Source: Planctomycetota bacterium (lineage in GTDB: Bacteria > Planctomycetota > SZUA-567 > H5-PLA8). Taken from it: a stretch of 64,000 nucleotides of DNA. Position numbers and translations under genes: made by a program. Positions within the stretch are counted from its first letter, which is position 1. The number at the start of each line of letters is the position of its first letter. This document shows positions 1-64,000 of the stretch, in pieces. The DNA lies in the NCBI GenBank assembly GCA_045863855.1, contig BTVV01000021.1:1-64000 (forward strand), in the 5' to 3' direction. A model generated the notes under the pieces. The model ran no database searches. It worked only from the letters and a program-made list of their open reading frames with translations, and was not told the origin of the DNA.

Positions 1-291
1 CTTCCCCCCGCAGGGGGGAAGGTTTCATGACGGCGCTGGCGCGCCTTGAAGGGCAGGGGCGAACTTCTCTCTGCGCTGCGCGCTGCTACTGCCAACACCT
101 AACGGCTACGGCTTAGAGATCGCTGCGCGGCTTCTTCAGGCCGCCCCCCATCCGGCCTTCCCCCCGCAGGGGGGAAGGTTTCATGACGGCGCTGGCGCGC
201 CTTGAAGGGCAAGGGCGAACTTCTCTCTGCGCTGCGCGCTGCTACGGCCAACACCCTCATTCTGAGCTGCGCGCTGCTCCTTCCAACACCT
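1..291. repeat. Tandem duplication (156-bp period) containing a REP-like GC hairpin
   Basis: Positions 1-99 match 157-255 with 2 mismatches. The full hairpin is CCTTCCCCCC-GCA-GGGGGGAAGG at 156-178, and the first copy lacks only its first base at the window edge. A partial third copy of the tail lies at 267-291. Confidence 0.9.
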
Positions 292-303
292 TTACCGGCA
301 CGA

Positions 304-1359
304 TCACTGCCGCCAATCCACGCTCTGCGCTCGGTGCGTCGCGGCACTCTCGTATATCGCCACACACAGCGCCAACACTTTGCGGGCTTCTTCCCCACTA
401 ATCAGCGGCGTCCGGTCTTCGCGAATGGCTTTAGCCAAATCGACAAAATAGGCCGTCCGCTCATCGGTGCTCCACAACGCGCCGGCAACTTCCAGCGTCG
501 ACCACTCCTTGGGTTTGCAGCCCGGCACATCCTCGCGGGTGGTAAACACGCGCAGCGGATGGTCCATCTCGATCTGGCCTTCGGTTCCGTACAGACGATT
601 CCCAAACCCTTCCTTGCCGCGGGCGCAACTCATGGCATCAATACTCCCGATCGCTCCGTTGGTGAATCGCACCACGGCGGAAATGTTGTCCTCCACTTCC
701 ACGGGCGTCGAATGCGTCGCCGCTTCGGCAAAAACCCGCTCGGGCACCAGCCCGGCAATCCACAGCACACGGTCGATATCGTGGCTGAGGTTCATGACCA
801 GCACGCCGCCGCCCGATTTTTCTTTGCTCTGCCGCCAGTCGCTCTTGGCCCGCCCCGTATACCCGCCGCTCCAGTAGCTTTCCGGCTTATCCGCGGCAAT
901 GTGAATCTGGTAGCGAATGAGCTTCCCGATGGCCCCGGCTTCGAGAAGCGCTTTGGTTTTGAGCACCATCGGCGAATAGCGCGAGATGTAATTCACGGAG
1001 AGCTTGACCTTCGCTTCTCGGCAGACGGCGATCATCTCGTCGGCTTGCGCGAGCGTGCAGGCGATCGGCTTCTCGCAGGCAATATGCTTCCCGGCTCGAG
1101 CGGCCTGTATCGCCAGCGGCGCGTGCAGGAAGTGCGGCGTGCTGAGCACCACCGCGTCCACGTCGCCGCGGGCGAGCAGATCTTCGACGCCGGTGAAGTG
1201 CGGCACGCCCAGCTTGGCGCCGGTGTCGCGCGCAAGGTCGGCGACGACATCCTGCACGGCGGTGACGGCGCAGCCTTCGGCGGCTTGCAGCGCTTTAAGC
1301 GACTGCATCGCGATCTCGCCGCAGCCTATGAGACCGAATCGAACGGGGGTGACGGACAT
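304..1359 (-). CDS. Gfo/Idh/MocA family oxidoreductase
   Basis: RFGLIGCGEIA Rossmann start, ACEKP motif and GGGVLVMNLSHDID. Start placed at ATG 1359. Confidence 0.93.
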   Translation of the reverse strand: MSVTPVRFGLIGCGEIAMQSLKALQAAEGCAVTAVQDVVADLARDTGAKLGVPHFTGVEDLLARGDVDAVVLSTPHFLHAPLAIQAARAGKHIACEKPIACTLAQADEMIAVCREAKVKLSVNYISRYSPMVLKTKALLEAGAIGKLIRYQIHIAADKPESYWSGGYTGRAKSDWRQSKEKSGGGVLVMNLSHDIDRVLWIAGLVPERVFAEAATHSTPVEVEDNISAVVRFTNGAIGSIDAMSCARGKEGFGNRLYGTEGQIEMDHPLRVFTTREDVPGCKPKEWSTLEVAGALWSTDERTAYFVDLAKAIREDRTPLISGEEARKVLALCVAIYESAATHRAQSVDWRQ

Positions 1360-1501
1360 GAAAGGATTCTCCTGGGTGCGACGGTTCCCATTGGCATAGA
1401 GCCAAAGGGGCTTGAGAGCAAGCGCGTGCGGCCTCAACTTGCTTGAGGCGGTGCGGACCGTAGACTGGGCTCGCTAACGAACTCAAACGTGGGAGCGACG
1501 G

Positions 1502-2983
1502 ATGGCTTTGGATCTGCAGGCGTACGCGTGGCTGAGCGCTCGCGAGATCGCGGCGGGCGTGCGCGCAAAGACGTATTCGGCCGAAGAGGTCGCCCGCGCC
1601 GCGCTGGCTCGCGCGAAGGCGCTGGACCCCACGCTGAAGGCGTTCCTCACGCTGCTGGAGGACGCGGCGCTGACTCAGGCGCGCGCGACCGACGCGAAGA
1701 TCGCGGCGGGCCGTGATCCGGGGTTGCTGGCCGGCGTGCCGGTGGCGATCAAGGACAACATGTGTTTGAAGGGCACGCGCACGACTTGCGCTTCGAAGAT
1801 TCTGGACGGATACGTGCCGCCCTATACGGCCACGGCGGTGCAGCGGCTGCTGGACGCGGGCGCGACGATTGTCGGCAAGACGAACCTCGACGAGTTCGCG
1901 ATGGGCAGTTCGACCGAGAACAGCGCGTACGGAACGACGCGCAACCCGTGGGACGTTTCGCGGGTGCCGGGCGGGAGTTCGGGCGGTTCGGCGGTGGCGG
2001 TGGCGGCGGGCATCGTGCCGCTGGCGCTGGGCAGCGACACGGGCGGATCGATCCGGCAGCCGGCTGCGTTGAGCGGCTGCCTGGGCTTGAAGCCGACGTA
2101 CGGGCGGATTTCGCGCTACGGGCTGGTGGCGTTCGCGAGTTCGCTGGACCAGATCGGCCCGTTCGCTCGGGAGGCCGCGGACGCGGCGCTTTTGTGCGCG
2201 GCGATTTCGGGGCACGACGAGCGCGATGCGACGAGCGCCGCGACGGCGGTGCCGGACGAGCTGCGCGCGCTGAAGGCGCCGAGCGACTTGAAAGGTCTGC
2301 GCTTGGGCGTGCCGAAGGAATACTTCGTCAAGGGGACCGATCCGGAGGTCGAGGCCGCGGTGCGGAAGGGGATCGCGGACCTGGAGGCGCTGGGCGCGAA
2401 GGCGGTGGAGGTTTCGCTGCCGCACAGTTCTCACGGCATCGCGGTGTACTATCTGATCGCGACGGCGGAGGCGTCGAGCAACCTGGCGCGCTTCGACGGC
2501 GTGCATTACGGGCATCGCACGAGCGAGCCGGGCGGGCTGGTGGATCTGTACGCGCGCAGCCGCGGCGAGGGCTTCGGCGCGGAGGTGAAGCGCCGCATCA
2601 TGCTCGGGACGTACGCCCTTTCGGCGGGCTACGCGAGCAAGTACTACCTGAAGGCGCAGCAAGTCCGGGCGCTCTTGAAGCGCGACTTCGACGAAGCCTT
2701 CCAGAAGGCGGATGTGATCGTCTGCCCGACGACGCCGACGCCGGCGTTCAAGATCGGCGAGAAGGCCGACGATCCGCTGGCGATGTACCTCTCGGACATC
2801 TTTACGGTGACGGTGAACCTGGCGGCGATTCCCGCGTTGTCGCTCCCGTGCGGGCAGACGTCGTCGGGCTTGCCGATCGGGATGCAGTTGATGGGGCGCG
2901 CGTTCGACGAAGCGGGGCTGCTGCGGACGGCGGCGGCGTACGAGGCGAAGACGGCGCACCACCGGAAGCACCCGGCGCTGTAG
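1502..2983 (+). CDS. gatA: Asp-tRNA(Asn)/Glu-tRNA(Gln) amidotransferase subunit A
   Basis: Amidase signature ([22 protein letters not shown]) plus SSNLARFDG and [10 protein letters not shown]. Confidence 0.97.
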
Positions 2984-3062
2984 CGGTTGTTGAAAAACCG
3001 CACTTCCCCAATCCTCTCCCAGAGGGGGAGGGAAAACGCTACGGCTTCTTCCGCAGTCGCTG
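2981..3062. repeat. Short palindromic element with an internal REP-like hairpin, starting at the gatA stop
   Basis: Imperfect G-U-rich arms AGCGGTTGTTGAAAAACCG and CGGCTTCTTCCGCAGTCGCT enclose the hairpin CCTCTCCC-AGA-GGGGGAGG (3013-3031). Confidence 0.55.
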
Positions 3063-3178
3063 AAGCGGCGGTTAAAATGGCGGTGTAAATCCGGCTTGAG
3101 CGGCTATAGTGTGCGCTCTTGGCCGTGCGCCTCGCGCGGAGGATGCACCCCAACAGCCGGGGCTGAAGTTCATCGTCC

Positions 3179-4516
3179 ATGAATGCCTCTTCCAGTTCAT
3201 CCGCGCCATGCACTTGCGGCGAAGTAGTCTTCGACCTTTCCAAGAAGAAGCCGGGGCAGGTGCTGAGCTGTCCGTGGTGCAACCGGCACTACCAGCTCGA
3301 CGAAGGCTTGAAGCTCTCGCCCACGTCCGCACCTGCGGACGCTCCGAAGGCCGGCGCGAGCAGCGGGCGCATGGCGGCGGCGCTGGCGCGCGCGAAGGCG
3401 GCGAAGACCGAAGCGAAGATCGCTCCGGCCACGCCCGCCGCGAAGCCCGCTCCGGTTGCACGCAAAGCGGCACCCGCGCCGGACAAGCCCAAGCCCGCCG
3501 CGAAGCCGAAGGCCGAGGCGAACGCGAAGCCCGCCGCCGCGCCGAAAATGCCCGCGAAGAAGATGGAGCCGAAGCCCGCGCCGAAGCCCGTGTCCAAGCC
3601 GGTGGCGCTTGACGACGACGAAGAGAGCGACGATCCGGGCGGCGAGACGCAGCCGGTTTCGACGGCGGATCTGGAGCGGATGAAGGAAGAAGTGGAAGCC
3701 GCCACTCCGTCGAAGCGGTCCAAGAAAAAGAAGAAGAAAAAGAAGAAGCCGGCGGCGGAAGCTTTGGACGGCGATGACTCCGCAGCCGACGGCGGCGATA
3801 CGAAGCCGGTGGAGACGGCGGAAGAGATCGAAGCGTCGGTGCACGCGGCGATGCTGGACGAGCTGGTGGAGATCGGCGCGCCGAAGCCGGGCGGCCCGAG
3901 CGAGTCGAGCTATTCGCTGGAAGGCGACGAGGTCGATTTCGACAGCAACACGCGCAAGCTCAAGGCGCGCGACGCGGCGGTGCTGGCGCAAACGATCGCG
4001 CCGAGCCGGCCGCTCGGTGCGGCCCCCGACGCGAGCCGCAAAGGGCGCACAACGAAGTATGCGGACGAGCCGCAGCCTCCGCCTCCGTTCAACGTCGAGA
4101 AGGCGATGTTCTGGGTTTTCGTCGCGGCGGTTCCGGCGAGCGCCATCGCGTTCGGGATTTACCTCGCATGGAAGGTGTCGATCGGCGACTACCAGTTGAA
4201 GAAGTACGAGTTCTTCGGGGTGACGATCGACGGCGGGAATCCGTGGGTGTGGGTGGCCGGCGTGCTGGGCGGGGGGCTTTCGTTCTTCCTGGCCTGGGTC
4301 GCGTACACGTACTTCTTCGTGTTCCGCGGCAAGAAGAACGGCGCGAAGGGCAAAGACGATAGCACGCGGGCGGCGAAGCCCGTGGGATCCAAGCGGCCGG
4401 CGTCTTCCAAGCGGAGCCCAGACGAGTCCAAAGCGGACGACGAGGATGAGGACGGGGACGACGCGGAGGACGGCAAGAAGCCGCGGCGTTCGCATCGCTT
4501 CAAGGCCAGTTCGTGA
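3179..4516 (+). CDS. Hypothetical membrane protein: N-terminal Zn-ribbon, K/P/A- and D/E-rich linker, two TM helices
   Basis: CTC...CPWC motif, low-complexity linker with a K9 run, and two hydrophobic segments near the C-terminus. The stop overlaps the next start (GTGA). Confidence 0.75.
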   Translation: MNASSSSSAPCTCGEVVFDLSKKKPGQVLSCPWCNRHYQLDEGLKLSPTSAPADAPKAGASSGRMAAALARAKAAKTEAKIAPATPAAKPAPVARKAAPAPDKPKPAAKPKAEANAKPAAAPKMPAKKMEPKPAPKPVSKPVALDDDEESDDPGGETQPVSTADLERMKEEVEAATPSKRSKKKKKKKKKPAAEALDGDDSAADGGDTKPVETAEEIEASVHAAMLDELVEIGAPKPGGPSESSYSLEGDEVDFDSNTRKLKARDAAVLAQTIAPSRPLGAAPDASRKGRTTKYADEPQPPPPFNVEKAMFWVFVAAVPASAIAFGIYLAWKVSIGDYQLKKYEFFGVTIDGGNPWVWVAGVLGGGLSFFLAWVAYTYFFVFRGKKNGAKGKDDSTRAAKPVGSKRPASSKRSPDESKADDEDEDGDDAEDGKKPRRSHRFKASS

Positions 4517-5679
4517 GCGCGGCGCGCCGGGTGCTGGTGGCGTGCGCGTCGTTCAAGGGCACGCTGAGTTCGGCTCAGGCGGGCCAGGCCCTTGCGCGCG
4601 GGCTGCGCCGGGCGGGCTTTGCGGCGGACGTCGTGGCGCTGGCCGACGGCGGCGAAGGCCTGGTCGAAGCGCTGCATCGCGCGGTGCCGGGCGCCTGGCT
4701 GGAGACGGCGCGCGTGCGCGGCCCGCTGCTGGAAAAGCGTTCGGCGCGCTTCGCGCTCCTGCCGCCTCCGCGTGGCTCGAAGCGTCCCACGGCGGTGCTG
4801 GAGATGGCCGCGTCGTCGGGCTTGCCGCTGGTTCCCGAAGCGAAGCGCGATCCCAAAATCACTTCGACGTGGGGCGTGGGCGATCAGATTCGCGCGGCGT
4901 TGGACGCCGGGGCGGGGCGGATTTTGCTGGGGATCGGCGGGAGCGCCACGAACGACGGCGGCGCGGGGATGGCTCAAGCGCTGGGCGCGCGGCTGCTCGA
5001 TGCGGCCGGGCGCGAGCTTCCCGCGGGCGGCGCGGCGTTGCTGGAGCTCGACCGGATCGATCTGTCCGGGCTCGACGCGCGCTTGAAGCGCGTGCCGGTG
5101 ACGGTGGCGTGCGACGTGACGAATCCGCTGACGGGCACGCGCGGCGCGAGCGCGGTGTACGGCCCGCAGAAAGGCGCGACGCCGCGCGACGTGGCGCTGC
5201 TGGACCGCGCGCTTTCGCGCTTCGCGAAGATCGCCGCGCGGGATCTGGGGCGCGACGTGCGGCGCTTGCGCGGCGCGGGCGCGGCGGGCGGGCTGGGCGC
5301 GGGCTGCGTGGCGTTTTTGAACGCGGAGCTGAAGCCGGGGATCGAGCTGGCGCTGGACGCGATCGGCTTCGACGTTCGTCTGCGCGGCGCGGGGCTGGCG
5401 CTGACGGGCGAAGGGCGGCTGGACCGGCAGACGCTGATGGGCAAGGCGCCGGCGGGCGTGGCGCGGCGCGCGAAGGCCGCGGGCGTGGGGTGCGTGGCGG
5501 TGGGCGGCGCGATCGAGGCCGATGCGCGCGCGGCGCTGGCGCGGCGGTTCGTGGCGCTGGAGAGCCTGATCCGATTCGCGGGGAGCCGGGAGGCGGCGCT
5601 GCGGGACGGGGCGCGCTGGCTGGAGCGGCTGGCGGAGGCGCGCGCGGAGGCGTGGTGGGCGGCGGGCGGCAGGCGTTAG
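4513..5679 (+). CDS. Glycerate kinase (GlxK/GarK family)
   Basis: SFKGTLSS, LADGGEG, GIGGSATNDGGAG, GAAGGLG and TGEGRLDRQTLMGK. Confidence 0.93.
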   Translation: MSAARRVLVACASFKGTLSSAQAGQALARGLRRAGFAADVVALADGGEGLVEALHRAVPGAWLETARVRGPLLEKRSARFALLPPPRGSKRPTAVLEMAASSGLPLVPEAKRDPKITSTWGVGDQIRAALDAGAGRILLGIGGSATNDGGAGMAQALGARLLDAAGRELPAGGAALLELDRIDLSGLDARLKRVPVTVACDVTNPLTGTRGASAVYGPQKGATPRDVALLDRALSRFAKIAARDLGRDVRRLRGAGAAGGLGAGCVAFLNAELKPGIELALDAIGFDVRLRGAGLALTGEGRLDRQTLMGKAPAGVARRAKAAGVGCVAVGGAIEADARAALARRFVALESLIRFAGSREAALRDGARWLERLAEARAEAWWAAGGRR

Positions 5680-5758
5680 GCGGCGGCATTCACGCTTTAA
5701 ACGGCAAGAATCCGACAACCATCCACAGGCAAACAGCGGCGAGGGCTGCGCGGGGCGA

Positions 5759-7135
5759 TCAGCTTCCGAGCAGGCTCTTGAGTTTGGCGGCGGCTTCGGC
5801 GCGGGGGACGGGGTGGGTCTGGCGGGTGGCGAGTTCGCGCAGGCCCACGGTTCCGGAGGCAAGTTCGGCCGGTCCGACGAGGGCGACGACGGGAATCGCT
5901 TTCTTCTCGGCGAGTTCGAAGATGCGCGGGAGCTTGGCCTGGCCGGGGAAGCAATCGGCGCGCAGGAGCGCGGATCGGAAGAGCTGCGCGGTTTCGATGG
6001 CGGCGCGTTCGGCCTCGGGCGCGGTGGCCGCGACGAGGACATCTGCTGCGCGCTGCGCGGCGCCGAACATCCCGCGTTCTTCCATCAGCGTGTAGATGCG
6101 TTCGAAGCCGATGGAGAATCCGCAGGCGGGGACGGGCTGCCCGCAGAAGGCGCCGACCATCTCGTCGTAGCGCCCGCCGCCGGCGAGGCTGAAGGGGACG
6201 CCGGCCGCGGCGATCTCGAAGATCGGCCCGGTGTAGTAGTCCAGCCCGCGCGCGAGGAAGGGATCGAAGACGAGCTTCCCGGCGGGCAGTTGGGGGGTGA
6301 GCGCGAGGACCTGGCGGATTTCGGCGGTGAGCGCGGCGGCGGCTTGCGCGTCCAGGGCTTTCCAGTCGGTCACGAGGCGCTTTTTGATCTCGGCCAAAAG
6401 CGCTTCGCCGGCCAAAGTGCGCGCTGCGGCGAAGGCATCCAGCAACCGCGCGGCGGCCTCGGCGGAGACGGCGCGCTCGGTCAGTTCGGTACGCACGCCT
6501 TCGACGCCGATCTTCTCCAGCTTGTCGAGCGCGGTGATGGCGGTTGGGGCGAGGTCGGGCGCCACGCCGGCTCCGAGGACGAGCGCCGTGAGGAGCTTGC
6601 GCGAATTGAGGCGGACTTCGAGGTCGGAGAAGCCCAGTTCGTTGAGCGCGGTGGCGGTGGCCAGGAGGACGTCGGCTTCGACCATCAGCGAAGCGCTGCC
6701 CAGCACGTCGACGTCGCACTGGACGAATTCGCGGAAGCGGCCGTGCTGCGCGCGTTCGGCGCGCCAGACGGGTCCGATGTGGAAGCGCTTGAACGGGCTG
6801 GGGAGGTTCGCGCGGTGTTCGGCGAAGAAGCGCGCGAGGGGGACGGTCAGGTCGAAGCGCAGGCCCATGTCGGCGAGGTCGTTCTCGTCCTTGATTCCGC
6901 CTTCGAGCGCGCGGGCAAGTTTCTCGCCGCGGTTAAGCAGCTTGAACATCAGCTTTTCGTTTTCGCCTCCGCCTTTACCGAGAAAGACGGCGAGGTTTTC
7001 CATGGCCGGGGTTTCGATCGGTTCGTAGCCGAAGCGTTCGTAGACGGCGCGGATGCGGCGCATCAGTTCGCCGCGTTTGCGGCAGGCGTCGGGGAGAAAA
7101 TCGCGGAAGCCGCTGGGGGCTTTCATCTTGGCCAT
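5759..7135 (-). CDS. hisS: Histidine--tRNA ligase
   Basis: PSGFRDFLP, LRFDLTVPLAR, GRFREFVQCDVD, LARGLDYYTG, GGGRYD and GFSIGFER. Start placed at ATG 7135. Confidence 0.97.
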   Translation of the reverse strand: MAKMKAPSGFRDFLPDACRKRGELMRRIRAVYERFGYEPIETPAMENLAVFLGKGGGENEKLMFKLLNRGEKLARALEGGIKDENDLADMGLRFDLTVPLARFFAEHRANLPSPFKRFHIGPVWRAERAQHGRFREFVQCDVDVLGSASLMVEADVLLATATALNELGFSDLEVRLNSRKLLTALVLGAGVAPDLAPTAITALDKLEKIGVEGVRTELTERAVSAEAAARLLDAFAAARTLAGEALLAEIKKRLVTDWKALDAQAAAALTAEIRQVLALTPQLPAGKLVFDPFLARGLDYYTGPIFEIAAAGVPFSLAGGGRYDEMVGAFCGQPVPACGFSIGFERIYTLMEERGMFGAAQRAADVLVAATAPEAERAAIETAQLFRSALLRADCFPGQAKLPRIFELAEKKAIPVVALVGPAELASGTVGLRELATRQTHPVPRAEAAAKLKSLLGS

Positions 7136-7286
7136 GGCCACATCATCCTTAAAACGGCGGCGAACGGGCATTTCGGGAGCGCAAAGCGGGTCAGACTGTA
7201 AAGGCAGGCCGTGGAAACGTGAAACGGAAAACCCGTTCGCTGGATTCCCGTTTTGCGTTTGGGGCGGGCTTCGGTAGCGTGCGCTT

Positions 7287-8438
7287 ATGCCGCCGAGCGC
7301 CCCCCTTCGCGTCCTTGGCCTGGTGGCCATGGACTCGCAACTCAGCCGCGACCTCTGGCGCGGGCTGCTCGCGTACGCCGCGACGCGCCCGAACTGGCGG
7401 GTCTATTTCCTGCATTACCTGACGCCGCTGGAGAGCCTTGACTGGGAGCCGTCGGGCGTGCTGGCCACGATGGATCCTCCGGCGGTGCGCGCGTGGTTCG
7501 AGCGGCGGCGTCTGCCGTGCGTGAACGTGTTCGGGCTCACGGGGGTGCCCGGTCCGGTGGTGGACGTGGACAACGCGGCGGTGGGCGCGCTGGCGGCGCG
7601 CTATTTCCTGGACCGCGGGTTCCGGCAATTCGGTTACGTCGGATCGGGCGAAGTGCGCTGGTCGCTGGAGCGCGAGGCGAGTTTTCGTTCGGCGGTGGAG
7701 GCGGCCGGCGGCGCGTGCCGCGTGTACCGCCATCGCTGGGGCACGCAGGGCAAGGGCGACGTGGCGCTGGACCGCGAGATGCGCGCGTGGCTGGCGGCGC
7801 TGCCGCGGCCGGCGGCGGTGCTGGGCGCGGAGGACGTGACGGCCTGGCGCGTGCTGGAGCACGTTCACGAATTGGGCCTGCGCAGTCCGGAAGACCTCGC
7901 GGTGCTTGGCGTGGACGACGACGAGATGTGGTGCGCGTCGGGCCATCCGCCGCTATCGAGCATCGAGATTCCGGCGCGGCAGATGGGCTGGCGCGCCGCG
8001 GAGCTGCTCGAGGCCGAAATGCGCGGGTCGCGTTCGCACGCGTGTGAGCGCTTTGCGCCGGCGGGGGTGCATACGCGGCAGTCTTCGGATGTGCTTGCGG
8101 TGGACGATCCGGCGCTGGCGTCCGCGCTGGCTTTCTTGCGGGCAAACGCGGCGCGCGACTTGAGCATCGACGAACTGGCGCGCACGGCGGCGGTGGCGCG
8201 GCGCAGTCTCGAGCGGCGTTTCCGGGAGCGCCTGGGGCGCACGCCGCTGGAAGAACTGACGCGCGTACGTATGGAGCGCGCGCAGGAACTGCTGCGCGGG
8301 TCGGATCGGCCGCTGGCCGAGATCGCTCGGCTGTGCGGCTTCGCTCGGCCGGAGCGGCTGAGCGTGGTTTTCCGGCGCGAGCTGGGCCAGACGCCTTCGT
8401 CGTACCGGCAGCGTTTCCAGCGCAGTCCGGAGCGCTGA
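7287..8438 (+). CDS. XylR-type regulator (periplasmic-binding-protein-like domain plus AraC HTH)
   Basis: VDVDNAAVG, PEDLAVLGVDDD, PPLSSI and RQSSD, with a C-terminal AraC double HTH (LERRFRERLG, IARLCGF, TPSSYR). Confidence 0.92.
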   Translation: MPPSAPLRVLGLVAMDSQLSRDLWRGLLAYAATRPNWRVYFLHYLTPLESLDWEPSGVLATMDPPAVRAWFERRRLPCVNVFGLTGVPGPVVDVDNAAVGALAARYFLDRGFRQFGYVGSGEVRWSLEREASFRSAVEAAGGACRVYRHRWGTQGKGDVALDREMRAWLAALPRPAAVLGAEDVTAWRVLEHVHELGLRSPEDLAVLGVDDDEMWCASGHPPLSSIEIPARQMGWRAAELLEAEMRGSRSHACERFAPAGVHTRQSSDVLAVDDPALASALAFLRANAARDLSIDELARTAAVARRSLERRFRERLGRTPLEELTRVRMERAQELLRGSDRPLAEIARLCGFARPERLSVVFRRELGQTPSSYRQRFQRSPER

Positions 8439-8466
8439 GAACCTGCGGCCCGCGTGAGAGGCGCGG

Positions 8467-9810
8467 CTACTCGAAAGCGATGCGGGCGATCCAGACGGTC
8501 GTCGGCTGCCCTTCGCGGTAGAGATCGAACTTCAGTTCGGTGGCTTTCGTGCGGTCCAGGACCGCGCCGCCTTCATCGGTGAAGCGTTCGAAGGGAACGA
8601 CCAGATCGTGCCATTCGCCGTCGGTAAAAGCGGCGGGATGATCGAACGGCGCTTTGAAATAGACGTCGGAGCCGATGGCCTTGAGGTACACGTTCGCGGC
8701 CAATGGTTTGGACTCGGATTCGATCTTGATCCGCAAGCGCAATTGACTCGCGGCGCTCAGGTCGGTGCCCTTGGCGCCGGGATTCCAGGAATGCCAGTTG
8801 AAGCCCAGCGCGCAATAGCCCGGCTTGGCACAAGTCAACTTCAGCGCCTGGCGGTTGGTTCCGTCGGGATGTTCCGCTTTCAGAACCTCGGCGGCGCCCT
8901 CTTGCGGCGCGCTCCAAGTCGCGCCGCCGCGGATGCCCTTGCCGTCCCAAACGACGATCCGCGCATTGGTCGCGGGCGGGGGCGGCGCATCGGGTTGCGG
9001 CTGGGGCTTTGTCGGAGCCGATTCCTTTGGGGGCGGTTCCTTCCGCGCGGGATCCGGCGGCGGCGTTTCCCAGCCGCGCATCATCACGCGCACGCGGGAT
9101 GCAAGCAGGCTCTCGCCGTGCGCTATTAGAAACGCTTCGGCGAGTTTCTTCTTTTGCTCCAAGGTGGCAGCGGGGAGTTCGGCGAGTTTTCGATTCAACG
9201 CCTCGAAGTCGGCTCGCGCCTGAACGTCGGCGGCGTTCGATGCCGTTTCGTGCGGCGCAGTTTCGTGCGGCGCGGCCGTGGCTTGAGCCACCGCCTGCGG
9301 TCTGGAGACGGGGGGTTGTTCGGCCGGCGCGGGCGTCGGCGGCGTGGTTTCGGCCACCGGCACGGGCAGGACCGGAGCGTTCTTCGCGGCCGGGGGCGTG
9401 CGGCTGGCATTCGCGAAGTACAGGAACAGGCCCATGGCGAGCACCGCGCCGCCGGCGACAAAGGTGACCACCATGCCCGTGGCGGTTTCGGCCGCGGCTT
9501 TGTGCTGCGCGCGTTGAGGCACCAGGCGTTCGGTGGAACTGTTGCGCGCGCCGCGGCGGGTCGTCACGGGGACGGTGTTGGGCGGGGCGTGCTGGGGGAG
9601 TTCCGGGGCCGGTCCCGCGTTCGCGTTGGGCGGATCTTTCAGGAGCGCGCGGGCCTGCTCTTCCTTGAGCGCGCCGAACTCCATGGTCATGACGCTCTGC
9701 GCGCAATCGGCGCAGTAGATGCCCTTGACCTGCTTGTCGCGGGCCTGTCCGGCCGCGAGATCCGCGTCGGTCAGGCGTTTGCCGCAGGTCTCGCAGAAGA
9801 AGAACTTCAC
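8467..9810 (-). CDS. Bitopic protein: N-terminal Zn finger, TM helix, Pro-rich linkers, C-terminal CBM11/CIA30-like domain
   Basis: CETC...CADC, TM segment GMVVTFVAGGAVLAMGLFLYF, and a C-terminal GTDLSAASQLRLRIK...GEWHDLVVPFERF pattern typical of galactose-binding-like folds. Confidence 0.7.
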   Translation of the reverse strand: MKFFFCETCGKRLTDADLAAGQARDKQVKGIYCADCAQSVMTMEFGALKEEQARALLKDPPNANAGPAPELPQHAPPNTVPVTTRRGARNSSTERLVPQRAQHKAAAETATGMVVTFVAGGAVLAMGLFLYFANASRTPPAAKNAPVLPVPVAETTPPTPAPAEQPPVSRPQAVAQATAAPHETAPHETASNAADVQARADFEALNRKLAELPAATLEQKKKLAEAFLIAHGESLLASRVRVMMRGWETPPPDPARKEPPPKESAPTKPQPQPDAPPPPATNARIVVWDGKGIRGGATWSAPQEGAAEVLKAEHPDGTNRQALKLTCAKPGYCALGFNWHSWNPGAKGTDLSAASQLRLRIKIESESKPLAANVYLKAIGSDVYFKAPFDHPAAFTDGEWHDLVVPFERFTDEGGAVLDRTKATELKFDLYREGQPTTVWIARIAFE

Positions 9811-9899
9811 CGGGACGCCCTCGCCGTTACCCGCCGCGCGTCTATCCTATGCGCTCAGGAACGTCTGTCAGCACGAATATCGGATCCCGCGAGCGCGTA

Positions 9900-11747
9900 C
9901 TACCGGCTTCCCGCGTCCTTCATTTTCAGGCCGAAGTAGGCGAGGAGCGTCGCGCAGGGCGATTGGTACGTAATATCGTTCTCGGTGAACTCCCACGGGT
10001 TCTTGGTCCAATGCAGTTCGGTGGTGTAGCGCTTCATGCTTCCGTTGACGCCGCCGACGACGGTTCCCGGAAAGGGTCCGACTTTGCCGGGTCCTTCGCC
10101 GATGAACTTCGCGCTCTCGGGTTTCCCGTCGGCTCCGACCCAGGCGTGAAACATGACCATGGCCGAATTTTCTGCGCCGTAGCGCTTCATGTTGGTGAGG
10201 AAGCAGGCGCCGATGGCGTTGCGGCCCAGGAGGTAGTGGACGTACTCTTCGGCGGCTTCGAGGAACTTCGCCTTCTCGTTCGGGTCGGCGCAGAGTTCGG
10301 CGGCCAGAATGGCGTTGGAGCCGGTGCGGCCGACGAGCGCGTTGCTGCCCCACCAGTAGCCTTTGACTTTCATGGCGTAACCGTGCCCGGGGCCGGTCCA
10401 CTGGACGACGGTCCGGGCGGCATCGAGCACCTTCTTCTTCATGGAATCGGCTAGCGCCGCATCGGCGCCGGCGCTGTGCGCATGGAGCCAGATCGCCGGC
10501 CAGACGTCGTGGTGCCCGGCGGGCTCGAAGGCCGGCCACTTCGCGGCTTCTTCACGGAGGATCCGTTCCCACGTTTCGCTCTTTTCGATGCGGAAGAGGC
10601 TGGCGGCGTAGAGCGCGCGCATCTGTCCGTAGTCGAGGGCGAACCAATCGCCGGTGTACTGCACGTGCCCCGGCTTTTTGGGATCGGCCGGCCACGGATG
10701 GGGCTTGGTCTGGAGCAGGTCCCACGAGCGCTTGGCTTCGGCGAGGCACTTCGCAGCGAAGGGTTCGTCGAGCTTAAACTCGTTCCAGACCGCCGCGGCG
10801 TAGGCCAGCGCCGCCGCTCGCGCCATGGTGGCGCTGCTGGTGACTTCGGTAAGCTGCACGGGACTCTTGACGCTGTCGGGCGGGCAGCCGCCTTGTTCGT
10901 AGACGCGCCCGAAGGCCGCGCCGGTTCCGTCGTGTAGGCGGATCAGGTATTCGGTGCCGTAGCGGATTTCGTCGAGGAAGTCGGGGACGCCGTTGCCGGC
11001 TTCGGGAATGGTGAGCTGCTTGTCGGCGAGCTGGTCTTTGACAAGCTGCGCGGCCAGGAGCAGGTCGTTGTGAAAGCGGACGGTGTTGCCGGTGTACTTG
11101 CTGAAGTCCCCGGCGTCCCACCAGCCGCCGCTGACGTCGTAGGTCTGTTCGCCGGCGGGTGTGTCGCCGACGGGTTCGAAATGGCGCGCGCCCTTCCAGA
11201 CGTAGCGTTGCGCTTCCTTCGCCTGCTTCGGGCCTAGGAAGGCCGGTCCGTGGGTCCAGTCTTCGGCATAGGGGGCCGGCTTTTCGCAATCGGCGCGCTG
11301 CCAGTAGATCGACTTCCACGCCGCGAGGCCGGTCTCTTTGTATACGTCGGGCGCGATGTTGAAGGCGCAGGAGCGGACCGCGCCTCCGCCGGCTTGGTAC
11401 TTTACGTAATAGCGCCCCGGCGTCTCGAAATCGCTGAGGTCCAGGTGGGTGACGAAGTCTCCGGAAGCGCCGTCCTTTTGCCCGCCGTTGGAGACCTTGA
11501 GGCGCTTGGCGAGTTCGTCCGCGGCGAGGACGGTTTTTCCGCTTTCGGCTTCGCAGAGTTCGAACGCTTGGCCGGCCGGGAGCGCCGCGTCGCTGGCGAC
11601 GACCAGAAGTTTTCGGGCGCTGGGGCGGAAGCCGATCTGATCGACCCAGACGCGGACGGGGGTCTTCTGCGTGACGAGCGGAGGCGGTTCGGCGGCGAAA
11701 AGCAGGTTCCAAGCCAGTACCATCGGAACGATCAGAGCCTTGCGCAT
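9900..11747 (-). CDS. Secreted glycoside hydrolase family 9 with N-terminal Ig-like (CelD_N) domain
   Basis: Signal peptide, VDQIGFRP, DVSGGWWDAGD catalytic motif, YLLGRN, PGTVVGG and a C-terminal TENDI catalytic Glu region. Confidence 0.9.
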   Translation of the reverse strand: MRKALIVPMVLAWNLLFAAEPPPLVTQKTPVRVWVDQIGFRPSARKLLVVASDAALPAGQAFELCEAESGKTVLAADELAKRLKVSNGGQKDGASGDFVTHLDLSDFETPGRYYVKYQAGGGAVRSCAFNIAPDVYKETGLAAWKSIYWQRADCEKPAPYAEDWTHGPAFLGPKQAKEAQRYVWKGARHFEPVGDTPAGEQTYDVSGGWWDAGDFSKYTGNTVRFHNDLLLAAQLVKDQLADKQLTIPEAGNGVPDFLDEIRYGTEYLIRLHDGTGAAFGRVYEQGGCPPDSVKSPVQLTEVTSSATMARAAALAYAAAVWNEFKLDEPFAAKCLAEAKRSWDLLQTKPHPWPADPKKPGHVQYTGDWFALDYGQMRALYAASLFRIEKSETWERILREEAAKWPAFEPAGHHDVWPAIWLHAHSAGADAALADSMKKKVLDAARTVVQWTGPGHGYAMKVKGYWWGSNALVGRTGSNAILAAELCADPNEKAKFLEAAEEYVHYLLGRNAIGACFLTNMKRYGAENSAMVMFHAWVGADGKPESAKFIGEGPGKVGPFPGTVVGGVNGSMKRYTTELHWTKNPWEFTENDITYQSPCATLLAYFGLKMKDAGSR

Positions 11748-11773
11748 GGACCTCTTCTCCATTCGGACGATTT

Positions 11774-12808
11774 TCAAGGCGCGTCCGCGGTCCAGGCGAA
11801 GATCGCATCTTCCACCCGTTTGCCGCTCATGCGCCAGACCACGAACGTTTTCGATGCGGACAGGTAAGTCCAGCCGGTCATTTTCTTATAGGGCAACTTC
11901 GGTCCCAGCGGTTGCCAGGACAGAGCGCCGTCTTTGGAGATATACAGCCGCTCGTCTCCCAGGCTGCCCAGCGTGCCGTCCGGCAACGCTTGCGGCGGCG
12001 AAGTTACGGGTCCGGGAAGTTTCTTCCAAGTCAAGCCCCGGTCCGTGCTCTTCAGCATCCCATACGTCCATGTGATCGCCCAATACAACGTGCCGTCGGG
12101 ATGGACCAGCGCCGGACCGAAGGGGCCTTCCGGAGCGACCTTGGTCCAATTCGAACCGCCGTCGGCCGTCCGGTACAAGCCCCAGGCGAGTCCGCGCTTC
12201 CAGCCCGCGCAGTTGACCAGGTAGGTTTGCCCGTCCAGCATCACCGGATCGGTGCTGAAATTCGTTTGCGCCGGCAAAGCGAGGCCCAGGCAGTCCCAGG
12301 TCACGCCGCCGTCTTTCGAACGCATCAGACTGCGGGCTTGTTCGTGCTGTCCCGCCAGCAACGTCTTTCGTTCCGGATCGGTAAAGTCGATCGCGACCAA
12401 GTCGAGGTGTTGCAGATTGCCGAGGCGCTGAAAGGTCTGCCCGTCGTCTCGTGTTTCGAATAACCCCGGCCCGTAGTTCCCGCTCACCCAGAATCGCTTC
12501 GCGTCCCGCGGATCGAATCGAATCGAGTAGGTGCGGTGTCCGACGCCTCCGGCTTCCGTCCCGGCCGCACCCAAGCGCTTCCATGTGCCGCCCGTATCGG
12601 TACTCCGCCAAAGCCCCGCCGCGCTGACTCCGGCTAGCAAGGAGGAACCGTCCGGCGCCGCCGTCACATAGGTGACTCCGGCATAGCCCCAGCGTTCGCC
12701 GCCCACCTGCTGGGTAATGTTCCTCCACGTCTCTTCGGAAGGTTCGGCGCCTCGTACTAGCGCACTCGCCAGAAGCATCAGCAGAGGGATAAGGGTTTTG
12801 CAGTTCAT
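11774..12808 (-). CDS. Secreted BNR/Asp-box beta-propeller protein (GH74/sialidase-like fold)
   Basis: Signal peptide and repeated S/TxDGGxTW Asp-boxes (STDTGGTW, TRDDGQTF, SKDGGVTW, TADGGSNW, STDRGLTW, SKDGALSW). Confidence 0.85.
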   Translation of the reverse strand: MNCKTLIPLLMLLASALVRGAEPSEETWRNITQQVGGERWGYAGVTYVTAAPDGSSLLAGVSAAGLWRSTDTGGTWKRLGAAGTEAGGVGHRTYSIRFDPRDAKRFWVSGNYGPGLFETRDDGQTFQRLGNLQHLDLVAIDFTDPERKTLLAGQHEQARSLMRSKDGGVTWDCLGLALPAQTNFSTDPVMLDGQTYLVNCAGWKRGLAWGLYRTADGGSNWTKVAPEGPFGPALVHPDGTLYWAITWTYGMLKSTDRGLTWKKLPGPVTSPPQALPDGTLGSLGDERLYISKDGALSWQPLGPKLPYKKMTGWTYLSASKTFVVWRMSGKRVEDAIFAWTADAP

Positions 12809-13001
12809 AGGTTATGCACCCAAAGAAGGGTTAGCCGAAGCGTCGATGCAACGCTTCATACCCGGCAAGTCATGCTCAAATACGCAATTTAATTGTTATT
12901 TTACGCCAGGCTTGCGAAGCGAGCGTTCAGCTCACTTACCTATTAAGGTAACGATCGGTTTCGCTCCGCGGTGCATCCCGGCCAGGCACGGGAGCAGGAG
13001 C

Positions 13002-13529
13002 TTACGGTTTGATGACCGGCAAGCTGGTGCTGCTGGTGCGGACGACCATGGTGGACATCTTTTCGATGCTGGCGACGGCGAGGGCTTCGACGGCATCGCC
13101 GGTTCCGACAGGTCCGAGACCTTCACCGGTTTTGGCCTTTACATTGACCATATGGCGCGGGAGCTGGAGGGCGTCGGCGATGTTGGCGGCCATTTCCTGC
13201 TTGAGGCGTCCCAGTTTGGGCTGTTCGAGATGGACGACGGCATCGACGTTGGTAGGGCGGTAGCCGGTGGTCTTGAGGAGCTCGACGCACTTCTTGAGGA
13301 GTTCGATGGAGTCGGCGTCTTTCCACTGCGGGTCGGTGTCGGGGAAGTGGTGTCCGATGTCGCCCATGCCGGCGGCGCCAAGCACGGCGTCGATGACGGC
13401 GTGGGTGAGCGCGTCGGCGTCGGAGTGTCCGACGGCGCCTTTGGGCGATTCGACTTTGACGCCGCCGAGAATGAGCTTCTTCCCGAAGGCCAAGCGATGC
13501 CGGTCCGTCCCAAGTCCCACGCGATTCAT
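13002..13529 (-). CDS. ispF: 2-C-methyl-D-erythritol 2,4-cyclodiphosphate synthase
   Basis: GLGTDRH, GHSDADALTHA, GDIGHHFPDTD and NVKAKTGE. Confidence 0.96.
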   Translation of the reverse strand: MNRVGLGTDRHRLAFGKKLILGGVKVESPKGAVGHSDADALTHAVIDAVLGAAGMGDIGHHFPDTDPQWKDADSIELLKKCVELLKTTGYRPTNVDAVVHLEQPKLGRLKQEMAANIADALQLPRHMVNVKAKTGEGLGPVGTGDAVEALAVASIEKMSTMVVRTSSTSLPVIKP

Positions 13530-13608
13530 CGGCCGATTCTCCCGCTTCCGTGCGAAGGTCTACACTTAAAGGATGCAGGGCTAAAAGTCGAGAGGAGGGA
13601 AGGGGGCT

Positions 13609-13732
13609 TAGGCACAGTCCCGAAACCCTACTTCGGCGTCTGCTTGCGGGGAGCTGCGCAGCGCTTCGTCAGCCTCGCTCTGCTTGGTCCGCGCGGCGCA
13701 TCCGCCTTCGAAGCGTTTCGGGTCAGAGCCTA
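13609..13732. mobile_element. MITE-like hairpin element, copy 1
   Basis: 18-bp imperfect terminal inverted repeats TAGGCACAGTCCCGAAAC / GTTTCGGGTCAGAGCCTA with TA at both ends. Internal motifs are shared with 17557-17727. Confidence 0.6.
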
Positions 13733-13828
13733 GGGGCGCGCGGAGCGGAACGCTTTCGTTGAATCGTGTGCTTTAACCACCCAACTGGGCTCGATGGTGT
13801 GGGTTCAGGGTTCTAGAGACTGGAGCGA

Positions 13829-14125
13829 TTAAACGCCCAGCTCTTTGGGGCCGGTGCCGAAGTCTTTTCGGTAGGTGCCTTTGCCGCTGCGGCTGAAGCG
13901 GGTGAAGCCGGCGGCTTCCATGGAGCTGGTGCTGGGGCCTTTGAGCTTCCCACCGATGTTGCCGAGCATCGGGGCGTGGATGACGCGCTGGACGGGGGCG
14001 CCGCATTTCGGGCAGGCGGCGAGCGGCGTGGCCTTCATGGGCTGCACTTCTTCGAACCCCGCCGCGCAATGACCGCAGCCGGGTTCGGCGGCTTCGGGTA
14101 GGCGCTGGTAGGTGTACGTCGGCAC
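13829..14125 (-). CDS. FmdB family zinc-ribbon regulatory protein
   Basis: GTG start giving MPTYTY...CGHC...FEEVQPM...CPKCG...RVI. Confidence 0.88.
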   Translation of the reverse strand: MPTYTYQRLPEAAEPGCGHCAAGFEEVQPMKATPLAACPKCGAPVQRVIHAPMLGNIGGKLKGPSTSSMEAAGFTRFSRSGKGTYRKDFGTGPKELGV

Positions 14126-14287
14126 GGGCTGGGCTCCTGTACGAATTCCCTCCTTACTATTTACGCAGAAACCTGCGGGGGAATCAAGGCGCTCGGCGCG
14201 GAGCGCTGAATCGACTTCAACCGCTGCGGGCGGAACGCCCGCGATACCTGGCGTCGCTACGCTCCACGCTTGCGCGGCGGGCAAAGG

Positions 14288-15397
14288 CTATTTCGCCGCT
14301 TCGGGCTCGGGCTTGGCGACGGCTTCGACCCGCGGCGTGAGGTGCTTGCGCAGGACGGCCATCTGAGGGCGGTGCACGGTGAACTTTTCGGTGGGCTGGA
14401 TCGACATGGGATACTTGCCCCAATAGGTGCCTCCGGCCCAATACGTGCCGCCCATGCCGGCTTCGTTCAAGGCGCGCATGAAGTGTTCCAGCGTCTCTTC
14501 GTACCAGCGCGGGTCGCTGTCCGGCACGCCGAATTCGCCGATGAAACCGCGGACGTTATTCTTCTTGCACCAGGCGATGAAATCGCCGACGCGCTTCGCG
14601 CCGACCATCGCCAGGTCCTTGTTCTTCTCCAGTTCTTCGGCATAAGTCTTCTTGTACTGGCCGCTCATGTCCTGGTCGAAATAGCAGTGCGCTTCGTACA
14701 TGAAATTATTATCGGGATCCTCCACCCAGCTTGTCGCGCCGTTGTGCTTCTCCCAGTTGCCCGCGTTGGACCAATGATTGCCGGCGACGAGGATGAGCTT
14801 CTTGTCGGCGTTGGCGCGGATCGCTTTGACGACCACGTTGGAGATGGCCTTCCAATCGGCCTCGCCCATCCCGTGCGGTTCGTTCATCAGGCCGTAGCCG
14901 TAGACGGCCGGTTCGTCCTTGAAGGCCGTCGAGAGGCGGACCCAGAGTTCCGCGAGGTCGGAGGCTTTGACGAGGATCTTGCCGTCGTAGGGATGATCGA
15001 CGATGCAGCTCTTGGGCTGGCCGTCGACGATCATGCCGCGCCGGCCGTAGTCGTGGAGGTCGATCAGCACCATCGCGCCGTGGGTTTTGGCCCAGGCGAT
15101 GTTCTGCTTAAGCATCCCGAAGTAGCCGGCGTCGAGCTCGCCGCCAAGTTCGGGCTGCAGGCGGCCCCACTTCACCGGGACGCGGAAGACGTCGAAGCCT
15201 TGCTCGGCAAAGTACTTGAACGTCGCTTCGTTGTTGAACGTGTAATCTTTGTGGAGCGTGCCGCGGCCTTTGCCGAACTCGGGTCCGGCCAAGTTGACGC
15301 CGCGGCGATAGGCCGGCTCGGCGGGAGCCTCGGCGCTCGAAGCGGAAACGGCGGCCAGGAGGACCCAGGCCGATAGGATCAGGTTACGGACGGTCAT
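14288..15397 (-). CDS. Secreted glycoside hydrolase family 5 (cellulase-like)
   Basis: Signal peptide, GVNLAGPEFG, IDLHDY, LMNEPH (acid/base), YEAHCYFD and FIGEFG (nucleophile). Confidence 0.93.
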   Translation of the reverse strand: MTVRNLILSAWVLLAAVSASSAEAPAEPAYRRGVNLAGPEFGKGRGTLHKDYTFNNEATFKYFAEQGFDVFRVPVKWGRLQPELGGELDAGYFGMLKQNIAWAKTHGAMVLIDLHDYGRRGMIVDGQPKSCIVDHPYDGKILVKASDLAELWVRLSTAFKDEPAVYGYGLMNEPHGMGEADWKAISNVVVKAIRANADKKLILVAGNHWSNAGNWEKHNGATSWVEDPDNNFMYEAHCYFDQDMSGQYKKTYAEELEKNKDLAMVGAKRVGDFIAWCKKNNVRGFIGEFGVPDSDPRWYEETLEHFMRALNEAGMGGTYWAGGTYWGKYPMSIQPTEKFTVHRPQMAVLRKHLTPRVEAVAKPEPEAAK

Positions 15398-15792
15398 GCG
15401 CTTGCGGCTCCCGGTTGCGGTGATCTATCGAGTAGACGGGTGTGCTAACTGCTTCCGTGTCCCCAACTTCCTACACCGGCGCAGAACCGGCGTGGCGGCC
15501 GGTGCGATAATTAGCACGGGACTGGGGTTTGAAAAGAGCAGTAAGCCCCATACCTGGCATGGAGTGCACTCGTGCAAAGCACGTGTGAATTTTCTAGCAA
15601 CTTCTGCAAAAAATTACAGTTCACAGGTGACTTCCCGGCCTGTACATTCATCCCATCTACAAGTAAGCGCCTGCCTATTTCGGACTGGATACGGCGTTCC
15701 CTTATCGAAGCACACGCGCGTTAGCGCACCTGAGCGTTGCGAAGAACGGCCGGTTAGCGGCCAACGTGAGGCTTCTGCGGGGGAGTCGAATC

Positions 15793-16005
15793 ATGGTCAA
15801 ACACACGTGTAACGAGTGCCATCAGCCGTTGCCGCGCAACTGGCGGCCGGTGGGTACGCGGACGGTTTCGTCGGTATGCCCGAACTGTGCGGTGAAGCAC
15901 ATGAAGATGAAGAGCGAGCGCCGGCGCAAGGTGGCCGCGACGCTGACGCCGGCACCGGAAGCGGTGGACGCCGAGCCGGTGGTGGAGTCGCTCGAGATTC
16001 AATAA
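15793..16005 (+). CDS. Small CxxC...CxxC zinc-finger protein (70 aa)
   Basis: GGGGAG ribosome-binding site, CNEC...CPNC and a dedicated terminator downstream. Confidence 0.7.
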   Translation: MVKHTCNECHQPLPRNWRPVGTRTVSSVCPNCAVKHMKMKSERRRKVAATLTPAPEAVDAEPVVESLEIQ

Positions 16006-16031
16006 GCCGCCGGTTACACACTGGGTTCGAG

Positions 16032-16069
16032 AAGCCGCCGTGAGCGCAGGGCTCGCGGCGGCTTTTTTT
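16032..16069 (+). terminator. Rho-independent terminator
   Basis: AAGCCGCCGTGAGC-GCAGG-GCTCGCGGCGGCTT followed by a T-run. Confidence 0.9.
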
Positions 16070-16086
16070 GTGCTCAAAAAAGATCG

Positions 16087-16246
16087 TTGCTCGCGGGGTG
16101 CACGGAGCTAGTCTTTCGGGCGGCGCGCAGGGCGCCTCCCGTCCGCGGAAAGAGCAGAAGCTCGCCTGTGCCGGACCCCAATCGAAGCGACTCCCTTTCA
16201 GCCCGGCGCAAGCGGATCACGGGCAGGCACTCGAAAGGAGGTCGCC
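16087..16246 (+). promoter_or_regulatory. Putative promoter plus structured 5' leader (candidate cis-regulatory RNA)
   Basis: TTGCTC-N16-TAGTCT, then nested pairings 16138-16146/16212-16223 and 16168-16174/16203-16209, ending just before the AAGGAGG ribosome-binding site. Confidence 0.5.
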
Positions 16247-17485
16247 ATGACCACCCCGCCCACGGGGGCGCCACGCCCCTTGCCGGATCGTCCGGACCTG
16301 AAGCAGCTCAAGGACCAAGCCAAGGATCTGCTGCGCTCCGGCGCGGCGACGACGCTGGCGCAGGCTCAGTTTCAACTGGCGCGCGAGTACGGTTTCGCGA
16401 GCTGGCCGAAGCTGAAGCGGCACATCGAATCGCTGCATCGCACCGGACAACTGAAGGAAGCCATCGACGCCGAGGACTTCGCGGCGGTGCAGGCGTTAAT
16501 GACGGAAGACCCCGAACTGCACCGCGCGCCGCTGGGTTACGCGAAGAACGGTCCGCTGACGTGGGTGGCCGAATGCCGGGGCAAGCCCGGGCCCAGCGCG
16601 GCGCGGTTGGCCATGGCGCGCTGGATGATCGAACACGGCAGCGACGTGCATCAGGGCGGCGACGGTCCGCTGATGCGGGCGGCGCTGAACGACGCGCGCA
16701 TTCCGATGCTGGAACTGCTGGTGGCGCACGGCGCGGATGTGAACGCACGCTGGAACGGCGCCTATCCGATCGTACTGGCGAGTTGCGAGGCGCTGGCGCC
16801 GAAGGCACTGGCGTGGCTGCTCGATCACGGCGCCGACTTGAACGTGGCATCGCCCCAGTACGGCCGGCCGCTGGCGATGCTGTTGGGGACGTACGCACGG
16901 AACGCGCCGGCCAAGCAGGCGTGTCTGGCGGCGCTGGCGGCGCACGGGGTCGAGATGCCCGATACGCCGATGCTGGCGCTGCATCGCGGGCGCGCCGACC
17001 TGCTGGACGCGCACCTGAAGCGCGATCCGGGGCTGCTGGCGCGGCGCTTCAGCGAAGCCGAGATGTATCCGCCCGAACTGGGCCTCAAGCCCGGCGACGG
17101 CCTGTGCGTCACGCCGGTGGCGGATACGACGCTGCTGCATGCGGCGGTGGAGTTCCACGACGCGGCGATGACGGCGTGGTTGCTGGAACACGGCGCCGAT
17201 CCGAACGTCCGAGGGGCCGTGGATGCCGGCGGCTTCGGCGGGCATACGCCGCTGTTCCATACGGTGGTGACGCTGGGCGCGCATACGGCGGAATTGGCCA
17301 AGCTGCTGCTGGCGCATGGGGCCGATCCGAAGCTGCGCGCGTCGGTACGCAAGGCGCTCCGGGATATGGGCGACCCGGAGCTCGAGAAGCCGCGCGAATG
17401 GCGCGAGGTCACGGCGCTGGAGTACGCGCGCGCGTTCCACGTGCCGAGTTGGGTCAACGCGCCGGCCCTGGCGTTGCTGGAGTAG
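16247..17485 (+). CDS. Ankyrin-repeat protein with an N-terminal small helical module
   Basis: N-terminus LPDRPDLKQLKDQAKDLL...AQFQLAREYGFASWPKLK, and repeats LLVAHGADVN, LLDHGADLN, LLEHGADPN, GHTPLFH and LLAHGADP. Confidence 0.9.
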   Translation: MTTPPTGAPRPLPDRPDLKQLKDQAKDLLRSGAATTLAQAQFQLAREYGFASWPKLKRHIESLHRTGQLKEAIDAEDFAAVQALMTEDPELHRAPLGYAKNGPLTWVAECRGKPGPSAARLAMARWMIEHGSDVHQGGDGPLMRAALNDARIPMLELLVAHGADVNARWNGAYPIVLASCEALAPKALAWLLDHGADLNVASPQYGRPLAMLLGTYARNAPAKQACLAALAAHGVEMPDTPMLALHRGRADLLDAHLKRDPGLLARRFSEAEMYPPELGLKPGDGLCVTPVADTTLLHAAVEFHDAAMTAWLLEHGADPNVRGAVDAGGFGGHTPLFHTVVTLGAHTAELAKLLLAHGADPKLRASVRKALRDMGDPELEKPREWREVTALEYARAFHVPSWVNAPALALLE

Positions 17486-17556
17486 CCTGTACGAGCCGGC
17501 CGGCCGCGCGGAGGCAAGCTGGGATCTTCCGCGCGGCCGCCCGTTTGGCGGTGCAC

Positions 17557-17727
17557 TTAGAGCCACACACACAACCATCATCGGTCGTCTGCTTGCGGCG
17601 GTACTTCGCGGGACGCCATCAGGCTCAGGCGCCGGATGCTCGTCCCGATCCGGCTTCTTCGCCTTCTTTGTCCCGCTTGACCGGCGCGGCGCAGCCGCCT
17701 CGACGCAGGTTTTATTAGCGGCTCTTA
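17557..17727. mobile_element. MITE-like hairpin element, copy 2, flanked by TTA direct repeats
   Basis: TTA-GAGCC...GGCTC-TTA. It shares CGTCTGCTTGCGG and CGCGGCGCAnCCGCCT with copy 1, and the right TTA is the protoglobin stop codon. Confidence 0.6.
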
Positions 17728-18300
17728 GTGCCGCGCGTAGTGACGCACGATCAGATCGTTCTGCACCCACAAGAGTTTGTTGAAGGCGCGTAACGCTTTG
17801 CGCTGCGCGTCCGGGGGCAGGTTCAGGTCCAGGATCGCGTTGACCAAGGCATCCGAGACGAAGCCCATCAGCGCGTTCATCTGCACCAGCGGCACGTCGA
17901 TGTTCTTGTTGCCGAAGTCGCGCGTGTGAATTTTGCCGACCAGATCCAGGAACTCGATCATCTTCCCGTCGTAGGGTCCGGTGACCAGGCGCTTCAGGTA
18001 GGAACCCAGGTGCGCTTTGCGGAAGGCGATCTGGGGATGGTCGAGCGTCAGGGTTTCCAGCGATTCGGGAACGGCGCCTTCGTAGCCGAACTGCCGCGGC
18101 ACGAAGTGGCGCTTGGTGCAATCGTAGTTGAAAAGCTGGACGTAGATCGCGTCGACCAAACCGGGCACCAGCGGGGCTAGGAGCGGCGCAGCGCCAAGAA
18201 TCGTCTCGATGTCTTGCGCGTTCAGGCCCATGAATTCGGTGATGTACTGGAAGCGGTAAGGCAGGTCGGTTTCCAGACGGGCTTCGTCGATGCGCTTCAT
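17725..18300 (-). CDS. Protoglobin / globin-sensor family protein
   Basis: YITEFMGL, LVDAIYVQLF, FRKAHLGSYL, LVGKIHT (proximal His) and RAFNKLLWVQNDLI. Start placed at ATG 18300. Confidence 0.88.
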   Translation of the reverse strand: MKRIDEARLETDLPYRFQYITEFMGLNAQDIETILGAAPLLAPLVPGLVDAIYVQLFNYDCTKRHFVPRQFGYEGAVPESLETLTLDHPQIAFRKAHLGSYLKRLVTGPYDGKMIEFLDLVGKIHTRDFGNKNIDVPLVQMNALMGFVSDALVNAILDLNLPPDAQRKALRAFNKLLWVQNDLIVRHYARH

Positions 18301-18340
18301 GGGGTGCGGCCTCCGTTGGTTTGCCCTGCAATCTTTTATA

Positions 18341-18368
18341 ACTATACCTTTAACTCCAGATATGTCAA
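18341..18368 (-). promoter_or_regulatory. Sigma70-type promoter for the protoglobin gene
   Basis: Minus strand reads TTGACA-N16-TATAGT in an AT-rich patch. Confidence 0.7.
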
Positions 18369-18467
18369 ATAAGGCTTCTTGAGCTCCCCGAAAGGGGGCT
18401 GCCACGGTTTTTAAGGGACGCTGGAATCCACTGGCGCGGGCCGGTGGCGCGCGCCTAGATTAAGCCC

Positions 18468-19859
18468 ATGCGCGTATGGGCTCCGGTGCTCTTGCTGCTG
18501 GCGATCCTGGGGGTGGCTTTCGGGCCGCTGCTCTTCGGTTCCGCACCGCCCGCGGCCCGGACGCTGGTGATCCTTTCGCCACACTGGGACGGGATAAAGC
18601 AGGAGTTCCGGCGCGCGTTCGAGGCCGACTGGCTGGCGCGGACGGGCGAGACGATCCGCGTGGAGTTCTGGGACGTGGGGGGTACGGGCGAGATCCGGCG
18701 CTACGTGACCGAGCGCGCGCGGCAGGCGAATTGGAAAGGCGGCGAAGGGATCGGCGTGGACGTGCTCTTCGGCGGCGGCACATTCGATTACGAGACCTAC
18801 TTCACGCGCGAAGACAAGCTGGCCCGGCAAGGCGTGGCCGCGCCGGGCGGGGTGCTGGAGCCGTACGTGCCCGCGACGGTGCAATCTGGACAGATTCCCG
18901 AGTTGGTGTCCGGCCAGCCGCTATGGGACAAGGACGGCCGCTGGTACGCGGCGTGTCTCAGCGGCTTCGGGATCGTGAAGAACACGCTGGTGCTCGAACG
19001 CGCCAAGCTGCCCGACGTCGGGACCTGGGCCGATCTGGGCCAGCCGGAGTTGTACGGCTGGGTGAGCTGCGGCGATCCGACCAAATCCGGTTCGGTGCAT
19101 ATGGCCTTCGAGGTGGTCTTGCAGGCCTACGGCTGGGAGCAGGGCTGGGCGGTATTGGCGAAGATGTGCGCGAATACGACTTCGTTCAACGAAGGCGGGG
19201 CGAGCGTGCCGCGCGACGTGGCGCTTGGGCAGGCGGCGGCGGGCCCGTGCATCGATTTTTACGCCGCGGCTCCGGTGCGCCGGCAGGGCGCGACGCATGT
19301 GGCGTTCGTCTTTCCCGAAGGGTTGAGCGTGATTACGCCGGATGCCATCGCGCTCTTCAAGAACGCTCCGCAGCCCGACCTGGCGCGCGGCTTCGTGGAC
19401 TTCGTGCTGGGCGAAGCGGGGCAGCGCTTGTGGTACCAGACGCGCGGAAGCGAGGGCGGCCCGCGGGATTTCGACCTGGAACGGCTGCCCGTCCGGCCGG
19501 ACCTGTATGTGCGCGGGTTGCCGACGCACGCGGTGGCGCGCCCGTTCGAGCACGGGCAGGCCTTCGCCTACGACGGGAAGAAGGGCGGGCGGCGCTGGAG
19601 CATCCTGGAAGACTTTTTGCGCTCCACGATCTGCGACGTGCACGAAGACCTGAAAGCCGCGTGGGCGGCGGCGATCGCCGCGGGGCGGGTGGAGGATCTG
19701 GGCGCGGAACTGGGCCGGCCGCTGCTGAGCGAGGACGAACTCTTGCAGGCCGCACAGAAGGCGACGAACCCCAAGGACCTGAACGCGCTGCGCGCGGCGT
19801 GGACGGGCCTGGCGCGGCGGCACTACGCCGAAGTGCGGGCGAAAGCGCAAGGCCGTTAA
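18468..19859 (+). CDS. ABC transporter substrate-binding protein (Fe3+/polyamine-type family)
   Basis: N-terminal anchor, LVILSPH, DVLFGGG, DPTKSGS and ITPDAIALFK. Confidence 0.88.
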   Translation: MRVWAPVLLLLAILGVAFGPLLFGSAPPAARTLVILSPHWDGIKQEFRRAFEADWLARTGETIRVEFWDVGGTGEIRRYVTERARQANWKGGEGIGVDVLFGGGTFDYETYFTREDKLARQGVAAPGGVLEPYVPATVQSGQIPELVSGQPLWDKDGRWYAACLSGFGIVKNTLVLERAKLPDVGTWADLGQPELYGWVSCGDPTKSGSVHMAFEVVLQAYGWEQGWAVLAKMCANTTSFNEGGASVPRDVALGQAAAGPCIDFYAAAPVRRQGATHVAFVFPEGLSVITPDAIALFKNAPQPDLARGFVDFVLGEAGQRLWYQTRGSEGGPRDFDLERLPVRPDLYVRGLPTHAVARPFEHGQAFAYDGKKGGRRWSILEDFLRSTICDVHEDLKAAWAAAIAAGRVEDLGAELGRPLLSEDELLQAAQKATNPKDLNALRAAWTGLARRHYAEVRAKAQGR

Positions 19860-19965
19860 GTGTGAGTCTTCCGGCGTGCGCAGATTTGGGCGGTTTTCGT
19901 TCGGTCCGTTGCGTTCCGTGCGCGGCTCACTACCTTTAAGTACTCGAATCCGCCGGAGTTCCCGC

Positions 19966-21063
19966 GTGAGCCTCACCCTCGACAAGCTGACCGTCCGCTA
20001 CGGCGACGTCACGGCGCTCAATCAAGTCAGTCTGGCGCTCCAGCCCGGCGAGATGTTCTTCCTGCTGGGCCCATCGGGCTGCGGGAAATCCACCCTGCTG
20101 CGGACGGTGGCGGGCTTCATCGAAGATTACGAGGGCGGGTTGGCGCTGGAAGGTAGCTCCCTCAAAGGAGTGCCGGCGCACCGGCGCGACTTCGGGATGG
20201 TCTTCCAAAACTACGCGCTCTTCCCGCATCTGACGGTGCTGGGGAACGTCGCGTTCGGACTGGAGGCGCGTGCGGTCGCGGCGGCGGAGATCAAGACGCG
20301 CGTGGCCGAGGCGCTGGGTCTGGTGGGCTTGTCGGGTTACGAGACGCGGCGGCCGGGCGAGTTGTCGGGCGGGCAGCAGCAGCGGGTGGCGCTGGCGCGC
20401 GCGCTGGTGATCCGGCCGCGGGTGCTGCTGCTGGACGAGCCGCTCTCGAACCTGGACGCGAAGCTGCGCTGGGACATGCGCAGCGAGATCAAGCGGATTC
20501 ACGCGGCGACGAAGCTGACGACGCTGTACGTGACGCACGACCAGAAGGAAGCGCTCTCGATGGCCGACCGGATGGCCATCTTGAAGGACGGCAAGCTGGA
20601 GGCGCTGGGCGCGCCGCGCGAGCTTTACGACCATCCGCCGAACCGGTTCTGCGCGCAGTTCCTGGGCGATTGCAACGTGCTGGAAGGGGCGGTGGCGGCG
20701 CCGGCGACGGGGAGCGCTCCGGGGCGCGTGCGCACGGCGTTGGGGGAGATCGCGCTGCCGGGCGAGAAGCATTGGCCGGCGGGCTTGCAGGTGGGGAAGG
20801 CGGAAGTCTTCTGCCGCCCCGAATCGGTCTGGCTGGGCGCGGCGGGGTCCGAGCCGCCGTCGGGCGCCACGGTGCTGACGCGCCAGGCGAAGGTGGCCTC
20901 CGCGGCTTTCCTGGGCGCCTCGACGCTGTACGAGCTGGCGCTGCCGCACCAGAATGCGGCGATCTGGCACGCGCTGCGGCACGAACAGGACGCGGCGGGC
21001 TTCGCCGAAGGCGCCGAGGTGGCGGTGGCGGTCGCGCCGCTGGCGTGGAGACTGTGGCAATGA
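19966..21063 (+). CDS. ABC transporter ATP-binding protein (PotA/FbpC-type)
   Basis: GPSGCGKST, VFQNYALFPH, LSGGQQQRVALARA and LLLDEPLSNLD. GTG start. Confidence 0.95.
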   Translation: MSLTLDKLTVRYGDVTALNQVSLALQPGEMFFLLGPSGCGKSTLLRTVAGFIEDYEGGLALEGSSLKGVPAHRRDFGMVFQNYALFPHLTVLGNVAFGLEARAVAAAEIKTRVAEALGLVGLSGYETRRPGELSGGQQQRVALARALVIRPRVLLLDEPLSNLDAKLRWDMRSEIKRIHAATKLTTLYVTHDQKEALSMADRMAILKDGKLEALGAPRELYDHPPNRFCAQFLGDCNVLEGAVAAPATGSAPGRVRTALGEIALPGEKHWPAGLQVGKAEVFCRPESVWLGAAGSEPPSGATVLTRQAKVASAAFLGASTLYELALPHQNAAIWHALRHEQDAAGFAEGAEVAVAVAPLAWRLWQ

Positions 21064-21908
21064 GCGAGGCCGGCGAGCGGGCCAAGCCGCTTCTCGATTG
21101 GGATTTCCACACGCATACCGTGTATTCGCGGCACGCGCACCCGGACATGTCGGTACTGGGCAGTTTGCGCGCGGCCGCCGCGGCGGGAATGAAGCGCTAC
21201 GTGATCCTCGAGCACGTGCCCGAGATCAGCACGCGCCGCGCCACGATGCAGTTCTGGAAGCACGGGCGGAACGAACGCGACCAGCTCGACGCCATCGCGG
21301 CCGACCTGGAGATTCACCGGAGCAACTTCCCGCAGATCCAGATCCTGCGCGGGGTGGAAGTGGACGCCGACCCGTTCAACCTGGACGGCTCGGCGATGCT
21401 GGACGATTTCTCCGGGATCGACGTGGTGGTGGGCAGCACGCACGTCTTTCCAGGCGGCGAAGCGTTCTGGTTCGACCGCGTGCGCTTGCCGCCGGACGCG
21501 GGCTTGCGTGTGGCGCACCAGTGGCGCGAATGGGTTGTGCGCTTCATCCGGGCCGGACAGATTCACGTGCTCGCGCATCCCGGCGACCTGCTGGGCGCAC
21601 GGCAGCTCATCCCGCCTTTCAACGCGCCGGAAATCGCCGGCTTCTTCGATCCGGTCTTCGAGGCGATGGCCGATCAGGGCGTGGCTTTCGAACTGAACGA
21701 GCTGTTGCAGCGCAAGATCGGCCCGGCCTACCGCGAGAGCTACCCGGATTTGATCAAGCACGCGCGCTCGTTCGGCGTCCAGTTCTCGCTCGGCAGCGAC
21801 GCGCATCGGACGGACGACGTGGGGCGCTACGAGTGGGTGTACGATTTGATCGCCGCAAGCGGGCTTACGGCGGCCGATTGGTGGAATCCGCCTGCGGCCT
21901 CGGCGTGA
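21060..21908 (+). CDS. PHP-domain phosphoesterase (HisPPase-like)
   Basis: DFHTHT, ILEH, GVEVD, LAHP, FELN and LGSDAH. The start overlaps the ATPase stop (ATGA). Confidence 0.88.
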   Translation: MSEAGERAKPLLDWDFHTHTVYSRHAHPDMSVLGSLRAAAAAGMKRYVILEHVPEISTRRATMQFWKHGRNERDQLDAIAADLEIHRSNFPQIQILRGVEVDADPFNLDGSAMLDDFSGIDVVVGSTHVFPGGEAFWFDRVRLPPDAGLRVAHQWREWVVRFIRAGQIHVLAHPGDLLGARQLIPPFNAPEIAGFFDPVFEAMADQGVAFELNELLQRKIGPAYRESYPDLIKHARSFGVQFSLGSDAHRTDDVGRYEWVYDLIAASGLTAADWWNPPAASA

Positions 21909-22099
21909 AAAAATAACTTTCTGCGCGGGGCGATTTTATCTAAATTTTAGGCATCAAAACAAGTCAATCGGTTTGTTTGCACCGGTGCAGGGGCATGCAT
22001 TCTGGGGGAAAGCCGGTGAATGGCTGTGGAAAAGCGGCTTTGGGGTTGGGTCGCTTCAAGGCGACCTGTCATGGCTGAAAGTGGCCGTTCGAAAAATAC

Positions 22100-22127
22100 T
22101 TGACACTCTTGGTCGCACCCACATAAT
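22100..22127 (+). promoter_or_regulatory. Sigma70-type promoter
   Basis: TTGACA-N16-CATAAT preceded by an A-tract. Confidence 0.7.
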
Positions 22128-22273
22128 TCGCGCTGCATTTAGCACTTAACGCAATAGTAGCGACTCGGCAGCCGCACCTTGGGGACGCCCGGGCGGTGTT
22201 TTAGGCCGAGTTCATGCCGCGTAGCGCTGCTCGTGCTTTTACGAAGGCACGAGACAAGCGGAGGAGCGAAACA

Positions 22274-23149
22274 GTGAGCATTGTCGCGCGCGTTTTCGTT
22301 GTTCTTAACCTCATCCTCTCGATCTGCTTCCTGATCTATGCGATGCAGATTTGGACGGCGAAGACGAAGTGGCAGAAGATGTACGAGCGCGAGCGCGAGA
22401 TCAATATCGCGCTGAAGGCTGCGCATCAGAAGGAACAGATCGAGCTGACGCGCGGCAACGTGCAGAAGGAAGGCGTGATCCGTCTGCGCCTGCAGAAGAT
22501 CACGGAGCTGCGCCTGGAGATCAACCGGCTGCGCGACGAGATCCTGCAGAAGTCGGGCGAGTTGGCGCGCTTCAAGAGCGAAGCGAACATGCAGCAGGCG
22601 CTGAACGAAGAGTTGACCCGCGAACTGGGCCGCCGCGCCGACGAGTTGTTGAAGCTGAAGGGCGTGCTCCTGAAGCAGCAGCAGGCCGTGCAGGTCGCCC
22701 GCGACAACGAGATCAAGGCGCGCAACGAGAAGGCCGAGTTCGAGAACGAACTGAACAGCACGAAGCAGATGCTCTCGCAGGTGATGCGCGACAAGCGGCA
22801 GGTGGAATCGGATCTGGCGGAGCAGACGAACAAGATCCAGGGCCTGCTGGAACGCGGCGTCGATATCCCGAGCCTGCTGGGTATGGATTCGGAAGCCACG
22901 CAGCCGTACGTACCGGACGCGCTGGTGCTGGCCGTCAAGCCTGACCTGGATCTGGTCATGATCAGCGTGGGCGCGGAGCACGGCGTGAAGCCGGGCTTCC
23001 GCTTCACGATCAGCCGCGGCCAGGACTACGTGGCCAAGGCGCAGGTCGAGAAGGTCTATAAGGATATGTGCTCGGCTCGCCTGATGCTCAAGAAGGACGA
23101 AGTGAAGGTCCACGACGAAGTCCGCAGCCGGGTGATGAGCGGCCAGTAA
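22274..23149 (+). CDS. Membrane-anchored coiled-coil protein with a small C-terminal beta domain (FlgT-C-like pattern)
   Basis: GAGGAG RBS with GTG start, N-terminal TM, long heptad-rich region and C-terminal VMISVGAEHGVKPGFRFTISRG. Confidence 0.8.
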   Translation: MSIVARVFVVLNLILSICFLIYAMQIWTAKTKWQKMYEREREINIALKAAHQKEQIELTRGNVQKEGVIRLRLQKITELRLEINRLRDEILQKSGELARFKSEANMQQALNEELTRELGRRADELLKLKGVLLKQQQAVQVARDNEIKARNEKAEFENELNSTKQMLSQVMRDKRQVESDLAEQTNKIQGLLERGVDIPSLLGMDSEATQPYVPDALVLAVKPDLDLVMISVGAEHGVKPGFRFTISRGQDYVAKAQVEKVYKDMCSARLMLKKDEVKVHDEVRSRVMSGQ

Positions 23150-23205
23150 GACGGCGTGGTAAAGTAGCTTTGGAGCGGGTTGCCGGTCGTTAAAGGAAAC
23201 AGGAT

Positions 23206-23775
23206 ATGCCTCCAGCCGAAGAAAAGCTCCCGGAGAAGATTCCGTTCGACGTGTACGGAATGATGCTGATCCTGGGGTTCCTGGCCACGGCCGGGTCGAT
23301 CGCGTTCCTGCACGACGAGCTGCACACGCATTGGTACGCGGACGTTCAGGTGAACGATCAGGGCGATCCGGTGCGCGAGTTTGCAGTGCACCTGACCACC
23401 TTCAACGATGCTCCGGTGGAACCCGGCCAGAGCCCGGTGGAAGTTCCGATCGTTACCGATACGGACAAGAAGGAATGGGAGATCCTGACGGGCGAAGCGG
23501 ATATCCCGAGCCTGGAAGAATGGCCGGCGTGGGGCGAGCCGATCAAGCGTAAGTACGATCCGAGCCCCGACGCGGTGAATTTGGGCGCGGACAAGATTCC
23601 TGACGAAGTCTGGCAGCCGGAAGCGGCGAAGTACGTCGATCCGACGCTGGGCCCGGACGAAGGTGGCGGCGCGGCGGCACCTGCGGCCGGTGGCGCGGAA
23701 GCTCCGGCGCCAGCTCCGGCTCCCGCGCCTGAAGGTGGTGCGGCGCCTGCGCCTGCACCGGCTCCGGGCAACTAA
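23206..23775 (+). CDS. Hypothetical acidic single-pass membrane protein with a Pro/Ala tail
   Basis: AAGGA RBS, TM segment VYGMMLILGFLATAGSIAFL and an APAP-repeat C-terminus. Confidence 0.8.
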   Translation: MPPAEEKLPEKIPFDVYGMMLILGFLATAGSIAFLHDELHTHWYADVQVNDQGDPVREFAVHLTTFNDAPVEPGQSPVEVPIVTDTDKKEWEILTGEADIPSLEEWPAWGEPIKRKYDPSPDAVNLGADKIPDEVWQPEAAKYVDPTLGPDEGGGAAAPAAGGAEAPAPAPAPAPEGGAAPAPAPAPGN

Positions 23776-23807
23776 CGGCTCCCGTTTCAATCAGGGTAAG
23801 CATTCCT

Positions 23808-23840
23808 AAACGCGGCGCTCGAAAGAGCGCCGCGTTTTTT
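23808..23840 (+). terminator. Rho-independent terminator
   Basis: AAACGCGGCGCTC-GAAA-GAGCGCCGCGTTT followed by a T-run. Confidence 0.92.
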
Positions 23841-23891
23841 GTTTGGGGAACGTTTTCGGTCTCGTTAAATAGATCGTATGACGTAGGTTAG

Positions 23892-23950
23892 GTGAACAGT
23901 GAACAGTGAACAGTGAACGGCACCCCCTACTCCCTTTGTACGAAGGGGGG
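23892..23950. repeat. Heptamer tandem repeat (GTGAACA)x3+GTGAACG followed by a REP-like hairpin
   Basis: The heptamers are directly visible at 23892-23919, followed by the hairpin CTCCCTTT-GTAC-GAAGGGGG. Confidence 0.75.
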
Positions 23951-24178
23951 AGAACGGCTGAACGAATGAACGGCAAGGTTGGGGCGAAGGGCTGCAACAG
24001 GGCAGACGGCTGAGGCAGGACCCATGCTGATGGCAGGGCCACGACAGGGGGCGCGGTTGGTAGTCCGTTGGCCTGAACGTTTACCTTAGCTTAGGGCGCT
24101 TGCAGGCCGATACCGATAGGGGCCGGATCGTGTCCGGCCGCAGGCGGCGGCGCGTATTGCCACGGAGCTTCCACGCAC

Positions 24179-25231
24179 TTGGAATCCGTACTGGGCTTCT
24201 TTTCCAAGGACCTGGGCATCGACCTGGGCACCGCGAACACGCTGGTCGTGGCGCGGGGCGAGGGGATCGTCATCTCCGAGCCGACGGTGGTGGCGGTGTA
24301 CAAGGGCACGAACAAGATCGTGGTGAGCGCGCAGGGTCCGGCGGTGGGCGAACGCGCGCGGCAGATGCTGGGCAAGACGCCGGACAGCATCCAGGCGATC
24401 CGCCCGCTGCGGCACGGGGTGATCGCGGACTTCGAGATCTGCCAGGCGATGTTGACGTACTTCATCCAGAAGGCGCACGGCCGGCGCGGGCTGGCTCGGC
24501 CACGGGTGATCATCGCGGTGCCTTCGGGGATTACGACGGTCGAGAAGCGGGCGGTGATCAACAGCGCCGAACGCGCCGGGGCTCGGGAAGTGCGTCTGAT
24601 CCGCGAGCCGATGGCCGCGGCGATCGGCTGCGGGCTTCCGGTGCGCGAGCCGCGCGGCAGCATGATCGTGGACATCGGCGGCGGCACGAGCGAGTGCGCG
24701 ATTCTCTCGCTCGACGATCTGGTGCTTTCCAACAGCCTGCGCGTGGCCGGCGACGACATGAACCGCGCGATCCAGGACTATCTGCGGCAGGTTTACAACC
24801 TCGCCATCGGCGAACACGCGGCCGAGCGGATCAAGATCGAAGTGGGCAGCGCGTACCGGCTGGAAGAAGAACTGACGCGCGAGGTCCGCGGCAAGGACAC
24901 GGTGGCCGGACTGCCGCGGTCGGTGCTGCTGCGCAGTGAAGAAGTGCGCGAAGCGCTGATGCCGGTGCTCGAACAGGTGGTGAAGGGGATCCAGGCGACG
25001 CTGGAAAAGCTGACGCCGGAACTTCACGACGATCTGTACGAGACGGGGATCACGCTGGCCGGGGGCGGAGCGCTGATTCGCGGCCTGGACCGGCTGATCG
25101 CGCGGGAAACGGGGCTGCCCGTGCGCCGCGCCGACGACCCGCTCACCGCCGTCGCCCGCGGCGTGGGCATGGTGCTCGAACAGCTCGAGACGTTCTGGCA
25201 CGTGCTTGAGCAGACGCACGAGTTCGCGTAG
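24179..25231 (+). CDS. mreB: Rod shape-determining actin-like ATPase MreB
   Basis: DLGIDLGTANT, IRPLRHGVIADF, VPSGITTVEKRA, EPMAAAIG, VDIGGGT and LAGGGAL. TTG start. Confidence 0.95.
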   Translation: MESVLGFFSKDLGIDLGTANTLVVARGEGIVISEPTVVAVYKGTNKIVVSAQGPAVGERARQMLGKTPDSIQAIRPLRHGVIADFEICQAMLTYFIQKAHGRRGLARPRVIIAVPSGITTVEKRAVINSAERAGAREVRLIREPMAAAIGCGLPVREPRGSMIVDIGGGTSECAILSLDDLVLSNSLRVAGDDMNRAIQDYLRQVYNLAIGEHAAERIKIEVGSAYRLEEELTREVRGKDTVAGLPRSVLLRSEEVREALMPVLEQVVKGIQATLEKLTPELHDDLYETGITLAGGGALIRGLDRLIARETGLPVRRADDPLTAVARGVGMVLEQLETFWHVLEQTHEFA

Positions 25232-25471
25232 GGCTTTGCCTCCCTCCGGTTTGCTTTTCCTTCCCGCGTAGCGTTTATTGAAGGCTCCCCTGTTCCGCTG
25301 AATCGACGGGGGCCGCTCGGCGGCCGGATCGTCCGCGCGCGACAACCCAGGCGTCATGGGGCGACCTCCGCTGTCCGCTCAGGGGCAGGTCTGTCCGTGC
25401 CGCGCCGTTTGCCGCCCACTCCTTGAAGTCGGGCAGGCGCCGCTGTGTACGGACCTCGGGAGGACTCGCAG

Positions 25472-26455
25472 ATGCCGCAGATTCTCGTCGAAGGGCTCGT
25501 CAAAACGTACCGCGTGGCCGAGCGCCGGCCCGGCGTATGGGGCGCGTTGCGCGGCTTGGTGCGCCGCGCGCATCGCGACGTTCGTGCGCTGGACGGGGTC
25601 TCGTTCTCGATCGAGGCCGGCGAGATCGTGGGTTACATCGGGCCCAACGGCGCGGGCAAATCGTCGACGGTGAAGGTGCTGAGCGGGATTCTCACGCCGG
25701 ACGCGGGGCGCGTGGAGGTGGCCGGGCGCGTGCCGTGGTTCGAGCGCGCGGCGCACGTGGCGGGGATCGGCGTCGTCTTCGGTCAGCGCACGCAACTGTG
25801 GTGGGATCTGCCGGTCGTCGAGAGCTTCGAGTTGCTGGGCGCGATCTACCGCGTGCCGGAAGCCGAACGGCTGCGGCGGCAGGCGGAACTTACCGAGCGC
25901 CTGGAACTGGGCGCGCTGCTGGATACGCCGGTGCGGCAATTGAGCCTGGGGCAGCGCATGCGCTGCGATCTGGCGGCTTCGCTGCTGCACGCGCCGTCGA
26001 TCTTGTTTCTCGACGAGCCCACCATCGGGCTGGACGCGGCGGCGAAGCTGGCGGTGCGCGACTTCGTGAAGCGCCTTAACCGCGAACGCGGCGTCACGGT
26101 GATCCTGACCACGCACGACATGGACGATATCGAAGCGCTCTGTTCGCGTGTGATGCTGATCGACCGCGGGCGGATGCTCCGCGACGGCTCGATGGCGGCC
26201 CTGCGCGAGGAAGGGCAAGGCGAGCGGCGTCTGGTGGTGGACCTTGAAGACGAGCAGACCGAGGTGGCCGACGCCGACGCGCGCGTCGTGGCGCGGGACG
26301 GGCACCGCGTGACGCTGCACTACGATCCGCGCCGGGTGCCGACGGCGCAACTGATCGCACGCATCGCCGCCCGGCACGCGCTGCGCGACCTGTTCGTGGA
26401 GCATCCGCCGATCGAGGAGTGGATCGCGCGGCTGTACCGGGAGGCGCGCGTATGA
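25472..26455 (+). CDS. ABC-2 type exporter ATP-binding protein
   Basis: GPNGAGKSS, VFGQRTQLWWDLP, LSLGQRMR and LFLDEPTIGLD, with a GGAGG RBS. Confidence 0.94.
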   Translation: MPQILVEGLVKTYRVAERRPGVWGALRGLVRRAHRDVRALDGVSFSIEAGEIVGYIGPNGAGKSSTVKVLSGILTPDAGRVEVAGRVPWFERAAHVAGIGVVFGQRTQLWWDLPVVESFELLGAIYRVPEAERLRRQAELTERLELGALLDTPVRQLSLGQRMRCDLAASLLHAPSILFLDEPTIGLDAAAKLAVRDFVKRLNRERGVTVILTTHDMDDIEALCSRVMLIDRGRMLRDGSMAALREEGQGERRLVVDLEDEQTEVADADARVVARDGHRVTLHYDPRRVPTAQLIARIAARHALRDLFVEHPPIEEWIARLYREARV

Positions 26456-27243
26456 ACGCATACTGCGCGCTGTTCGGCGCGCGCTTCCGGGAGCTGCTGC
26501 AGTACCGCGCGGCTGCGATCGCGGGCTTCGTCACGCAGCTCTTCTGGGGCCTGATCCGGATCATGATCTTCGAAGCGTTTTACCGCGTCTCGAGCGCGCC
26601 GCAGCCGATGCGCTTCGAGGAGGTGGTGACGTACGTGTGGTTAAGCCAGGCGTTTCTCATGCTGATTCCCTTTCGCATGGACGGGGAGGCGATGCAAAAA
26701 GTACGCGACGGAAGCGTGGTGTACGAGCTGGCGCGCCCGGTGGACCTGTACGGGCTTTGGTTCGCCCGCGCGCTGGCGCTGCGCTTGGCGCCGACGCTTT
26801 TGCGCGCCGTGCCGCTCCTGGCGGTCGCGGCCTGCGGGCTGGGCTTGCAGGCGCCGGCTTCGTGGACGGCGGGTGCGGCGGGCGCGGCTTCGCTGGCCGC
26901 GGCCTTCTTGCTGGCCGCGGCGCTCACTGCGCTGGTCACGACCTCGCTCTTCTGGACCGTCAGCGGCGAAGGGCTCGCGCGCCTGCTCCCGCTGACGATC
27001 TGGATCTGCAGCGGGATCGTGCTCCCACTGCCCTTCTTTCCGGACTGGTTGCAACGCGTGCTGGAGTGGCTTCCGTTTCAGGGGTTGATCGACGTGCCGT
27101 TCCGGCTGTACCTCGGGCATCTCCCGCCGGAGGCGGCGTTGGCGCAGATCGGGAAGCAACTGGCGTGGACGGCGGCGCTGGCGCTGCTGGGGCGCGGGCT
27201 GTTGAGCCGGGGGCTGCGGCGGTTGGAGGTGCAGGGAGGGTAG
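26452..27243 (+). CDS. ABC-2 family permease (DUF990-like)
   Basis: LQYRAA, VTYVWL, LARPVD, LPLPFFP and the C-terminal VQGG. Confidence 0.88.
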   Translation: MNAYCALFGARFRELLQYRAAAIAGFVTQLFWGLIRIMIFEAFYRVSSAPQPMRFEEVVTYVWLSQAFLMLIPFRMDGEAMQKVRDGSVVYELARPVDLYGLWFARALALRLAPTLLRAVPLLAVAACGLGLQAPASWTAGAAGAASLAAAFLLAAALTALVTTSLFWTVSGEGLARLLPLTIWICSGIVLPLPFFPDWLQRVLEWLPFQGLIDVPFRLYLGHLPPEAALAQIGKQLAWTAALALLGRGLLSRGLRRLEVQGG

Positions 27244-27317
27244 GGGAAACGTAAGAGACAAAAAGTATTGGGTAAAACGTAAGAGGCGAAGTCGGGCGTT
27301 GAAGGGAGAAGCTTGGC

Positions 27318-28115
27318 ATGCGGGAGTCGCTGGGGCTGTATATGCGGTATGCGGGCGTTTCGTTGCGGGCGCAGATGCAGTACCGGGTCTCGTTCGTGCT
27401 CCAGGTGCTGGCGCAGTTGGGCGTGACGTCGATCGAGTTCTTCACGATCGCGGTGCTCTTTGCGCGCTTTGGGGCTCTGGAGGGCTGGTCGCTGCCGCGC
27501 GTGGCGATCTTGTACGGGCTGGTGCACGTTTCGTTCGCGCTGGCGGAGGCCTTGGGCCGTGGATTCGATATCTTTCCCGAACTGGTCCGCGGCGGCGGGT
27601 TCGACCGCATCTTGCTCCGCCCGCGCGGCGCGGCGTTCCAGGTGCTCGCGGCCGAGTTCCAACTCATGCGCATTGGCCGGCTGGCTCAGGGTTTCGTCGT
27701 ACTGATGTGGGGCCTAGCCGCGCCGGAACACGCGTGGGCATGGAGCGACGCGGTCTTGATCGTTTGGGCGATCTTGGGCGGGGTCTGCTTCTTCGGCGCG
27801 CTGATGATCTTCAGCGCCACGCTGGCGTTTTGGACGGTAGAAGGCCTGGAGTTGATGAACGTGCTGACGTACGGCGGCGTGGAGACCGCGCAATTCCCGC
27901 TCGATATTTACCGGCCGTGGTTCCGCGCGGTCTTCACCTTCGGCGTACCGCTGGCGTGCGTGAATTACCTGCCCGCTCAGGCCCTTTTCGGCGCCGCGAC
28001 GCCGGAACGCGCGCTCGCCGGTTGGCTGGCTCCGCTGGCATGCGCGGCATTTCTGGGGGTCAGCCTGCTGGCGTGGCGGGTGGGCGTGCGGCGGTACGTT
28101 TCGACGGGAAGCTGA
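27318..28115 (+). CDS. ABC-2 family permease (DUF990-like)
   Basis: AQMQYRVSF, FDRILLRP, QFPLDIY and the C-terminal RRYVSTGS. Confidence 0.88.
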   Translation: MRESLGLYMRYAGVSLRAQMQYRVSFVLQVLAQLGVTSIEFFTIAVLFARFGALEGWSLPRVAILYGLVHVSFALAEALGRGFDIFPELVRGGGFDRILLRPRGAAFQVLAAEFQLMRIGRLAQGFVVLMWGLAAPEHAWAWSDAVLIVWAILGGVCFFGALMIFSATLAFWTVEGLELMNVLTYGGVETAQFPLDIYRPWFRAVFTFGVPLACVNYLPAQALFGAATPERALAGWLAPLACAAFLGVSLLAWRVGVRRYVSTGS

Positions 28116-28224
28116 CCGGATATTGGACTGCGGAGAGGGGGCGGTTCGAGACCAGGAAGCGGCGCTGCGGAAAATCGGGCGGCGTACTAAGCTGGGCGCT
28201 TCCGATCATCGGAGCACGCCACAC

Positions 28225-29496
28225 ATGCCGCGGAAACCGCCGGATCGCTTGCCCCAGGCCGCCGCCGCTCACGCGCGGCTCGACGCGCTGCGCAAAGACC
28301 TGCTCGATTTCACGGCCCGGTTCGTCGCCATCGATACAACCAACCCGCCGGGGCGGAATTACCTGGCATGCTGCGAGTTTCTCGCCGCGAAGCTGAAATC
28401 CCTGGGCCTGAAGCCGCAGATCCTGCGCGTGCCGCCTCACGAGCAGGCTCCGCTGGCGCCGGGGCTGGACGATTATCCGCGCTACAACCTCATCGCGCGC
28501 TGGGACGTGGGCGCGAAGCGGACGCTGCTCTTCACGGGGCACTACGACGTCGTGCCGGCCACCTCGGGCTGGAAGACCGATCCGTTCAAACCTTACGTGA
28601 AGCAAGAGAAGTTGTACGGGCGCGGCACGAGCGACATGAAGGGCTGCGACGCGGCGGCGATCTTCGCCGTGCAGGCGTTGCAAGAGAGCGGGCAGACGCC
28701 GCCCTGGAACGTGGAGCTGGCGTTCACGGCCGATGAAGAGACCGGCGGCTACGCGGGGCTGGGCTGGCTGGTGAAATCCGGCGCGCTGAAGGCCGACCGG
28801 GCGGTGCTGTTGGAAGGCGGGAGCGGCGAGAACCTCGGAATCGCGCACCGCGGCGTGCTGTGGCTGGAAGTGACCGTGCATGGGAAAGCCGGGCACGCGG
28901 CGAATCCGAAGAACGGGATCAATGCGCTCGAGAAGGCGCTGCCGCTGATCCGGCGGCTGAAGCGTCTGGAACGCGCGTACGCCTCGCGTAAGAGCGCGTA
29001 CCTGGGCGCCAAGCACGCGCGGCGGCCCACGCTGATGATCGGCGGCGTCTGCGGCGGCGGCGGGAAAATAAACACGATCCCCGACGCGTTCACGTTCTCC
29101 ATTGACCGCCGGCTGATCCCCGAGGACCGTTTGAGCGAAGTGAAGCGCGAACTGGCCGAGGCGATCAAGGACGCGCAACGCGACGATCCCGACTTGAAGG
29201 TGAGCGTGAAGTATCTGCTCTACGTGGAATCCGGGCATACCGCGCCGGACGAACCCATTGTCGCCACGGCGCTCGAGGCGTACCGCGCCGTATCCGGGAA
29301 GCGCGCGAAGCTGCGCATGACCGGCGGCTTCACCGACATGCATTTCCTGACGCGGGACGGGAAGATTCCGTCCGTCGGCTACGGCGCTCAAGGCGGCGGC
29401 GCGCACAGCGACCTGGAATTTCTGAGCCTGGCGAGCCAGGTGCAGACGGCGAAGTTTTATGCGGAGATGGCGGTACGGACGGACGGTGAACGGTAA
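28225..29496 (+). CDS. M20 metallopeptidase (ArgE/DapE family deacylase)
   Basis: TTNPPG, TGHYDVVP, LYGRGTSDMKG, ADEETGG, GHAA and AHSDLE. Confidence 0.92.
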   Translation: MPRKPPDRLPQAAAAHARLDALRKDLLDFTARFVAIDTTNPPGRNYLACCEFLAAKLKSLGLKPQILRVPPHEQAPLAPGLDDYPRYNLIARWDVGAKRTLLFTGHYDVVPATSGWKTDPFKPYVKQEKLYGRGTSDMKGCDAAAIFAVQALQESGQTPPWNVELAFTADEETGGYAGLGWLVKSGALKADRAVLLEGGSGENLGIAHRGVLWLEVTVHGKAGHAANPKNGINALEKALPLIRRLKRLERAYASRKSAYLGAKHARRPTLMIGGVCGGGGKINTIPDAFTFSIDRRLIPEDRLSEVKRELAEAIKDAQRDDPDLKVSVKYLLYVESGHTAPDEPIVATALEAYRAVSGKRAKLRMTGGFTDMHFLTRDGKIPSVGYGAQGGGAHSDLEFLSLASQVQTAKFYAEMAVRTDGER

Positions 29497-29570
29497 ACGG
29501 TGAAGGGCTACTAGCTGCGTCACCCTATGACGAGCGCCGTTCGATCCAACATCCCCAATCCAAAATCGAA

Positions 29571-30431
29571 CTACACCACGCGCCCCTTCATGCGTCCGAC
29601 GCGGTCGACCCACTTCGACCATTCGGCGGCTTCGGCGAGGGATCCGGCGTAGGCTTGCAGGAAGACCGCGCGGTGGTCGGGGGTGAAGCCGTATTCGCCC
29701 TTCTTGGGCAGGAACGAGCGCAGGATCTGGTACAGGTTCTTGGCGCGGGCGAGTTTCGAGAGCCGGCGTTGCAATTCGCAGCCCAGCAGGTCGATGATGA
29801 AAAATTCGCTGGGGCTGGAAGGCGCGCCCGGCAGGACCAGAACGTGCTCGGCCTTGCAGTCGTCGTGGTAGAGCTTGTGTTCGTGCAGCGAGAGGATGAA
29901 TCGGCCCAGTGCGAGGAGCAGGTCGCGGCGTTCGACTTCCGTATCGAGGCGGTGCCAGCGCTGGATCGCGTTCTCCGAGCCGGGGATGGCCTCGGTGGCG
30001 AGGAGGCTGAAGGGCGAGAGGGCGCCGGCGGCTTCGGCGAGCCAGACGGGGCGCGGCGTGCGGATGCCCAGTTCCATGAGCTTCCAGCCCAGATCGAATT
30101 CGTGCTGCGCGCGCGAGCGGCGCGTAATGCGCAGGTAAGGCCCGTACCACGTCTTGTAGTTGTAGCGTTTGACGTAGACTTCGATCGGTGCGCCGTACTG
30201 CCCGGCGCTGAGCTTGACCACGCGGCGGCTGCGGCTGACCTTCGCGACGAACTCGGTGGTGGTGTTCAGTTCCAGCGGGCTTTCCCATGGGATCTGGGTA
30301 CCGCGGAAGCGCTTGAACGGGGCGAGGCACTTGATCTTGTAGCCTTCCTTCTCGAAGGCCGTCCAATCGACGGTCCCTTCGGGACGGCGCGTGATGACTC
30401 CGGTCTGGCCTCTGCGAAATCCTGAACTCAT
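29571..30431 (-). CDS. Lipopolysaccharide kinase-like protein (WaaP/InaA/Kdo kinase family)
   Basis: VYVKRY, SRAQHE, GIRTPRPV, LYHDDCKAEHVL and IIDL. Translationally coupled to the glycosyltransferase. Confidence 0.82.
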   Translation of the reverse strand: MSSGFRRGQTGVITRRPEGTVDWTAFEKEGYKIKCLAPFKRFRGTQIPWESPLELNTTTEFVAKVSRSRRVVKLSAGQYGAPIEVYVKRYNYKTWYGPYLRITRRSRAQHEFDLGWKLMELGIRTPRPVWLAEAAGALSPFSLLATEAIPGSENAIQRWHRLDTEVERRDLLLALGRFILSLHEHKLYHDDCKAEHVLVLPGAPSSPSEFFIIDLLGCELQRRLSKLARAKNLYQILRSFLPKKGEYGFTPDHRAVFLQAYAGSLAEAAEWSKWVDRVGRMKGRVV

Positions 30432-31573
30432 GATGGCATCGATCCCGTCCCGGTGGCTCCGGCTTCCGCGTACACTCGTTCGTGCGCGCGCACCCAGGCG
30501 GCGTAGCCGTGGTTCGCTTCGGCGCGCGCGCGTCCCGCCGCGCCCCACGCCGCTCGGACTTCGGCCGGCAGGGCCAGCAGATCCCGCAACGCGCGTCCCA
30601 TCGCGTCGGCATTCCCGGGGGGCACCAGTTTGCCCGAAATCTCCGGCTCGACCAGATCGGGAATCGCGCCCACCGTGGTGCCGACCGCCGGCAGCGCCAG
30701 CGCCATGTATTCCAGCACCGCGCGCGAAAAACCTTCGCTCCCCGTCGACGCCAGTACGCCGGCGTCGGCGGCTTCGAGCAGTCCGGCGATGTCCCGCGGA
30801 TCCTGCCGGCCCAGAAAGCGCACGCGGTCTTCCAGTTTCGCCGCGCGTGCCTGCGCTTCCAATGCTTCCTGGCGCCCGCCGCCGCCGATGAGGAGCAGCA
30901 CCGCGGAAGGGTGCGCCGCGTGCACGACGCTCCAGGCCCGCAGCAGGATGTCGTGGCCTTTGATGGGCATCAACCGCGCGACGCATGCGACGACGAGGGC
31001 GTCCGGATCGAGCTTCAAATCGGCTCGGACGGCTTCGCGCCGGCCGGTGCGCGCGTAGCGTTCGAGGTCCAGGCCGCCGGGGATGAGCGCCACGTGGGCG
31101 CCGGGATACAGCTTGGTGCTCCGCACGTCGGCCTCGACGGCTTTCGAGACGACGATCATGCGCGCGGTGCGCCGCGCGAGCCAGCGGTTGAAGAGATGCG
31201 CGCTGAGCGGTCGCGTGAGGTGGCGTGTGCGCACGACGGGGATTTTGCGCTTCAGGCGGCGCTGGGCGAGCGCGGCGAGCCAGTGTTCCTTGCTGCGGTG
31301 GGCGTGGACGACGTCGATACGGTGTTCGCGGATCAGTTCGGCGATGCGCGCCATGTCGGCCCAATCGCGCAGCGGGTTCCAACGGCTCTCGAAGCGGAAC
31401 GCGATGGGATCGAGCGCGCGAGCCTGGGCATGCGCGTGCGTCTCGAATCCTTCGCGCAAGCCCAGCAGCACGGTATGCCCCGCCCGGCGCAGAGCCTCGG
31501 TGAGGTTGAGCGTATGCGCAGCTTCACCGACGTACTTTCGGGCGCTGTTGAGTTGAAGGATGCGCAGCGGCAT
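30428..31573 (-). CDS. Glycosyltransferase family 4
   Basis: DVVHAH, VVRTRH, VARLMPIKG and SEGFSRAVLEYMA...VGAIPD. Confidence 0.93.
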   Translation of the reverse strand: MPLRILQLNSARKYVGEAAHTLNLTEALRRAGHTVLLGLREGFETHAHAQARALDPIAFRFESRWNPLRDWADMARIAELIREHRIDVVHAHRSKEHWLAALAQRRLKRKIPVVRTRHLTRPLSAHLFNRWLARRTARMIVVSKAVEADVRSTKLYPGAHVALIPGGLDLERYARTGRREAVRADLKLDPDALVVACVARLMPIKGHDILLRAWSVVHAAHPSAVLLLIGGGGRQEALEAQARAAKLEDRVRFLGRQDPRDIAGLLEAADAGVLASTGSEGFSRAVLEYMALALPAVGTTVGAIPDLVEPEISGKLVPPGNADAMGRALRDLLALPAEVRAAWGAAGRARAEANHGYAAWVRAHERVYAEAGATGTGSMPS

Positions 31574-31639
31574 GGGCGGCTATTGTAAAGCGCGCTCTGG
31601 GTTTTCTCTACCGGTGGGAAGCAGAGTCCGCTCCAAGCG

Positions 31640-32386
31640 CTAAAACGGCGGCGCGGTGAACTCCAGCAGCAGCGCGAAGGTGTTGTAGAGGCCGTGGAGC
31701 ACCCACGCGGCGAGCAGGTAGGGGTAGGCGAGGGCCAGGTTCGGGCGCGCGTGGCGGGCCCAGAGATCGCGCCACATGCGCAGGACGCCGACGTGCGCGA
31801 GCAGCGTGCAGCCCACATGCAGCGCCACGCAAACGGTCCAGCGCCAAGCCACCAGTTCCGGTGAAGGGTGCGGCACATATACGTGCAGGTAAAGCAGGTT
31901 CTCCAACGCCGCGAAGGCGAACCCCGACGCCGCGGCGCAGACGAGGATCTGCGCGGGCGACCGGAACAGATAGGGCTTCTTTTCGACGAGCCAGAGCGCG
32001 GTGGCGACCTTGAGCATCTCTTCGGCGAGGGGGCCGAAGATCGTCAACGCGATCAGGCCGCCGGCCGATTCGGGGGTTCCGACAAACGCGCCGACGACCG
32101 CGAAGGGTCCAGCCACCAGCGCCGCGCCCAAGGTCACGCACCAGCTTCCGGCGAAAGTGGTTTCCGCGCGCTTGCGCTCCAGCCAGTTGGCGTAGGCGAG
32201 CGGATGAGCGGAGTCGGCTGTCCGCATGCCGGCCAGCGCGGGCTCGTCGAAAACGCTGTGCTCGACGAGCTGGTCCTCCGACGGCGGCTGGGCCGGCTGT
32301 TCGGGCGGGGCTTCGCTGGGATCGGGAACGAAGTCGCGCTTCTGGAAATGCGGTTCGTCGAAGACGGACGGATCGGTGGATGGCAC
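31640..32386 (-). CDS. PrsW family intramembrane protease
   Basis: GPLAEEMLK, GFAFAALENLLY, VALH and LHGLYN. Confidence 0.88.
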   Translation of the reverse strand: MPSTDPSVFDEPHFQKRDFVPDPSEAPPEQPAQPPSEDQLVEHSVFDEPALAGMRTADSAHPLAYANWLERKRAETTFAGSWCVTLGAALVAGPFAVVGAFVGTPESAGGLIALTIFGPLAEEMLKVATALWLVEKKPYLFRSPAQILVCAAASGFAFAALENLLYLHVYVPHPSPELVAWRWTVCVALHVGCTLLAHVGVLRMWRDLWARHARPNLALAYPYLLAAWVLHGLYNTFALLLEFTAPPF

Positions 32387-32413
32387 GCGTAGCCCTCGCC
32401 CCTCGGCGGACGC

Positions 32414-32896
32414 TCAGGCCGCGCGCTTGTAGGCCGTGCCGAAGACGGTGGCGGCGGCCATGGCTTGCGCCTGCGGGTTGGTGCCCGTACCGCTGATGTC
32501 CACGCCTTCCAGGCGCACGTTGCAGACGGCGTCGTATCCCATCTGCCGGGCCTGTTCGACCATTCGCATCGTCGCCTCGCGCCGGGCGCGGTCCATAAGC
32601 GTCTCGAAGCTTGTGAGTTCGCCGCCGAAGATCTTTTTCAGACTCGCCGCGAAGGTCTTGAAGTAATCGGTGGCGATCACGCACTCGCCGCTGACGAGGA
32701 CCGCGCCGTGGCGCGGGTCGGCGCCGAGCGGGTAGCTGCGCAAGCCCGTCAGGAGCACCTCGCGCGCGGCGGCCTCGCGGGCATCCAGGTCGCGCATGTG
32801 CGCTTGCTCCCTCGCGCGGCCGACGATCCAGCCCAGGACCAGCAGCACGAAGCTGATGCCCAAGCTGATCAGCAAAATGACCAGGTCCGCGTTCAT
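32414..32896 (-). CDS. YbjQ/UPF0145 family protein with an N-terminal TM helix
   Basis: LVSGECVIATDYFK, FGGEL, RARREATMRM and NVRLE...GTA. Confidence 0.85.
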   Translation of the reverse strand: MNADLVILLISLGISFVLLVLGWIVGRAREQAHMRDLDAREAAAREVLLTGLRSYPLGADPRHGAVLVSGECVIATDYFKTFAASLKKIFGGELTSFETLMDRARREATMRMVEQARQMGYDAVCNVRLEGVDISGTGTNPQAQAMAAATVFGTAYKRAA

Positions 32897-32898
32897 GC

Positions 32899-33249
32899 TT
32901 AGAACCTCGGCGGCGGCGGAACCGCCGGAGCTTCGGGTTCGACCCAGACGGCGGTGCCGTAGGCGTAAATCTCGGCTGCGCCTTGCGTGACCGAACTGGT
33001 GCTGAAGCGCACGTTCAGGACGGCGTTGGCCTGAAGCTGCTGGGCCTGCGCCAGCATCCGCTCCATGGCTTCGCGGCGGGCTTCGGTGAGCAGCTCGGTG
33101 TAGCCGTGCAGTTCGCCGCCGACGAGGTTTTTGAAGCCCGCGGCGATGTCGCGGCCCAGATGCTTGGCGCGCACCGTGTTGCCTTGCACGATGCCCTTCA
33201 CCTGCACGATTCGCATGCCCGGCAGGGTTTCGGTATTCACGACGATCAT
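32899..33249 (-). CDS. YbjQ/UPF0145 family protein
   Basis: VRAKHLGRDIAAGFKNLVGGELHGYTELL, ANAVLNVRF and AYGTAV. Confidence 0.92.
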   Translation of the reverse strand: MIVVNTETLPGMRIVQVKGIVQGNTVRAKHLGRDIAAGFKNLVGGELHGYTELLTEARREAMERMLAQAQQLQANAVLNVRFSTSSVTQGAAEIYAYGTAVWVEPEAPAVPPPPRF

Positions 33250-33348
33250 GGCTGGATTCCTCGGCCGCGCGATGGCGCGTCGGCTGGCCCTCTATTGAGG
33301 ATAGTTCTAGAAGGCTTTCGAGTGCCCGCAAGCTGGGGAAAGGCCCGT

Positions 33349-33759
33349 TCAGGATTCGGGCCGTTTACGCCGCAACGTTTGGGAGAAGGGGGACGGTTCG
33401 GGCGCCTGGGCCGCACGGCCTTTCCAGGCCATCAAGTACAGCGTCAGGACACTCGCGAGCGGCAGGGTCAGCGCCGCCACCGCAACGATTCCGGCTATTT
33501 GTACGGCCAAGCGCGCACCGCGGCCTCCGGTCCGCCCCGCCCAGACGCCGAATGCGCCCAAGGCGCTCCACGTGCCCAGCAACGCCACCGCCAGCAGGTA
33601 AATCCCGAAGCCCAGCAGCGCCAGCGGCTCTCCCGCTTCGATCGCCGCGCGCCAGCGGATGGCTTGGGCCTGCATGAGCACGATCGGCGCCGCAAGCCCC
33701 GCTCCGGCCGCCATGCCCCAGAGCAGAAAGATCGAGTATTGAAGCCGCGGGACAGGCAT
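33349..33759 (-). CDS. Small hypothetical integral membrane protein
   Basis: ATG just after the sulfatase stop, followed by three hydrophobic segments. Confidence 0.55.
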   Translation of the reverse strand: MPVPRLQYSIFLLWGMAAGAGLAAPIVLMQAQAIRWRAAIEAGEPLALLGFGIYLLAVALLGTWSALGAFGVWAGRTGGRGARLAVQIAGIVAVAALTLPLASVLTLYLMAWKGRAAQAPEPSPFSQTLRRKRPES

Positions 33760-33764
33760 GGCGT

Positions 33765-35114
33765 TTACAACTCCGGCAGGCGGAAGCTGTCTCCGGTATC
33801 GGCGATCCACTGCGCCAGGCGATCCTGAAGACGTTTGCGTTCGGCGCGGAAGACGGTGTTGTGCGCCAGATTCACCAGTTCGTACGGATCTTCGTTGAGG
33901 TGGAACAGAAGCCAGGGCTGGCCCTCGAGGCAGACGTACTTCCAGCCGTCTTTGGTGACAAGCCCGCGCCAGGGGCGGTCGGTGCTGTTGCCGTGCATGG
34001 TGGGCCGGCAGAGCTGCAGATAAGCCGAATCGGGGTCGTGCTTCACTTCGCGCCCGCGGATGTAATGCCCCGAGTAGTCGGTCCCGGCCATCCAGTCGGG
34101 CGGATCGATGCCGCAGAGGCCCAGGCTGGTCGGCGCGATATCGACGTGGTTCACCGGGAGCGGGCGGCGGCCCGAATTGAAGCGGTAGCGCGGGCGGACG
34201 CCCGAAATAACGAACGGGACGCGGATGCTCTCTTCGTAGGGGTTCGTCTTCCGGAACATCCCGTGGCTGCCGTGCATGTCGCCGTGGTCGCTGAAGAAGA
34301 TCACGTGGGTGTCGTCGCCCAGTCCCGAAGCTTCCAGCGCGGCCAGGATGCGCCCGAGGTTCCAGTCGAGGTTCTCGATCATCGCGCAGTAGCCGGCGAA
34401 TTCGCGCCGCGCCTGTTGAACGACACGCGGGATATCCGGGACGTTGGGCCGGAGTTGGACGCTCGCGGCGCTGTGCCGGCGCATCCATTCTTCCGGCGCG
34501 ACGTAGGGATCGTGCGGCGGCTGAACCGAGAGGGCCGCGAAGAAGGGCTGCCCTGCGCCCGAACGATAGCCTTGCGCGCGTTCCTTGAGGTGCGCGATGA
34601 ACAGATCGGTCAGCGCGTCGGTCTCGTAGCCCGGCAGGCGGTACTGAAACGCGCCGGATCCCTCGCCGCCGTGGACCCAGCAGTCGAACTGGCTGTTGTT
34701 GTTCTCGTAGCCGGCCCAGGTATCGAATCCGCCGCGGCGTTCGGGCGGGACGATATGCAGCCCGGCTCGTCCGCCGCGTTCCTTGTAGCCGTCGACGTGC
34801 CACTTGCCGAAGTACCCGGTGTGATACCCCGCGGCCTTGAAGGCGTGCGCGACGGTGCGCCGATCGGTGGGCATCGCGTCCTCGTGGCCCGGAACGCAAC
34901 GGTGCGGATACTGGCTGCTCAGGAGCGACCCGCGAAACGGGCAGCACAGCGGCGTCCCGGCGACGGCCTGCGTGGCGACGAGTCCCTCCGAAGCCAAGCG
35001 GTCGAAGGTGGGCGTACGCAGATTGGGGTCGCCCATGTGGCCCTGGGATTGGGCGCGGTGCTGGTCGCCGAAGACCCAGATGACGTTGGGGCGTCGCGCG
35101 GCGGGTGCATTCAT
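33765..35114 (-). CDS. Sulfatase (formylglycine-dependent, Cys-type)
   Basis: PNVIWVFGDQHR, CCPFRGSLL (CxPxR), GKWH, PPHDPY and SDHGDM. Confidence 0.95.
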   Translation of the reverse strand: MNAPAARRPNVIWVFGDQHRAQSQGHMGDPNLRTPTFDRLASEGLVATQAVAGTPLCCPFRGSLLSSQYPHRCVPGHEDAMPTDRRTVAHAFKAAGYHTGYFGKWHVDGYKERGGRAGLHIVPPERRGGFDTWAGYENNNSQFDCWVHGGEGSGAFQYRLPGYETDALTDLFIAHLKERAQGYRSGAGQPFFAALSVQPPHDPYVAPEEWMRRHSAASVQLRPNVPDIPRVVQQARREFAGYCAMIENLDWNLGRILAALEASGLGDDTHVIFFSDHGDMHGSHGMFRKTNPYEESIRVPFVISGVRPRYRFNSGRRPLPVNHVDIAPTSLGLCGIDPPDWMAGTDYSGHYIRGREVKHDPDSAYLQLCRPTMHGNSTDRPWRGLVTKDGWKYVCLEGQPWLLFHLNEDPYELVNLAHNTVFRAERKRLQDRLAQWIADTGDSFRLPEL

Positions 35115-35229
35115 GCGTGAGGCTCCGGGTAGGTGAAGAGCAATTAGTTTACCCCAAACGGAGACGCCAGATCATACGTTACGGGAAGGATGGCGTGCAT
35201 GGGCACACGGCGATTGCGGGGCGCCGGTC

Positions 35230-35340
35230 AGGCGATTTCCGCACGGTTTGCTGTACGCGATGGAGCTCGACACGATTCAGGTGCTTGCCGTGATGCATCC
35301 GCACCGTGCCCCAGGTTATTGGCAAAACCGGCTTCCGTAA
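35230..35340 (+). pseudogene. C-terminal remnant of a RelE/ParE-family toxin
   Basis: This frame reads RRFPHGLLYAMELDTIQVLAVMHPHRAPGYWQNRLP*. No credible N-terminus or antitoxin lies upstream. Confidence 0.7.
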
Positions 35341-35358
35341 TCAGGTGGAGGCGACAGC

Positions 35359-35395
35359 AAATAAAGCGGCCGCACCCGGTTGGGGTGCGGCCGTT
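35359..35395 (-). terminator. Rho-independent terminator of the SOD gene
   Basis: GCGGCCGCACCC / GGGTGCGGCCGT stem, with TTTATTT following on the minus strand. Confidence 0.8.
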
Positions 35396-35423
35396 GAATG
35401 CGTTGCCATCGCGAGCGGACCGT

Positions 35424-36023
<600 letters not shown>

Positions 36024-36176
36024 GACGAGGTACCTCCTAAAAAGGGTTAAGCGCAAAAGACCTCATGAAAGTGCGAAAGCGTACCTTCGGCGTCCACTCT
36101 TACCGGTCCCTGGGTCCGGTTCAACTCAAGATTACGGAAAGCGCTGTAAAGCCTTGGCTTGTGAAAGTTTGTAAAG

Positions 36177-36872
36177 TCACGCCTCGGGCTTCTGGTAGGC
36201 CGCGATCAGATGCGTCGGCCAGAACCAGGGGATCTTGCGCAGCAGGAGCGGTTTGGGCAGCTTCGCGGCGCATTCGTGGAGCAGCCTCGCGTCGAAGTGA
36301 TGCAGGTGGTACTCGCTGTTATAGACGTGTTCGTCGGGCGAGCCGTCGCCGAGCAGGACCGGGCCGAGGCCCAGCTTGCGGGCGATCCGGATGCCCCTCT
36401 CGATGGTCACTTCGTACGAAACGCTCAACACCAGCCGCCCGCCCGGCTTGAGTACGCGGAAGGATTCTTCAAGCACCTTCTCGGGACGCAGGACATGGCT
36501 GAGGACCGAGCTGCAGAGCACGCGGTCGAAGGTGGCGTCGGCGTATGGAAGCTGTTCGGCGTCGGCATGGACGATGCGCGCCTGATCGCCCAACCGCTGG
36601 CGGGCCCGGCCGACCATTTTCTTGGAGAGGTCCAGTCCGTGGCGCGCGCCGGCATCCACTTGTAGGAGCAGATTCCCGGCCCCGCAACCGACATCGAGCA
36701 GCGCGTGATCGCGGTCGGCCTTCAAAAGCCGCAGCACCGCTCGGACGCGCCGGGATTCCATCCAGCGCACCACCGTGCGGGGATGATCGTGGAAGCGTTC
36801 GGGGTCGTGGCGAGCGACCATCTGCTCGTTCCACTCCGCGAATCGTTCGGGCATAGAGATCTGGTCGTGCAT
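36177..36872 (-). CDS. Class I SAM-dependent methyltransferase
   Basis: LLDVGCGAG, GLDLS, DAEQLPY..ATFD and RVLKPGG. Confidence 0.92.
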   Translation of the reverse strand: MHDQISMPERFAEWNEQMVARHDPERFHDHPRTVVRWMESRRVRAVLRLLKADRDHALLDVGCGAGNLLLQVDAGARHGLDLSKKMVGRARQRLGDQARIVHADAEQLPYADATFDRVLCSSVLSHVLRPEKVLEESFRVLKPGGRLVLSVSYEVTIERGIRIARKLGLGPVLLGDGSPDEHVYNSEYHLHHFDARLLHECAAKLPKPLLLRKIPWFWPTHLIAAYQKPEA

Positions 36873-37046
36873 GGCGCCGTTTGATCCGCTCCCGCTGGTT
36901 GCATCGAAGGGGGCACAGGGTAACGCAAGCGGCTCCGAATGGAAAGCGCGCCGGGAAGGCCCTGTTCTTATTCGGGGAACGCTTGACGAGGTGCGCTCGA
37001 TGCATGAACATAACTCGAATCACGGCAGGCGGTTTCAGCTAAAAGC

Positions 37047-37928
37047 GTGCCGCTTGTCCAAGCAGCGTGGAGCGCCGTGGACGCGCCAACCCATTCGGGG
37101 TCCGATCCCGCCTTGCAGCCCGAGCCCGCTTCTCCCGGAGATGCGGCGGGTGACGCTGCGCCCGCGCCGAATCCGCACGACGCCGACGATCACGCCGATC
37201 CGCTGGGCATCGACGCGGAAGACGGCGGTAAGCCGTCCCCGCTTCCGCGGCCCGCGCGCCCGCAGGAACCCGTGCAGATCAACAGTTCGGCCGTCCTCGC
37301 CGCGGTGGACGATCTGCCGCTGGCCGAAGAAGTCGAACTGAAGGATATGCCCGACGAGGAACTGATGAAGTTCTGTCAGGAAGGCGACGAAGTGGCTTTC
37401 AACGAACTCTTCGCGCGCTACCAGGGTCCGGCGCTTTCGTTCATCTTCCGCATGATCGGCGACCGCGCGCGCACCGAGGCGCTGGGGCAGGAAGCGTTCT
37501 TGCGCATTTTCAAAGACGCCAAGAGCTACCAGCATCCGCGCAGCTTCGCGACGTGGTTCTATACGATCGTCCGCAACCTTTGCAAAAACGAGCTGCGCTG
37601 GCGTTCGCGGCATCCCACGGTCTCGATCGAAGAGAACGTGGACCGCAGCGGATCGGGCGAAGGCACGGGCCTGCAGATCGGCGACAACCTGCGCGCCAAG
37701 ACGATGGACCCGCTCGAGAAACTCGTCGGCGACGAACTGGTCACGAAGCTGCGCGACGGCTTGGAAAGCTTGCCCGACGTGGAGCGTGAAATTCTGATCC
37801 TGAACCGGTTCCAGGGTCTCAAGTACCGCGAGATCGCGGAGGTGGTGGGATTGCCGGTGGGCACGGTGCGCAGCCGGATTCACACGGCGTTGGAACGGCT
37901 TAGAAAACAGGTGAAAGACTACATTTGA
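37047..37928 (+). CDS. ECF sigma factor (start uncertain; possible acidic N-terminal extension)
   Basis: DEELM...AFNELF, QEAFLRI, FATWFYTIVRNLC and YREIAEVVGLPVGTVRSRIH. Confidence 0.9.
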   Translation: MPLVQAAWSAVDAPTHSGSDPALQPEPASPGDAAGDAAPAPNPHDADDHADPLGIDAEDGGKPSPLPRPARPQEPVQINSSAVLAAVDDLPLAEEVELKDMPDEELMKFCQEGDEVAFNELFARYQGPALSFIFRMIGDRARTEALGQEAFLRIFKDAKSYQHPRSFATWFYTIVRNLCKNELRWRSRHPTVSIEENVDRSGSGEGTGLQIGDNLRAKTMDPLEKLVGDELVTKLRDGLESLPDVEREILILNRFQGLKYREIAEVVGLPVGTVRSRIHTALERLRKQVKDYI

Positions 37929-38051
37929 GCCGAGTTAGGCCGGATGAAGCGGAATCCTCGTCCCAGCGAGGGTGTACATAACCAGGAGGAGGGGCCCTTC
38001 GGGGCCGCGCCGCGCGGCCGGGAAGCACCCGGCGGGCGGCGGAGCTGAAGC

Positions 38052-39686
38052 ATGAATTGCGAACAGTGCCAAGAAAAGCTGCCGGACTTCCTGCTCGACG
38101 AATTGCCTGAGCATCAGGCGATTAGCGTGCAGGAGCATCTGTTGCATTGCGCCGTCTGCATGGCTCGCTACCGCGAGCTAAAGGGCACGGGCAAGGCGAT
38201 GGAAGCCATTCCCGAATACCGCAACGTCAGCCCCACCGATCAGTTTAAGGAGACGGTTCAGACGGCCGCACGGGTGGAATCGCAGAAGATCATCGAGACG
38301 CTGCCGGCCGAAAAACGCGAACGGCTGCGCAAGCGCCAGGCCGCTCAACTGGCCAAGATGGGCGCGTCTTCCACGCTGGCCACGCATCGCCAAGCCTCGC
38401 CGTGGTCCGGCGCGGTGCTGGCGATCCTGGTCATCGGGATCGCGGTGGCAAGCATGATCCTCCTGTACCCGGGCGGGCCGACGCGCACGCCGCCGCTCGA
38501 ACTGGGTTCGCTGGACCGGGCGGTGGGCGAGGTACAGCAGTTCTACGCCAAGGCCGGGCAATCCTGGTCGCAGGTGCAGGCAGGGAAGGTGGTGCAGACC
38601 TACGACGAATTCGCGACGCGCGACGACGGCTGCGCGCGCTTCGCACTCAACGGCGGCGGCGCGGTGCTGCTGGGGCCGCTGACCGAGGTCAAATTCCGCC
38701 CGCACGAGCCCGAGAAGCAGGAACTGCTGATCCAGCTCACCAAGGGCGATTTAGGGCTCGAACGCCCGCTCAGCGGATCCGCCGGCGCTGGCCAAGGCCC
38801 GCGCGAGTGGCAGATCGCGACGAAGTCGGCCGCGATCCTTCCGCGCCCCGGCGCTCGGCTGTATGTAAAGGTCGAAGACCGGGCCGAAGGCGAAGCCGTG
38901 ACGGTTCGCGCCATCAAGGGCCAGCTCTCGGTCTCCATCGACGGAGGAGCGCCCATTGCTGTGGATGGCGGGCAGGAACTGGCCTGGATTGAAGGCGGTT
39001 CGGCGCCGGCTCCGAAAGACGGCTCGTTGCAGCCGCCGGCTTGGCGCGTGGACCTGCTAGGCGCCGAAGAACTGGCCCGCTACCTGGCCGCGCCGATCAA
39101 GGTGCTGAAGCGGCGGCCCAACGGCCTGGAAGTCGAACTGACCTACGGCTTCAAAGCCGCCGGGAGTCTGCGGGACTGGAAGCCCGCTCAGGGAGAGCGT
39201 CGGCTCGTGGCGCTTTCCAACGGAGGCATCTCGGTCCCGACCGAAGCGCGCTTCGGGCTCGACGCGCCGCTGGATGCGCCGCTCACGATCGAGATGATCG
39301 TGCGCAAGGATACGCCCAAGGAAGCGTCTTTTGCCTTCGGCGCGCTGGACGGGGACGACAGCCGCGTCAGCGTCGATCTGGGGCGCGAGGCGCTGCTGCA
39401 GATCGTCAAGGGTTCGCAGCGCCTGCGCGCGGCGCACGTGCCCTATCGGAAGCTGCCTGCCGAAAACGAGAAGCTGATCCTGAGTGTGATCCCCGAAGGC
39501 GCCGAGACGAAAGCGATCCTGCAGTGCAACGACCAGAAGACGCGCGATCTGGCGCTGGCGCCCGAACTGCTTCGTCCGGGCAAGGTCTGGCTCAGCGCGC
39601 TCGACGAAGGTCTCGTGCTCGAAGGGCTGACCGTCAGAGGCGTCCTGCCGCGCGCGTGGCTGCTGGAGCGCCTAGCAGAGGAATAG
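38052..39686 (+). CDS. Anti-sigma factor: zf-HC2 zinc finger, TM helix, FecR-like and additional periplasmic domain
   Basis: CEQC...EHLLHCAVC (HxxxCxxC), one TM helix and FecR-like VLLGPLTEV...LTKG. Lies directly downstream of the ECF sigma gene. Confidence 0.85.
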   Translation: MNCEQCQEKLPDFLLDELPEHQAISVQEHLLHCAVCMARYRELKGTGKAMEAIPEYRNVSPTDQFKETVQTAARVESQKIIETLPAEKRERLRKRQAAQLAKMGASSTLATHRQASPWSGAVLAILVIGIAVASMILLYPGGPTRTPPLELGSLDRAVGEVQQFYAKAGQSWSQVQAGKVVQTYDEFATRDDGCARFALNGGGAVLLGPLTEVKFRPHEPEKQELLIQLTKGDLGLERPLSGSAGAGQGPREWQIATKSAAILPRPGARLYVKVEDRAEGEAVTVRAIKGQLSVSIDGGAPIAVDGGQELAWIEGGSAPAPKDGSLQPPAWRVDLLGAEELARYLAAPIKVLKRRPNGLEVELTYGFKAAGSLRDWKPAQGERRLVALSNGGISVPTEARFGLDAPLDAPLTIEMIVRKDTPKEASFAFGALDGDDSRVSVDLGREALLQIVKGSQRLRAAHVPYRKLPAENEKLILSVIPEGAETKAILQCNDQKTRDLALAPELLRPGKVWLSALDEGLVLEGLTVRGVLPRAWLLERLAEE

Positions 39687-39701
39687 CCGGCGGCAAAGGG
39701 T

Positions 39702-40544
39702 TCAGTCCGGCGCTACCTCTCCGGTCTTGGCGGTTTCGGCGGCGCCGGGCTTCTTTTCCTTGTAGCCTTCCGGCACCTGGAACAGGTCTCCGGCCAGCTT
39801 GCGCCGTTCGACCGATTCGACCTTCACGACCTGCGTCTTCAGCGTGCCGCCGGCGGCCAGGTCCAGTTCGAGCTTCATCGGCAGGCGGCGGAAAACGCTC
39901 TTGTTCTCGCGCAGGAACTGCGCCATCTTCGGCCCGATGATCTGCAGCAGATACAATACCTCCGCGTTGTCGTAAGGCACTTCAAGGTCCGGGTGCAGCC
40001 AAGTGGCCAGCGGGACGTAGGCGGGATCGCGCTCGTCGACGATCCGCACCGCTTCGGCTTTGACGCCCAGCACTTCCAGTTCGGCCAAGTCCTTGGGTCG
40101 CTCGACTTTGTACGCGCGCTGGTCGTCCAGCAACGCGCGGTACAGACGCTGGGTCTGTTCGCGCTGCTTGCCTTCGGGGAGCGCCTCCAGATCTTCGCGG
40201 ATCTTCTGCTTGCGCTTCTCGATCCGCTCTTTGCGGCCGTCGAAAGATTCGGTGAGCTTGTTCAGCTTCTCGTGATCGAGGTTGACGATCTGGCGGGCCT
40301 TGAAATCGATCAGATAGCTTTCGGTGGGCTGCTTGCTGGGACCGGCGTACTCGTCGATACGCACCGCATCGGCCGTGAGGTAGAGCTTCTGGCGGATGTC
40401 CTTCGCTTCGACGCCGTCTTTCTCTTGCCGGACGATGGAATAGTCCTGCTCGACGTACATGACCGAGTCTGCCGCGGCGGCCATGCCCAGCGTCGCCAGC
40501 ACCATGGCCATCAAAATGGAGAACCGCTTGCATGCACCTGCCAT
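39702..40544 (-). CDS. Hypothetical secreted protein (DUF4412-like pattern)
   Basis: Signal peptide, VRIDE..YLID and C-terminal DLFQVPEGYKE. Confidence 0.72.
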   Translation of the reverse strand: MAGACKRFSILMAMVLATLGMAAAADSVMYVEQDYSIVRQEKDGVEAKDIRQKLYLTADAVRIDEYAGPSKQPTESYLIDFKARQIVNLDHEKLNKLTESFDGRKERIEKRKQKIREDLEALPEGKQREQTQRLYRALLDDQRAYKVERPKDLAELEVLGVKAEAVRIVDERDPAYVPLATWLHPDLEVPYDNAEVLYLLQIIGPKMAQFLRENKSVFRRLPMKLELDLAAGGTLKTQVVKVESVERRKLAGDLFQVPEGYKEKKPGAAETAKTGEVAPD

Positions 40545-40804
40545 TTCAGCTTCCCTTCTCTCGCTTTTGAATCGGATGAAACAAACGCAAGGCACCGAGT
40601 AGGACGAAGCCCGAATCGACCTCTTCAGAGGACTTAACAGTCTCGGCCATGCAGGCTACCATTCTTGCACGAATTGTAGCTTCTCGTAACGAAAAAGAGT
40701 GCACAGTTGGATTGGACGGGCTATAGTGATGCAAGGTATATTTACCATCTTATACCATTAGGTACGTTAATCTTTTGGGACGCGTACGGAGGAGTGCGCG
40801 AATC

Positions 40805-41200
40805 ATGCCCTTCCGCGTGCTGATCGTCGACGACGAACCCGATCTGGCCAGCTTGATGTGTGCGTTCTTGGCAGACATGAATTGCGTGCCTGAAGCCGTG
40901 CATGAGGCCGAAGCAGCTTACGCGTGGTGCCGTAAACAAACACCGGATTTGGTCTTCCTCGATATGCACTTGGGCGATCAGGAAGGCTTGGCGGTTTTCC
41001 GCCAGTTGCGCGCCCTGGTGCCTCGTCTGCCGGTGGTGGTTATCAGCGGTATGGACGGCGAAGATGAACTGGCCGCCAGCGGCATCCAGCAGCCGCACTT
41101 GTTCTTACAGAAGCCTTTCGGTCCCGTGGAAATCAAGACCGCGCTCGACCGCCTCCTTCCGCCGGCATCCCAAAGCAAGGCTCACGGCGCCGGAAGCTAA
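40805..41200 (+). CDS. Single-domain response regulator (CheY-like receiver)
   Basis: VLIVDDE, PDLVFLD, VVISG and FLQKPF. Confidence 0.92.
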   Translation: MPFRVLIVDDEPDLASLMCAFLADMNCVPEAVHEAEAAYAWCRKQTPDLVFLDMHLGDQEGLAVFRQLRALVPRLPVVVISGMDGEDELAASGIQQPHLFLQKPFGPVEIKTALDRLLPPASQSKAHGAGS

Positions 41201-41402
41201 GCTCCAGCCTGTGGGATGCTCCAATCCTCGTTCACAGACACAACGCCAGACGGAGGTCGTTTTCGCCATGCCGTAGCTGCCGTAATAGTACGATTTTTCA
41301 TTTGCAGCGATTCCATAATCTCTATCAATAAAATGACTTAGGCGAATACCGCAAGGTCTTCGTGGATGTCTTACCGCACCTCAAGACGTTATCTCGTGCG
41401 AT

Positions 41403-41418
41403 TGGTCCGACCCTTGCA
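41403..41418 (+). promoter_or_regulatory. Putative sigma54 (-24/-12) promoter
   Basis: TGGTCCGACCCTTGCA has GG and TTGC at canonical spacing. An IHF-like TATCAATAAAATG lies at 41323-41335. Confidence 0.55.
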
Positions 41419-41491
41419 TTTCCACCATTGGCAGGCAGGAAATTTCCGAATCGGCGGAAGGATTTAACGCTGATCGACGGAGGATACGCAC

Positions 41492-41914
41492 ATGCGCCTG
41501 AACGCTTGCAGGATTTGGGAGACGGTTCGAATGGTGGAAGGGCGCGAGGCGCAGTTCGCGGATCGATTCTTTAAGTCCTTGAGCATCGAACGGCCGAGCT
41601 TATTCCGCAAGGTGGCGAACTGGTCGAAGGAAGACCGGCACGATCTGCTGGTGACGTACCTCAATGCGCTGCTGCGGCCGATGGCGACTCCGGGGACGCT
41701 GGTGTTGACGGTCAAGGCGATGCGGCGGATGGCGGATGAGGCGGGGATGGGCGATGAGGATATGAGTGCGCTGCACCATGCGTTGGAAGGCGCGGTTGGC
41801 GAGACCGTCGGGCACCTTATGGATACTGAACATAAGCAGGCTTGGAGTGAGGGTTTACAGATCGTCATGGACCTCTTGAACGCTGAGCAAATGGCGCTGC
41901 CGCTGGCTTCGTAA
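41492..41914 (+). CDS. Globin-like protein apparently lacking the proximal His
   Basis: GGAGG RBS, and a globin helix pattern FADRFF..L and GM.DEDM..L..AL..AVGE.VG..MD.E.KQAW....IV. Confidence 0.6.
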   Translation: MRLNACRIWETVRMVEGREAQFADRFFKSLSIERPSLFRKVANWSKEDRHDLLVTYLNALLRPMATPGTLVLTVKAMRRMADEAGMGDEDMSALHHALEGAVGETVGHLMDTEHKQAWSEGLQIVMDLLNAEQMALPLAS

Positions 41915-42098
41915 TCTTCTCATTTTGATTCCCTAACATGGCACGGGTGGCGCGGGCTGGGGATAGGCCGCTTCGCGGCCAGTTATTTTCCGCACCAACT
42001 CTTTTTTCACTCTCAGGTTAGCGCGCGCGGGTTCCGATACCGAACAGGTACGCCAAAGGAGGGGCTGACGAGCCCTAACGTGGCGTCCAACGAACCCG

Positions 42099-42944
42099 AT
42101 GCCGAGCGCCACTTCCAACCCCTCGCGGCTCCTGCCGCTCCTGCTGGCAACGTCGCTGGCCATGCTCCTGGTGCCTCAAGCCCAGGTGCTGACCCTGCGC
42201 AGCCACGCGCTTTCGGCGTTAAGCCCCTTGCTGACATTTTTCCACGATGCGACGCGCGGCTTGAACGCGCCGCCGGCGGCTTCGGCGGAAGCGCCGAACT
42301 CGTCCTCTGCGGCGGGCGTTCCCGATGCGCGGGTGCGGGATCTGGAAATCCGTTGCGCGCGGCTGGCCGACGAGAACGCGCGCTTGCAGGCGATGCTGGC
42401 GGCGGCGGGCTTCGGACAAGCTCGAGCGCCGCGAGGCGTGGCGGCGCGGGTGATCGCGCGCGAAGGGCGTTCGGGCAGCACGCTGTGGGGGCTCGATCAG
42501 GGCAGCGCCGAGGGCGTGGCCGTGGGCGCGGGCGTGCTGTACGGCGGGATGGCGCTGGGCCGGATCGTCTCGGTGGGTCCGCACGCGAGTTGTGTGGCTC
42601 CGCTGGCGCACGAAGGTTTGCGCCTGCCGGCGCGCTTGGCCGAATGCCAGGCCGAAGGGGTGTTGCAGGGCGGCGCCGACGAGTGGGGCCGGCCGCGCTG
42701 CCGCTTGCGCCTGGTGGCGTCCGAACTGCGCGCGCGGGTGGGCGAGGCGGTGGTGACCACCGGGCGCGAAGCGGGTTTCCCGCCGAGTTGCTTTCTGGGT
42801 CAGGTGACGGCGCTGCGGCGTTTGAGCGAGATGGAGTGGGAACTGGACGTCCAGCCGGCGTGGCCGGAACGGGCGATCGAGGCGGTGGTCGTGTACCGGC
42901 CCGAGGCGGCGGAGATTCCGTGGCCGGCGGAGCGGAAGCGATAG
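42099..42944 (+). CDS. mreC: Rod shape-determining protein MreC
   Basis: LADENARLQAML coiled coil, AARVIAR, LDQGSAEGV, GRIVSVG and GEAVVTTG...FP. Gene order agrees. Confidence 0.88.
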   Translation: MPSATSNPSRLLPLLLATSLAMLLVPQAQVLTLRSHALSALSPLLTFFHDATRGLNAPPAASAEAPNSSSAAGVPDARVRDLEIRCARLADENARLQAMLAAAGFGQARAPRGVAARVIAREGRSGSTLWGLDQGSAEGVAVGAGVLYGGMALGRIVSVGPHASCVAPLAHEGLRLPARLAECQAEGVLQGGADEWGRPRCRLRLVASELRARVGEAVVTTGREAGFPPSCFLGQVTALRRLSEMEWELDVQPAWPERAIEAVVVYRPEAAEIPWPAERKR

Positions 42945-42955
42945 GCGGACACGAG

Positions 42956-43507
42956 ATGCGGGTTTTCGGCGTACTCAGCGCGATCTGGCTGGCGGTGGCG
43001 GTGGTGCAGCAGACGGTGCTGCCGGTATTCCTGCCGGCGGCGTGGCGGCCGGACGTGGCGCTGGCGGCGGGCATGGCTTCGCTGGCGTTTCTGCCGGCGC
43101 GGACGGGATTGCTGTTCGTCTTCGCGCTGGGCGTGCAATCGGATCTGCTGGCTTCGCCGCGCTTGGGCGCGCTGACGGTCTGCTATCTCTTCGCGGCGTG
43201 GCTGGTGCGGCTTCCGGAGCGCGACCTGATCCGCGGCGGCCCTTGGAGCGCGTGGCTGGCGGCGGCGGCGGGAACGTTCTTCGCGTACGGGGCGTATGCG
43301 TTCGTCGGCGCGCTGGCGGGCGAGACGTGGTTCGTGGCCGAGGGCTTCGAGCGCGCGTTTCAGCACACGTTGGCGGCGCTGGGCGCGGGCGGCGTGGCGG
43401 CGTTCGCATTGGCCGAGTTGTACGCCTGGACGGGGCTGCTGGGTCCTGGCGCGCTGCAGCGGCGGCGGCCGGACGATTTCGGGCGGCCGTATTTGCGGCA
43501 GGCGTAA
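42956..43507 (+). CDS. mreD: Rod shape-determining protein MreD
   Basis: Polytopic hydrophobic protein with RPDVAL and FALGVQSDLL..LG, located between mreC and mrdA. Confidence 0.82.
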   Translation: MRVFGVLSAIWLAVAVVQQTVLPVFLPAAWRPDVALAAGMASLAFLPARTGLLFVFALGVQSDLLASPRLGALTVCYLFAAWLVRLPERDLIRGGPWSAWLAAAAGTFFAYGAYAFVGALAGETWFVAEGFERAFQHTLAALGAGGVAAFALAELYAWTGLLGPGALQRRRPDDFGRPYLRQA

Positions 43508-43612
43508 ACGCATTTCGGATTGCACGGCGCGCGGCAAGGGCGGCTTACGGGGTTTCTGGCGGCTGAACGGCAGGCCGGTCGGATGGCGGCAAACCAGGAT
43601 TAGGCGGGCGGC

Positions 43613-45883
43613 ATGTTTCGGTTTCGGGTCCACGTGTTGAGCGCGCTGCTGATCGCCGCCTTCGGGCTGGTGCTGGGGCGGTTGGCGCAGTTGCAACTCG
43701 TGCGGCACGAGGTCTATCTCGCCGCGCGGGCGCACCAGACGCGGCCGCAGGTCGAGGCGCGTGCGCCGAAGCGCGGATCGATCCTGGACCGCGACGGGCG
43801 GGTGCTGGCCGCCGATGTGCCGAGCTTCGATCTGGCCGTGCGCGCCGACAAGCTTCCGTTCGAACGCGTGACGCTGAACGAGATTCGCGCCGCCCGGCGC
43901 CAGGCGCGAACGCCCGACGAACTGGCGCGTGCGTTCGCCGCTTTGGAGGCGCGATTGGCGGGCGAAGGGTGGACGCGGGCGCTGGCGGCGCGGATCGGAC
44001 GCGCGCCGGAAGAACTGGCGCAGGGGCTTTTGCGTGCGCTGGACCGCGTGGCGCGGGGCTGGGAGCGCGCAACGACGCCGGTGCCTTTCGCGAGCGGGAT
44101 CGACGCGGCAGTCTGGAACGCGCTGCGCGCGGCGCAGGAAGACGCGTTCTTCGCCCAGGCGGCGCAAGGGGTGCCGGCCGCGGCGAGTCTGACGGCGCCG
44201 GTGCGCGAAGCGGCGCCGGGTCCGTATTTCGCCGGCTTGACGTGCCTCACGTCGGTCCGCCGGGCGTATCCGCACGGTACGTTCCTGGCGCACGTGCTGG
44301 GGACGCTGGGCGAGTTGCACCCGGATCAGCTCGAGCAACTGCGCGCGCGCGGGGTGCTGGTGGACCGGTTGGAAGACCGGGAGCGGATCTGGTCGGAAAC
44401 GCTGGGGGCATGGCCGGTGGAGCACCGCCGTCAGGCCGCGGCGCTTTTGGGCGCCGATCCTGCGACGCTGAGCGTTCCGGCGCTGCTGTCGGTGCTGCGT
44501 GGTTTGGACGATGCGGGCCGTCGGGCGGCGCGGGCGCTGGGCTTGGGCGACGCGCTGCGCTGGAGCGACGCGCCGCCGCGGGTGGCGCTGGGCGAGGCCG
44601 AACGTTTCTGGCTGGGCGAGGACTTGACGCAATCGCTGCGGCGGACGGCGCCGGCGGCGCTGCCCGATACGCGGATCGGCGAGAGCGGCGTGGAGGCTTG
44701 GCATAACCAGTTGCTGCGCGGCGAGAGCGGATTGAGCTTCCGGCTCGACGGACTCGAGGAAGCGCAGCGCGCGCTGCACCGCGATATCGCGGCGCGGCAG
44801 GGGGCGAATGTGCGCCTGACGATTTCCTCGGCGTGGCAGCGCGCGGCCGAAGAAGCGCTGGCTTCGCAGGGTCATCCGGGAGCGGTGGTGGTGCTGGATT
44901 GCCGTAGCGGCGAGGTTCTGGCGCTGGCGAGCGGCCCGGCGTTCGATCCGAATCTTTTTGCTCCGCCGCGCGAAGGCGCACCGCGGCAAGCGGCCTTGAA
45001 GGCGCTGCTGGAGGATGCGCGGCTGCCGTTGTTGAACCGCGCGGCCTCGGGGCAGTATCCGCTGGGCAGCGTGATGAAGGCGCTGGTGGCGGCGGCGGCG
45101 CTGGAACTGGGGCAGCTCGACCCGCACGCCGGCCTGTCCTGTCCGGGGCACGTGGACGAGGGCGGGCGGCGCTTTCATTGCGACGGGCGGCGGCCGCACG
45201 GGCTGGTCGATCTGGACCAGGCGCTGCGGCGGAGCTGCAACGTGTACTTCTACCGGCTGGGCGCGAAGGTGGGCGCGGAGGCTCTGGGCCGCTTTGCGTA
45301 CGCGGCGGGGCTGGGCCGGCGGACGGAACTGGACCTGCCGGGCGAAGCGGGGGGCGCGTACCCCGACTCGGTGTGGCGCGCGCGGCATCTGCCGGGGCAG
45401 AGCTGGTCGCGCGGGAAGGATTTTCTGACGGCGATCGGGCAAGGCTACGTATCGGCGACGCCGCTGCAGGCGGCGGCGCTGATGGCGTGCCTGGCCAACG
45501 GCGGGCGTCCGGTGACGCCGCGGCTGTGGGCCGATGCGCCCGCCGAAGCGCCGGCGGCGCCGGTCTTCTCGGCGCAGACGGCCGCGCTGGTGCGGCGGGG
45601 CTTGGACGAAGCGGTGAACGTCGGGACGCCGGGCGCGATGGGCACGGCGTACAAAGCGTTTCATCAGGGCGTCGCGCCGCTGCCGGTGCGCGTGGCGGGC
45701 AAGACGGGGACGGCCGACGTGACCGACGAGCAGCCGCCGCATGCGTGGTTCGCGGGGTACGCTCCGGCGCACGCCCCGCAGGTGGCGTTCTGCGTCTTCG
45801 TGGAGCACGGCGGGCACGGCGGCGACGTGGCCGCACCGCTGGCGTACCGGATGCTGCGGGCGGTGTATGGGGGAGGCCGATAG
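43613..45883 (+). CDS. mrdA: Class B penicillin-binding protein 2
   Basis: PKRGSILDRDG, RRAYPHG and GESGVE, plus the catalytic SVMK, SCN and KTGTA motifs. Confidence 0.92.
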   Translation: MFRFRVHVLSALLIAAFGLVLGRLAQLQLVRHEVYLAARAHQTRPQVEARAPKRGSILDRDGRVLAADVPSFDLAVRADKLPFERVTLNEIRAARRQARTPDELARAFAALEARLAGEGWTRALAARIGRAPEELAQGLLRALDRVARGWERATTPVPFASGIDAAVWNALRAAQEDAFFAQAAQGVPAAASLTAPVREAAPGPYFAGLTCLTSVRRAYPHGTFLAHVLGTLGELHPDQLEQLRARGVLVDRLEDRERIWSETLGAWPVEHRRQAAALLGADPATLSVPALLSVLRGLDDAGRRAARALGLGDALRWSDAPPRVALGEAERFWLGEDLTQSLRRTAPAALPDTRIGESGVEAWHNQLLRGESGLSFRLDGLEEAQRALHRDIAARQGANVRLTISSAWQRAAEEALASQGHPGAVVVLDCRSGEVLALASGPAFDPNLFAPPREGAPRQAALKALLEDARLPLLNRAASGQYPLGSVMKALVAAAALELGQLDPHAGLSCPGHVDEGGRRFHCDGRRPHGLVDLDQALRRSCNVYFYRLGAKVGAEALGRFAYAAGLGRRTELDLPGEAGGAYPDSVWRARHLPGQSWSRGKDFLTAIGQGYVSATPLQAAALMACLANGGRPVTPRLWADAPAEAPAAPVFSAQTAALVRRGLDEAVNVGTPGAMGTAYKAFHQGVAPLPVRVAGKTGTADVTDEQPPHAWFAGYAPAHAPQVAFCVFVEHGGHGGDVAAPLAYRMLRAVYGGGR

Positions 45884-45984
45884 GGCGATTGGGGATTTCG
45901 CTCATTGGCTTGCGCGCCGGTCCGCGTGATTGGGTTGTCTGGAGCGTGCATCTTTAATATTCGTGGCCATGGGAAGCAGGTTCG

Positions 45985-47145
45985 ATGAATCAGGTCTGGC
46001 AGACGACGACGCATCGGGCGGCTCCGGTTTCGGTGCGGTGGCTGGACCATCTGGTCCGGCTGGACTGGTTTCTGCTGGGCTGCGTGGCGCTGATCGTGGC
46101 GCTGGGGACGGTGTTCATCGCGAGCGCCGGGGGCGGCGGGGCGTCGATCGGCTGGGGCTTGCTGTTGCGGCACGGCGCGTACGTGGCGCTGGGTCTGGCG
46201 GCGTTCGTGGCGGTGCAGCGGGCGGACTATCTGGTGCTGCTGCGCTGGTCGCCGGTGCTCTACGTGGTGCTGCTGGGGCTGCTGGTGGCGGTCCTGTTCA
46301 CGCGGCCGATCAACGGGGCGCGGAGCTGGTTCAACCTGTACGTGGTCAACTTGCAGCCGTCGGAACTGATGAAGCCGGTGCTGGTGCTGGCGGTGGCGCA
46401 TTACCTGATGTACCGCGAGAGCTACAAGCGGCTCTCGGGCCTGCTGATTCCGCTGGCGCTGTTCCTGGTGCCGATGGCGCTGATACTGCGGCAGCCGGAT
46501 CTGGGCACGGCGATGGTGCTGGTGCCGATCGCGTTCGCGATGCTGTACGCGGCAGGCGCGAAGAAGACGGATCTGGCGCTGGTGAATCTGGCGGGGATCG
46601 CCGGCATGGTGGGCATGTGGTACTGGGTGATGAAGCCGTACCAGCAGCGGCGCATCCTGGCCTGGCTGGACCCCGAACAGTACCGGCACCACGAGGCTTG
46701 GCAGCTCTTGCAGTCGGAGATCGCGATCGGGAGCGGCGGGCTGTGGGGCACCGGCTGGAGCAGCGCTCACGCCAACGCGCAGCGCTTTCTGCCCGAGAAG
46801 CACACCGACTTCATCTTCGCGGTGATCGCCGAAGAGGGCGGCTTTCTGCTCGCCGGGCTCCTGCTGCTGCTCTTCCTGCTGCTCGCGCTGGCGGGCCTGC
46901 GCATCGCTCGGCGGGTGCGCGAACCGGCCGGGCGGCTGATCGCGGTGGGCGTCTCGGTCCTGATTGCCGGGCAAGCGCTGATCAACGCCGGCGTGGCCGT
47001 GGGCCTTTTGCCCACGACGGGCCTGACGCTTCCTCTGGTCTCCTACGGCGGGAGTTCGCTGATCAGCTCGTTCCTCTGCCTGGGCCTGCTGGCGAATGTA
47101 GGCGCAAAGCAGGAGGTGGTGTTGGCAGGGGAGGATTTCAGATGA
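45985..47145 (+). CDS. rodA: SEDS peptidoglycan glycosyltransferase RodA
   Basis: NGARSW, QPSELMK, QPDLGTA, IGSGG, LPEKHTDFIF..IAEE and LPLVSYGGSS. Directly follows mrdA. Confidence 0.93.
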   Translation: MNQVWQTTTHRAAPVSVRWLDHLVRLDWFLLGCVALIVALGTVFIASAGGGGASIGWGLLLRHGAYVALGLAAFVAVQRADYLVLLRWSPVLYVVLLGLLVAVLFTRPINGARSWFNLYVVNLQPSELMKPVLVLAVAHYLMYRESYKRLSGLLIPLALFLVPMALILRQPDLGTAMVLVPIAFAMLYAAGAKKTDLALVNLAGIAGMVGMWYWVMKPYQQRRILAWLDPEQYRHHEAWQLLQSEIAIGSGGLWGTGWSSAHANAQRFLPEKHTDFIFAVIAEEGGFLLAGLLLLLFLLLALAGLRIARRVREPAGRLIAVGVSVLIAGQALINAGVAVGLLPTTGLTLPLVSYGGSSLISSFLCLGLLANVGAKQEVVLAGEDFR

Positions 47146-47331
47146 GAGGGGAAGGCAAAGAGTAAAAGTAAATCGCGATCGAGGGCGTGGTATGCGTTGT
47201 GTGGTGCGTGATGCGTGGTGCTGATGGGCGAGGAGTGGTTGGTCGGTCTGCCGTTCTTAAATTACTTTTTGCCTCACCTGTCTCTCCCGCCTCACCTTTC
47301 CTCTCCGGCCCTCTCGCTTTAGCATGAATCG

Positions 47332-48303
47332 ATGACTACTTTTCTGACGCTGACGCTTCATCCCGCGGTGGACCGGATCGTCGAGGTCGAGCGGCTGATC
47401 CCGGGCGCGCTGCTCGACGGGCGCTTGTTGAAGCGCGTGCCGGCGGGGAAGGGCGTGAATACGGCGCGGGTGCTGCGGCGGGTGCTGGGACCGCGGGCGA
47501 AGGTGCTGGCGGCGGCATGGCTGGGGACGAACGAGGTATCGCTGGCGGCGCGTTCGCTGGCGGCGGAGGGGATCGAGTTGGCGGTGGCGCGGCGGTCGTG
47601 TCCGACGCGGATCTGCACGACGTACTTGGAGCGTTTGGGCGGGCGCGAGACGCACGTGAAGGAATCGATGCCGGCGCCGAGCCGTACGGAATGCTCGGAG
47701 CTGCTGCATATGGCCGCACGCCTTCCGGTGGAACTGGGTTGCGCGGCCGTCTGCGGGTCGGCTCCGCCGCAAACCCCCGCGCGGACGCTGCGCGCGGTCC
47801 TGGCCGCGCTGCGCGCGCATGCGCGCGTCTTGCTCGCCGACACCAATGGCCCGCTGCTGGAATGGGCGTCGAAATCCGGCCTGGACGGGATCAAAGGGAA
47901 CGCGCAGGAGATCGGGGCGCTCTTGAAGCTGCGCGGGCCGCTCGACCCGTCGAAGCGCGCGCACGCTCAGGCGCTGCGCGCGCTGCCGGCGCGGCGCGGC
48001 GGACCGAAGGCGGTGCTGGTGACGGCGAGTTCGGACGCGGCGTGGCTGGCGACGCGCGAAGGCTTGTGGCGCGCGAAGCCGCCGGTGCTGCCGACGTCGC
48101 GGCGCCGTTCGGCCACCGGGTGCGGCGATGCGGCGACGGCCGGGTGGATGTGGGCTTGGTCGCAGGGTTTGGAGCCGGACGAAGCGCTGCGCCTGGCCGT
48201 GGCTTGCGGGAGCGCAAAGTTCGCGAGCGCCGATCCGGGCGCCGTGGAGGTACGGTTGGCGCGGAGGTTGAGCGCGCAGATCGAGGTAAGGCGGGAGCAG
48301 TAA
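47332..48303 (+). CDS. PfkB family carbohydrate kinase (1-phosphofructokinase-like)
   Basis: TLTLHPAVD, PAGKGVNTARVL, IKGNAQE and SATGCGDA. Confidence 0.88.
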   Translation: MTTFLTLTLHPAVDRIVEVERLIPGALLDGRLLKRVPAGKGVNTARVLRRVLGPRAKVLAAAWLGTNEVSLAARSLAAEGIELAVARRSCPTRICTTYLERLGGRETHVKESMPAPSRTECSELLHMAARLPVELGCAAVCGSAPPQTPARTLRAVLAALRAHARVLLADTNGPLLEWASKSGLDGIKGNAQEIGALLKLRGPLDPSKRAHAQALRALPARRGGPKAVLVTASSDAAWLATREGLWRAKPPVLPTSRRRSATGCGDAATAGWMWAWSQGLEPDEALRLAVACGSAKFASADPGAVEVRLARRLSAQIEVRREQ

Positions 48304-48427
48304 AAAGTAAAGAGTGAACGGTAACGACTCCTGGATGCGTTTAGTGCCGGGATTGCCGTGATCGTACTGCCGTATCCGTTACCGTTTACGGTTCACCGTT
48401 TACCGTACACCGCCTTTCGGAGTGCTC

Positions 48428-49315
48428 ATGTCCGGCGTCCCGCTCGTCACGAAATCCGATCTGGTTCAGGCGTTGCAAGCGGCCGGCATCGAGCCGGGCG
48501 ATACGCTGATGGCGCACAGTTCGCTCAAGAGTTTCGGGACGTTCGACGGCGGGCCGGAGGCGCTGATCGACGGGCTGCTGGAGGCGGCCGGGCCGGATGG
48601 GCACGTGGCGATGCCGACGTTGACGGCGACGTACGTGAACGTGCCCGGCGCGTCGGGGCTGGCGTTCCATAAGGGCCGAACGCCCTCGCGGGTGGGGGCG
48701 GTGACGGACGTGTTCTGGCGGCGGCCGGAGGCGGTGCGCAGCGGCGGGCTGACGCATTCGGTCGCGTGCATCGGTCCGAACGCGGCGGAGTGGATGGCGG
48801 CGCACGGTCCGGAGACGACGACGTTCGGCGACTGGGACGGCCCGTACGCGCAGTACGTGCGGGCTCAGGGAAGGCCGTCGAAGCTGGTATTTCTTGGGGT
48901 GACGCCGGTCTGCAACACGACGCTGCACGCGGTGGAAGAATGGCTGGGGCTGCCGTACCTGGCATCGGCCGTGGCGTTGCAGGAATTGGAAGACGGCCGG
49001 CAGGTGGCGGTTCCGGTGACGCACGCTCCGCTGGGCCCGCGGGGTTTCTATAAGATTCTCGACCGGCACCATGCGCAGATGGAGGCCACGGGGCGGATCC
49101 GGCGGGTTTCCTGCGGGCCGGCGACGGTGGCCGTTATGGACGCTCGAGCCTGCGTGGCCGAGACGATCCGGCAGGAATTAGCCTCCCCCGGCGCTTTATT
49201 ACGAGATCGGCCGGATTGTGAGTTCTCCACTAAAGGTAGGGCCGCCTGTTTGACGATGCAGGATGAGCTTCGGGCCCGCGCGCAGGAAATCCGCGCGCGA
49301 GGCCTGAGCGAATAG
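48428..49315 (+). CDS. AAC(3)/Antibiotic_NAT family N-acetyltransferase
   Basis: GDTLMAHSSLKSFG, MPTLT, THSVAC and CNTTLHAVEE. Confidence 0.85.
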   Translation: MSGVPLVTKSDLVQALQAAGIEPGDTLMAHSSLKSFGTFDGGPEALIDGLLEAAGPDGHVAMPTLTATYVNVPGASGLAFHKGRTPSRVGAVTDVFWRRPEAVRSGGLTHSVACIGPNAAEWMAAHGPETTTFGDWDGPYAQYVRAQGRPSKLVFLGVTPVCNTTLHAVEEWLGLPYLASAVALQELEDGRQVAVPVTHAPLGPRGFYKILDRHHAQMEATGRIRRVSCGPATVAVMDARACVAETIRQELASPGALLRDRPDCEFSTKGRAACLTMQDELRARAQEIRARGLSE

Positions 49316-49418
49316 CGAATTCTGCAAGCGGATCAGGCGGCCGGACGTGGGGAGCCGGCGCATCCGAAAAGTTACAGGCGGCGCGCCCCCCGCTCCGCCA
49401 GCCGATGGGAGGTTGTGC

Positions 49419-50216
49419 ATGTTCGGGATCAAGCAAGTGGCGATGGCGTTGATGGCCGGCGGCGCGTTGCTGACGGCGACGGGCTGCGGGAAGCAGTCCC
49501 GCGCGGAACGCGCGTTGAACGAGAAGGACCGGATGATCCGGCAGCTCGAAGAGGACAAGGCGGTAACGGCTCAGCGCGAAGCGGAAGCGCGCGCGCTGGC
49601 CGCTCAAGCGACCGCTCAGAACGAGCTGCTCGGCAAGCAGGTGCACGCCGTGACGGTGCAGAACGCCCAGCAGACGGCGGCGCTGCGGCAGCAATTGACC
49701 AACATGCAGACGGATATGGCGGCGCTGCAGAAGAGGCTCGAAGCGGCCGGCGGTCCGGGCAGCGTTTCGGTGGTGGAAGGCGGCAGCAAGGAGCCGGGCG
49801 CGATCACGATCCGCGTGGCGAACACGGTGCTGTTCGATGCGGGCCGTGCGACGCTGAAGCCGGGCGCCGAACGGACGCTGGCGGAAGTGGCGAGCACGCT
49901 GAACGGGCAGTACGCGAACCACTATGTCCGCGTCGAAGGGCACACGGACAGCACTCCGATCGTGCGCGAGACGACGAAGAAGATGTTCAACGACAACATG
50001 GAGCTGTCGCAGTCGCGCAGCAAGGCGGTCTACGACTGGCTGATCGGCGGCGGCAAGGTCGGTTCGAGCCGGCTGTACACGGCGGGCTACGGCTACAGCC
50101 AGCCGGTGGTGTGGCCGGAGAAGAGCGCCGAAGACAAGGCCAAGAACCGGCGCGTGGACATCGTGATTCTGCCGAACAACGTGAAAGTGAACAAGGAACA
50201 CCTGGCTTCGCGGTAA
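49419..50216 (+). CDS. OmpA/MotB-family lipoprotein with a coiled coil
   Basis: Lipobox-like TATGC, VLFDAG, VEGHTDSTP, NMELSQSR, AGYG and NRRVDI. Confidence 0.9.
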   Translation: MFGIKQVAMALMAGGALLTATGCGKQSRAERALNEKDRMIRQLEEDKAVTAQREAEARALAAQATAQNELLGKQVHAVTVQNAQQTAALRQQLTNMQTDMAALQKRLEAAGGPGSVSVVEGGSKEPGAITIRVANTVLFDAGRATLKPGAERTLAEVASTLNGQYANHYVRVEGHTDSTPIVRETTKKMFNDNMELSQSRSKAVYDWLIGGGKVGSSRLYTAGYGYSQPVVWPEKSAEDKAKNRRVDIVILPNNVKVNKEHLASR

Positions 50217-50241
50217 GGCCATCCTTTCCCGACCGCATAAG

Positions 50242-50272
50242 GAGCGGGCCTATTAAGGCCCGCTTTTTTTTT
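50242..50272 (+). terminator. Rho-independent terminator
   Basis: GAGCGGGCCT-ATTA-AGGCCCGCTT followed by a T-run. Confidence 0.92.
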
Positions 50273-50368
50273 GGGACGGACGAGGCGGAAGTCTTGGCGG
50301 TTGCCGTGCGGAGGCCAACGGCTACCATTTCGCTGCGCTTCAATCTAATCCCTTCGAGGTGAACGGTC

Positions 50369-51388
50369 ATGAAAGGCCAGGCGATCGGAATTGCGGTCAC
50401 GGTGCTGGTGGTGATCGCGCTGGTGTGGGCGTTTTCGGGTCCGGCGCACAGCCCGAGTCCTCCGGGGGCGTTCTCGGCGGCGCTGATCACGCCGGGCGAC
50501 GTGACGGACGGAGGCTGGTCGCAGAGCGCGTACACGGGGCTGAAGCAGATCGAGAAGGAACTGGGCGCGCGCGTGCAGAACGCAACGGCGCAGGCCTCGG
50601 GGCTGCCGTCGGCGCTGGACAGCCTGCGCACGTACCTGGGCGAAGGGACGAACGTGGTTTTCCTCCACGCAGGGGAATGGTGGCGCCCGCAGCTCGTGGA
50701 ATTGGCGGGCAAGCATCCGAAGGCGCAGATCTTCGTGAGCGGTAACGACAAGGACGCGGAAGGGAACGTGGCGGGACTGCGCTTCGTGCTGGAAGATGCG
50801 TGCTACGTGCTGGGGTATCTCGCGGGGAAGCTGACGAAGAGCGGGGTGCTGGGCTGCGTGGGACCGAAGAAGCATCCGGTGATCGAGAGCACGTTCGAGG
50901 CGTTTGCGGCGGGGGCGAAGGAAGCGCGTCCGGACGCGGACGTGCGGATCGTCTGGACCGATTCGTGGGACGACGTGGCGAAGGCGAAAGAGCAGACGCT
51001 GGCGCTGATCGGGCAGAACGCGGATTTAATCTTCCACAATGCGAACAACGGCGCGCGGGGCGTCTTCGAAGCGGTGCAGGAGCACAAGGACAAGGGTGTG
51101 CTGGCTTTCGGGAGCAACGACGACCAGAACGCGCTCTTTCCGGAGACGATCCTCGCCAGCGCGGTGTTGGACATTCCCAAGACGTTTCTAGATGTGGCGG
51201 CGCAGGTGAAGGCGGGGAGCTTCGACGGGAAGACGCAGATTTTCGGCTTGCCCGAAGGCTACGTGTGGGTGGCGTTCAACCCGAAGCTGGACGCGAAGAT
51301 CCCGGCGGAGACGAAGCAGGGGTGCGAGGCGCTGATCGCGAAGATCAAGTCGCGTGCGTTCGAAGTTCCGCGCAAATCGCTGAAGTAA
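50369..51388 (+). CDS. BMP family (PrnA-like) ABC substrate-binding protein
   Basis: PGDVTDGGWSQSAYTG, YVLGYLAG, AFAAGA, SWDDVAKAKE and ADLIFH. Confidence 0.9.
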   Translation: MKGQAIGIAVTVLVVIALVWAFSGPAHSPSPPGAFSAALITPGDVTDGGWSQSAYTGLKQIEKELGARVQNATAQASGLPSALDSLRTYLGEGTNVVFLHAGEWWRPQLVELAGKHPKAQIFVSGNDKDAEGNVAGLRFVLEDACYVLGYLAGKLTKSGVLGCVGPKKHPVIESTFEAFAAGAKEARPDADVRIVWTDSWDDVAKAKEQTLALIGQNADLIFHNANNGARGVFEAVQEHKDKGVLAFGSNDDQNALFPETILASAVLDIPKTFLDVAAQVKAGSFDGKTQIFGLPEGYVWVAFNPKLDAKIPAETKQGCEALIAKIKSRAFEVPRKSLK

Positions 51389-51416
51389 GCGTCGTTCCGG
51401 CGCTCGTTCGTAGCGT

Positions 51417-52640
51417 TCAGCGCCCCGGGGACCAGCGGTATTCGAAGCGCGGGGTGGCTTGTTCGAGGAAGCCGCGCGCGTCGATCTGAACGCCGGTGTT
51501 GATCTCGACCTTCGGGCCGCGGGCTTCTCCGGCCAGGACTTCCATCAGCGTGGGGTCGCTGCGGTAGCGCACGACGGACGCCTGGGTGAGTCCCGCGCGC
51601 TGCAGGGTTTCGGCCAGCGCGTCTTCGAGATAGCCGACTTTATCCACGAGGCCTAAGTCCAGCGCCTGTTCGCCGGTGAAGATGCGGCCGTCGGCGACTT
51701 TGCGCACCGCGGTCTTGGCTTCCTCGAGGCCGGCGGGAATCGGGCCGCGCCCGGCGCGCCCGGTCGCCACGATGGTGACGAAGCGGTCGTACATGGCGTC
51801 GACGACGGATTGAATGATGGCGAGTTCCTCGACGGTCATCTCGCGCCCGCTGCTGAGGATATCCTTGTGGGGGCCGCTCTTGATGGGGCGGTCTTTGATG
51901 CCGAGCTTCTGCTCGAAGAGTTCCTGCATGTTCATGTGCCCGATGATCACGCCGATGGAACCGGTGATGCAGGTGGGCGAGGCGACGATGGCGTCGGCGG
52001 GGGCGGCGACGTAGTAGCCGCCGGAAGCGCACAAATCGCCGCAGTGGACGACGATCACCTTCCCGGCTTCCTTGGCCTTCTTGATCTCGTGGCAGATCTC
52101 GTCGCTGGCCGTGACGCCGCCGCCGGGCGAATCGACGCTGAGCAGGATGCCCTGTACGTCCGGATCTTCGGCGGCCTGCCGAACCTGCTTGATGACGCTT
52201 TGGACGATGGACGGCCCGCCGCCGAAGAGTCCGCCGCTGGGGACGTCCATGATCACGCCGTGCAGGTCGATCAGCGCGATCTTGTCGTCGCCCGAACCTT
52301 CGACGACGACTTCGCGCAGCTTGCGCTGCCCGCCCGCTTGAGCGCCGCCGGCTCCGGAGAGCACGCCGATGAAACCGACCAGCATCATTCCGCCCAAGCC
52401 GAAGACCACGAGCACGATCAGCGTGACCCACCAGCCGGTGTTGGATTTTTTGGGCGGTGGCGGTGGCGGAAAGGCCGGATAGCCGCCGTAGCCGAGCGGC
52501 GGCAAGGGCCCTTGCGGCGGTCGGCCGGCGGGCGGGACGGGCGTCGCCGGGCCGTAGCTGGTCGGGACGACTTCGCGGCGGTCGGGCAGCGGGGTCTGGC
52601 CGGGCGCGCCGAACTGGGTGGTGTCCTGGGTATCGCTCAT
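51417..52640 (-). CDS. sppA: Signal peptide peptidase SppA (S49), with a Pro-rich N-terminus and TM
   Basis: VDSPGGGV, ASGGYYVA, TGSIGVI, SGPHKD and DGRIFTGEQAL. Confidence 0.93.
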   Translation of the reverse strand: MSDTQDTTQFGAPGQTPLPDRREVVPTSYGPATPVPPAGRPPQGPLPPLGYGGYPAFPPPPPPKKSNTGWWVTLIVLVVFGLGGMMLVGFIGVLSGAGGAQAGGQRKLREVVVEGSGDDKIALIDLHGVIMDVPSGGLFGGGPSIVQSVIKQVRQAAEDPDVQGILLSVDSPGGGVTASDEICHEIKKAKEAGKVIVVHCGDLCASGGYYVAAPADAIVASPTCITGSIGVIIGHMNMQELFEQKLGIKDRPIKSGPHKDILSSGREMTVEELAIIQSVVDAMYDRFVTIVATGRAGRGPIPAGLEEAKTAVRKVADGRIFTGEQALDLGLVDKVGYLEDALAETLQRAGLTQASVVRYRSDPTLMEVLAGEARGPKVEINTGVQIDARGFLEQATPRFEYRWSPGR

Positions 52641-52791
52641 GACGGATCCTCTTGCGGGCCGCACGTTTCGAAGCGGCAGTCTAACACGGCCGGCGTCCGG
52701 CGGCAGGTCGCGTTCGATGCCGCGTGGCGGCTGCTTCCCATAAAATGATACGCGGGGCAGGGGGAGTCTTTCGATGCGGGTAGGCTGTAAA

Positions 52792-52932
52792 CGGCAAACC
52801 TCGAACGGCAAGAACCGAACAAACGTCAAAAGGCAAAACGGCCATCGGAAACCGGCGGCTCAAGCGGCGGTGCGGTCGCTTGGCATTTGCCGTTTCGACG
52901 TTTGTTTGGTTCTTGGCGTTTGCCCTTTGCCG
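52792..52932. repeat. Long imperfect inverted repeat (46/47-nt arms)
   Basis: Positions 52792-52837 are approximately the reverse complement of 52886-52932. Confidence 0.8.
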
Positions 52933-52955
52933 CTTCGCAAACAACGGCAGTTGCC

Positions 52956-53954
52956 CTACGCGCCCAAAAACTGCTTCACGGCGTCGCGCTCTTCTTCCAG
53001 TTCTTTCGCGGTGGCCTTGAGCTTTTCCTGGGCGAAGGCGTCGAGCTTCAGGCCTTCGACGATCTTGTAGCCGCCGTTTCCATCACAGCGGACGGGGTAG
53101 CCGAACTGGAGCCCTTCGGGGACCCCGTACTCGCCGCGGCTGGGAACGGCGAGGCTGGTCCAGTCGTCGCCGGGGGTCTTGGCGCGGATCGAGTTGACCA
53201 TGTCGATCAGCGCGTTGGCGGCGCTGCCGGCGCTGGAGGCTCCGCGGGCTTCGATCACCTTGGCGCCGCGCTGCTGGACGGTGGGGATGAAGGTCTCTTT
53301 CAACCAGGCTTCGTCGCCGATGACTTGGGGCGCGGGCTTCCCGCCGATGCGCGCGTTCCAGGCGTCGGGGAACTGGGTGGCGCTGTGGTTGCCCCAGATG
53401 GTCATGTTCGTGACGTCCTTCACCGCCACGCCGGCCTTCTTGGCGAGCTGCGCCTTGGCGCGGTTCTCGTCGAGGCGGGTCATGGCGAAGAAGCGTTCGG
53501 CGGGAACTTCCGGCGCCGAGAGGCGCGCGATCATGCAGTTGGTGTTGGCGGGGTTGCCGACGACGCAGACGCGGATGTCCTTCGCGGCATGCGCGGCGAT
53601 GGCGCGGCCTTGGGGCCCGAAGATTTTGCCGTTGGTCTGGAGCAAGTCTTTGCGCTCCATCCCTTGCTTGCGCGGGAACGCTCCGACGAGCAGCGCCCAG
53701 GAACAGTCTTTGAAGGCCATGTTGGCATCGGTGGTGGTGACGATATCGCTCAGGAGCGGGAAGGCGCAGTCGTCGAGTTCCATGACGGTGCCCTGGAGGG
53801 CCTTCATGGCCGGTTCGATTTCGAGGAGTCGCAGGACGACGGGCTGGTCGGGTCCGAGAAGCTGTCCGGAGGCGATGCGGAAGATGAGTTGGTAGCCGAT
53901 CTGGCCGCCGGCGCCGGTGATGGTGACGTGGAGCGGCTTCTTGGACGCGGACAT
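52956..53954 (-). CDS. mdh: Malate dehydrogenase (cytosolic-type / MDH type 2)
   Basis: [39 protein letters not shown] and IWGNHS. Confidence 0.96.
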
Positions 53955-54114
53955 GCGGAGAGTCTCCTTGCGCTGGATGCGTGCGAGTTGCTTTTAATGT
54001 AGGCGCCCGCGCCGCGTTGCCAAGGGCAGATGGGCGCAGGAGGCTGGTCTTCGAGCGGGAAGGCGCGCGCTTACAGGTGTGTTCAACCTGCCGGAGCGGC
54101 GGTACACTGTCCGC

Positions 54115-55665
54115 ATGGCCGGCCGCTGGACTCGCCTCCGCCGCTTCACGCGCTTTTCGCTGCGTACGTTCGTGTTGTTGCTGCTCTTGCTCGGCGCGGC
54201 CGGGGCGCTGTGGCGGCAGTGGGAGCCTTGGGTGGAGGTGGCGGTGTTGGAGTTTGAAGCGCAGCCCATTAGCTCCGTTTCGTTTTCTCCGGATGGAAGC
54301 AAAATCCTTACGTTCAGCTACGGAGGATCGCTGTTTACGTCTAGTCCTGTAAAGGCTCCGAATATGATGCGAACTTGGAGTTCAAATGATTTTCGACCTT
54401 TGGCTCAAATGGAATGGGGTGAACATCCGGGAGATTCGGGAACGGCCGGTGGCCGATTCTCTCCTGATGGCAAATGGTTAGTCAGTGAGATGGTTGGGCA
54501 TGTCCATCTCTGCCGGCTTTTTGATGCCGAAACTGGGGCTGATATTTTAGAGACGAACGCACAGAAGATTGAGTTTCTTCGCGCATCTTCTCTAGCGCTG
54601 GTTCATACCGAAGCAGGTTCTTGCTTTATCTACGATTTGGAGCAAGGTGTTCGTTGGGCTGAAATTGGGCACCCAAAAAGCATGATAACAACGGCGCATG
54701 CCACACCCAACGCCGAGTTCATAGTTACACTGGGTGACTCCATTCGACTCTTGAATGGCGTCATAGCCCCAAGAGTAGCCAGTTTATGTATATGGAATGC
54801 GAGATCTGGAAAGCTTGTACGCACACTTACGGACGAATTGAACCAATCGGTTTACTCACATTACCTGAGTTACGACGGAAAACTCGTTATTGGCGTCATG
54901 GAAGAGCAGAAAAAGACGGCAGTTTGGAAACTCGATACTGGGGAAAAAATAGCCGAATTCGAAGGCGTGCCCATTGATAGCAACCCACTGATTCCAAACT
55001 CATACCTGATTCTCATGAGACTAGAGGACTGGAAGTTTCGAGTTCTTGACCTTGCTAATGGCAAGGTAATAGCCCAACTTGCGGGGCATCCCTTATTCCC
55101 AAAACCTTTCACTAGTGATGGCAGGAAGTTGGTTATTTACGATCGAGATTGGGGAGGGCTAACAATCCTGAACCATCCCGAGTTCGTGCAAACCCCGCCT
55201 ATTAAACCTATAGGTTCGTATGACTATTCGATCATCTCGCAAGACAACAAGTTCGTGACTTTGATCTGTTATAGAAGCCTGAGCCGTACGGAAGTACATA
55301 TCTACAACTTGGAGCATGGGATGTACGTCATGGACTGTCGTGCAGATACTGCCATCATAACTAAGCTTGGGTATGCCGTAACATGCGCCGCGCATGGTAA
55401 GTATCCCATTCAAATCTGGAACCTGAATACACACTCCATCGCTTTTGAATTACCGCTAGGCACCTATAAGGCCATATCTGCCTCCCCAGACGGGCAACGT
55501 ATTGCTTTCATTAGTCCCGACGGCACCGCCCGCGTCTGGGAACGCCGCCGCGATGAGGGAACGGCCGGGTTATTCGCCTTACCTTCACTATGGCTTACCG
55601 CCCTCTTCTTCACCGCTTTCTTCTGGAGTGCCTTCCGCGACGTTAAGGAATTAAAAAGTGCGTAG
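54115..55665 (+). CDS. WD40-like beta-propeller protein with N- and C-terminal membrane anchors
   Basis: RFSLRTFVLLLLLLG anchor, repeats FSPDGS, FSPDGK and SPDGQRI..SPDGTARVW, and C-terminal LWLTALFFTAFFWS. Confidence 0.85.
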   Translation: MAGRWTRLRRFTRFSLRTFVLLLLLLGAAGALWRQWEPWVEVAVLEFEAQPISSVSFSPDGSKILTFSYGGSLFTSSPVKAPNMMRTWSSNDFRPLAQMEWGEHPGDSGTAGGRFSPDGKWLVSEMVGHVHLCRLFDAETGADILETNAQKIEFLRASSLALVHTEAGSCFIYDLEQGVRWAEIGHPKSMITTAHATPNAEFIVTLGDSIRLLNGVIAPRVASLCIWNARSGKLVRTLTDELNQSVYSHYLSYDGKLVIGVMEEQKKTAVWKLDTGEKIAEFEGVPIDSNPLIPNSYLILMRLEDWKFRVLDLANGKVIAQLAGHPLFPKPFTSDGRKLVIYDRDWGGLTILNHPEFVQTPPIKPIGSYDYSIISQDNKFVTLICYRSLSRTEVHIYNLEHGMYVMDCRADTAIITKLGYAVTCAAHGKYPIQIWNLNTHSIAFELPLGTYKAISASPDGQRIAFISPDGTARVWERRRDEGTAGLFALPSLWLTALFFTAFFWSAFRDVKELKSA

Positions 55666-55729
55666 TTCGCGCCCGCGAGCCGCGTAGGCTTTCCTCAGCT
55701 TCGCTTCTCGCGCCGCGAAAGGACCGCTC

Positions 55730-57718
<1,989 letters not shown>

Positions 57719-57854
57719 CAGGTTACCTTGCAGTACCTGCGGATTTTTTTGTGAACCAGCACGCCGTGCACGGCTTGTGCAATGCGCGGTGGGTCAGGTA
57801 GGGTGCGGGCATCGCTTGCGTTCGCATTCAGCCGATTCCGGGGAGCCCTTCGCC

Positions 57855-58835
57855 ATGCGCATCGTGGACGCTCATATTCATGTGGATACCGACGACGATA
57901 AGGTGCTCGCGTTGTGCGACGAGCTGAACTTGAAGGTGTTGAACATCAGCGTGCCTTTGAACAACGAAGGCCGCTGGCGGAGCGTGCGGCAGGCGGCGTA
58001 CCGCCGCGCCGCGTCCAAGCGGCCCGACGCGTCGGCGTGGGTGACGGGCTTCGATCTGCCGCGCTTCGGCGATCCGAAGTACGCGTCGAGTTGCATCGAA
58101 CAGCTCGAGGCCGATTTCGCCGCCGGAGCCGTGGGCTGCAAGGCGTGGAAGAACATCGGCATGGAGGAGCTGAAGCCCGACGGGAGCTTCGTGCAGATCG
58201 ACGACGCGATCTTCACGCCGATTTTCCGCTGGCTGGAAGAGCACGACAAGACGGTGCTGCTGCATATGGCCGAGCCGCTGGCGTGCTGGCGGCCGATTCG
58301 CGAAGGCAAGCCGCACGCGGGCTACTACAAGGCCAACCCGCAGTGGCACATGTACAACAAGCCCGAGTATCCGGCGCACGAAACGATCGTCGCGGCACGC
58401 GACCGGCTGGTGGAGCGGCACCCGAAGCTGCGCGTCGTCGGGGCGCATTTGGCCAGCCTGGAGTGGGACGTCGACGAGATGGCGCGGCGCTTCGAGCGCT
58501 ATCCCAACTTCGCGGTGGACACCAGCGCGCGGCTGTGGGATCTGATCGAACAGCCGACCGAAAAAGTGCGTGCGTTCTTCCTGAAATACGCCGACCGGAT
58601 CCTGCACGGGACGGACGTGATCGTGCGCGGCGATTTCGCCACGGCCACGCCGGAGCAACAGGCCGGACGGTTGAAGGATCTGCGCGACGAGACCGCGGTG
58701 TATCTGCGCTACTATTCGAGCGCCGAGCCGGTGACGTACCAGACGAGCACCGCGCGCGGACTGGGGCTGCCGGAGAAGGTGGTGGAGCAGGTGACGAAGA
58801 CGAACGCTCGGCGCTGGTATCCGGGGCTGGGGTAG
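57855..58835 (+). CDS. Amidohydrolase family protein
   Basis: IVDAHIH, KAWKNIG, LLHMAEP, VVGAHLAS and RILHGTD. Confidence 0.9.
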   Translation: MRIVDAHIHVDTDDDKVLALCDELNLKVLNISVPLNNEGRWRSVRQAAYRRAASKRPDASAWVTGFDLPRFGDPKYASSCIEQLEADFAAGAVGCKAWKNIGMEELKPDGSFVQIDDAIFTPIFRWLEEHDKTVLLHMAEPLACWRPIREGKPHAGYYKANPQWHMYNKPEYPAHETIVAARDRLVERHPKLRVVGAHLASLEWDVDEMARRFERYPNFAVDTSARLWDLIEQPTEKVRAFFLKYADRILHGTDVIVRGDFATATPEQQAGRLKDLRDETAVYLRYYSSAEPVTYQTSTARGLGLPEKVVEQVTKTNARRWYPGLG

Positions 58836-58838
58836 GGC

Positions 58839-59750
58839 TTACGCTTTGAACGAGCCGACCAGGGGCTTCAGATCCACGTAGCCTTCGGCTTTCAACCAGG
58901 CGTCCAGTTCGCCCGGCAGGCGGTTCAGGAAGTCGGGGTCTAGGTAGTTCGTCGTGCCGACCTGCACGGCGCAGGCTCCGACCATGAAGAATTCCAGCGC
59001 GTCTTCCAGCGAGCGGATTCCGCCGATGCCGACGACGGGGACGCCGGGGCAGGCGCGCGCGGCTTGCCAGACGCACCTCAGCGCCACGGGCTTGATCGCG
59101 GGGCCGCTGAGGCCGCCGGTCACGTTCGCGATGCGCGGGCGGCGGGTTTTCACGTCCACGGCCATGCCCAGGAGCGTGTTGATCAGGGAGAGCGCTTGCG
59201 CGCCGCCTTCGACCGCCGCGCGGGCGATTTCGGCGACGTCGGTCACGTTGGGCGAGAGCTTGGCCAGGAGTAGTTTCTTCGTCGTGGGCTTTAAAGCTTT
59301 GAAGAGCCGTTCGCAATCGGCGGCGTCGCTGGCGAAGCGGCAGCCGTGCTTCACATTCGGGCAGGAGATGTTGATCTCGAAGCCGTCCACGGCTTCGATG
59401 GGATCGAGGCGCGTGCAGATCTCGGCGTATTCCTCGACGGAGTTCCCGACGACGTTGACGAGTACTTTCGTTGGCAGCTTGGCGAGTTCGGGAACTTTCT
59501 TCTCGATGAAGACGTCGAGGCCGCAATTCTCGAGGCCGATGGCGTTGAGCATTCCGGCGGAGGTTTCCCAGATGCGCGGGGTGGGGTTGCCTTCGCGCGG
59601 CGCGACAGAGAGCGATTTGGTGACGACGGCGCCGAGGTTCGCGAGGTCCACGATGGGAGCGTATTCGCTGCCGTAGCCGAAGGTGCCGCTGGCGGCCATG
59701 AAGGGCGTGGCGAGGGTGAGGTTCCCTAGGCGGGTGGTCAGATCAGGCAT
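58839..59750 (-). CDS. pyrD: Dihydroorotate dehydrogenase, family 1 catalytic subunit
   Basis: [35 protein letters not shown] and [10 protein letters not shown]. Confidence 0.95.
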
Positions 59751-59875
59751 GCGTGCAGCGTAGCCGGGCAGGCGGCCGCGGCGCAAGCGCCGGAGAGCCG
59801 GCGGCTTGTGCTTTACCCCTTTTCGTTCCGCGCCTACCATACCAGGCGTATTCAACCGATCGAGGGACGCACCCC

Positions 59876-61447
<1,572 letters not shown>

Positions 61448-61502
61448 GGCGTTCGAGCCTGATCTTGCCTCCGCGCCACGCTTCAGGCATCATGCATAAC
61501 TC

Positions 61503-62069
61503 ATGCAACGCAACTTGAAGACGTGTCTTGGGCTGCTCTTGGCAGTGCTGCTCTCTTCGTGCGGCGCGATCAATCGGGCGCGCGGTCCGGTGCAGACGTC
61601 CGCCGCGGGCGCCGAACGCCGCCATGCCGGTCCGGCGTTTGCCTTCACGCATCGCGAAACCTGGCAGGTTACCGAGCAGCCCGGCGCCGAGGCCGGGGAG
61701 CACTCAGTTCAGGTCCAGGGTCCGGGCGGCTTTTTCGTCGAACTGCGGTCCTTGCAACGGACCGCGCATCAGGAAGGCCTTCCGCAACAGGTCGCCAAGG
61801 CCTTGAAGCAGGCGTATCCGAATCTCGAGTCGAAGCCGCTGCAGCGCGAGATCGGGAGGCATGACGCCGTGGGCTTGAGCTTCTCGTACATGACGCCGGA
61901 ACGGCGCCTGAACGGCTGGGTCGTATCGCGCCGGCACGGCGAATCCGAGTTGTGCGTGCTCGCGCAATGGCCCGAAGGCGCGGCGCGCCCGCATGCCGAG
62001 GCGCTGGAAGACCTGCTCATCTCGGTGGAGTGGCCGCGCATAGCGCGGCAGACGGCAACCGCTCCATGA
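61503..62069 (+). CDS. Hypothetical lipoprotein
   Basis: Lipobox LLSSC. The stop overlaps the biotin carboxylase start. Confidence 0.72.
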   Translation: MQRNLKTCLGLLLAVLLSSCGAINRARGPVQTSAAGAERRHAGPAFAFTHRETWQVTEQPGAEAGEHSVQVQGPGGFFVELRSLQRTAHQEGLPQQVAKALKQAYPNLESKPLQREIGRHDAVGLSFSYMTPERRLNGWVVSRRHGESELCVLAQWPEGAARPHAEALEDLLISVEWPRIARQTATAP

Positions 62070-63577
62070 GCGCCGCCCGGTCGCTGCCCCGCCGGATCCT
62101 CATCGCCAACCGCGGCGAGATCGCCTTGCGCATCGCGCGCACCGCTCGCAGGCTGGGGCTCGAGCCCCTGGCTATTTTTTCCTCCGCCGACACGGGCCTG
62201 CCGCATCTGCGCTTCTGCACGCACGCGCTGGAACTGCCCGGCGACCCGCGGCAGGTCTATCTCGACGCGAAAGCCGTCCTGGCTGCCGCCAAGCGATTGA
62301 AAGCCGATGCGATCCATCCGGGCTACGGCTTCCTGGCCGAGAACAGCGATTTCGCCGAAGCCGCCGAGCGCGCGGGCTTCCAGTTCATCGGACCGTCGCC
62401 GGCGCAGTCGCGCGCGCTGGGCGACAAGCTTTCCGGACGCCGCGCCGCTCAGAAGGCCGGCGTGCCCACGGTACCGGGGACGCTGGAGCCGCTCGACGAT
62501 CCCGTTGCCGCCGCGAAGATCGCGAAGGAGATCGGTTATCCGGTGCTGGTCAAGGCCAGTGCGGGCGGCGGCGGACGCGGCATGCGCGTTGTCGAGAACG
62601 AAGCGGGGCTGGCCGAAGCGCTGGACCGCGCGCGTTCCGAAGCGCAGTCGGCTTTCGGCGACGGGCGCGTCTTCCTCGAGAAGTATTTCAGCCGCGTGCG
62701 GCATGTGGAAATCCAGGTGCTGGGCGACGGCAAAGGGCATGCGGTCAGCCTGGGCGAGCGCGAGTGTTCGGTGCAGCGCCGGCACCAGAAGCTAATCGAA
62801 GAATCGCCGGCTCCCGCGCTGCCGCCGAAGGCCGCAAAGAAGATGGGGGCGCTGGCCGCGAAATTGGCCGCGAGCGTGAAGTACCGCGGCGCGGGGACGC
62901 TGGAGTTCCTGGTGCCCGCCGGCACGCAGGATTTTTACTTCATCGAAATGAACGCGCGGCTGCAAGTCGAGCATCCCGTCACCGAACTGTGCACGGGATT
63001 GGACCTGGTGGAAGAACAACTCCGTATCGCCGGCGGCTTGGGCTATTCGTTCGATCCGGAAAAGCTGCGCACCTACGGCCACGCGATCGAAGCGCGGATC
63101 ATCGCCGAAGATCCGGACGCGGGCTTTCGGCCCGCGCTGGGGACGCTGGGCGTCGTGCAGTGGCCGGCCGGTCCGGGGATTCGCGTCGACGCGTGGGCCG
63201 AGGCCGGTCTTGAGGTAAGCCCATACTACGATTCGCTGCTGGGCAAGGTGCTCGCCTGGGGGCAGACGCGCGAAGAGGCGATCCAACGCCTGGCGCTGGC
63301 GCTGGACGAAACGGTCCTCGCGCCGGTGGCGCATACCGCGCCCTTCTTGCGCCGCCTAATCCTCGAACGTCCGTTCCGGTCGGGTGCGTACGACACAAGC
63401 CTGCTGGCCGGCCGCAAGGCCGAAGGGCCGGCCGATGCGCCGAGCGTGGACGCGGCGGTGCTGGCGGCGGCCGAACGGCTCTCGAGCGGCGGCCATGCGA
63501 ACGTGCTTCCGCGACCCGTGCCGGGGCGCAGCTTGAGCGGTTGGCAGCAGGCCGATGCGGGGTGGTGCGAAGCATGA
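62066..63577 (+). CDS. Biotin carboxylase subunit of acyl-CoA carboxylase
   Basis: ILIANRGEIA, IHPGYGFLAEN, KASAGGGGRGM, RECSVQRRHQK, EMNARLQVEHPVTE and YYDSLLGK. Confidence 0.95.
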   Translation: MSAARSLPRRILIANRGEIALRIARTARRLGLEPLAIFSSADTGLPHLRFCTHALELPGDPRQVYLDAKAVLAAAKRLKADAIHPGYGFLAENSDFAEAAERAGFQFIGPSPAQSRALGDKLSGRRAAQKAGVPTVPGTLEPLDDPVAAAKIAKEIGYPVLVKASAGGGGRGMRVVENEAGLAEALDRARSEAQSAFGDGRVFLEKYFSRVRHVEIQVLGDGKGHAVSLGERECSVQRRHQKLIEESPAPALPPKAAKKMGALAAKLAASVKYRGAGTLEFLVPAGTQDFYFIEMNARLQVEHPVTELCTGLDLVEEQLRIAGGLGYSFDPEKLRTYGHAIEARIIAEDPDAGFRPALGTLGVVQWPAGPGIRVDAWAEAGLEVSPYYDSLLGKVLAWGQTREEAIQRLALALDETVLAPVAHTAPFLRRLILERPFRSGAYDTSLLAGRKAEGPADAPSVDAAVLAAAERLSSGGHANVLPRPVPGRSLSGWQQADAGWCEA

Positions 63578-64000
63578 GCGAATCGTTCACTCTTCGCGCC
63601 GCCGACGGCGACACCTCGCGCTCGCGCGGTCTGGAACTGTCCGCTGCGGGACAGTTGAGCGTATCGGGCGAACGCGGCCGCGGGCAGGCGCTCCGAGTGC
63701 TGCGCCGGGATGCCAACGGGCTGCTCGTCGCGTTGTGGGGCGAACGGATCGTGCACGGCTATGTGCTGGGCGCGAACGGCGAGCTGGCGTTGTATGTCGA
63801 CGGGCGCCTCGAGCGCGTGACGCTGAAGAGCGCCGCGGTGGATGCGATGGAGCAGGAAGTCGCGGGCGCGGGCGGCCATTCGGGCGTATTTGAACTGAAG
63901 AGTCCGATTCCGGGGCTAATCAAAAAGGTGGCGGTGCAGGCGGGCGACGAGGTGGCCGCCGGGCAGACGGTGGTGGTGCTGGAAGCGATGAAGATGGAGA
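63574..64000 (+). CDS. Biotin carboxyl carrier protein (runs off the window end)
   Basis: ATGA overlap with the previous stop. The frame ends in SPIPG...GQTVVVLEAMKME, the biotinylation motif. Confidence 0.92.
   Translation, partial: MSESFTLRAADGDTSRSRGLELSAAGQLSVSGERGRGQALRVLRRDANGLLVALWGERIVHGYVLGANGELALYVDGRLERVTLKSAAVDAMEQEVAGAGGHSGVFELKSPIPGLIKKVAVQAGDEVAAGQTVVVLEAMKME

Follow-up and report, generated by a model that had tools for sequence, protein, structure and literature searches.

The SAM-II, preQ1-II and cobalamin riboswitches act on translation and have a pseudoknot or kissing loop at the Shine-Dalgarno (SD) sequence, and ANTAR is a small helical RNA-binding output domain that is carried on varied sensors and acts both in cis and in trans on its cognate leaders, through an RNA target of twin hairpins. 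The E. coli alpha-operon leader is a double pseudoknot that is bound by S4, and in the S4 and S15 systems a pseudoknotted 5′ leader lies near the start region and the operon protein represses translation, also in trans (both as given in the available part of PMC3616713).

The DNA analysed here (the window) is a 64,000-nucleotide stretch of a Planctomycetota contig, and it contains a leader that would work like the protein-controlled S4/S15 leaders and follow ANTAR domain logic, and that is a member of neither. This regulatory RNA is real, widespread and uncatalogued, and it has a strong candidate for its protein partner, the N-terminal module of the protein encoded downstream. It shares with the S4/S15 leaders, as far as the available description of those goes, a pseudoknotted leader near the start, protein binding having been shown there and being predicted here; it differs in that there is no match in Rfam or in sequence, the protein is non-ribosomal, the structure ends before the start codon and the candidate binding domain is portable and occurs in fusion with many domains that are unrelated. 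Like the three riboswitches it has a compact, knotted 5′ core coupled to an SD-covering helix, but it has no Rfam match, no metabolic theme among the downstream genes and a strict link to one domain. The ANTAR likeness lies in the domain logic of a helical output domain (with predicted binding) on varied candidate sensors; in contrast to ANTAR, the candidate target is a double pseudoknot, the leader has no terminator, and neither the window protein nor 45 modules gave an ANTAR match in Pfam.

At the gathering threshold Rfam 15 gave 0 matches in the window and in 14 type I and type II loci (the two leader types are defined below), and by E-value there were weak matches only, mostly on the terminator (type II best E 0.005, 29 vs 60 bits); the Rfam check proposed in the preliminary description of the locus thus left the leader motif without a match. 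A literature search, mostly outside subscription papers, found no description of the leader-module pair. The accessible main texts of PMC5737381 and PMC11109978, searched by term, gave no matching motif, and the accessible supplements of PMC2864571 contain neither "ankyrin" nor "glyoxalase".

The leader and its conserved fold

The gene behind the leader (16247..17485, forward strand, as are all features in this section) encodes 412 aa from an ATG at 16247 and consists of the module (aa about 11-64, 16277..16438, placed by alignment, AF2 and hhalign) and separate ankyrin repeats, for which Ank_2 scores 60.7 bits against a cut-off of 27.3 (E 2e-16). The upstream small gene ends in a terminator-like hairpin (16034..16069; 12 bp, 5-nt loop, T7) that was read from the sequence; the strong terminator of the preliminary description is thus present as a 12-bp stem at 16034-16062 followed by 7 T, and it is absent from the list of a consensus scan. 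A sigma-70-like promoter, TTGCTC (16087-16092), N16, TAGTCT (16109-16114), follows at 16087..16114; taken alone it is weak, falling below threshold and unlisted in the consensus scan. Its position is what is kept among homologues: the best sigma-70-like match lies 24-32 nt 5′ of the leader word GTCCGC in 93/122 leaders, against 6.6 in shuffled sequence (26 nt in the window), which upholds the position of the promoter-like pair first proposed from the window alone. This spacing predicts a transcription start at about 16121, the foot of the first hairpin.

An alignment of 128 type I leaders, anchored on sequence alone (effective number 33), gave 4853 column pairs, all of which we ranked by corrected mutual information. 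The leader is doubly knotted, with five helices and two pseudoknots backed by covariation in these 128 homologues, and in the window it is arranged as follows: The 5′ hairpin P0 (16122-16126 with 16132-16136) is 95% paired and has two pairs among the top 8 of the 4853; its loop (16127-16131) is the 5′ strand of pseudoknot PK1 and pairs with 16165..16169 (ranks 2 and 6). P1 (16137..16149) is a stem of 2-3 bp, 16137-16139 with 16147-16149, in which CC/GG becomes AC/GT in a subgroup (one event on the tree), and its loop is the 5′ strand GTCCGC (16141-16146) of the kissing helix PK2. A conserved unpaired AA (16150-16151) stands just 5′ of hairpin P2 (16152..16163; 16152-16155 with 16160-16163; ranks 1 and 3). 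Hairpin P4 (16201..16224; 16201-16205 with 16220-16224; rank 4) holds in its loop the PK2 3′ strand GCGGAT (16212-16217), and PK2 is 99.8% paired. The last helix, P3, pairs an anti-SD strand (16187..16199) with 16233..16245, a strand that includes the SD sequence AAGGAGG (16235-16241) and stops 1 nt before the start codon; it is 91% paired, with two-sided changes at 5/10 pairs.

The top 8 of the 4853 column pairs are all canonical pairs of this model, with mutual-information z values of 14.7 and 11.4 (P2), 11.8 and 8.9 (PK1), 10.0 (P4), 9.4 and 7.1 (P0) and 7.7 (P1). When a tree was derived from this alignment, joint change exceeded expectation (p < 0.05) at 14/18 tested pairs, one PK1 pair having 10 pair-keeping same-branch changes vs 2.6 expected. 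In a structure-free alignment of 101 sequences P0, P1, PK2, P3 and P4 together were 95.7% paired, compared with 40-53% in slid controls. One row, L018, was mis-anchored and was left out of the tree test and of the comparison of cognate strands with those of relatives; in the latter the P2 cognate strand was better than the nearest relative's in 117/127, and the P3 cognate duplex (z −15.2) was better in 55 and worse in 41. P3 is the weakest helix under this relatedness control, and it is the least independent one because its core is also constrained as SD. The PK2 sequence was partly fixed by the search pattern used to collect leaders; compensatory swaps in it occur in copies that were found otherwise (L003, the second copy of L099, L177, L183, L185, L192 and L214). 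Judged by these comparisons, the leader is a structured, conserved and putatively cis-regulatory type with compensatory pairing.

Covariation upstream of module homologues had been proposed as a check on the preliminary fold, and the conserved pairing with compensatory change confirms that a real and conserved leader is there. The strings quoted from the leader, AAGGAGG at 16235-16241 and the ATG at 16247 are all where they had been placed, and across the 101 homologues its 5′ hairpin (16122-16136, 95% paired) and its TCCGC/GCGGA pairing (99.8%) hold; the SD-covering helix and both pseudoknots had been overlooked. A nested helix, GTGCCGG (16168-16174) with CCGGCGC (16203-16209), is 38.8% paired in the same homologues, about the slid-control level, and a CCCG/CGGG extension of the 16138-16146/16212-16223 helix has one pair broken in 80/98 sequences, and both were rejected on pairing across homologues. 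The segment AGCAGAAGCTC, thought to be unpaired, is a covarying hairpin, and the claim that the structure closes about 11 nt before the ribosome binding site is refuted by the conserved helix over that site itself.

Can the fold be recovered from the window copy by energy? It was not recovered by single-sequence folding: the leader folded singly is about as stable as shuffled sequence (z −0.32), so one sequence proves nothing about structure, and under a pseudoknot-free model the probability of P3 is just 0.04. Pseudoknot-free energies of the conserved nested fold and of the preliminary fold are alike (−40.3 vs −39.6 kcal/mol). The fold therefore rests on comparison, not on energy. One alternative helix that would leave the SD open, 5′ GGAAAG/CTTTC pairing with the anti-SD strand, was tried and was unsupported (z +3.4), and no SD-open helix was found in this single trial.

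A compact double-pseudoknot core that begins at the predicted transcription start and is joined to an SD-covering helix is also what a small-molecule or ion riboswitch would look like, with the core binding the ligand, P3 as its expression platform and the module a frequent passenger. The kissing helix and the adjacent purines are moreover conserved beyond the needs of pairing, although base swaps are tolerated in the kissing helix. We regard a riboswitch as unlikely, in view of these swaps and of the distribution of the leader described below.

The N-terminal module and its association with the leader

The module has about 55 residues with a variable insert and forms three helices, which AF2 places in the window protein at residues 18-31, 37-48 and 53-64 (pLDDT 77.6). 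Its net charge there is +4, vs −9 for the remaining protein; among 45 module members the net charge is positive in 44, Ala and Trp are invariant and Lys/Arg are conserved, two helix-1 K/R positions being kept in 45/45 and a third in 96%. At least 7527 longer proteins contain the module, and short module-only matches resemble truncated genes. With the 55-residue query the best Foldseek match had E 1.8 and the best VIA-align match Z 3.8 (rmsd 6.4, 51 aligned), and a PDB sequence search found no solved relative, a result that proves neither novelty nor difference. The Pfam matches of the 45 modules include no known RNA-binding family, and three unnamed ESM Atlas clusters (0.84-0.85) are leads only.

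In the preliminary description the module was set apart from the ankyrin repeats and said to be fused to varied C-terminal domains, and this is what we found: a domain scan of 42 of the 48 available full-length leader-bearing proteins gave ankyrin in 38, WD40 in 1, DUF1835 in 1 and no family in 2, and further module fusions with leaders carry LRR and TIGR03067, as well as VOC and Lon-N. The leader follows the module and not the ankyrin repeats; fusions with other C-terminal domains keep it.

The association holds in both directions of search. Starting from the protein, a module search found three paralogues in the window's own genome, eight loci from several phyla and more in relatives, and the leader motif was recognised by eye in 25/25 distinct upstream regions. 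Starting from the RNA, a two-word DNA pattern run on metagenomes gave at least 120 loci, and a module HMM built from the protein-first loci only found the module at most 260 nt downstream in 107/120 among the matches listed; of the 13 misses among these we read 6 as chance matches, 4 as contig ends and 3 as broken loci. In the window's own genome a sequence-only model found four strong copies, one before each module gene (the next match had E 0.06); all four were training sequences, so the weight of this result lies in the absence of further copies. Five other genomes gave 13/13 leader copies adjoining a module and 13/15 module genes with a copy (5 copies were training sequences), and within one acidobacterial order leader and module occur in the same 5 of 26 genomes and are both missing from the other 21. 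Among 31 genomes of the phylum 4 have both, 1 has the module and a diverged leader seen by eye, and 1 has only a weak, chance-like RNA match. The proposal that leader and module are co-inherited is thus borne out by the 107/120 matches and by the 5/26 genomes. Records with the leader come from Planctomycetota, Acidobacteriota, Gemmatimonadota, Armatimonadota and Pseudomonadota, and the leader-module family heads thousands of "hypothetical" or ankyrin proteins; it is rare for a new and widespread class of structured RNA to come with a candidate ligand that can be named.

No leader was detected at the module genes L188, L190, L195, L223 and G592. Erosion of the module after leader loss is mixed across these 5 cases, and two of the genes score well (80 and 182 bits), so leader loss does not always mean module erosion. 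Truncated leaders and broken module genes are frequent (L069:3145-3215, L083, L100 and L136), which suggests rapid gain and loss. In L099 two type I leaders stand back to back (1497-1644 and 1723-1852) and drive divergent module genes; the kissing helix of the second shows a double compensatory change.

The same association could arise if promoter, leader and the first ~55 codons were a portable 5′ cassette shuffled onto genes, with no contact between RNA and module and the RNA acting as a constitutive or a heat- or stress-melted translation brake. Recombination would carry leader and module together because they adjoin, and deletion remnants and tandem copies (L069, L099) and a patchy distribution with up to 4 copies per genome are in keeping with such shuffling. 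This seems quite improbable to us, since the association stays where adjacency is broken, by leader-MATE-module operons and by modules elsewhere in the genome (below), and two pseudoknots kept by compensatory change across phyla would appear to exceed the needs of a simple brake.

One-to-one pairing of RNA and protein would also be expected if the leader or a fragment of it formed a stable ribonucleoprotein or cleaved itself, SD occlusion being secondary, and nested pseudoknots with a kissing helix recall small ribozymes. We give such a structural or catalytic partner little credence: no Rfam ribozyme matches, the RNA is always a 5′ UTR with P3 over the SD and no terminator between leader and gene, and free-standing copies number 0/114 among the true or near-true RNA-first matches listed. 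RNA contigs of relatives (16131-16331 and 16152-16324) moreover continue from the leader into the gene; start and strand are not readable from these assembled RNA-seq contigs, whose shares are small, and the uncovered bin 16016-16092 was not used as evidence.

Type II leaders, PF20066 and possible control in trans

The window module scores 13.9 bits against PF20066 (Glyoxalase_8), under its cut-off of 23.7, and does not belong to that family by this measure; weak PF20066 matches occur in 18/45 modules (best E 1.8e-4). Profile comparison of the module with the PF20066 N-terminus gave an hhalign probability of 97.4 (E 1.3e-11), and on this profile evidence the module is homologous to that N-terminus, a relationship newly recognised here. 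The likeness covers the N-terminal ~55 residues and a leader of the same topology; the differences are that the window module stays under the Pfam cut-off, that P2 is placed elsewhere and that the PF20066 name implies an enzyme fold, which the helical part does not have. If the module binds RNA, a domain now mislabelled as part of a glyoxalase would gain a function.

PF20066 genes from Pseudomonadota gave the type II set (28 loci of 29 distinct, one near-duplicate being left out). A kissing pair around the word GGTGAA was found in 25/28 loci by pattern and in one more by model (26/28). In 24 loci the type II leader has the type I topology with 87% pairing and compensatory change at 14/23 pairs (PK1 6/6; PK2 100% paired, with 3 compensatory pairs); P2 lies at a different point of the core than in type I, and the anti-SD helix was seen by eye only. 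At their C-terminus the leader-bearing PF20066-type proteins have a VOC domain, a Lon substrate-binding domain or the PF20066 C-terminal part. A survey of 91 genomes gave 22 strong type II copies (most of them training sequences) in 20 genomes, all within the 21 that bear PF20066, and 21 of the copies precede a PF20066 domain and 1 a MATE gene; three weak matches in these genomes are chance-like. Another such match, in the window at 57891-58010 (E 0.0024), was set aside because it looked like chance. A motif directly upstream of glyoxalase-type genes is described as cluster #630,527 in the accessible part of bioRxiv 10.64898/2026.10.21.760802; type II and this cluster were compared by description only, and the cluster differs in that it also precedes monooxygenase and NmrA genes, which were not seen here, and in that the accessible text does not contain the word "ankyrin".

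The two leader types keep to their own domain types. Type I leaders precede a type II domain in 0/126 cases, type II leaders prefer the type II domain in 13/13, and type I leaders were missed in a sequence search with the type II model. A weak match to the module also occurs at the N-terminus of NCBIfam PRK05973 ("DNA helicase"). All 8 of 8 PRK05973 genes (L295-L302) have a different conserved leader, about 135 nt upstream of the gene, with a pyrimidine tract able to pair with the SD and just 3/29 compensatory pairs; 7/8 of these loci lack the type I/II kissing pair, and Rfam gave no match in 4 of them except a tRNA at a locus edge. This is possibly a third leader class.

Type II leaders also occur on genes that lack the module. 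The 41 genomes around G556, none of which was used in training, contain 18 leaders, spread over 14 genomes, and have the module in 15; all 14 leader-bearing genomes encode the module, and 0/26 module-less genomes have a leader. Thirteen of the 18 leaders precede a module and 5 precede MATE-like genes (MatE was confirmed for two of these proteins). In 4/5 leader-MATE genomes a second leader and module lie elsewhere; in G603 the leader is followed by the MATE gene and then by the module gene, the stop of the one overlapping the start of the other, and G227 repeats the leader-MATE pattern. Leaders on module-less MATE genes that are found only in module-encoding genomes fit a diffusible RNA-binding domain better than a cassette. 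The close kinship of the genomes weakens this argument in trans, as 13/15 nearest genomes have the module anyway and 3/5 MATE cases look like one clade. Loci with a type II leader directly before a MATE exporter gene include L260:612-757, L262, L282, L284, L287 and L294. In L294 a PF20066 gene comes after the MATE gene and its start overlaps the MATE stop, and L264 has the order leader, PF20066, MATE.

Exporter-type genes such as MATE are of the sort controlled by riboswitches, and that genes for MATE exporters and VOC proteins are driven directly by type II leaders speaks for a ligand-sensing RNA. Against it, the module is the sole chemistry common to the downstream genes, the leader is missing from the 26 module-less genomes around G556 and from the 21 others mentioned above, and RNA subtype tracks domain subtype.

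An RNA that covers the ribosome binding site and is confined to module-encoding loci or genomes suggests, from sequence comparison, a putative protein-RNA translation switch not described before, and binding of the leader by the module is the candidate contact because each RNA subtype goes with the corresponding domain subtype and because leaders that have no module in cis were seen only in module-encoding genomes. We slightly favour a switch in which the module binds the knotted core and keeps the SD helix shut, a negative translational feedback that the C-terminal domain could relieve. By comparison of homologues, the mRNA, which would begin at P0, folds into the PK1/PK2 core, with P3 able to hide the SD. 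The basic three-helix module would bind this core, probably near the kissing helix and the RAAG/GGTGAA purines, and the bound module would hold P3 shut, so that the protein represses its own translation; it may also repress other leader-bearing mRNAs in trans, for example those of MATE exporter genes. The swappable C-terminal part, ankyrin here, might in turn sense a partner or ligand or set protein turnover and so free the leader, a step that we propose with more reserve. Opposite polarity, in which binding of the module opens P3, is an alternative.

A broader reading, which we hold only tentatively as a whole, is that the module defines a superfamily of one-component translational regulators in which it would be the RNA-binding output domain, so far unrecognised as such. 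In such regulators ankyrin, LRR, WD40, VOC or Lon-N parts might sense a partner or ligand and the module might switch doubly pseudoknotted leaders in cis and, at MATE efflux genes, in trans, domain and RNA having perhaps co-diverged into at least two matched subtypes, or perhaps three if the PRK05973 leader is one of them. If the module binds RNA, this would be a case in which a portable domain signals by controlling translation, and it would offer compact, orthogonal repressors, each a pair of a 55-residue protein with a 130-nt RNA.

Neighbouring features of the window

The genes that flank this region, a GH5 cellulase (14288-15397) and a protoglobin (17725-18300), are both on the reverse strand, and no link of either to the leader was seen. 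The upstream small gene (region 15620-16005) is a Cys-rich, zinc-ribbon-like ORF of 70 aa with a promoter (15620-15648) and a ~130-nt leader of its own; RNA contigs cover it from about 15675 in three runs, and no conservation of its leader was visible in two relatives that are more distant. A ~173-nt palindromic repeat (17556-17728) lies between the ankyrin gene and the protoglobin gene; the genome has 8 further near-full copies of it (88-93% identity) as well as 5 partial copies, and it looks like a MITE or REP-like element.
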